NCBI GenBank assembly: GCA_046497275.1
Contig: JAWOFX010000075.1
Location: 20,295 to 52,294 of the forward strand
Length of the DNA stretch: 32,000 nucleotides
Reading direction: 5' to 3'
Origin: Promethearchaeia archaeon
Lineage (GTDB): Archaea > Asgardarchaeota > Lokiarchaeia > Sigyniarchaeales > SOKP01
Shown: positions 1 through 32,000 of the stretch, piece by piece
How positions within the stretch are numbered: position 1 is the first letter of the stretch
Layout: each line of letters begins with the position of its first letter
Program-made: the position numbers and the translations under genes
Notes under the pieces: model-generated
Told to the model about the DNA's origin: nothing
Seen by the model: the letters and a program-made list of their open reading frames with translations, nothing else
Databases searched by the model: none

Positions 1-56
1 TTGGTGAAGTGGAAGTTCCCGACAGTTATCTAGATGAGATATTAGAAAAATTTTAA
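1..56 (+). CDS. 3' end of a gene entering from the left edge (product unknown)
   Basis: The frame starting at nt 3 reads GEVEVPDSYLDEILEKF then TAA (54-56). It has protein-like composition and converges on the GTPase gene, but is too short to assign. Confidence 0.45.
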   Translation, partial: GEVEVPDSYLDEILEKF

Positions 57-80
57 TTAAATTGAAGAAAATTCACGCGT

Positions 81-2063
81 TTAATCCTTAAGGAATGCTT
101 CTAATTCTTTAATTTCTCTATTAATATTTTGTTCCAACGCATCTAATCTGCTCTTTTTCTCATGTAATTCTTCAGCGGTTATTTCCCCTGAAAGTTCTTG
201 CATTTCGAAATCTAAACCCATTTTTGAAACTCTTGCTTTTTTAATTTTTAAATCCATCAGCTCTTTTTTAAGTTGTTTCTTTTGTTCTTCAGAGGCTCCT
301 GTAGGTAAAGAGCTTGCTATTGTTGGTTGAATTTCTTCTTCTGGTGGTTTTTCAAGTTCTGAAGGAGGTTCTGTACCCCTAGCTTTATCTGTTTTAATTT
401 CTTTTTTAATTGGTGGAGAAACGATCTCCTCTTTTTTAATTTCTTGTTTTGGAACTTCTTTAACATCCAATGATTTTTGCAATTCTTCATTAGGTTGTAG
501 TTGTCTATCTGCAATTTCAGGATTTGCTACATGTCCATATGCAGAGGTCTTTAATTTCTTTTTTGCGTCTTTTGGAACTGTTCCAACTGTCTTAGGTTTT
601 TGTTTAATCATAAAATCTTCAGGATTTAATTTTAATCCCAAATCACTCTCAACCTTAGTAGGTTGCGTTATTGGAATTTCTTTATCTTCTATTCCCTCTG
701 GGACACTCTCTGGCTCTGGAGATTTCATTTCCTTCTCTTCCTTGCGTGGAAGAGGCTTAATTCTTGGTTTTGAAGCCTCTATATCTTCTTGTGGTGCTTC
801 CATTGGCTCCTCGATTTCTTCTGGTTTCTCAATAGTTTTCTCATCATATTGTACTTTAGGTCTCTTTTCCTCCTCTAGCGTCTCCTCTTCAATTATTTGC
901 TCTTTTTGTATTTCCTCTTCCATTTGCTCTTCAAGTAGCTGCACTCCTTCTACTTTCTCCTCTTCAATCTCTTTCTCTTCTACTGGTAATTCTTCTTTAA
1001 CTACTTTTTTCTCTTCGCCACCCAATCCCGAAAGTTGTGCTTTTATTTTTTTTCCTTTATTATAAAATTCCTGACTTAGCGAATCATCACCTAAATCAAT
1101 ACATAAATCGCTTATCTCTTCAAATAAATCTGCTGCTCTAGCAAAATCAGCATTTTCCAAAGCTTCTTGAGCTTCTTTCATTTTTTCATCTCGTTCTAAT
1201 AAGGGCTTCAATAATGGGGATATTTCAGTATTCATTTCTAAAATATCTGCTATGATTTTTATCATCTTATCCCTGTTGTCAGGATCAATAGCTATCATTG
1301 AATACGCCTTCAACCCCAATATATCCTCGATTTTATTAGGTTTTAATGCTTTTTCCAAATCCTGTTTATTCGCTATCACTGCTGAATGAGCGTTAGGTGC
1401 TTGTTCTTTAATAAGTTCTAAGAAGAATTTACTTTTTTCAACATTTTCTAAAGTTGAATCTGTAATCAATAATGCAGCATCACTTCCTTTAATGAAGTTA
1501 GACCATAAATAACTGAATTGTTCTTGTCCAGCAAAATCCCATAAGTGGAAGTGCAATTTTCCAATCCTAATCGTTGCGATATCCCCAGTTATCGTAGGAA
1601 TATGTTGCATTGGAATTTCTTCCGCTTTGATTAGTCTTGTTATCGTAGTTTTACCCACTCCAGAAAAACCAATTAAAGAGATTTTAGGACGAAGATTTCT
1701 ATGAATCGCATCAACTGTTGGATCAAATACTTCAAATGTTTTTGTATCAAACTTATGTTGGAGAATATCATCAAAAAGATTTAAAAACTCTTTTCTGCAT
1801 CTCCGTAATTCTTTTTTAATGTCCTCGAAATTATCTGTAAGACCTGTAACAAATAAAAATAATAATTTAAGGTCTTTATCGGTTATATATGAGATCCTAT
1901 ATTTATAGAAATCATGATAATCAACCTCATCAGCAGTTTTGCTGAATGCCTCGTCTTCTATCTCATCAATCACAGATGCTAATGCTTGATCCTTCAAAGC
2001 TTTACCAAATTGTCTGTGATATAATAACTCATGTGCTTTATAGATATATACTTGTCGTAAAAT
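81..2063 (-). CDS. Longin-domain / Arf-like small GTPase fusion with helical repeat, long acidic disordered linker and C-terminal coiled coil
   Basis: GTPase motifs are G1 GFSGVGKT, G2 PTI, G3 WDFAGQ and G4 NKQD. The N-terminal ~120 aa have longin-like beta-beta-alpha-beta-beta-beta-alpha-alpha patterning. The ORF track starts at TTG 1997, but the frame is open up to ATT at 2063 (adding MLRQVYIYKAHELLYHRQFGKA), 6 nt below a GGTGA motif. Confidence 0.88.
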   Translation of the reverse strand: MLRQVYIYKAHELLYHRQFGKALKDQALASVIDEIEDEAFSKTADEVDYHDFYKYRISYITDKDLKLLFLFVTGLTDNFEDIKKELRRCRKEFLNLFDDILQHKFDTKTFEVFDPTVDAIHRNLRPKISLIGFSGVGKTTITRLIKAEEIPMQHIPTITGDIATIRIGKLHFHLWDFAGQEQFSYLWSNFIKGSDAALLITDSTLENVEKSKFFLELIKEQAPNAHSAVIANKQDLEKALKPNKIEDILGLKAYSMIAIDPDNRDKMIKIIADILEMNTEISPLLKPLLERDEKMKEAQEALENADFARAADLFEEISDLCIDLGDDSLSQEFYNKGKKIKAQLSGLGGEEKKVVKEELPVEEKEIEEEKVEGVQLLEEQMEEEIQKEQIIEEETLEEEKRPKVQYDEKTIEKPEEIEEPMEAPQEDIEASKPRIKPLPRKEEKEMKSPEPESVPEGIEDKEIPITQPTKVESDLGLKLNPEDFMIKQKPKTVGTVPKDAKKKLKTSAYGHVANPEIADRQLQPNEELQKSLDVKEVPKQEIKKEEIVSPPIKKEIKTDKARGTEPPSELEKPPEEEIQPTIASSLPTGASEEQKKQLKKELMDLKIKKARVSKMGLDFEMQELSGEITAEELHEKKSRLDALEQNINREIKELEAFLKD

Positions 2064-2069
2064 AAAAAT

Positions 2070-2074
2070 TCACC
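2070..2074 (-). promoter_or_regulatory. Shine-Dalgarno-like GGTGA for the longin-GTPase gene
   Basis: The minus strand reads TAA(stop of upstream gene)-T-GGTGA-ATTTTT-ATT-TTA-CGA. GGTGA matches the archaeal anti-SD core. Confidence 0.6.
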
Positions 2075-2075
2075 A

Positions 2076-2567
2076 TTAGCTTGAAATATATTTTATTAAA
2101 TCCTTTACTATTGAATAATTATCTTTTTTCTTTTTTTCTTCTTTCAGAGTTTCTTCCATTTGCGAAAGCTCCTTCTTGAAATCAAAATTAGAAAATTCTA
2201 TTGTTTCTTGTTTGATAATCTTGTTGCTCAAATTTTTAAGAAACATACGAATGCTTGGCATAAATTTTGCCAAATTAACATCAAGACCTAGTTTAGAAAT
2301 CAAGATCAAATCTTCACTAAATGTAAATAAATAATTATATTCTTTTGCCTCTAACGCGAAAGATGTGATCATATCAAGAGAAAGAACATTAGCAATATCG
2401 TGTCGATTTAAAATTAGTTCAAGAATTTTTTGAGGAATTACTTTTCCTTTAGAAAATTCTTCGATTGCTGACCCCAAAATAATTCCATATTTATTAGCTA
2501 TTGCGCACTCAGCGTTCAGTTCATTTTCTAATTGAGTAATTATTTCATCGTAATCTGTATCGATCAT
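2076..2567 (-). CDS. Roadblock/LC7 (MglB/LAMTOR)- or profilin-like fold protein with charged C-terminal extension
   Basis: The pattern is alpha (DEIITQLENEL), beta-hairpin (ECAIANKYGIILGS), alpha (PQKILELILNR), three strands (ITSFALEA, YNYLFTFS, LILISKL), alpha (LAKFMPSIRMFLKNL). It stops 12 nt before the proposed GTPase start. Fold is inferred by eye. Confidence 0.6.
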   Translation of the reverse strand: MIDTDYDEIITQLENELNAECAIANKYGIILGSAIEEFSKGKVIPQKILELILNRHDIANVLSLDMITSFALEAKEYNYLFTFSEDLILISKLGLDVNLAKFMPSIRMFLKNLSNKIIKQETIEFSNFDFKKELSQMEETLKEEKKKKDNYSIVKDLIKYISS

Positions 2568-2674
2568 AAATTTAAGGAATTAATGTTTTATTAATTTAAT
2601 AAAATATCATTTATTTATATTTTATCTATATTCTTTGGAATAAAAAATCCTATATAGATAATTTTTCTCTAATT
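2568..2674. promoter_or_regulatory. Divergent promoter region
   Basis: This 107-nt AT-rich gap lies between divergent genes. AAAAAATCC-TATATA (2642-2656) is BRE/TATA-like and sits ~20-25 nt before the GTG at 2675. A perfect 8-bp inverted repeat TTTTATTA-att-TAATAAAA spans 2586-2604. Confidence 0.35.
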
Positions 2675-3460
2675 GTGAAGCCTTATAAAGTTCATTTTAC
2701 TGAAAAAGAATCAGACATTACAATAATATCAGACTTAAAATCTGCCATAGCTAATGCACAAGAGGCATTTTATCGCCATAGAAAGGATTTAGAACATTAT
2801 ATTTCCAAACATAAGGATTTTTTAACTTCTTTTTCACCTGTATCTGTTAATACTTCTCTCAAAATAATAAATATTATGGCAGAGGCTGCTTATATTTGCG
2901 ATGTGGGACCAATGGCGGCAGTAGCGGGAGCATTGGCTGATCTTATGTATAAATCAATGATACAAGAAGAAGAAAAACACAAAATTCCCAAAATAGCATT
3001 AGTGGAAAATGGTGGAGAAATTATCATAGATTCAAAAAAATCCTTACGAATTGCTTTATATGCAGGTGATAATGAATTAAATCTCAATATTGGGTTTCTT
3101 ATTGAAGAATCAGATTGTCCCATTGGTGTTGCTACTAGTTCTGCTACTGTTGGTCATGCCATTAGTTTAGGAGAAGCTGATGCTGTTACAGTTTTCGCTG
3201 AAAATGCAACGCTTGCAGATGCTGCAGCTACAAAGATTGCTAATTTAGTTAAGGGAAATGATATAGAAAAGTCTATCAAAAAAGCTTTAGATACTGCTGA
3301 TGATTTACAAGAAATTAGAGGAGTGTTTATAAATCGTGAAAACAAAATTGGAAGGACAGGAAAAATACCTAAAATGATTAAAATTGAAGGAAATAAAAAT
3401 CAACTTATTCATAAAAAAGCAGAAGATTTACTTTTGAATGATTTTGACATATTTAAATGA
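2675..3460 (+). CDS. UPF0280 family protein (ApbE-like superfamily)
   Basis: Motifs GPMAAVAGA, VENGGEI, GVATSSATVGHAISLGEADAVTV and ADAAATKIAN are typical of archaeal UPF0280. GTG start. Confidence 0.88.
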   Translation: MKPYKVHFTEKESDITIISDLKSAIANAQEAFYRHRKDLEHYISKHKDFLTSFSPVSVNTSLKIINIMAEAAYICDVGPMAAVAGALADLMYKSMIQEEEKHKIPKIALVENGGEIIIDSKKSLRIALYAGDNELNLNIGFLIEESDCPIGVATSSATVGHAISLGEADAVTVFAENATLADAAATKIANLVKGNDIEKSIKKALDTADDLQEIRGVFINRENKIGRTGKIPKMIKIEGNKNQLIHKKAEDLLLNDFDIFK

Positions 3461-5717
3461 CCCAGTATATTGGTTTCTCATCTCCACTGCTTGGTTTGGA
3501 AGAATAAATTCTATTGAGATAAGATAGATTATAATATTGTTCTACTTCTTGATCAGATAATCCACTATAAAATGTCCATGTTTCGAATCTAAAATAATAT
3601 CTCGTTAAAAATAGATATACATCTGTTCCATAATCTTCTTTAATCTGCGTTAATCTATTAGTACCATTGTCATATATATGTAATTCCGGTTTCAAATATT
3701 GATCATCCATATATATAAAATAATGAATGTCTTTAGCTTCAAAATTTTTATTTGCTGCGTTATATGGATAATCATAGTAAAAGAATGGTAATCTTTCACC
3801 AAATTCTACAATAAGAATTTTTTTATCTGAACTATATTGAGAGAAATCTTGAATGGGCTTTAATTCTTTTTGCTCAAAACTAAACAATTTAGCGAAGTAA
3901 GAGATTTCTGAAATTGAAATAAAAAGAGAAATGATCATAACTGAAATTAAAAAAATTTGGATTTTTCTGTTTTTAAATAACTGTAATTTGATGAATTTAT
4001 ATAAATATGCGACGAACCCAATAGCAATAAACGGTGAAAAGAGTTCTAATATGCGTGGCCAGATAGTGCTGCTTGCAAAAAGCAGATTATAAAGAAATCC
4101 AAGTGCGAGAATTAAAGCAAATCCAACAAATAATATATATAAAAACTCTCCGCGAGAAGATTTTTGAAACCATATGAAACCCCAAGTCGCAAATATGCCA
4201 ATTAGAAGGATTTCAATAATTGTAAATAATGTCTGTATGTTTAAATTAAAAATTAGATTATTTGCAAGAAGAAAAAATGTCGTTAATATACCCATTATCA
4301 TAATAGCAAGGGGAATAACAAATTTTTTCTCTATTCTCTGCTTCTTAATTATCTGTTCTTTTTTATATTGAAAAAATATATCTTTTTTCCCAAATCTTAT
4401 CCCTCGAATAAATTTTCGAATTATTGGTATTAAAATTATAGCAACTCCACTAATCGCAATTAAGTAATAATAAAATGGAAAATTTAACGCTCCTGAAAAT
4501 CCACTTACGATACTCAATAAATGCCCTACTCCGATATTAAACCCAACAAATATGGCTAATATCACGCATAGAAAAATCAGGATTATAAAATCAAATCCTC
4601 TCCTATAATCTTTTATGAAATAAATGAGATAAACCCATATATATGCAACTAAAAAAATAGTTGTAATTAGTGAATGTGTTAAGGTGCTCCCTATAAATAA
4701 TAAAATTATTAAAATGTATGAAAATAACAAATTTTCTTTGATCTCCTTGATTGAGACATAATCAAATTCAACAAATTTTTGTCCTCGTGAGTATAAAAGA
4801 TAGAGGATCAAAAGTGATTGTAAGACTGCCAATGTTTCTGGCCAAAAGCTATTCACAATTCGAATAAAACCTAAGGACGAAAATTCTAATACAAAGACTC
4901 CAAATACAGCCAAATTTGTATTTTTAAATATCTTTTTAAAAAAGATATAGAGTAATAAACCCGATAAAAGAATAGAGTATGTTGTAAAATATCTGGGAAT
5001 CAAGAAAATGTTAATGTTTGAAAAAAAGTAATATACTGTACTATATATATGAATTCCCATTGCGCTATAATAATCTTGGGTTGGCAAATAACCTTTTATG
5101 TCTATGATTTTGATAATCATGACGTGTAGCCACGAATCAGAATTATTAAATGTACTCACTAAAGTTAAATATAGTATACATAAAAATATAAGAAAAATCG
5201 TAAGTAAAATGGCATTTAGATTATTGATAATTTTAGTTTTTAAATAACTATATAATGAAAAATCATTTTGTATTGTTTCAATTTTTTCTTTTTTTTCATC
5301 TTTATCTCTGTTATTATAATCGCTTAGGCTTTTATAATATAAAATTATAACAATTAAGATGCCATAGACTATAAGGATAAAATAAAAGAAAAATAATCCG
5401 TTAAGATAAAATCCTATCAAATTACCAAAAAATCCAATGATAATATACAAAGAGAGATTAGACATAACAGTGAAAACAAACTTTTCTAGGAGAGTTAACT
5501 TATCATTTTTTATTAAATTGAAAAATAGAGGATATGTGGGAAATAAAAGAATGATATATAATCCAATAAAATATTGAAGAATCCCCAAATTTATAATATT
5601 AGTCAAAAACAGAAGAGTTTCTAATAAAACCAACGATGAGATCATATGAAAGATTATATTGTATTTCTTTTTTATAAAATATCCAATTCCAAAAATAATC
5701 TTATCTAAATCTTTCAT
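3453..5717 (-). CDS. Large polytopic membrane protein, putative GT-C-fold glycosyltransferase (paralog A)
   Basis: 754 aa with many hydrophobic segments, DSWLH in an early loop, FWPETLA, and a ~140-aa soluble C-terminal domain ending PIYWVI. Clear paralog of 10432..12687. Confidence 0.55.
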   Translation of the reverse strand: MKDLDKIIFGIGYFIKKKYNIIFHMISSLVLLETLLFLTNIINLGILQYFIGLYIILLFPTYPLFFNLIKNDKLTLLEKFVFTVMSNLSLYIIIGFFGNLIGFYLNGLFFFYFILIVYGILIVIILYYKSLSDYNNRDKDEKKEKIETIQNDFSLYSYLKTKIINNLNAILLTIFLIFLCILYLTLVSTFNNSDSWLHVMIIKIIDIKGYLPTQDYYSAMGIHIYSTVYYFFSNINIFLIPRYFTTYSILLSGLLLYIFFKKIFKNTNLAVFGVFVLEFSSLGFIRIVNSFWPETLAVLQSLLILYLLYSRGQKFVEFDYVSIKEIKENLLFSYILIILLFIGSTLTHSLITTIFLVAYIWVYLIYFIKDYRRGFDFIILIFLCVILAIFVGFNIGVGHLLSIVSGFSGALNFPFYYYLIAISGVAIILIPIIRKFIRGIRFGKKDIFFQYKKEQIIKKQRIEKKFVIPLAIMIMGILTTFFLLANNLIFNLNIQTLFTIIEILLIGIFATWGFIWFQKSSRGEFLYILFVGFALILALGFLYNLLFASSTIWPRILELFSPFIAIGFVAYLYKFIKLQLFKNRKIQIFLISVMIISLFISISEISYFAKLFSFEQKELKPIQDFSQYSSDKKILIVEFGERLPFFYYDYPYNAANKNFEAKDIHYFIYMDDQYLKPELHIYDNGTNRLTQIKEDYGTDVYLFLTRYYFRFETWTFYSGLSDQEVEQYYNLSYLNRIYSSKPSSGDEKPIYWVI

Positions 5718-5892
5718 AATCTCTATTTCTTCCTCTTTTTTTATTCATAGTTTTGGTTTAAATTTAAATTATTCTGTTCCTTCATACTTCTAACTCATTC
5801 TAATATAATTTCATCGTATTTAACTCCTGAAAGGAAGTTATAAAATTCAATTCGCTTAATGATATCATTTTGAAATTTTCTCATTTTTTATT

Positions 5893-6855
5893 TTACTCTT
5901 CCCATTCGGTAATCCAATCATAAGTTCTTTTCAAACCCTCATCAATAGTAATTTTCGGATGATAATTGAGAAGTTTTTCTGCTTTGGTAGTATCTGAATG
6001 GGTAACATCAACATCTCCCTTTCTTTCATCAACATATTTAACATTTTTTGGTTTTTCTGCTATTTTATAGATTTTATCTACTAATTGGTTAACAGAAATT
6101 GGATTCGAGCACCCTAAATTAAAAATCTCCCCGTTTGTTGATTTTTTTTCTGCTGAAAGAATTAAGCCATTTATAATATCAGAAATGTAAGTAAAGTCTC
6201 TTAATTGTTCCCCGTCTCCATAAATTAATATCTTCTCATCATTAAGTACAAGATGAAAAAATTTTCTTATTGCCATATCAGGTCTTCCTCGCGGACCATA
6301 GACAGTGTAAAATCTATTTGAAGTCACTGGTAAATTATATTCTCGATAGTAATAATCTGCATATATTTCACCTGTTAACTTTGATATCGCATAAGGAGAT
6401 ATTGGAGATTTAGGGTGCTCCTCATCTACAGGAGTATATTCTGGATTTCCATACACTGATGAAGAAGAGGCATATATTATCTTTTCAACTTCATTTTTCA
6501 CCGCATACTCAAAGATTTTTACTGTACTTGTTATATTATTATGAGATACTTCACTAGCATTTTCTATGGAATAGCGCACCCCTGCTTGAGCGGCTAAATG
6601 AAATATTATATCGATTCCGTCCTCCAATTGGTCATAAGTAGAATCTTTTAAAAGATCACATCTTAATAGGGAATAATCTTTATTTAAAGTTAGGTGGCTT
6701 GTTAATTCTGTGAATTGTTCTTCTTTTCCACTATAATAATCATTAAAATTGTCAATTACGATCAAATGATTATTATGTTTACTTAACTCTTCGAACAAAC
6801 TTGTTCCAATAAAACCAGCCCCTCCTGTAATCAGAATACGTTTATTTTTAATCAT
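5893..6855 (-). CDS. NAD-dependent nucleotide-sugar epimerase (UDP-glucuronate/UDP-glucose 4-epimerase-like extended SDR)
   Basis: Contains TGGAGFIG, LAAQAGVRYS, SSSSVYG, YAISK and RFYTVYGPRGRPDMA (WcaG/CapI/GAE-like). Confidence 0.85.
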   Translation of the reverse strand: MIKNKRILITGGAGFIGTSLFEELSKHNNHLIVIDNFNDYYSGKEEQFTELTSHLTLNKDYSLLRCDLLKDSTYDQLEDGIDIIFHLAAQAGVRYSIENASEVSHNNITSTVKIFEYAVKNEVEKIIYASSSSVYGNPEYTPVDEEHPKSPISPYAISKLTGEIYADYYYREYNLPVTSNRFYTVYGPRGRPDMAIRKFFHLVLNDEKILIYGDGEQLRDFTYISDIINGLILSAEKKSTNGEIFNLGCSNPISVNQLVDKIYKIAEKPKNVKYVDERKGDVDVTHSDTTKAEKLLNYHPKITIDEGLKRTYDWITEWEE

Positions 6856-7044
6856 ATTAAGATCTCTTTAGTTTTATATTCTTTTTAACTAATTTCTTTT
6901 AGGCTTCAAATTACATATTTAACAATAGAAAATAAAATTTTGTAAAGTCTCCTCTACTCTTATAAATATATATGATAATCTGATAAAATATATTCATATA
7001 AATTTCAAGACAAAAATTAGAGTTATTACATAATTTTGATTTTT

Positions 7045-7836
7045 TTATTTTTTAAAAATTGATCTATATATTTTATCTACGATATTTAGAAAAGAATAAT
7101 AGGTAATTAAGATGAGAATTGAAATAATTAACTTTGGTAAATATACATAAGAAGTTCCATAACTCCTTTCACTTACTTCGATTGGGACTTCCCTAAACTT
7201 AAAATTACGAATACCCGATTTAAATAAAAGCTCTGTAGTAAAACCCATTCCTTTAAACCTTGATTTCTCGACAATCTCTTTAACATCTTTATTAAATGCC
7301 CTATAGCCACTTTGGTTGTTTTTAATGGGTTGACCAAACAATACCCACAAAACTTTATCTATTACATATTCTCCCATTCTTGTATGAAGTGGGACAGTAT
7401 AATGGCATGTTCCCATATATCTTGAGCCGACCACTATATCTGTTTCGCCTTTTATAATCGGGTTAATAATATTAGGTATTTCTTTAGGATCATGCTGTCC
7501 ATCTGAGTCCAATGTAACAATAATATCTCCCTTAGCTAATTTTATACCTGTTAATAATGCTGCTCCATAGCCTAAATTTTGAGGATGATGGATAATTCTC
7601 ACGTTTTTATCATTCAATTTTTTGGCATTCATTACGCTTTTATCCGTGGATCCATCATTAACAACTATAATTTCTTGCGATTTCCGATAGGGTATATTTC
7701 TTATTACATTTGCAATAGAATTCTCTTCATTATATAATGGTATTACTATTGATAAAAAAGTGGAATTAGGATTCTGGGTATTCGAAGATTTTTTTTGTTC
7801 AGAAATCGCGATTTGTTTTTCTTTTTTTCTCTTCAT
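7045..7836 (-). CDS. GT2 glycosyltransferase, dolichol/polyprenol-phosphate hexose synthase (DPM1-like)
   Basis: Contains IVIPLYNEE, VNDGSTD, NLGYGAAL, TLDSDGQHDP, VVGSRY and NQSGYRAF. Confidence 0.85.
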   Translation of the reverse strand: MKRKKEKQIAISEQKKSSNTQNPNSTFLSIVIPLYNEENSIANVIRNIPYRKSQEIIVVNDGSTDKSVMNAKKLNDKNVRIIHHPQNLGYGAALLTGIKLAKGDIIVTLDSDGQHDPKEIPNIINPIIKGETDIVVGSRYMGTCHYTVPLHTRMGEYVIDKVLWVLFGQPIKNNQSGYRAFNKDVKEIVEKSRFKGMGFTTELLFKSGIRNFKFREVPIEVSERSYGTSYVYLPKLIISILILITYYSFLNIVDKIYRSIFKK

Positions 7837-8099
7837 TTTATTTTGAATAGATGAGATTTTTCTCTTAATCAGGGTATAGGATAAATTTAAGAAAGGTTTT
7901 TAATAATACTCACATAGCACGCTTGAATTTCTTAGTTATCCTTTTAAAATTTTAAGTTTTATCTATTTTTGATTGTATAAATATTTAATTATAGAAAGGA
8001 AATAAATAATTAATTTTTTTCTGAATTAGTGTAGAATTCAAAATTTCCTATTTAATAATTCATTAAAAAATGATCATTTCTGGTATAACTATATTCATC

Positions 8100-8933
8100 T
8101 TAAAGATTAAGGTGTGAAAATCTAATTCGATATATATAATTAACTATTTTTGGGTACACCATGGATAATTTTAGTAAAAGGCGATAAATCTTGTTAAATA
8201 CAGAATCAGAATATCCATATTTCTCTAAGGCTTTTTCTTGAATTTTATAGGTAAACTTTATTGTATCCGAAATGCTTTTAAATTTCACTTGTTCTTTGCT
8301 TACTCGATATTTAACTAAAGGGACATCAAGATTTCTAAGTTTCCAAAATCTCCCCACCCTCAACCAATAATCATAATCTTGGCAAACTTGCCATGTTTCA
8401 TCATAATATCCAATCTTGTCTATAACTTTTTTTCTTAAAAGAACGCATGATTGGGCAATGGGATTATACCGCATGATGACTTTTTTAATTTCTCGGTCTG
8501 TTGAGGGATAATCTCGGTGTCCAATAATCTGAGAATTTTCATCAATTAAATATTTATTACTCCCCACTAATCCATATTCAGGATGGGTTTCTAAAAATTT
8601 CACTTGTAGTTCTAATCTTTTACTAAGTGCTACATCATCACTATCTATTATTGCAAAATATTTAGCATCAGGAGAACTTAATTTAAATCCCTCATTTCGC
8701 GTTTTCACGATTTTAAGATTTTCTTTATTACGAAAAGGCTTAATTCGGTCATCTTTATTAGCGTATTTTTGAATTATCTCCCAACTTTTATCAGTAGAAC
8801 CATCATCAATTATAATATACTCAAAATTACCATAAGTTTGATTTAAAATACTCTCAATTGTCTCATGAACGACTTTTTCTCTATTATAATTTGGAGTAAA
8901 CACTGTTATAAATGGGGATTTATCAGTCATCAT
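8100..8933 (-). CDS. GT2 family glycosyltransferase (GT-A)
   Basis: Contains TPNYNRE, SILNQTY, IDDGSTD, IIDSDD and CQDYDYWLR. Confidence 0.88.
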   Translation of the reverse strand: MMTDKSPFITVFTPNYNREKVVHETIESILNQTYGNFEYIIIDDGSTDKSWEIIQKYANKDDRIKPFRNKENLKIVKTRNEGFKLSSPDAKYFAIIDSDDVALSKRLELQVKFLETHPEYGLVGSNKYLIDENSQIIGHRDYPSTDREIKKVIMRYNPIAQSCVLLRKKVIDKIGYYDETWQVCQDYDYWLRVGRFWKLRNLDVPLVKYRVSKEQVKFKSISDTIKFTYKIQEKALEKYGYSDSVFNKIYRLLLKLSMVYPKIVNYIYRIRFSHLNL

Positions 8934-9048
8934 TGTTTTATACTCAGTTATAATTTTATCAAATTCTCTCTATTTTAGAATTCTTTAATTCTATAAAATT
9001 TTAATATTTATGAATTACACCTAATCCAAAAATCTCTCACATTTCACT

Positions 9049-10326
9049 CTATTTTTCAAGTAATATCTCTTTTTGGCACTGATTTTTAAACAAATATTTG
9101 CTTATTCCATAAAAATTCAAAATTAAAAATACAGTTGCCAGAAAATTGTAAGGAAACCATGGTTTTATTAAATACCAGATTCCCATAAATACTAAATCAA
9201 GAAAAACATAATATATTACTCCCGGTTTTATAAACTTATTTTTAATCTCTGAATCTTCTGGCATATCAAAAATTATTATGATTAACAATGGGAGGATAAT
9301 TAGTAAATGATGGTCCCAAGAATCAAAATAGACAAGAAGCATGATTATAATACCTAAAGTGAGCCCATAAATGAGTGTTTTCTTAACATGATTAGATAAT
9401 AAAACTAATATTAAACCAATTGAACCAAAGAAACTTAATAATACTAGAAGGATTAGTGTTTGATTTACAGGGAGATTGTAAAAAACAAGCATGTTTATGA
9501 TTAATTTTGTTATGCTGAATGAATGTCTAAGCTCTATTATATTTGTTCCAGCAAAATTATTATTCAAAAATCCCTCCCATAATTTTGGATTCACTGCAAA
9601 AAAAATGATATTAGGCAATAAAAATATCGAAATTCCAATTAGTCTTATGATAGATTTCTTTATATTTAGATTGAATTTTCTTTCCTTTATGCTATAATTT
9701 AAAACAATTAAAAAAGGCACAGCAATTAATGTAATTGGCTTTATTGCGGTACTTATTCCTATCAATATACTAGCAAAAAAATCCCATTTAAGAGTATTTT
9801 TCTTAAGTATAAGATAAATTGCCCATAAAATGAGGAAAATTACAATTAAATTATTCTGACCTAAAATATAATTATTGACCTGGGGCGATGCTCCAAGAAA
9901 TAAAGCAAAATATCTAGCCACCCTATCATCGCGTATTTTCTCTTTATTTTTGATTAATTCAATTATTTTATACATAAAATAACAAATCCCTATATTCATG
10001 ATCAAATTGAAAGCCATAAAAGATAAGAATCCGATATTAAAATCTAAGAGAGAAAAAGGTATATAAAATATTGCCGAGAGAGGAAAATACCTAAAGAAAA
10101 ATATATTATTCTCTTTTAAATATAGATTATCGATATCAAATAGCAAACGGTTCCCTGCATTATAAAACACTATAAAATCATTTTGAGAATAAAAAATAGT
10201 TAGGAATAAGATAATTGAGACAATTATATAACCTATTTGTACAAGAATAGCAATTTTAAAAAATGGATACTTCCAGAGGTTTGAAATCTTTTTTCTAAAT
10301 TCTATTAATTTTCCTTCTAAATTCAT
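9049..10326 (-). CDS. GT87/DUF2029-like polytopic glycosyltransferase (GT-C)
   Basis: Contains DFIVFYNAG, FRYFPLSAIFYIPFSLL, GQNNLIVIFL, IKPITLIAVPFL and WDHHLL, with ~10-11 hydrophobic segments. Confidence 0.75.
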   Translation of the reverse strand: MNLEGKLIEFRKKISNLWKYPFFKIAILVQIGYIIVSIILFLTIFYSQNDFIVFYNAGNRLLFDIDNLYLKENNIFFFRYFPLSAIFYIPFSLLDFNIGFLSFMAFNLIMNIGICYFMYKIIELIKNKEKIRDDRVARYFALFLGASPQVNNYILGQNNLIVIFLILWAIYLILKKNTLKWDFFASILIGISTAIKPITLIAVPFLIVLNYSIKERKFNLNIKKSIIRLIGISIFLLPNIIFFAVNPKLWEGFLNNNFAGTNIIELRHSFSITKLIINMLVFYNLPVNQTLILLVLLSFFGSIGLILVLLSNHVKKTLIYGLTLGIIIMLLVYFDSWDHHLLIILPLLIIIIFDMPEDSEIKNKFIKPGVIYYVFLDLVFMGIWYLIKPWFPYNFLATVFLILNFYGISKYLFKNQCQKEILLEK

Positions 10327-10431
10327 ATTTAAAATAAATATTATAAATTGCTATTCTCTAAGCTTATTTCTGTAATTAAATAAATTATATCATAAAATCT
10401 TTTCTAAATCTAATAGAAGCAATGATGAAAC

Positions 10432-12687
10432 TTAAATTACCCAATAGATAGGCTCATCGACGTTATTTATTGTCCGTGTAGAACATATCCTATTGAAATA
10501 ACTCAAATTATAATACATTTCAATTTGCTCTTGTGATATTGATCCAAAATTCTCTAATCCTGAAAAAGAAATAAAATAATCCGTGAGGATCAAATATACA
10601 TCAGTACTATAAGTGCTTTTTAGGACCTGGAAAATATTTTCATTATCCTGAATATGATTCTGTGGTAATAATAACCGCTCAGAAATCGTTATGAAATTAT
10701 GTAATGATTCAGGATCCAAATCAGAATCATTATAAGGAAAATCATAATAATAAAAAAGATATTCCCATAAAAATTCGGTAATAATTACTTTCTTCTCATT
10801 AGTGTATTCAGACATCCAAATTATATTCTGAACTTCATAGTTTTCAATACTATAAGTTCTATAATAATCACGTTCTTCAATAAAAGAGGTAAAAATCGTG
10901 AAGATAACTAAAAGAAGCAAACTCACTTTAACTACATTCTTATTAATTTGATGAGTTTTTATAAGTTTATAAAAGTAAGAAATAAAACCGATAATTATTG
11001 AAACTGAGGAGAATATAAAGATTCTCCCAAAAAAACTGAATCCACCAAAAATTAGATATAACAACAAACTTGCTCCGATAATAAGAAAAAGATTCACAAA
11101 CCATATAAAGAGAAATTTACCTTTCGGCTTTTTCTGAAAGAGAATAAACCCCCAAACTGAAAAAAGAACAAAGATTCCGTCTTGTATAACCACAAGGAAC
11201 GTTGATATAGTAAAATTAAACCATAATATGTTTCCAATTGTGAAAACAATACTTGTACTGATTAATACGCTGAAAATTACCGGAATTACAAATTTCTTCT
11301 CTAAATTATTGTACCACGTATTATGGATTATTTTCTTAAATTTTCCTATTTCAAAATCAATCGACTTCGTAATTATCCGAATAAAAATGAGAAGACAAGG
11401 TATTCCTAATAATAATAACAATATGAACGTTGGATTTGAAATATTATAATAAAATAGAATTCTAGAAAAATGTCCAATAGCAAAATCAATTAAATAAAAA
11501 CCCCCAAAAATACCACATAAAATTAGTAATAAAATCAAATCGCCCCCTCTCTTTCTGTTTTTCAAAAAATATATCAAATAAATCATTGTAAATGAGACGA
11601 TAAAAGACATAGTCACTAATGAATGTGTAAATATTGAGCTAATGAAAAGAATCACGATTAAAATATAGCTTAGTATCAGATCTTTTCTGAATTCTTTATT
11701 TCTTGGAGGACTATCTCTAATAAAATTTTCGGCTCGTCTATAGAGTATATAAAAAATTGTAAGACATTGGAAACTTGCTAAACTGGTTGGCCAAAATTGA
11801 TATTGTAAAAATGAAAAGCCTAAAAAAGACGTCTCTAGTAGAAAGACTCCCATTATGGCAAGATTTCGATTTTTAAATATCTTTCTTAGGAGAGAATAAA
11901 TTATTAATGCCCCTAAAAAGAATGTAAAGAATACAAACAATCTTGGAATTAAGAAAATATCTAAATTAGTGAAATAATGAATAATAAGAGTAAAAATATG
12001 CAATCCAAGGTTCTCAAAATAGAAGTCTAAGGGTAGGGTCTTATTAATATTTATATATTCCAAAATGAATATGTGATACCAAGGATCTGTTCCCATAAAA
12101 AAACTTACTCGAATGATATCAAAAATAGATAATAAGAAAATAAAAAAGAGTAATAATATAATGTTTATTCGTTCTTTTTCCTTCAGATAACTAAAAACGG
12201 AATGACTCTCGGTAAAATTTAATATCTGAGTTTCCTTATTTCTAAATTTAAAAAAAGAAGAATTTTGATTATCCAAATTTAATAAAATTGCTATTAAAAA
12301 TAACATAAAGCTGAATGAGCTAATGAAGGCAAAGAAATAGATTTCATTTAATGGTATATTAATAAAATAACCAAAATATCCCACGAGAATATAAAAGGAC
12401 ATATTACTGACGATCATAAGCATTAATTTTTCGGGAAAATTAAAATTTTTCCGCTCCAATATCATAAAATAAAGAGGGTATGTGGGAAGGACTAAAATAA
12501 TATAAATACCAGAAAACAACAATCCTATTCTATAAAGAACATTAAGAAAAGCAAAATCTTTGGTTAAATTTGAAAAACCTAAAATTCTTGATAATATGAA
12601 TAAAAAAGATATTAAAGATACGATAATAATGAATAAATTTATTCTATATTTGAAATAAATTAATAATTTCCTGAAATTTATTCGCAT
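10432..12687 (-). CDS. Large polytopic membrane protein, putative GT-C-fold glycosyltransferase (paralog B)
   Basis: 751 aa with FMGTDPWYH (similar to the AglB/STT3 loop-1 D-P-[W/Y]-Y-H motif), FWPTSLA, and a C-terminal domain WMSEYTNEKKVIITEFLWEY ending PIYWVI. Confidence 0.6.
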   Translation of the reverse strand: MRINFRKLLIYFKYRINLFIIIVSLISFLFILSRILGFSNLTKDFAFLNVLYRIGLLFSGIYIILVLPTYPLYFMILERKNFNFPEKLMLMIVSNMSFYILVGYFGYFINIPLNEIYFFAFISSFSFMLFLIAILLNLDNQNSSFFKFRNKETQILNFTESHSVFSYLKEKERINIILLLFFIFLLSIFDIIRVSFFMGTDPWYHIFILEYININKTLPLDFYFENLGLHIFTLIIHYFTNLDIFLIPRLFVFFTFFLGALIIYSLLRKIFKNRNLAIMGVFLLETSFLGFSFLQYQFWPTSLASFQCLTIFYILYRRAENFIRDSPPRNKEFRKDLILSYILIVILFISSIFTHSLVTMSFIVSFTMIYLIYFLKNRKRGGDLILLLILCGIFGGFYLIDFAIGHFSRILFYYNISNPTFILLLLLGIPCLLIFIRIITKSIDFEIGKFKKIIHNTWYNNLEKKFVIPVIFSVLISTSIVFTIGNILWFNFTISTFLVVIQDGIFVLFSVWGFILFQKKPKGKFLFIWFVNLFLIIGASLLLYLIFGGFSFFGRIFIFSSVSIIIGFISYFYKLIKTHQINKNVVKVSLLLLVIFTIFTSFIEERDYYRTYSIENYEVQNIIWMSEYTNEKKVIITEFLWEYLFYYYDFPYNDSDLDPESLHNFITISERLLLPQNHIQDNENIFQVLKSTYSTDVYLILTDYFISFSGLENFGSISQEQIEMYYNLSYFNRICSTRTINNVDEPIYWVI

Positions 12688-12995
12688 AATTTCATAAATC
12701 CTCTGTTTTATTCTCTTTTTTGAAAATAGATCACTAATTTTATTTCAAATAATGTATTAAACTATAATATTAAAGACAATTTTTAGAACTTTACTGTTCA
12801 GAATTTATTTGAATGAAATGAAATAATAAATCTAGATAATAATTAAATCAAAATATATACTTAGAACAATATATAACAATAGAATATATTTTTATTTATC
12901 AAAAAAATAAGAATATTAATTTTTCAAAAAAAGTCAATTTCATATAATATAAAAAATAATAATAAGAAAACTCTTAATTAGAAGGCATTTAATTA

Positions 12996-13787
12996 ATGAT
13001 TATAACTGAAACAGATCAACCAAAAAAAAATCAAAAATCATATGATTATAAGCCAGAGATAAACACAGATGTCAGATTCTCTAATATTAAAATAGCACTC
13101 GTCTTACCTGCTTTTAATGAAGAAAAAAATATTGGGTATGTACTTTCAAAAATCTCTCCCTTCTATTCCGAGAATATGGATATAATAGTTGTGGACGACG
13201 GTTCATCTGATAAAACAGTTAAAGTTGCAAAGAATTATGATACTTTAATCCTTTATCACCAAGAAAATAAAGGAAATGGTGCTGCAACAATTACAGGGTT
13301 AAATTTTTGTAAGAATAAGGGCTATGATTTAGCAATTATTCTTGATGCTGACGGACAACATGATCCTAATTTCATACCCTTATTTATAAATACTATTTTG
13401 AACGATAAGGCAGATTTCGTTATTGGAAATCGTTTTAATTATTTTTATGATATGAATCCCATAAAAAAGATATGTTCTAAATTGTTGACAGTCTTCTATT
13501 TCTTTTTATATGGAAAGAAAATTTCAGATCCTTCCAATGGATATAGAGCCCTTTCCAAAAAGATATTACAAGAAAATTCTTTTCAATCACATTATTCAAT
13601 TACTCAAGAAATGTTATTTAAAGTACTCCCTAAGTATAAATGTAAAGAAATTCCCATTCAACTAAAATCTCGAAGAGAGGGAAAATCTTTCATTAAAATT
13701 AAGAAATATTTCGGGATCATGATTTCAAGTTTCTTGAAATTTTATATTTTGGAAAAATTGAACAAAATCTATAATATACTTTTTTAA
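12996..13787 (+). CDS. GT2 glycosyltransferase, DPM1-like polyprenol-phosphate sugar synthase
   Basis: Contains LVLPAFNEE, VDDGSSD, NKGNGAA, LDADGQHDP, VIGNRF and DPSNGYRAL. Confidence 0.85.
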   Translation: MIITETDQPKKNQKSYDYKPEINTDVRFSNIKIALVLPAFNEEKNIGYVLSKISPFYSENMDIIVVDDGSSDKTVKVAKNYDTLILYHQENKGNGAATITGLNFCKNKGYDLAIILDADGQHDPNFIPLFINTILNDKADFVIGNRFNYFYDMNPIKKICSKLLTVFYFFLYGKKISDPSNGYRALSKKILQENSFQSHYSITQEMLFKVLPKYKCKEIPIQLKSRREGKSFIKIKKYFGIMISSFLKFYILEKLNKIYNILF

Positions 13788-13873
13788 AAATCTCGAAAAT
13801 ATTGATGATGGATTAAACGTAAAGATTTTATCCATTCGTGAGAAATAAAATATAAAAACAAATGTATTAAAAA

Positions 13874-14896
13874 ATGGATATTCCCTCTGTTAAAATATCG
13901 ATAATTTTTCCAACCTTCAATGCCGAAAATTTTATTAACAGAAATCTTCGTTCAATCCAAAATCTTTCGAAAGATTTCAATATAGAAGTAGTGATTATTG
14001 ATAATAATTCTACTGATAACACTCTCAATTTAGTTAGGAGCTTTAAATCGAAAGAAATTAAAATAATTAAAAATCGCCAAAATTTTGGGTTCGCGAGAGC
14101 ATGCAATATTGGAGCTAAGAGTGCAACAGGGGAATTTCTGTTTATAACAAACCAAGATGTAGTATTCCCATCAAATTTTTTTCATAAGTGCATAATAGTT
14201 TATCAGAAATTAAATGACGAATCATCTGATGTAGTTCTTTCTCCTGCAGTAGTCTTTCCCGATAAAAATATAAATTATTATGGAGGCAAAGTTCATTATA
14301 CTGGTTTATCTTTTACTCCAGAAATGTATAACAAATTATCTTCCAAAAAAAAAACCTTTAAAACATATAAAGCTTCAGGCTGTTCTATGTTTTTAAAAAA
14401 ACAAACGTTCCTGGATTTAAATGGATTTGATCCTTGTTTTTTTATGTATAAAGAAGATGTGGATTTTTCTTTGAGAGCGCTAAGAAGAGGAATTCCTATT
14501 TACACCACTAATAAGTGCTATTTATATCATCTTAAAGAACACTATTACATTAATGATTTTGTGTATTATTTTTTAGAGAGAAATCGTTTCATTTTAATTT
14601 TTAAACATATTGCTCATCTCTTCAAACTACTACCCTATTTTATAATTTTAGAGCTTGTTTTAATTTTCCAATCCATTACAGAACATAAGTTTACTCTAAG
14701 ATTGAAGGTGTATAAGTTCGTAATGAATAATTTAAAGGAATTACTTATTATGAGGAACGAACCAAATAATAAAATACTTCCAAGATTCGAAAAGCATCAC
14801 CTAAGTCCCCAACTATCTCCAATCCTTTTGGGAAGACTACGAACTAATTCATTTTTTCGATACTTCTTAAGAATATTAAATCTAATTCTTAAATAA
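13874..14896 (+). CDS. GT2 glycosyltransferase (WbbL/RfbF rhamnosyltransferase-like)
   Basis: Contains IDNNSTD, NFGFARACNIG, NQD, SGCSMF and FFMYKEDVDFSLR. Confidence 0.85.
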   Translation: MDIPSVKISIIFPTFNAENFINRNLRSIQNLSKDFNIEVVIIDNNSTDNTLNLVRSFKSKEIKIIKNRQNFGFARACNIGAKSATGEFLFITNQDVVFPSNFFHKCIIVYQKLNDESSDVVLSPAVVFPDKNINYYGGKVHYTGLSFTPEMYNKLSSKKKTFKTYKASGCSMFLKKQTFLDLNGFDPCFFMYKEDVDFSLRALRRGIPIYTTNKCYLYHLKEHYYINDFVYYFLERNRFILIFKHIAHLFKLLPYFIILELVLIFQSITEHKFTLRLKVYKFVMNNLKELLIMRNEPNNKILPRFEKHHLSPQLSPILLGRLRTNSFFRYFLRILNLILK

Positions 14897-14903
14897 TTAG
14901 ATT

Positions 14904-15884
14904 TTAAAACCCTTGGATTCTTTGGGAAAATTTATAATCATCAACAAGAAATTTTTTACAAGATCGATTGGTTCTTCTTCGGATTCCAATTCTAAAACCT
15001 TGCCAAATTGATCTTAGATTTAATTTTACACGATGGATTTTTCCCGCAAAAAAGTTCATTAAGATCACAGATATATCCATAATCAAAAAGAAGTAATAAA
15101 AGATGAGAATCTCGAAAACTTTCGCATGTTTCCAAACGAGAATTTGGGAGTTTCTTGTAAGAAAATGTTGCTTGAATAATGTTTTTTCTGAAGAAAATAT
15201 GCGTGGAATATCATGATAAATTGTAGCAGTTGGCACGTAGTATGATTTAAAGCCTGCTTTTTGAGCTCTGAGGTTCCAATCCGGATCCTCATGATACATT
15301 AAAAAAACTTCATCAATTAAACCAACTTTCTCTATTACTTCCCTCCGTAAAAACATTGCCGTTCCAGGAGCAAACCCGATCTCTTCCACTTCATTATATT
15401 TTTCATCATTAGGATCATATTCTAAATATCCTCTATTAGCGATGACTATACCAGATTTGAAGTCTAAATATGCACCAGTATTCCATAAGATATTTTGATT
15501 ATCATAGATTTTTATTTTCGGCGTAATCATCCCCGCATCTGGATGAGTATCTAAAAATTCCACCATTTTCTCTATAAAATTTTGCTCCACTATGGTGTCA
15601 TAATTTAACAAGCAAATATATTCTCCTTTTGCTTTTTTTATCGCTTTATTGTTTCCTGGTCCAAAATATAGGTTTTTATTGAGTCTAATAAGAGTAATAG
15701 ATAAATTCTGTTTATATTTCATCATATTTGTTTTCAATTTAGTAAAATTTTCAATTTTTGAACCATTATCAACAATTAAAATTTCGAAATTTGAATTGGT
15801 TTGACCCCTTAATGATTCTAGGCAATTTATTACCTTATCACGGCCATTGTAATTTAAAATAATAATACTAACTCTCGGGTCCAT
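14904..15884 (-). CDS. GT2 glycosyltransferase (WbbL-like), paralog 1 of 3
   Basis: Contains IILNYN, VDNGS, NLYFGPGNN, LLNYD, APGTAMF and MYHEDPDWNLR. Confidence 0.87.
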   Translation of the reverse strand: MDPRVSIIILNYNGRDKVINCLESLRGQTNSNFEILIVDNGSKIENFTKLKTNMMKYKQNLSITLIRLNKNLYFGPGNNKAIKKAKGEYICLLNYDTIVEQNFIEKMVEFLDTHPDAGMITPKIKIYDNQNILWNTGAYLDFKSGIVIANRGYLEYDPNDEKYNEVEEIGFAPGTAMFLRREVIEKVGLIDEVFLMYHEDPDWNLRAQKAGFKSYYVPTATIYHDIPRIFSSEKTLFKQHFLTRNSQILVWKHAKVFEILIFYYFFLIMDISVILMNFFAGKIHRVKLNLRSIWQGFRIGIRRRTNRSCKKFLVDDYKFSQRIQGF

Positions 15885-16026
15885 ACAATTCTTTATCTTA
15901 AAAATAATTCCTAAAATAGGAAATTTGCGTTATATTAATAATTTTCTTACTTTATTAATCTGAGAATTAATGAGACAAAATTAATTTTTACGATATATCA
16001 TTCTTATAACACAAAAAGAATAGATT

Positions 16027-17148
16027 ATGGAAAACAATCGACACATTGATGTCTTAAGAGCGTTTGCAATTATTCAAGTATTATTAGTGCATATCTTAAA
16101 TCAATCTTATTTCTCTGATGGTATCTTAATTAAACTGATTTTTGGAAACTTATTCCAAATCGTAAGCTGCGGTGTTCCTTTATTTATTTTCATTTCAGGG
16201 TACACATTGAGCTTAAAATATTGGAAAAAATTCTCACTCCTGGAGTTTTATAAAAAAAGAATTAAAAATGTAGTAATCCCTTACATCTCATTTGCGGTTG
16301 TTTATATAATAATTTATATATTTAGCGTGAAAAATATTAATTTAACAGATCCAACTTTTTTTTATGAAATATTCCTCTACATTCTCTTTCGTCCCGACAA
16401 AATATTTTTCCATTTCTGGTTTATTGGACTCATTATTACCTTCTATTTAATATACCCATTATTAATTAAATTTATAAGGAAATATCAAAATAAAAAATTG
16501 AGAATTTTAATCATTTCAATAATTCTGCAAGCGATTTGGATTCCAATTCGAAATTTATTATTTATTATATTATCATCCATACGGGAGAATTTTCTGATTT
16601 ATAATATATTATTTTCACTCGTGTTTTATTCGGTTCTGTCATATATCTCTTATTTCGTTTTAGGAATATATTTGAGTAGAGTTAAGTTAAAATCACACCA
16701 CTATTGGTTACTGATTTTTCCAATTCTAGTTTTAAGTTTTATTTCCTTTTTATTTACTATTAGATATGGTTACTTCTTAGAAATAATATTTCCTCTAATT
16801 TTCATCCCTTTAATTATTATTTATTTCAAATTAAGTAAAAAAATCAAGAAGATTAAACCTATATTAGTATTATTTGGCAAATATTCTTTCAGTATTTATT
16901 TAATCCACGGTGTTATAAATTTGAAAATGATAGGAATTTTATATAACAATTCTATTACCATTAATAATTGGATTTTTTATCCTCTTTTGTTAATCCTAAC
17001 ATTTTCCATTTCTTATTTCATAGCACTTTCAATCAACCTTATTCCTGGATCCAGATACATAATTGGAAAAGTAAGAGAAGAAAGAATAGTTAATAATTTC
17101 ATCCAAAAATCAATAATTTTTGAATATAAAATTAATAATTTTAAATAG
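16027..17148 (+). CDS. Acyltransferase family 3 (OafA-type) membrane O-acyltransferase
   Basis: Contains IDVLRAFAIIQVLLVH, GVPLFIFISGY, KKRIKNVVIPY, HFWFI and GKYSFSIYLIHG, with ~10 TM segments. Confidence 0.88.
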   Translation: MENNRHIDVLRAFAIIQVLLVHILNQSYFSDGILIKLIFGNLFQIVSCGVPLFIFISGYTLSLKYWKKFSLLEFYKKRIKNVVIPYISFAVVYIIIYIFSVKNINLTDPTFFYEIFLYILFRPDKIFFHFWFIGLIITFYLIYPLLIKFIRKYQNKKLRILIISIILQAIWIPIRNLLFIILSSIRENFLIYNILFSLVFYSVLSYISYFVLGIYLSRVKLKSHHYWLLIFPILVLSFISFLFTIRYGYFLEIIFPLIFIPLIIIYFKLSKKIKKIKPILVLFGKYSFSIYLIHGVINLKMIGILYNNSITINNWIFYPLLLILTFSISYFIALSINLIPGSRYIIGKVREERIVNNFIQKSIIFEYKINNFK

Positions 17149-18265
17149 TTTGGTTTCTTTCTTGTTTCTCTTCAACATATTGGAGATTTCTCACGTAGAT
17201 ATATTCTTTTTTAAGCATTTTTATACATGATCTATTCGTCCTTTTTTTGACTCCAATTATAAAACCTTGCCTTATTGCATACAATAATCGATTAATTTGG
17301 ATTTTTCTTCTATTGAATAATATTATTAAAAAAACTAATTTTAAATAGTTAAAATAAAATATTAACAGATCTATAAAGCTACCAAATTTCCAAACGAGAA
17401 TTTGAGAGTTTCTTTTAAAGAAGTGATCATTAAACAAATTTTTCGAGATTTCTCTCTTCTTCTTAATCGAATTTAAATTTATTGTAAAAGGAGTTTCATG
17501 TAAAAGAATTTTTTTACTTTTAATACTTTTTCTCCAATCTGAATCCCACCAAAATAACATTTTTATATCATCTTTTAGATCTATCGAATGTCTGTGAAAA
17601 ACTATTGTTTTTGGAACATAATAGCTCACAAAACCCTCTTTTTGAGCTCTTAAATTCCAATCAGGATCTTCATGATACATTAAATAGATTTCATCTATTA
17701 ATCCAATTTTTTCAATAACTTCCTTTCTTACAAATAGAGCTGTACCGGGAGCAAAATCAATTTTTTCAGTTTCATTATATTTTTTATCTAATGGATCATA
17801 CTCCAATAAACCTCTGTTTAAAACCACTATTGGTGATCTAAAGTTTAAAAACCCCCCTGCATTCCATATGAATCTCCTATCGTTATTAATCTTAATCTTT
17901 GGCGTGATCATTCCAGCATCAGGATTATTATCAAGAAATTTAACCATTTCTTCAATAAAATTAGAGGATACTATTGTATCATAATTTAAAAGACAAATAT
18001 AATCTCCTCTTGCGTTTTTTATACCTTTATTGCATCCAGGTCCAAAATATAAATTTCTATTAATTCGGATTAGTCTTATTGTTAATTTTTGACTGAGAGG
18101 TATTAACTTTTGCTTCAATTTTCTAAAAGATTCAATGTTAGAACCATTATCAATGACAATTATCTCAAAATTTTTAAAAGTCTGTTTTTCTAAGGATTTT
18201 ACACATTTAATGGTATATTTATAATTATTATAATTTAAAATAATGACAGAAGCTTTTACCTTCAT
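17141..18265 (-). CDS. GT2 glycosyltransferase (WbbL-like), paralog 2 of 3, with ~40-aa insertion
   Basis: Contains IILNYN, IDNGS, NLYFGPGCN, LLNYD and MYHEDPDWNLR. It has an extra segment between the ED motif and RNSQ. Confidence 0.87.
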   Translation of the reverse strand: MKVKASVIILNYNNYKYTIKCVKSLEKQTFKNFEIIVIDNGSNIESFRKLKQKLIPLSQKLTIRLIRINRNLYFGPGCNKGIKNARGDYICLLNYDTIVSSNFIEEMVKFLDNNPDAGMITPKIKINNDRRFIWNAGGFLNFRSPIVVLNRGLLEYDPLDKKYNETEKIDFAPGTALFVRKEVIEKIGLIDEIYLMYHEDPDWNLRAQKEGFVSYYVPKTIVFHRHSIDLKDDIKMLFWWDSDWRKSIKSKKILLHETPFTINLNSIKKKREISKNLFNDHFFKRNSQILVWKFGSFIDLLIFYFNYLKLVFLIILFNRRKIQINRLLYAIRQGFIIGVKKRTNRSCIKMLKKEYIYVRNLQYVEEKQERNQTI

Positions 18266-18328
18266 ATATATATTATAAAATACTCTTAGTAGTTCTTTAA
18301 TTTTTTTAATTCGAAATAATCTTATGGA

Positions 18329-19351
18329 TCATTTCTTCTCAATAATTTCCTTAAACCAATATATAAATCTAAAGTCTTTGATCAAATTTCTTCGGCAGCT
18401 TATATTAAATCTTCTCTTAAAACCTGTCTTTAATCCTTTCCAGAGAGAAATAAACAAGAAATAAATCATAAAGAACTCCCTATATTTTAATCTATAAAGA
18501 ATTTCAATAAAATTATGATAAAAATATTTTTTATAAAAGAAAAATAGATCTACCAGCTGAGCGTGTTTCCATATAAATATTTGTTTATTTCTTTTGAAGA
18601 AAAAGTAATTAAATAAAACCCTTTTCTCTCCTCGCTCTTTATTATTAATTGGAACTTTATGATATACTATGGTATTTGGAACATAATAATTTTTAAACCC
18701 TGCTTTTTTTGCCCTTAAACTCCAATCAGGATCTTCCCAATACATAAAAAAGATTTCATCAATTAACCCTATTTCCTCCAAATTCTCCTTCTTTACAAAT
18801 AATGCAGTACCAGCTGCAAAATCAGTTTCTTCTATTTTGTTATAGAGTTCATCATTTGGATCGAAATCCATAAATCCACGATTAAAAACTACTAAACCCT
18901 TTCTAAAATCAATAATTCCTCCAGCATTCCAAATGTATCTTTTATCTTTATAGATCTTAATTTTAGGAGAAATCATTCCTGCTTCTGGGTGTGATTCTAA
19001 AAAATTTATCATACTTTCAATAAAGTTTGGCATCACTTCAGTATCAAAATTTAACAAACATATATATTTCCCTTTAGCGATTCTAATTCCTTGATTATTC
19101 GCCGTACCAAAAAAAAGGTTTATCTTGTTGCGAATTAGTTTTATATTTAATTTGGATTCCAATTGACTTATTGAATCTTTTAATTTAAGATATAAATTAA
19201 AGTCAGATCCGTTATCTATAAGAATAATTTCAAAATTATCATAAGTTTGATTTAAAAGCGATTTCAAACAATCAATTGTGTAATTAAACTTATTATAATT
19301 AACAATTATAATTGAAACCAAATCATTCATTTTTTCTTTATTCAGTTCCAC
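18329..19351 (-). CDS. GT2 glycosyltransferase (WbbL-like), paralog 3 of 3
   Basis: Contains IIVNYN, IDNGS, NLFFGTANN, LLNFD and MYWEDPDWSLR. GTG start at 19351, with an alternative ATG at 19330. Confidence 0.87.
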   Translation of the reverse strand: MELNKEKMNDLVSIIIVNYNKFNYTIDCLKSLLNQTYDNFEIILIDNGSDFNLYLKLKDSISQLESKLNIKLIRNKINLFFGTANNQGIRIAKGKYICLLNFDTEVMPNFIESMINFLESHPEAGMISPKIKIYKDKRYIWNAGGIIDFRKGLVVFNRGFMDFDPNDELYNKIEETDFAAGTALFVKKENLEEIGLIDEIFFMYWEDPDWSLRAKKAGFKNYYVPNTIVYHKVPINNKERGEKRVLFNYFFFKRNKQIFIWKHAQLVDLFFFYKKYFYHNFIEILYRLKYREFFMIYFLFISLWKGLKTGFKRRFNISCRRNLIKDFRFIYWFKEIIEKK

Positions 19352-19476
19352 AATAGTAGAATTTCTAATTTATTTTTTTTCTTAAATCTTTCTAATTTCT
19401 ATTAAAATGAAAATTAACTAATATAAAATTAATAAATTTTTTTTTCATTAATTAATTATATATTCCCTAACGGTTT

Positions 19477-20283
19477 ATGAGATTATTTGATATTCTAAAA
19501 CTTATTTTAAAGCAAGGTTTAAAATTTAGCATTATTAATTATTTTATGGATCATATCCTTTCAAAAGTTTCTGTTTTAAAGATATTTCATTTTATAGCTG
19601 GATTAAAATTAAGAAAACAGAGTTTTTTTTGTAAAGAATTGACAGATTTCTATGAATTAGTCAATAAATTTACATTTGTTCCATTAGATAAGCAGTTATT
19701 TACAATAAGAATCCGTATGGCACAAAAGAAAAAAGAATTTTTAGATTTTCTAATAATTGCAAATAAGATTAATCCTAAAAATATACTTGAAATTGGAACC
19801 TTTGATGGAGGAACAATATTTTTACTCTCAAAAATATCTGATGTAGATGCAAAACTAATAAGTATTGATTTACCAATATATAAGAGAGATTCTGGATACG
19901 CTCCTTATAGACTTCCTCTCTATAGATTCTTCAATATTGCTAATCAGAAACTCTATTTTATTAGAGATAACTCTCATGGAAAGAATTCTATAAATAAAGT
20001 AAAATCGATTCTTAAAGAAGAAAAATTGGATCTATTATTTATTGACGGAGATCATAGTTATAATGGTGTAAAAAAAGATTTTTATGCATATTATCCATTT
20101 GTTAAAATAAATGGATTAATAGCTTTTCATGATATAATAGATCATCCAAAAGAATTGAATTGCGAAGTTTCTAAGTTATGGAATGAAATTAAAAATGATT
20201 TTAAAACAATAGAGTTAATCGAAAATAATAGTGAAAAATGGGGAGGGATAGGAATAATTCAAAAAACTCAAAATATTAATTAA
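19477..20283 (+). CDS. Class I SAM-dependent methyltransferase (Methyltransf_24-like)
   Basis: Contains ILEIGTFDGGT, LISIDLP, DLLFIDGDHSYNGVKKD and GLIAFHD. Confidence 0.85.
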   Translation: MRLFDILKLILKQGLKFSIINYFMDHILSKVSVLKIFHFIAGLKLRKQSFFCKELTDFYELVNKFTFVPLDKQLFTIRIRMAQKKKEFLDFLIIANKINPKNILEIGTFDGGTIFLLSKISDVDAKLISIDLPIYKRDSGYAPYRLPLYRFFNIANQKLYFIRDNSHGKNSINKVKSILKEEKLDLLFIDGDHSYNGVKKDFYAYYPFVKINGLIAFHDIIDHPKELNCEVSKLWNEIKNDFKTIELIENNSEKWGGIGIIQKTQNIN

Positions 20284-20303
20284 GAAATGAGATCGATAAA
20301 AAT

Positions 20304-21851
20304 TTGACCAGACCAAATATTATTTTTATTGTCTTAGATACTTTAAGAGCAGACAAAGTTTTAAATGAAGAAAGGATGAATTTGACTCCAAATTTAAAAA
20401 AGATTTTAACTCATTCTTATTATTTTGAAAATGGAACCTCAAATAGTACTTGGACTCTCCCTTCTCATAATTCAATGTTTACAGGACTAAGTACATCCCA
20501 AATTAAAAAGCTTGGTGGAAAACTTCATTATATAAATGAGAATTTACCTTTACTAGCGGAGATTCTAAAAGATGAAGGATATTATACCCTCTGTTTTACT
20601 GAAAATCCTTGGATAAATGAATTTTTTAGAAATACCAGAGGATTTAAATCATATATTAAAAATTTCAGAAGATCCTTTTTTATTTTAGAAAATAATAAAA
20701 TCTCAAAGTTAATAGAGAATTTCTTTGAATTTTCTGATAACATTTTTAAAAATTGGATAAAAAATAAGTTAATAATATTTTATTCGGAATTCTTTGAAAA
20801 GATTATTAAAAAAATTACAAAAGAATTATTATATAAGCTGTCTTGGGAAAATTGGGTGTTTGAATATAAAAATACTTTAGTTAAATTAGACAAATTGAAA
20901 TATAAATTAAATAGGAGGCTTGGTAAAAGACCATTTTTCCTATTCTTTAATATTATGGCAACTCATGCTCCTTACATCCCTCCAAGGAGCGTTCTTAAAA
21001 AATTTGGAATTGATCATAACAATTTAAAGATTATAAAAGATTTTTTGTTAAAACCTACACACTATTTTAGAAATATTAACTATCAATTTTCAAAGCTTAC
21101 AAAAAACCAAATAGAGACTTTGAATTCTTTATATAATGCATCTGTATATTATTCTGACCAAATAACCCAAAAAATTTTTGAAAACTTCGAAAATCTGGGG
21201 AACTCCACTGATTCTTATATAATTATTACATCAGATCATGGGGAACATTTATGTTCTAAGAAGGATCATTTTCTCTATGGTCATGGTATATCCTATAGTG
21301 TATATGACGATTTAATCAGAGTACCGATAATAATTTACAATAAAAAATTTAGCAAAACTCTCATAAAAAATCCTGCTCAATTGAAAGATATTTTCCATAC
21401 GATTTTAAATATAGCTGAGATTAGAAGAGATCTTCCAGTATATAATCCATCTAAATCCATACTTAATCAAATTACAAACAATAACTATGAAAAATATATT
21501 TATGGAGAACATCTCAAAAGAAAAGATGAAATGAGAGCACTTATAAGAAACAATAAAAGATATTTGACTGATAGTATCATTAAAAAGATTTATAATGAAA
21601 TTTATTATATTAGATCAAAAGACTATAAATACGTTAATTATGGGAATAAATTAGAAGAACTGTATGATCTCCAGAAAGATCCACAGGAAAATGATAACAT
21701 AATTGACAAAAACCATGAAATTCACTCAGAAATGAAAAAAGCCATGATGAAAGCTAGGAAGGAATTAACTAATATTGACAGCATAATTGATTTTATTACA
21801 AAAAAGGAAAAAAGTAATATAATAAAAGTTATTGGAGATTTAAAAATCTAA
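20304..21851 (+). CDS. Sulfatase-like hydrolase/transferase (alkaline phosphatase superfamily)
   Basis: Contains PNIIFIVLDTLRAD, WTLPSHNSMFTG, MATHAPY, TSDHGE, YDDLIRVP and ELYDLQKDPQE. TTG start. Confidence 0.85.
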   Translation: MTRPNIIFIVLDTLRADKVLNEERMNLTPNLKKILTHSYYFENGTSNSTWTLPSHNSMFTGLSTSQIKKLGGKLHYINENLPLLAEILKDEGYYTLCFTENPWINEFFRNTRGFKSYIKNFRRSFFILENNKISKLIENFFEFSDNIFKNWIKNKLIIFYSEFFEKIIKKITKELLYKLSWENWVFEYKNTLVKLDKLKYKLNRRLGKRPFFLFFNIMATHAPYIPPRSVLKKFGIDHNNLKIIKDFLLKPTHYFRNINYQFSKLTKNQIETLNSLYNASVYYSDQITQKIFENFENLGNSTDSYIIITSDHGEHLCSKKDHFLYGHGISYSVYDDLIRVPIIIYNKKFSKTLIKNPAQLKDIFHTILNIAEIRRDLPVYNPSKSILNQITNNNYEKYIYGEHLKRKDEMRALIRNNKRYLTDSIIKKIYNEIYYIRSKDYKYVNYGNKLEELYDLQKDPQENDNIIDKNHEIHSEMKKAMMKARKELTNIDSIIDFITKKEKSNIIKVIGDLKI

Positions 21852-21902
21852 TAAGCTTATTAATTAATATTAAAATTACAAATCAGCCAATTCTAATAAG
21901 AA

Positions 21903-22670
21903 GTGAAAAAGATGTGTAATATGCCTATCATTACTTTCTTTATTACATTTGCGGAAATAAATGAATTTAAAAATAAAAGAGTTTTAGAAGTTGGCTCAAA
22001 ATATATAAATGGAAGTATCAGACCTTTTGTAGAAAGATTTTTACACCCTAAAGAATATATTGGCATAGATATTGAAAAGGGAAAATTTGTCGATAAAATT
22101 TTGCCTGCTGAAGACATATTAAACCATTTTAATAAAAATTCTTTTGATGTTGTGATTGCTACTGAAATTATTGAACATGTGAGAGATTGGAGATTAATAT
22201 TGAATAATTTTAAAAAAGTAGTTAAAGAAGGGGGTTATGTTTACATTACTACAAGATCTATTGGATTTCCTCAGCATGGGTATCCTTATGATTTTTGGAG
22301 GTTTCAAATTGATGATATGAAAGAGATATTTAGTGATTTTAAAATAAAAGCCCTCGTTAAAGATAAAACTCAACCAGGAGTGTTTATAAAAGCGCAAAAA
22401 CCATTTAAATATAAACCCAGAAGTATGGATAATATTAAATTATATTCAGTGAAAAAGAAGAGGAGAACACTTTTTATCCCAGATCATGCAATAGATAACA
22501 ATTTTATGAACAAAGAATTAGAAAAAGAAGAATATTTTATTGAATCGCTTAAGCTTCAAAATAAAAACCAATACAGTTTAGAAGAAATGGGTTTTAAAAA
22601 AAGGATTTTTAATTATTTGTATAAAATTCTGAAAAAATGGGAAAAAAAAATTAAATACCATTTGGAATAA
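21903..22670 (+). CDS. Class I SAM-dependent methyltransferase
   Basis: Contains VLEVGS, YIGIDI, FDVVIATEIIEHV and HGYPYDFWRF. Start is uncertain (GTG 21903 or a nearby ATG). Confidence 0.8.
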   Translation: MKKMCNMPIITFFITFAEINEFKNKRVLEVGSKYINGSIRPFVERFLHPKEYIGIDIEKGKFVDKILPAEDILNHFNKNSFDVVIATEIIEHVRDWRLILNNFKKVVKEGGYVYITTRSIGFPQHGYPYDFWRFQIDDMKEIFSDFKIKALVKDKTQPGVFIKAQKPFKYKPRSMDNIKLYSVKKKRRTLFIPDHAIDNNFMNKELEKEEYFIESLKLQNKNQYSLEEMGFKKRIFNYLYKILKKWEKKIKYHLE

Positions 22671-22710
22671 ATGAGGATTCAATATAGAAAGAGAGAATGT
22701 TGAGATAATA

Positions 22711-23574
22711 ATGCATAAAATATACTATATATCTAAAAATCCTAAATGTACTTTATGGGATGGAATGTGGTCAAGTAGAACTATTGATCAAGAACTAGAA
22801 GCATGTAAAATTGAATGGGCTCCAAAATTAATGTTTCTAAAATATCTCGATAAAGAGAATAAAATAATAGATGCAGGTTGCGGGTTTGGAAAATGGGTTA
22901 TTTTTCTAAAAAATAGAGGATATAACATTATAGGTATAGATAATAATGAAATTGCTATTTCTAAATTAAAAACCTATGATAATACTTTAAATATTCAATA
23001 CGGTGATATATTAAATCTTGATTTTCCTGATAATTCCTTTGATGCCTATATCTCAATGGGTGTTGTTGAACATTTTTTAGAAGGGCCTGATAAAGCCCTA
23101 AAAGAAGCATATAGAATTATTAAACCGGGGGGATTATTATTTCTCTCTACACCAACGGTTAATATAATAAGAAAAATATTTGGACAATTTACCATTAATT
23201 TGATAAATAAATTACCTAATCTCTTTTCCTTTATTCTTGAATTTTTTAATAAGAATAAGAAATATAGGAACAAAAAGGATAAAAATAATAAAGATCGATT
23301 TAAACATTTTATTGAATATCGATTTACAATTTCGGAATTACAAGCTTATATTCGTAAAAACAATTTTGAGATTCTTGAGACAGTTCCACATGATTTTCCA
23401 GGTTCAAGAAAACATGCAATCGGGTTAGCAGTCGATTTCCCATTTTTTAAAGCACCATATTCCGTAAATTTTAAATTGAATTTTTTAGGTATTATAATCT
23501 CTAATATCTTGAATTCCCTCTCACCTTGGATCGCATCTGCTAGCACTCTATATGTTGCAAGAGCAAATAAATGA
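22711..23574 (+). CDS. Class I SAM-dependent methyltransferase (Methyltransf_11-like)
   Basis: Contains IIDAGCGFG, IIGID, FDAYISMGVVEHF and IKPGG. Confidence 0.85.
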   Translation: MHKIYYISKNPKCTLWDGMWSSRTIDQELEACKIEWAPKLMFLKYLDKENKIIDAGCGFGKWVIFLKNRGYNIIGIDNNEIAISKLKTYDNTLNIQYGDILNLDFPDNSFDAYISMGVVEHFLEGPDKALKEAYRIIKPGGLLFLSTPTVNIIRKIFGQFTINLINKLPNLFSFILEFFNKNKKYRNKKDKNNKDRFKHFIEYRFTISELQAYIRKNNFEILETVPHDFPGSRKHAIGLAVDFPFFKAPYSVNFKLNFLGIIISNILNSLSPWIASASTLYVARANK

Positions 23575-23713
23575 AAATATATTAGAATAATAATAAATTT
23601 AAATTTTTAAACTAGTTTGAAAATGGTATTGAATGTTTCATTTTTTGATTTCTAAAAACAAAAGAATTTAATTTAAAAAATAAAAAATAAAAGAAAAAAT
23701 ATTCTGAACAAGG

Positions 23714-24535
23714 ATGAGTATCGTTCAATCTGTAAAAGAGAATGCGTCTCAAATATTAGCTATCACAGAAAAAAATGTAAAGTTACATCTTAGATACAAA
23801 TCAGGTATTCTTTTTGGTTTTATAAACCCAATAATCGCGATATTAATTCCTCTTGTAATTATGGGAAATTTGTTCCAATTCAATAATCAATTTGGAGAAT
23901 GGACTTCAGAAAATTTCCTTATATACCAATTTATTGCTTATGATATTTCATTATTAAAGAGTCTTGTTAATGTGTTCCCAAAACAATTTCAAATGGAAAA
24001 ATTTTGGAAGACTTTACCCGCATTAATAATTGGACCATTTAATCGAATAAACTTATTATTCAGTATTCTCTTATCACATCTAATTATTATATCCCCTCCC
24101 TTTATTACAATTATGGTTATGTGTTATGTTTTTTATCCGATCTCTTTTGGTTCGTTTTTCTTTTTTCTTTTTACATTATTTCTTATTTCTTTAATTTTTA
24201 GTGGTATTGGAATAACACTTGGTGTATTTGCTATCTCAAATGAGAATTTATTGAAAGTTTTTAATTTCTTAATTGGTTTTGTCTTTTTATTTAGTTGTAT
24301 AACCTATCCTTTTGAAATATTTCCAGATTTTATTCAAAATATAATTAATATTAACCCCCTATACTATGTTTTCGATTTTCTAAGAATGATTTGGATTCAT
24401 AATGATATCATTTTAACTATAAGCAGTTTACCTTATCATTTTTTCATCCTTTTAATATGTGCTGTTTCTATTCCCATAATTGGGATTTTAATTTTTAGTA
24501 AAATATATAAAAAATACGGGATAACAGGATTTTAA
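23714..24535 (+). CDS. ABC-2 type transporter permease
   Basis: About six hydrophobic segments and an ABC-2-like end (YPFEIFP...INPLYYVFDFLR). It lies directly upstream of an ABC ATPase. Confidence 0.82.
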   Translation: MSIVQSVKENASQILAITEKNVKLHLRYKSGILFGFINPIIAILIPLVIMGNLFQFNNQFGEWTSENFLIYQFIAYDISLLKSLVNVFPKQFQMEKFWKTLPALIIGPFNRINLLFSILLSHLIIISPPFITIMVMCYVFYPISFGSFFFFLFTLFLISLIFSGIGITLGVFAISNENLLKVFNFLIGFVFLFSCITYPFEIFPDFIQNIININPLYYVFDFLRMIWIHNDIILTISSLPYHFFILLICAVSIPIIGILIFSKIYKKYGITGF

Positions 24536-24545
24536 CTTAAAAATT

Positions 24546-25463
24546 ATGATTGAAACACGTAATCTCTCAAAAATTTATAAATTAAAAAATAAAAAAGAAA
24601 TAATTGCTCTTGATAAGATCAATCTAAACGTAAAAGAGGGAGAGATATTTGGCCTTCTAGGACCAAATGGGGCTGGAAAAACAACACTTATTAAAATCTT
24701 AACCACTTTAACTCAACCCACGGATGGTTGGGCAAAACTAGATGGTCTTGATGTAGTGGAACATCCTAAGAAGGTAAAATCAAAAATCTCATTAATGCTT
24801 GAAAGCGATATGCTTTATTATCGAATTACGGGTTATGATAATTTAAAATTTTTTTGTAAAATTTATAAAGTTCCAGACTATAAAACAAAAATTAATGACC
24901 TTGCTGAAGAATTTGATTTGAAAAAATGGCTTAAAGAATACGTTGGTCAATATTCAAGTGGGATGAAGATGAAACTTGCTTTGTGTAGAACATTATTAAT
25001 TAATCGAAAAGTTTTAATCTTAGATGAACCAACTCTCGGTCTTGATGTTGAATCTACTGCAAGGATCGTTAACAAGTTAAGAAAAATCAATAAAACAATA
25101 TTTTTAACTAGTCATGATCTAAATATGGTTGAAAAATTGTGCGACAGAGTCGCTTTTATTAATTATGGAAGAATTTTAAAAATTGGCACTAAAGAAGATA
25201 TTAAAAAATTAGATAGATCTGAAATAGAAATTAATGTAACTATTGAAAATAAAATAGATGGATTAAGAGAAAAGCTAATAGGTCAAGATTTTATAACTAA
25301 ATTTGAAAAAAATAAAAATAATGTATTAATTGGGATTAACCATCGAAAAAGTTATCAAAAATTACTCCAAATTTTATCTGAATTTCCTGTGTTAAAGATT
25401 AAAGAAAATGAATCGACTTTAGAGGAATTATTTTTAAAAATAACAAAAAATGAAACTAATTAA
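24546..25463 (+). CDS. ABC transporter ATP-binding protein (exporter type)
   Basis: Walker A GPNGAGKT, signature YSSGM, Walker B LILDEP and H-loop TSH. Confidence 0.93.
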   Translation: MIETRNLSKIYKLKNKKEIIALDKINLNVKEGEIFGLLGPNGAGKTTLIKILTTLTQPTDGWAKLDGLDVVEHPKKVKSKISLMLESDMLYYRITGYDNLKFFCKIYKVPDYKTKINDLAEEFDLKKWLKEYVGQYSSGMKMKLALCRTLLINRKVLILDEPTLGLDVESTARIVNKLRKINKTIFLTSHDLNMVEKLCDRVAFINYGRILKIGTKEDIKKLDRSEIEINVTIENKIDGLREKLIGQDFITKFEKNKNNVLIGINHRKSYQKLLQILSEFPVLKIKENESTLEELFLKITKNETN

Positions 25464-25530
25464 CATTTAAATCCTATTAATTTAGTTTTATAATATATTT
25501 ATTTTAATATTAAATAACAGTGAAAAAAAT

Positions 25531-26274
25531 TTGAAAGGGATTATTCTAGCAGGTGGAACTGGTTCACGATTAGCTCCTCTTACTAAAGTGACTAATAAAC
25601 ATCTTTTACCTGTTTACAATGAACCCATGATTTATAAGGTAATAAAAACTCTTACTAATTCTGGTATTGAAGATATCACAATCGTTTTAGGAGGAGAAAG
25701 CGTCGGTGAGTTTGTCCGATTACTGGGCGATGGCACGGAATTTGGAGCACACTTTAATTATGTATATCAACAACAAGCTGGAGGTATTGCCGAAGCTCTC
25801 TATTTAACAAAAAAAATTGTAAGAGGACATAAAGTCGCAGTCATATTAGGAGATAATATTTTTGAAGATATTTTTCAAAATGCCGTTCAATCTTTTGAAA
25901 AGGAAAATAAATATGATTGTTATTTATTTTTAAAAAAGGTCCAGGATCCAGAAAGATTTGGTGTAGCAGAATTAGATGAAAAAGGAAAGATTGTTGAAAT
26001 TCAAGAGAAACCAGATAAACCCAAAACAGATCTATGTGTAACAGGCTTATACTTCTATAATCAAGAAATCTTTTCTGTAATTGAACATGTGATTGATAAA
26101 ATTGGTTATTCAGAAAGGGGAGAATTAGAGATTACAGATGTGAATAATTTTTATGTTAAAGAGAGAAATACTAAAGCAATTATAGTAGATGGTTTTTGGT
26201 CTGACGCGGGAACATTTAAAACATTATTTCATTGCACAGAATTTATCAGTAGGAATCTGAAAAAGGAAGAATAA
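25531..26274 (+). CDS. rfbA: Glucose-1-phosphate thymidylyltransferase-like sugar nucleotidyltransferase (short RmlA type)
   Basis: Contains GIILAGGTGSRLAPLT, KHLLPVY, GIAEA, ILGDN, RFGVAE, EKP, SERGELEITD and WSDAGT. TTG start. Confidence 0.85.
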   Translation: MKGIILAGGTGSRLAPLTKVTNKHLLPVYNEPMIYKVIKTLTNSGIEDITIVLGGESVGEFVRLLGDGTEFGAHFNYVYQQQAGGIAEALYLTKKIVRGHKVAVILGDNIFEDIFQNAVQSFEKENKYDCYLFLKKVQDPERFGVAELDEKGKIVEIQEKPDKPKTDLCVTGLYFYNQEIFSVIEHVIDKIGYSERGELEITDVNNFYVKERNTKAIIVDGFWSDAGTFKTLFHCTEFISRNLKKEE

Positions 26275-26454
26275 ATAATCTATTATTTAAAAAGATCTAT
26301 AACCAGTAATAATCATTCTTGATTTAAAGAAAAATAATAGAAAATACTTCAAATTCTTCTTTTAAGTACTTATTCAACTAGAAACCCTTATTATATGATT
26401 TATGATTAATAAATTTCAAAAATAAGGTATTTTTATAAAATTATAACTTTCAGA

Positions 26455-27636
26455 ATGATAAGAATGAGATCTGAAAACATAATAAAAAAAATTTATTTGA
26501 TCTTTCCCATAATTAGTTTAATTCTCTGGGGGTTTTTGGCAGATTTTACTGGAATTGATTTTACTGCTTATTATAACGCCGGAAAATATATATTCACGAT
26601 GCCAGAACTAATCTATTCGGATTTATTTCATCCTAAATTTTTATATTGCCCAGGAATTGCTGTTTTTTCCTTTTTTTTTACACTATGCAATATCGGAACG
26701 GCTATGATCATTTATTTTTTTATTTCCTTATTATTTGGAATATTAAGTATCATAACATTGGATCAAATATTATCATTTAAAAATATCAGTAAACGCTTGA
26801 AATTAGTTATATTAATGATTGTTAGTAATGGGTTTGCAGTTGAAGGAACATTTGCAAATTTACAATCAAAATTTATTGTACTTTTCTTAATTTTAATTCT
26901 AATTAAAAGAGAAATTGAGAAGGTTAATTATAATATCAAATTTCTTTCCGTACAAACTTTTATACTTGTTCTAGCAATTTCTTTTTTACCATATTTGATT
27001 TTTTTAGGGATTATTTATATTTTTTATAAATCTAAAGATTATTTTTTACATAAATCTTTATTACTTGGTGTAGAGTTTCTAATATTCAACTTTCTTTTTA
27101 TAATAAAACCTTCTACAATTATGGGGTTTTTAGACGGATTTGAAACTTATTCATATTTAACTTATCTCTATCGTTCTGGATTTCCATCCTTAATTCTGTC
27201 ATATTTAAGAGAAATTATCGTATTTCCGAAAATCATTATACTCCAAATTATTACTGTTGTGAGCTTAAGTATGGGATCTTTATATCTTATGTTAAAAGAT
27301 TATTCATTAGAAGAAAAATTTGGAATTATCTTTCTCGTTTTTCTTTTATTCAGCAGTACTTATTATCCAAGTGGACATATAGTAGCAATCTTTCCTATTA
27401 TCTTTCTTCTTTTCAAAAAGGAAACTTGTATTAATTACATTTTTATTTTCATTTTATTTTTACTATATTGTTTTCCTTTAATCGAGACTAGTCGGTTTTT
27501 TGACCTAACTTTTGTATTTGATAATATTAAACCAGTTTCTACAGTTATCTCAATTATTGAACATACATTATACGCTATGCTTCTCATTAGCAAAATAAAA
27601 AAATTAAATAAAAACTACAAAAATACTCTATTTTAA
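26455..27636 (+). CDS. GT87/DUF2029-like polytopic glycosyltransferase (GT-C)
   Basis: Contains GIDFTAYYNAG and FLYCPGIAVFSFFF, with ~10-11 hydrophobic segments. It is more degenerate than 9049..10326. Confidence 0.65.
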   Translation: MIRMRSENIIKKIYLIFPIISLILWGFLADFTGIDFTAYYNAGKYIFTMPELIYSDLFHPKFLYCPGIAVFSFFFTLCNIGTAMIIYFFISLLFGILSIITLDQILSFKNISKRLKLVILMIVSNGFAVEGTFANLQSKFIVLFLILILIKREIEKVNYNIKFLSVQTFILVLAISFLPYLIFLGIIYIFYKSKDYFLHKSLLLGVEFLIFNFLFIIKPSTIMGFLDGFETYSYLTYLYRSGFPSLILSYLREIIVFPKIIILQIITVVSLSMGSLYLMLKDYSLEEKFGIIFLVFLLFSSTYYPSGHIVAIFPIIFLLFKKETCINYIFIFILFLLYCFPLIETSRFFDLTFVFDNIKPVSTVISIIEHTLYAMLLISKIKKLNKNYKNTLF

Positions 27637-27824
27637 TAATTCAGATTATATTTAATTCTTTTAATCTATTTTCTGATTTTATAATACTATTTGAATTTAT
27701 AAAAAACTTATAACCTGCTGGAACTTGAATAAATTGATTTTTTAGTGGATTTGGTTGTCAATATTTTTAGATGAGTAAAATAAATGACAAGAAAATAATA
27801 TAATATATTTTTATTTTAGATCTT

Positions 27825-28823
27825 TTAGATATTAAATAATTTTATCTCTCCAGAATTGCTTAATTTTTCGTACCATTTCACCACAGAGGTTTTATCTGTT
27901 TTCTCGGTTATTCCTTTTTCTAATGCTTCATACACATTTTTCGCTGCTTCTGGAACTGTATGCTTTATCTCAAATCCTAATTGATCTGCAAGTTTGCTGA
28001 AATCCACTCGGTATGAACGTGTGTCTGGTTCTCCATACCAATCTAAATCATACCCAATTCCCACTGAATCACCAATCACCTTGGCTAAGGGTAAGATCTG
28101 ATAATTTTGATCATTCGCCCCGACATTGAAGATTTCTTTTTGAATCTCATCCCTCTCTGAGTCAATTAATTTTAGGATCAACCTGGAAACATCTTTCACA
28201 TGCACATTAGGTCTCCATTGGGTTCCATCTCTCATTACATTAATTTTCTTAAATTCTTGTAACGCCCAAGTCATGCCATTTACGACTAAATCAAATCTCA
28301 TCTTCGGGGAGAGTCCGTACATCGTTCCAGGTCGTAAAATGGTGACTATAAAATCATCATCAGCTAAAGGAAGTGTCTCTTTTTCTGCCATTACTTTTGA
28401 TTTACCATAGGCTTCAAGAGGATTTGGCGTGTTCTCTTCACTTATTATTCCTTCTTGAAATCCATATACGCTACACGTTGATGTGAAAATATACTTGTGA
28501 ACTCCCGCTTTTTTACTCAATTGTGCCACTCTTACACATCCTTCATGATTTATCTCGTAATATAACTCCGGATTTACTTTTTCTTGTTGATCTGGTTGAG
28601 AAATTGCCGCCAAATTCACAACCACATCGAATCCTTTCAGTAGTGAAGGATCAAACGTCCTAATATCCTCTTGAATTAAGTCAATTTTATCTTTAAACTC
28701 ATTAATCGGTTCACTCCCAAAAAAAAGTTTATCGAGAACTGAAACTTTAAATCCTTTTTTCAAAAGGTCTGGTACCAAAATTGAGCCAACAAATCCTCCT
28801 CCGCCAACCACTAATACATTCAT
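27825..28823 (-). CDS. NAD-dependent epimerase/dehydratase family extended SDR (not canonical RmlB)
   Basis: Contains VGGGGFVG, TSTCSVYG, YGKSK and RFDLVVN. It lacks the T-D-E motif of 4,6-dehydratases. Confidence 0.82.
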   Translation of the reverse strand: MNVLVVGGGGFVGSILVPDLLKKGFKVSVLDKLFFGSEPINEFKDKIDLIQEDIRTFDPSLLKGFDVVVNLAAISQPDQQEKVNPELYYEINHEGCVRVAQLSKKAGVHKYIFTSTCSVYGFQEGIISEENTPNPLEAYGKSKVMAEKETLPLADDDFIVTILRPGTMYGLSPKMRFDLVVNGMTWALQEFKKINVMRDGTQWRPNVHVKDVSRLILKLIDSERDEIQKEIFNVGANDQNYQILPLAKVIGDSVGIGYDLDWYGEPDTRSYRVDFSKLADQLGFEIKHTVPEAAKNVYEALEKGITEKTDKTSVVKWYEKLSNSGEIKLFNI

Positions 28824-28871
28824 TTTATCTATACTTTTTTTATTCTTTTTATTTTTTTATATTTGTTTTAA

Positions 28872-29390
28872 TTACTTATTAGGGGAGTAATACCAATCCC
28901 ACGGTTTTCCGACCCGAGGATCTTCTTTATTACCATTGATTGCTTTTGGAAGTACTGTTTCATCATCCCACGGCCTTCTTTCCTCATCAGGATTACCATA
29001 ATTATATAACCGATTTACACCATACAAAATTTTCACTGGTTTTACCCCGACTGCCTTATATCCATGCCATAATATTCCTGGAATCCTCGCCACCTTTAAC
29101 GAATCCTCACTAAGCACGATTTCATCTATCTCTCCATAGGTTTCTGAATCCTCTCTTCCATCATACGCGCACACTTTTATAGATCCCGTGATACAAATAA
29201 AATAATCCACTTGTCCTTCTAAATGTCGATGCCATGCCCTCACTATATTAGGATAACTATATGAAAGATTAAATTGTACTACTTTGTCATTTTTCAAGGT
29301 TTCCGTCCAATCCTCTCGTAATATTTCGCAAAAGAATCCACGCTCATCGACAAATTGCTTCAAATCTTTTACTATTACTCCTTCAATCAT
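28872..29390 (-). CDS. rfbC: dTDP-4-dehydrorhamnose 3,5-epimerase family cupin (RmlC-like)
   Basis: Contains MIEGVIVKDL, DERGFF, VRAWHRH and GILWHGY. Confidence 0.8.
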   Translation of the reverse strand: MIEGVIVKDLKQFVDERGFFCEILREDWTETLKNDKVVQFNLSYSYPNIVRAWHRHLEGQVDYFICITGSIKVCAYDGREDSETYGEIDEIVLSEDSLKVARIPGILWHGYKAVGVKPVKILYGVNRLYNYGNPDEERRPWDDETVLPKAINGNKEDPRVGKPWDWYYSPNK

Positions 29391-29476
29391 TTTTATTACC
29401 CACTTCTTATGAACTTAATACTTTTATTATATAATATACTTCATTATTTAAATTTTTGAAAAATAAATACTTTATT

Positions 29477-30400
29477 ATGAAAAAAATCCTCATTATTGGA
29501 GCAAGCGGACTCACTGGGTATCAATTGGCTAATCTGGCAAAAAAGAATTTTGAAGTATATGGGACATTTAACAAGAGAGAGATTTCTATTCCGGATTGCC
29601 ACATCTTTCAATTAGATAAAACGGATTCAAATAAAACTCAATCTTTGCTCTCTGAAATAAAACCAGAACTCGTTATTGATTGCTCTGCCTTACATAATGT
29701 TGATTATTGTGAGGAACATAAAGATGAGACTTTAGAAATTAATACAGAATCTCCAAAAAGTATTGCGCAGTTATGTAAAGATATGAATGCGAGATTCCTT
29801 AATATTTCTACCGACTATGTTTTTGATGGAACTCTAAATAGGCCTTATAAAGAAGATGATGAACCAAATCCTCTTAACTTTTATGGAATTTCAAAAAGGA
29901 AAGCAGAACAAGAGATTGCTAAAATTGGTGGCAGTTATGCGATAGCTCGAACAAGCCTTATTTTCGGTTGGAATCCTCACGAGATTGCTGGGGAAAAATC
30001 GAGCTCGGGTAAATCTCAAAATTTTGTAATTTGGGCTCTTAGCAAGCTCAGAAATGAAGAACCCTTAAAAATTGTAACAGATCAATATAGCAACCCTACG
30101 TTCGCGAATAATTTAGCAGAAATGCTTTTAGCCTTGGGCAATTCTAACGTGAATGGTATATTTCATACCGCTGGAAAGACGTGTTTAAGTAGATATGATT
30201 TCACACGTGAAATTGCTGAAGTATTTAATATTGATCCTCAGTTAATTTCTCCGGTAACCAGTGATGAATTTAATCAAGTCGCTGAAAGACCTATGCGTCC
30301 TTGCTTAAATGTAAGTAAAATAACAGAAATATTTGATGGGAAAATATTAAGCTCAAAAGAAGCATTAGAAAATATGAAAGAACTGGAAATGGAGAGTTAA
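29477..30400 (+). CDS. rfbD: dTDP-4-dehydrorhamnose reductase (RmlD)
   Basis: Contains IGASGLTG, ISTDYVFDG, PNPLNFYGISK, DQYSNPT and RP. ATG 29477 is preferred over TTG 29456 of the ORF track. Confidence 0.88.
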   Translation: MKKILIIGASGLTGYQLANLAKKNFEVYGTFNKREISIPDCHIFQLDKTDSNKTQSLLSEIKPELVIDCSALHNVDYCEEHKDETLEINTESPKSIAQLCKDMNARFLNISTDYVFDGTLNRPYKEDDEPNPLNFYGISKRKAEQEIAKIGGSYAIARTSLIFGWNPHEIAGEKSSSGKSQNFVIWALSKLRNEEPLKIVTDQYSNPTFANNLAEMLLALGNSNVNGIFHTAGKTCLSRYDFTREIAEVFNIDPQLISPVTSDEFNQVAERPMRPCLNVSKITEIFDGKILSSKEALENMKELEMES

Positions 30401-30401
30401 T

Positions 30402-31055
30402 ATGAGTAGGTTGAAAAATGATAAATCTTCTTCGGTTGATATTGAAGAGCCACTGGGGAACTTCTTATCCGATACGGATTGCCTATTTATCCGAAAGATT
30501 TATGAAAGGTTTGGAAAAGAGCCAATATTCGATTCCCAAAATAATATCGTCTTAAGAATTGGGAATTATTCCCATATTGGAAATGGAAATTATTACTTGG
30601 AACTGGATGAAAAAACCAGATATTTTGTTAACGAAAAAGAGTGGTCGCTTAGTAAAGTCCATTTTCTGATGAATAAACATGGTAAAATTGCCACAATGCA
30701 GAGGAAAGTATTATCTTTCTCACCACAATTTTATTTAAGTACTATGAATGGAAACAGAGTTTTGGAAACGAAAGAGAAGTCTTTTGAAAGGACCAATTTT
30801 GAAATTAAAACCCCCTCAAAAAATACTCCAATTTGTAGAATTAAATTAATTAAATCTCGTCAAGGAAAAACGCCCGACGCAAGGGAATATCTCAAAGTAG
30901 AGTTTTTCGATCACGAGATAAATAAAATCCTGTTAATTAGCTTTATCCTCTACATTAGAAAATTAACTATGCTGTATAATGGTATCTCAGATGTTGCTAA
31001 TTATGGAAGAAAAATTGTGCGATTAAGACCATTTGGCCCAAAAGTGTTTAAATAA
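30402..31055 (+). CDS. Hypothetical protein, LURP-one-related/tubby C-terminal (scramblase-like) fold suspected
   Basis: It has a run of short beta segments (KIATMQRKVLSFSPQFYLS, FERTNFEI, EYLKVEF) ending in one hydrophobic helix (KILLISFILYI), the layout of LOR/tubby barrels. It starts 1 nt after the rmlD stop. Confidence 0.5.
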   Translation: MSRLKNDKSSSVDIEEPLGNFLSDTDCLFIRKIYERFGKEPIFDSQNNIVLRIGNYSHIGNGNYYLELDEKTRYFVNEKEWSLSKVHFLMNKHGKIATMQRKVLSFSPQFYLSTMNGNRVLETKEKSFERTNFEIKTPSKNTPICRIKLIKSRQGKTPDAREYLKVEFFDHEINKILLISFILYIRKLTMLYNGISDVANYGRKIVRLRPFGPKVFK

Positions 31056-31371
31056 ACTATTTTGCATTTTTAAGCCATTTTTGAATAAAAAATTCTAATA
31101 TAAGAACACACTTAGAATCTCTCAAAATAGATCCTCACCTCTCTTAGTGCTATTTCTTTCTCTAAACTTTTTTGTTTTAAGATGTTGTTAAGATAGAAAG
31201 ATTAAAATATGATATTGAATAATCTTATTATTAAAGACGAAGTTTATTAAAATATTGGAATTTTCTCATACTCATCTATAATAATCATAAAAGGATTTGG
31301 GAAAACAAAAGCATTAATAAACTCGACTGATATTTATCTAATAAAGTAAACAGCAAGAGTTGTTTTAGTTT

Positions 31372-32000
31372 ATGGTTCTGGAAGCTCAAAAACAAAAGAT
31401 TTATCTGGAAATTACACCTGATCTACATTCAAAAGAAGATTTGTTAATCTCAATCATTATCCCCTTATATAATGAGGAAAAAACGATTACCCAGGTCATA
31501 AATAGCATCCCAAATCATCGACATTATGAGATTATTATCGTGGATGATGGCTCAACCGATAAGAGCCTGGAGAAAATTCAAGAACTCAGTAATGATAATA
31601 ATTATATCAATATTATTTCCCATAAAGAAAATAAGGGCTACGGTAGTTCAATTTTAACGGGTTTTAAACACTCTACAGGAGATATCATCGTCACACTTGA
31701 TTCTGATGGACAACATGATCCAGGACAAATACCATTATTGATAAAACCCATTTTAGACGATGAAGCAGATATCGTTATCGGCTCACGATATTTAGGTAAA
31801 TCAAATTATAAAATACCCCTCCACACTCAGATTGGGGAAGCGTTTGTCGAGAAAATACTCAAATATTTATTCCATCGAGAAGTTGAGAATAATCAGAGTG
31901 GATTTCGCGCCTTTCGAAAAGAGTGTATTGATACATTTGATGAATATTTGTATACAGATTTTGGGCTTTGTACCGAAATTTTATTTAAAGCTTCCATGCA
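31372..32000 (+). CDS. GT2 DPM1-like glycosyltransferase, 3'-truncated by the window edge (absent from the ORF track)
   Basis: From ATG 31372 it reads MVLEAQKQKIYLEITPDLHSKEDLLISIIIPLYNEE...VDDGSTD...NKGYGSS...TLDSDGQHDPGQIP...VIGSRY...PLHTQIGE...NNQSGFRAF, with no stop before 32000. Close paralog of 7045..7836. Confidence 0.88.
   Translation, partial: MVLEAQKQKIYLEITPDLHSKEDLLISIIIPLYNEEKTITQVINSIPNHRHYEIIIVDDGSTDKSLEKIQELSNDNNYINIISHKENKGYGSSILTGFKHSTGDIIVTLDSDGQHDPGQIPLLIKPILDDEADIVIGSRYLGKSNYKIPLHTQIGEAFVEKILKYLFHREVENNQSGFRAFRKECIDTFDEYLYTDFGLCTEILFKASM

Follow-up and report, generated by a model that had tools for sequence, protein, structure and literature searches.

The 32,000-nt stretch of DNA analysed here (the window) carries two members, designated paralogs A and B, of an unannotated GT-C family that has the AglB/STT3 fold without its acceptor-reading motif WWDYG and is found mainly in one Lokiarchaeal lineage. 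Both paralogs probably add sugars at the cell surface, and we see about an even chance that they do so as outside-acting, lipid-phosphate-sugar-dependent glycosyltransferases that move a single sugar from dolichyl phosphate (Dol-P) onto a surface glycan. The paralogs and their relevant neighbours are arranged as follows.

2675..3460, plus strand: UPF0280 (ApbE-like) gene (NCBIfam PRK04334, E 3.5e-72), convergent with paralog A with an 8-nt overlap
3453..5717, minus strand: paralog A (P0001, 754 aa), intact ORF and translation
5893..6855, minus strand: NAD-dependent sugar epimerase/dehydratase (Pfam Epimerase, GDP_Man_Dehyd; NCBIfam GalE/LegB/RmlB-like)
7045..7836, minus strand: GT2 copy 1, polyprenyl/dolichyl-phosphate sugar synthase-like (DPMS/ArnC/GtrB/AglJ class)
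9049..10326, minus strand: GT87-family GT-C glycosyltransferase between the paralogs (Pfam GT87, E 7.5e-16)
10432..12687, minus strand: paralog B (P0002, 751 aa), intact ORF
12996..13787, plus strand: GT2 copy 2, Dol-P-sugar synthase-like, divergent from paralog B (PDB 5mlz, E 8e-19)
23714..25463, plus strand: ABC-2 type exporter pair, permease and ATPase (Pfam ABC2_membrane, ABC_tran)
26455..27636, plus strand: another GT-C membrane protein, GT87/DUF2029-like, without a Pfam match
31372..31998, plus strand: GT2 copy 3, Dol-P-sugar synthase-like (5mlz, E 1.1e-26), cut by the contig end, which is also the window end

Both paralog reading frames, which lie on the minus strand, proved to be complete and uninterrupted. 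Alignment of A with B extended over 733 residues (37% identity, E 2e-126), and the shared motifs listed in the initial annotation were all present in both proteins, namely PTYPL, EK..SN[LM]S, D[SP]W[LY]H, FLIPR, FWP[ET][TS]LA, YYD[YF]PY, YYNLSY.NRI and the PIYWVI end. The reported absence of WWDYG was likewise confirmed, there being no WWD in either translation. Only 18 of 123 family members keep the N-L-S sequon near the C-terminus; it is thus not a family feature, and its earlier use as evidence for an external domain was rejected. In a phylogenetic tree paralog B grouped with P0003, P0005, P0006 and P0007, apart from P0001 (paralog A); paralog B is a second copy, from a deep clade distinct from that of paralog A. 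It is paralog A that occupies the conserved locus of the family, adjoining UPF0280, a syntenic position that is filled in 62–66 of 83 related loci.

In line with the view that the family is uncharacterised, no Pfam model covers it; all members found were from Asgard archaea. Pfam scans returned no family at E<=10 for paralog A or B and no match at E<=1 for 34 core members; in the positive control, the STT3 HMM (PF02516) found the real AglB of the same genome (E 4.4e-45). Only chance matches were obtained when the family profile was searched against PDB sequences. When this profile was compared by hhalign with 24 Asgard AglBs, the result (probability 0.5%, score 23.9) was no better than that of block-shuffled controls (19–27; reversed plus block-shuffled, 17–27), and kinship with AglB at the sequence level could not be demonstrated. 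Since the score lies inside the control range, the collinear arrangement of DPW, E502, R555 and YYDYPY (opposite WWDYGY) in this alignment is statistically unsupported; in the same non-significant alignment R555 falls opposite the Arg in 'RIILLFAP' of AglB.

Two other families of uncharacterised archaeal and bacterial membrane proteins, DUF2206 (PF09971) and DUF6541 (PF20176), showed some likeness to the present one. A DUF2206 cluster representative matched the full-length model (TM 0.68/0.70, residues 13–751, N-terminal helices included) and scored 0.97 by language-model features, and sub-threshold DUF6541 matches were noted in 3 of 10 distant family members (E 8.5e-5 to 0.08). Neither HMM matched paralog A, paralog B or any of the 34 core members at E<=1, and neither DUF2206 nor DUF6541 was mentioned in the literature library searched.

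The GT-C fold suggested earlier was evident from an AF2 model of paralog B (pLDDT 80.3, pTM 0.86), which matched GT-C enzymes in structural comparison, the closest solved structures being AglB, STT3 and PglB. As in these proteins, a 13-TM GT-C core, also resembling that of ArnT, is followed by a C-terminal central-core domain, here a small external alpha/beta domain, and in each paralog the whole is preceded by four extra N-terminal TM helices. The segments concerned, with the candidate active-site motifs, are the following.

12193..12687, minus strand: N-terminal extension of paralog B, residues 1–165 (from AF2 model helices and loop charge bias)
12073..12093, minus strand: GTDPWYH, first external loop of the GT-C core of paralog B (from the translation)
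11008..11031, minus strand: FGRIFIFS with R555, short external loop of paralog B (from the translation)
10435..10854, minus strand: external C-terminal alpha/beta domain of paralog B, residues 612–751
10732..10818, minus strand: WMSEY...YYDFPY stretch of paralog B (from the translation)
5124..5141, minus strand: SDSWLH, the same motif as GTDPWYH in paralog A (D194, H198; from translation and alignment)

In the N-terminal extension, four helices and a K/R-rich loop on the cytoplasmic side precede the GT-C core, and solved GT-C structures align to paralog B only from about residue 165–175. That these helices represent a fused GtrA flippase was considered and rejected, as hhalign against 22 Asgard GtrA sequences gave a probability of 0.13%, below the reversed control. 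The C-terminal domain, which carries W624, a VIIT strand, EF(G)W and YY(D)YPY, is predicted to lie outside, as first supposed, and resembles the OST C-terminal domain. This likeness was visible with VIA-align, in which 9 of the best 12 rows for the isolated domain were GT-C/OST C-terminal domains with those of OSTs at the top, and not with Foldseek, which gave no match at E<=0.001 and only Rossmann-like DHFR and methyltransferase rows.

Conservation of residues within the family pointed to a candidate active site. D201 and H205 of paralog B, within the loop-1 consensus GTDPW[LY]H, are invariant (123/123), and by the positive-inside rule (24.6 versus 4.1, with the N-terminus inside) the DxWxH Asp lies on the outer face, as anticipated. 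R555 is equally invariant (123/123). Thus numbered, D201 is the candidate catalytic Asp and R555 the candidate lipid-phosphate-binding Arg. OSTs carry a second acidic motif (DxD/DxH/DNE) in external loop 2 and a Glu (TIXE/SVSE) in a long EL5. No invariant second acidic motif was found among the 123 sequences: E285 was counted in 79 and E502 in 95 (plus 6 with D and 10 with Q), and 65 (53%) have the Asp of YY(D)YPY. The putative EL5 equivalent is about 3 residues long in the AF2 model. In summary of the comparison with AglB, STT3 and PglB (GT66), the family shares the GT-C core, the shape of the C-terminal domain and the conserved loop-1 Asp, but differs in having no STT3 HMM match, WWDYG or invariant second acidic motif, in its very short putative EL5 equivalent and four extra N-terminal helices, and in coexisting with a true AglB in the same genomes; canonical AglB with SWWDYGYW was kept in every relative searched.

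Judged by gene context, single-sugar transfer from a Dol-P-sugar is no worse a fit than transfer of a whole glycan en bloc. GT2 copy 1 matched P. furiosus Dol-P-Man synthase (5mlz) best in the PDB (E 1.7e-20), followed by ArnC and GtrB, and its NCBIfam matches were AglJ, PpgS and Dol-P-hexose transferase; GT2 copy 2 is 34% identical to it. The epimerase/dehydratase lies directly upstream of paralog A and has a homologue in 62 of 83 loci, usually adjacent. Rhamnose genes are also among the window neighbours of the paralogs, the ABC-2 pair is likely a glycan exporter, and the protein encoded at 26455..27636 resembled GT87 clusters both in atlas features (0.98) and in structure (TM 0.83). From this arrangement a pathway can be proposed in which sugar prepared by the adjacent epimerase/dehydratase would be loaded onto dolichyl phosphate by the DPMS/AglJ-like neighbouring GT2, the lipid-sugar would be flipped, and the GT-C enzyme would then hand the single sugar to a surface glycan or glycoconjugate. 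The acceptor glycan would be assembled in the cytoplasm and then exported, here by the ABC-2 exporter. Both paralogs are accordingly pictured as GT-C-fold glycosyltransferases of predicted activity with an outward-facing active site, which in paralog B may be built from D201 and H205 together with H355, W299 and R555, D201 acting as putative catalytic base and R555 as putative phosphate holder; A and B may differ in sugar or in acceptor position.

Multi-component transmembrane glycosylation systems combine a GT-A polyprenyl-P-sugar synthase, a flippase and a GT-C enzyme, examples being GacI/GacL, CsbB/YfhO, GtrB/GtrC and ArnC/ArnT and, in archaea, AglD/AglR/AglS. As in such systems (PMC8035078), the GT-C genes of the window adjoin DPMS/ArnC/GtrB-class GT2s and a sugar epimerase, in a cluster that builds a rhamnose-type glycan and exports it via an ABC transporter. 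In contrast, the present GT-C belongs to none of their GT-C families, a GT2 is nearby in only about one third of orthologous loci (21 of the 62 syntenic loci have a DPMS-like GT2 at 6 kb or less) and the window contains no flippase gene of GtrA or Wzx type, one GtrA-like gene being present elsewhere in the genome (C51, E 5e-11). The lack of a flippase gene in the window also counts against single-sugar transfer, as do the 17 of 62 syntenic loci that have a phosphonate-biosynthesis cassette as neighbour instead, with no DPMS-like GT2 within 10 kb, and the synteny itself, which is partly explained by close kinship within essentially one GTDB family.

A further point against transfer of single sugars is that true OSTs are the best structural matches not only of the TM core but also of the C-terminal domain. 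A possible though rather unlikely alternative is a diverged AglB-type oligosaccharyltransferase or ligase that transfers a completed, exported lipid-linked glycan en bloc, alongside canonical AglB, to acceptors not read via WWDYG, for example O-linked sites, Asn in an unusual context, or lipids. Consistent with such an enzyme are the whole-protein matches to AglB and STT3, the ranking of OST domains for the isolated C-terminal domain, an architecture equal to a short AglB plus four helices, an aromatic YY(D)YPY only a few residues past the strand that in AglB precedes WWDYG, the collinear hhalign motifs (at a score not above controls) and the position of the gene as the constant member beside variable glycan cassettes. 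GT2 adjacency is also compatible with en-bloc transfer, because DPMS/AglJ-like GT2s, such as AglJ of Haloferax, can initiate Dol-P-linked oligosaccharides (PMC3892788). Moreover, an AglB-independent OST whose gene is not identified is known to exist in Haloferax (PMC3892788), but searches found no haloarchaeal homologues of the present family. Also against this alternative are the hhalign score within the block-shuffled range, the putative EL5 equivalent of about 3 residues, the lack of an invariant second acidic motif and an Asp in YY(D)YPY that is kept in about half of members whereas that of OSTs is invariant; two to four copies per genome, two of them in one gene array, would also be unusual for a ligase. 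The more specific proposal of an AglB-independent, deeply diverged STT3-type enzyme in which YY(D)YPY replaces WWDYG and whole lipid-linked glycans are placed on non-N-x-S/T sites (O-linked or atypical Asn) is doubtful; if it were true, the 'second OST' activity predicted by archaeal genetics would gain its first molecular candidate, and any en-bloc transferase lacking WWDYG would bear on AglB-independent protein glycosylation in Archaea. Use of a Dol-P-sugar on a lipid head group or polymer, by an ArnT/EptA-style membrane-lipid modifier or an Emb/Aft-like chain-extending polymerase, is unlikely, as the context holds no pointer to lipid modification and the clusters are cassettes for glycan assembly that include exporters. 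A non-transferase (transporter, flippase or structural protein of the membrane) that retains a GT-C-like helical arrangement is very improbable here; in its favour, matches between helical bundles can be of a generic kind.

No closer relatives of eukaryotes are known than Asgard archaea, and very little is known of their cell-surface chemistry. Nearly all genomes of one Lokiarchaeal lineage carry the present family, which sits at the junction of conserved chromosomal backbone and swappable glycan cassettes, and for these reasons offers a good handle on how surfaces are built and varied in these cells. If its members decorate glycans with single sugars, the GT-A/flippase/GT-C scheme would reach into Asgard archaea, its GT-C component there being a new family.

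Within Asgard archaea the range of the family was narrow, being essentially one GTDB family, with members in 38 of 40 genomes of that family and hardly elsewhere; a profile search seeded with distant members returned only 3 proteins. The fixed chromosomal locus adjoins variable glycan gene cassettes. UPF0280 (66 of 83 loci) is a conserved flank marker, which is not part of the glycosylation system. A functional meaning for the Arf-GTPase/roadblock/UPF0280 synteny was rejected; this synteny is best read as shared ancestry, since its extended form also takes in unrelated genes, aspartate kinase among them, and its carriers all come from a single GTDB family. Wzy/WaaL-like hypervariability of the 'serotype allele' kind was likewise rejected, as GT-C identity mostly tracks flank identity (67–90% for flanks of 80–90%) and a likely allele swap was noted in only two pairs, L068 versus L035 and L068 versus L065. 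The GT-C/GT2 pairing seen in paralog B and GT2 copy 2 recurs in loci L005 and L027.

Translation of the window, which has a G+C content of about 26% and a high coding density, gave two intact reading frames at the positions claimed in the initial annotation:

3453-5717, minus strand: P0001 (paralog A), 754 aa
10432-12687, minus strand: P0002 (paralog B), 751 aa

The two proteins aligned end to end with 37% identity (E 2e-126), in agreement with their proposed paralogy. All motifs quoted in the initial annotation were found in both, with key-motif coordinates confirmed by translation, and the WWD of oligosaccharyltransferases (OSTs) was absent from both translations, as had been stated. The N-L-S sequon reported near both C-termini was present in only 18 of 123 members of the family formed by these proteins and their relatives and is thus not a family feature. 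No Pfam model matched P0001 or P0002 at E<=10 or any of 34 family members at E<=1, and an NCBIfam search of the paralogs returned noise only.

The proposed membrane glycosyltransferase (GT-C) fold was borne out by an AlphaFold2 model of P0002 (34-sequence input alignment, mean pLDDT 80.3, pTM 0.86). In a Foldseek search of the PDB, OST catalytic subunits ranked first, namely human and yeast STT3, PglB and AglB (all at probability 1.00, E down to 1.6e-4), followed by AftA, DPY19 and ArnT; transporters were below 0.1 probability. The best 16 rows of this search were all GT-C glycosyltransferases, and since these aligned only from model residue ~165-175 onward, the first four TM helices are extra to the standard GT-C core. 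When the C-terminal 146 residues were modelled separately from a 45-sequence alignment (pLDDT 84.4) and compared with 48,161 chains, the globular C-terminal domains of OSTs gave the best structural matches. Among predicted structures, the greatest resemblance to the family was found in clusters carrying DUF2206 and DUF6541, which are uncharacterised Pfam families that received no mention in the literature searched. The DUF2206 cluster resembled the P0002 model over residues 13-751, N-terminal helices included (TM 0.68/0.70), and DUF6541 gave sub-threshold matches to 3 of 10 distant family members.

The P0002 model contained 17 TM helices. Lysine and arginine residues, counted over the family alignment, averaged 24.6 in predicted cytoplasmic loops versus 4.1 in predicted external loops, which places the N-terminus inside. 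Both the C-terminal domain and the 58-residue first loop of the GT-C core (194-251) are thus predicted to lie outside, as anticipated in the initial annotation. In an alignment of 123 sequences, some sharing no more than 24-28% identity with the window proteins, the only invariant residues were D201, H205 and R555 (P0002 numbering), with H355 (121/123) and W299 (120/123) nearly so; all five are on the outer face. The acidic residues E285 (79/123) and E502 (95/123) were less conserved. The active site of solved GT-C enzymes combines an Asp of external loop 1 with a basic residue for the lipid phosphate, and the conserved outer-face set has the look of such a site.

A canonical STT3-family gene was found elsewhere in the same genome (contig 68, E 4.4e-45) and in 23 of 25 relatives searched (24 of 26 genomes with the window's own), each with SWWDYGYW. 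These canonical AglB/STT3 frames (L001 and L085-L107; G000:C68:17506-18696 and relatives) were unusually long, mostly 1100-1360 aa, with the STT3 domain and SWWDYGYW within the first 600 residues and a very large extra C-terminal region. When the profile of the new family was compared with that of these 24 Asgard AglBs, five features aligned collinearly: GTDPW[LY]H opposite the Asp of AglB 'FDPW', E502 opposite the Glu of 'SVAEH', R555-I-x-x-L opposite 'RIILLFAP', W624 and the VIIT strand opposite 'W...VVVS', and YY(D)YPY opposite WWDYGY. This alignment is a lead only, because its score of 23.9 (probability 0.5%) was not above those of block-shuffled AglB alignments (19-27). The Asp of WWD is invariant in OSTs, whereas that of YY(D)YPY was present in 65 of 123 sequences. 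By sequence-defined tests the new family falls outside STT3, yet it has STT3 architecture, and it is best filed as its own family within the GT-C superfamily, architecturally nearest AglB/STT3.

Relatives were confined largely to Asgard archaea. A word-indexed search of 5.8 billion proteins yielded 41, the named ones all labelled Promethearchaeota, Lokiarchaeota or Thorarchaeota, and an exhaustive phmmer search of 1.84 billion cluster representatives gave 96 matches (46 at E<=1e-30). From 104 loci in a scan of species-representative genomes, 80 labelled Asgard or 'uncultured archaeon' were kept; one locus labelled Thermoplasmatales had a match identical to that of a Promethearchaeota locus, on a contig of nearly the same length. 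Even sampling of the phylum (201 genomes) showed the family in 38 of the 40 genomes from the GTDB family to which the window belongs; most genomes had one copy and a few had two to four. Outside that GTDB family, the sample gave six weak partial matches in three others (E 1e-11 to 1e-19), to Pfam-less membrane proteins of 555-910 aa. Unlike this sample, in which strong matches fell almost only in one GTDB family, NCBI titles place L006, L026, L031, L045, L060 and other loci in Hermod-, Thor-, Hod- and Odinarchaeota; either these titles cannot be relied on or carriers were missed by the even sampling.

In the window, P0002, a GT87 GT-C, a GT2, a Dol-P-Man synthase (DPMS)-like GT2, an epimerase and P0001 form a co-directional six-gene array on the minus strand. 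A second DPMS-like GT2 (34% identity to the first) is divergently oriented relative to P0002, and a third is found at the end of the contig. For all three, the best solved relative was P. furiosus Dol-P-mannose synthase (E 1e-19 to 1e-26), then ArnC and GtrB, with NCBIfam matches to AglJ, PpgS and Dol-P-hexose transferase. Further genes of the window code for five additional GT2s, an acyltransferase, three methyltransferases, a protein with a sulfatase fold, the two components of an ABC-2 exporter, RmlA, RmlC and RmlD, and another SDR; two more reading frames are listed here with the annotated GT87:

9049-10326, minus strand: annotated GT87
26455-27636, plus strand: second GT87/DUF2029-like GT-C, 393 aa, polytopic, no Pfam match
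30402-31055, plus strand: 217-aa ORF for a soluble protein, flanked by RmlD and the third DPMS-like GT2, without matches in Pfam or NCBIfam

The 393-aa protein resembled GT87 clusters (Atlas features 0.98, structure TM 0.83) and shared with the annotated GT87 the start D-F-x-x-[FY]-Y-N-A-G, which brings the GT-C enzymes of the window to four. The layout is that of a cytoplasmically built, ABC-exported, rhamnose-containing glycan accompanied by polyprenyl-P-sugar synthases and GT-C enzymes. It fits the scheme of 'multi-component transmembrane glycosylation' that a review describes for rhamnans and teichoic acids of Gram-positive bacteria (PMC8035078) and likewise the Haloferax AglD/AglR/AglS step (PMC3892788).

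Of 83 related loci, 62-66 had the GT-C gene at the same chromosomal position, facing a convergent UPF0280/ApbE-like gene. Their 8-nt 3'-end overlap (window 3453-3460, L002 12279-12286, L004 12174-12181) is kept in related loci. Beyond UPF0280 lie a roadblock and longin-Arf GTPase pair, then aspartate kinase and a small Arf GTPase; because all carriers fall within one GTDB family and unrelated housekeeping genes are included, this side is best read as inherited backbone rather than as functional linkage. The other flank carries variable glycan machinery. An SDR epimerase/dehydratase was directly upstream of the GT-C gene in most loci (homologue in 62 of 83), and the cassette in 21 of the 62 syntenic loci (window copy A among them) combined RmlD and epimerases with one or two DPMS-like GT2s. 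Another 17 (e.g., L002 172-8885 and L004 825-9781) had a phosphonate-biosynthesis cassette comprising a PEP mutase-nucleotidyltransferase fusion, phosphonopyruvate decarboxylase, Fe-ADH, a second nucleotidyltransferase, an MFS protein and a sulfatase-fold protein, which suggests phosphonate-decorated surface glycans in these Lokiarchaea. Some of the remaining syntenic loci had Wzx or ABC exporters nearby.

Median identity to the window copies was 37% for the GT-C protein versus 63-73% for UPF0280, roadblock and GTPase, and GT-C divergence mostly followed that of the flanks. At 65-75% flank identity, GT-C identity was 59-62% between loci with the same cassette type versus 40-43% between loci with different types, kinship being only partly controlled in this comparison. 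Between L068 and both L035 and L065, identity was 90-92% for the flanking UPF0280 genes but only 42-43% for the GT-C genes, a pattern that probably reflects GT-C allele replacement among close relatives. In a maximum-likelihood tree, phosphonate-type loci formed a single clade, P0001 grouped with syntenic DPMS-type loci, and P0002 belonged to another, deeply branching clade made up of second copies at non-syntenic positions. One of these, L005, had window-like neighbours, namely a divergent DPMS-like GT2 and two more GT2s.

Given the fold, topology, conservation and context documented here, the reading that we favour, at roughly an even chance of being right, is that of an outward-facing GT-C transferase that would use a Dol-P-sugar, supplied by a neighbouring GT2, to attach a single sugar to a surface glycan after its export. 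D201 would serve as catalytic base and R555 would bind the lipid phosphate; P0001 and P0002 may differ in sugar or acceptor. The main rival, in which the proteins derive from AglB, transfer glycans en bloc and have a changed acceptor site, is rather less probable. It would account for the OST-like C-terminal domain and for a gene position that is constant beside variable cassettes, and the DPMS-like GT2s are compatible with it because AglJ-type enzymes also start Dol-P-linked oligosaccharides; however, the variable Asp of YY(D)YPY, an almost missing EL5 loop, several copies per genome and the coexisting canonical AglB all argue against it. That the family is an AglB-independent oligosaccharyltransferase is unlikely, a lipid-modifying or chain-extending role still less likely, and a non-enzymatic role highly improbable. 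The family is real, well delimited and without Pfam coverage, and its fold is already known. Orphan GT-C families are common in archaea; this one is notable because almost every genome of one Lokiarchaeal lineage has it, because its C-terminal domain resembles that of AglB yet lacks WWDYG, and because it is located at a glycan-cassette junction.

GtrA_DPMS_TM domains were also noted inside long frames of related genomes, at G018:C97:11907-12248 (L119, 780 aa), G013:C27 (L138, 381 aa) and G020:C451 (L125, 404 aa), a pattern suggestive of fusion between flippase-type helices and larger proteins that are probably Dol-P-sugar synthases.
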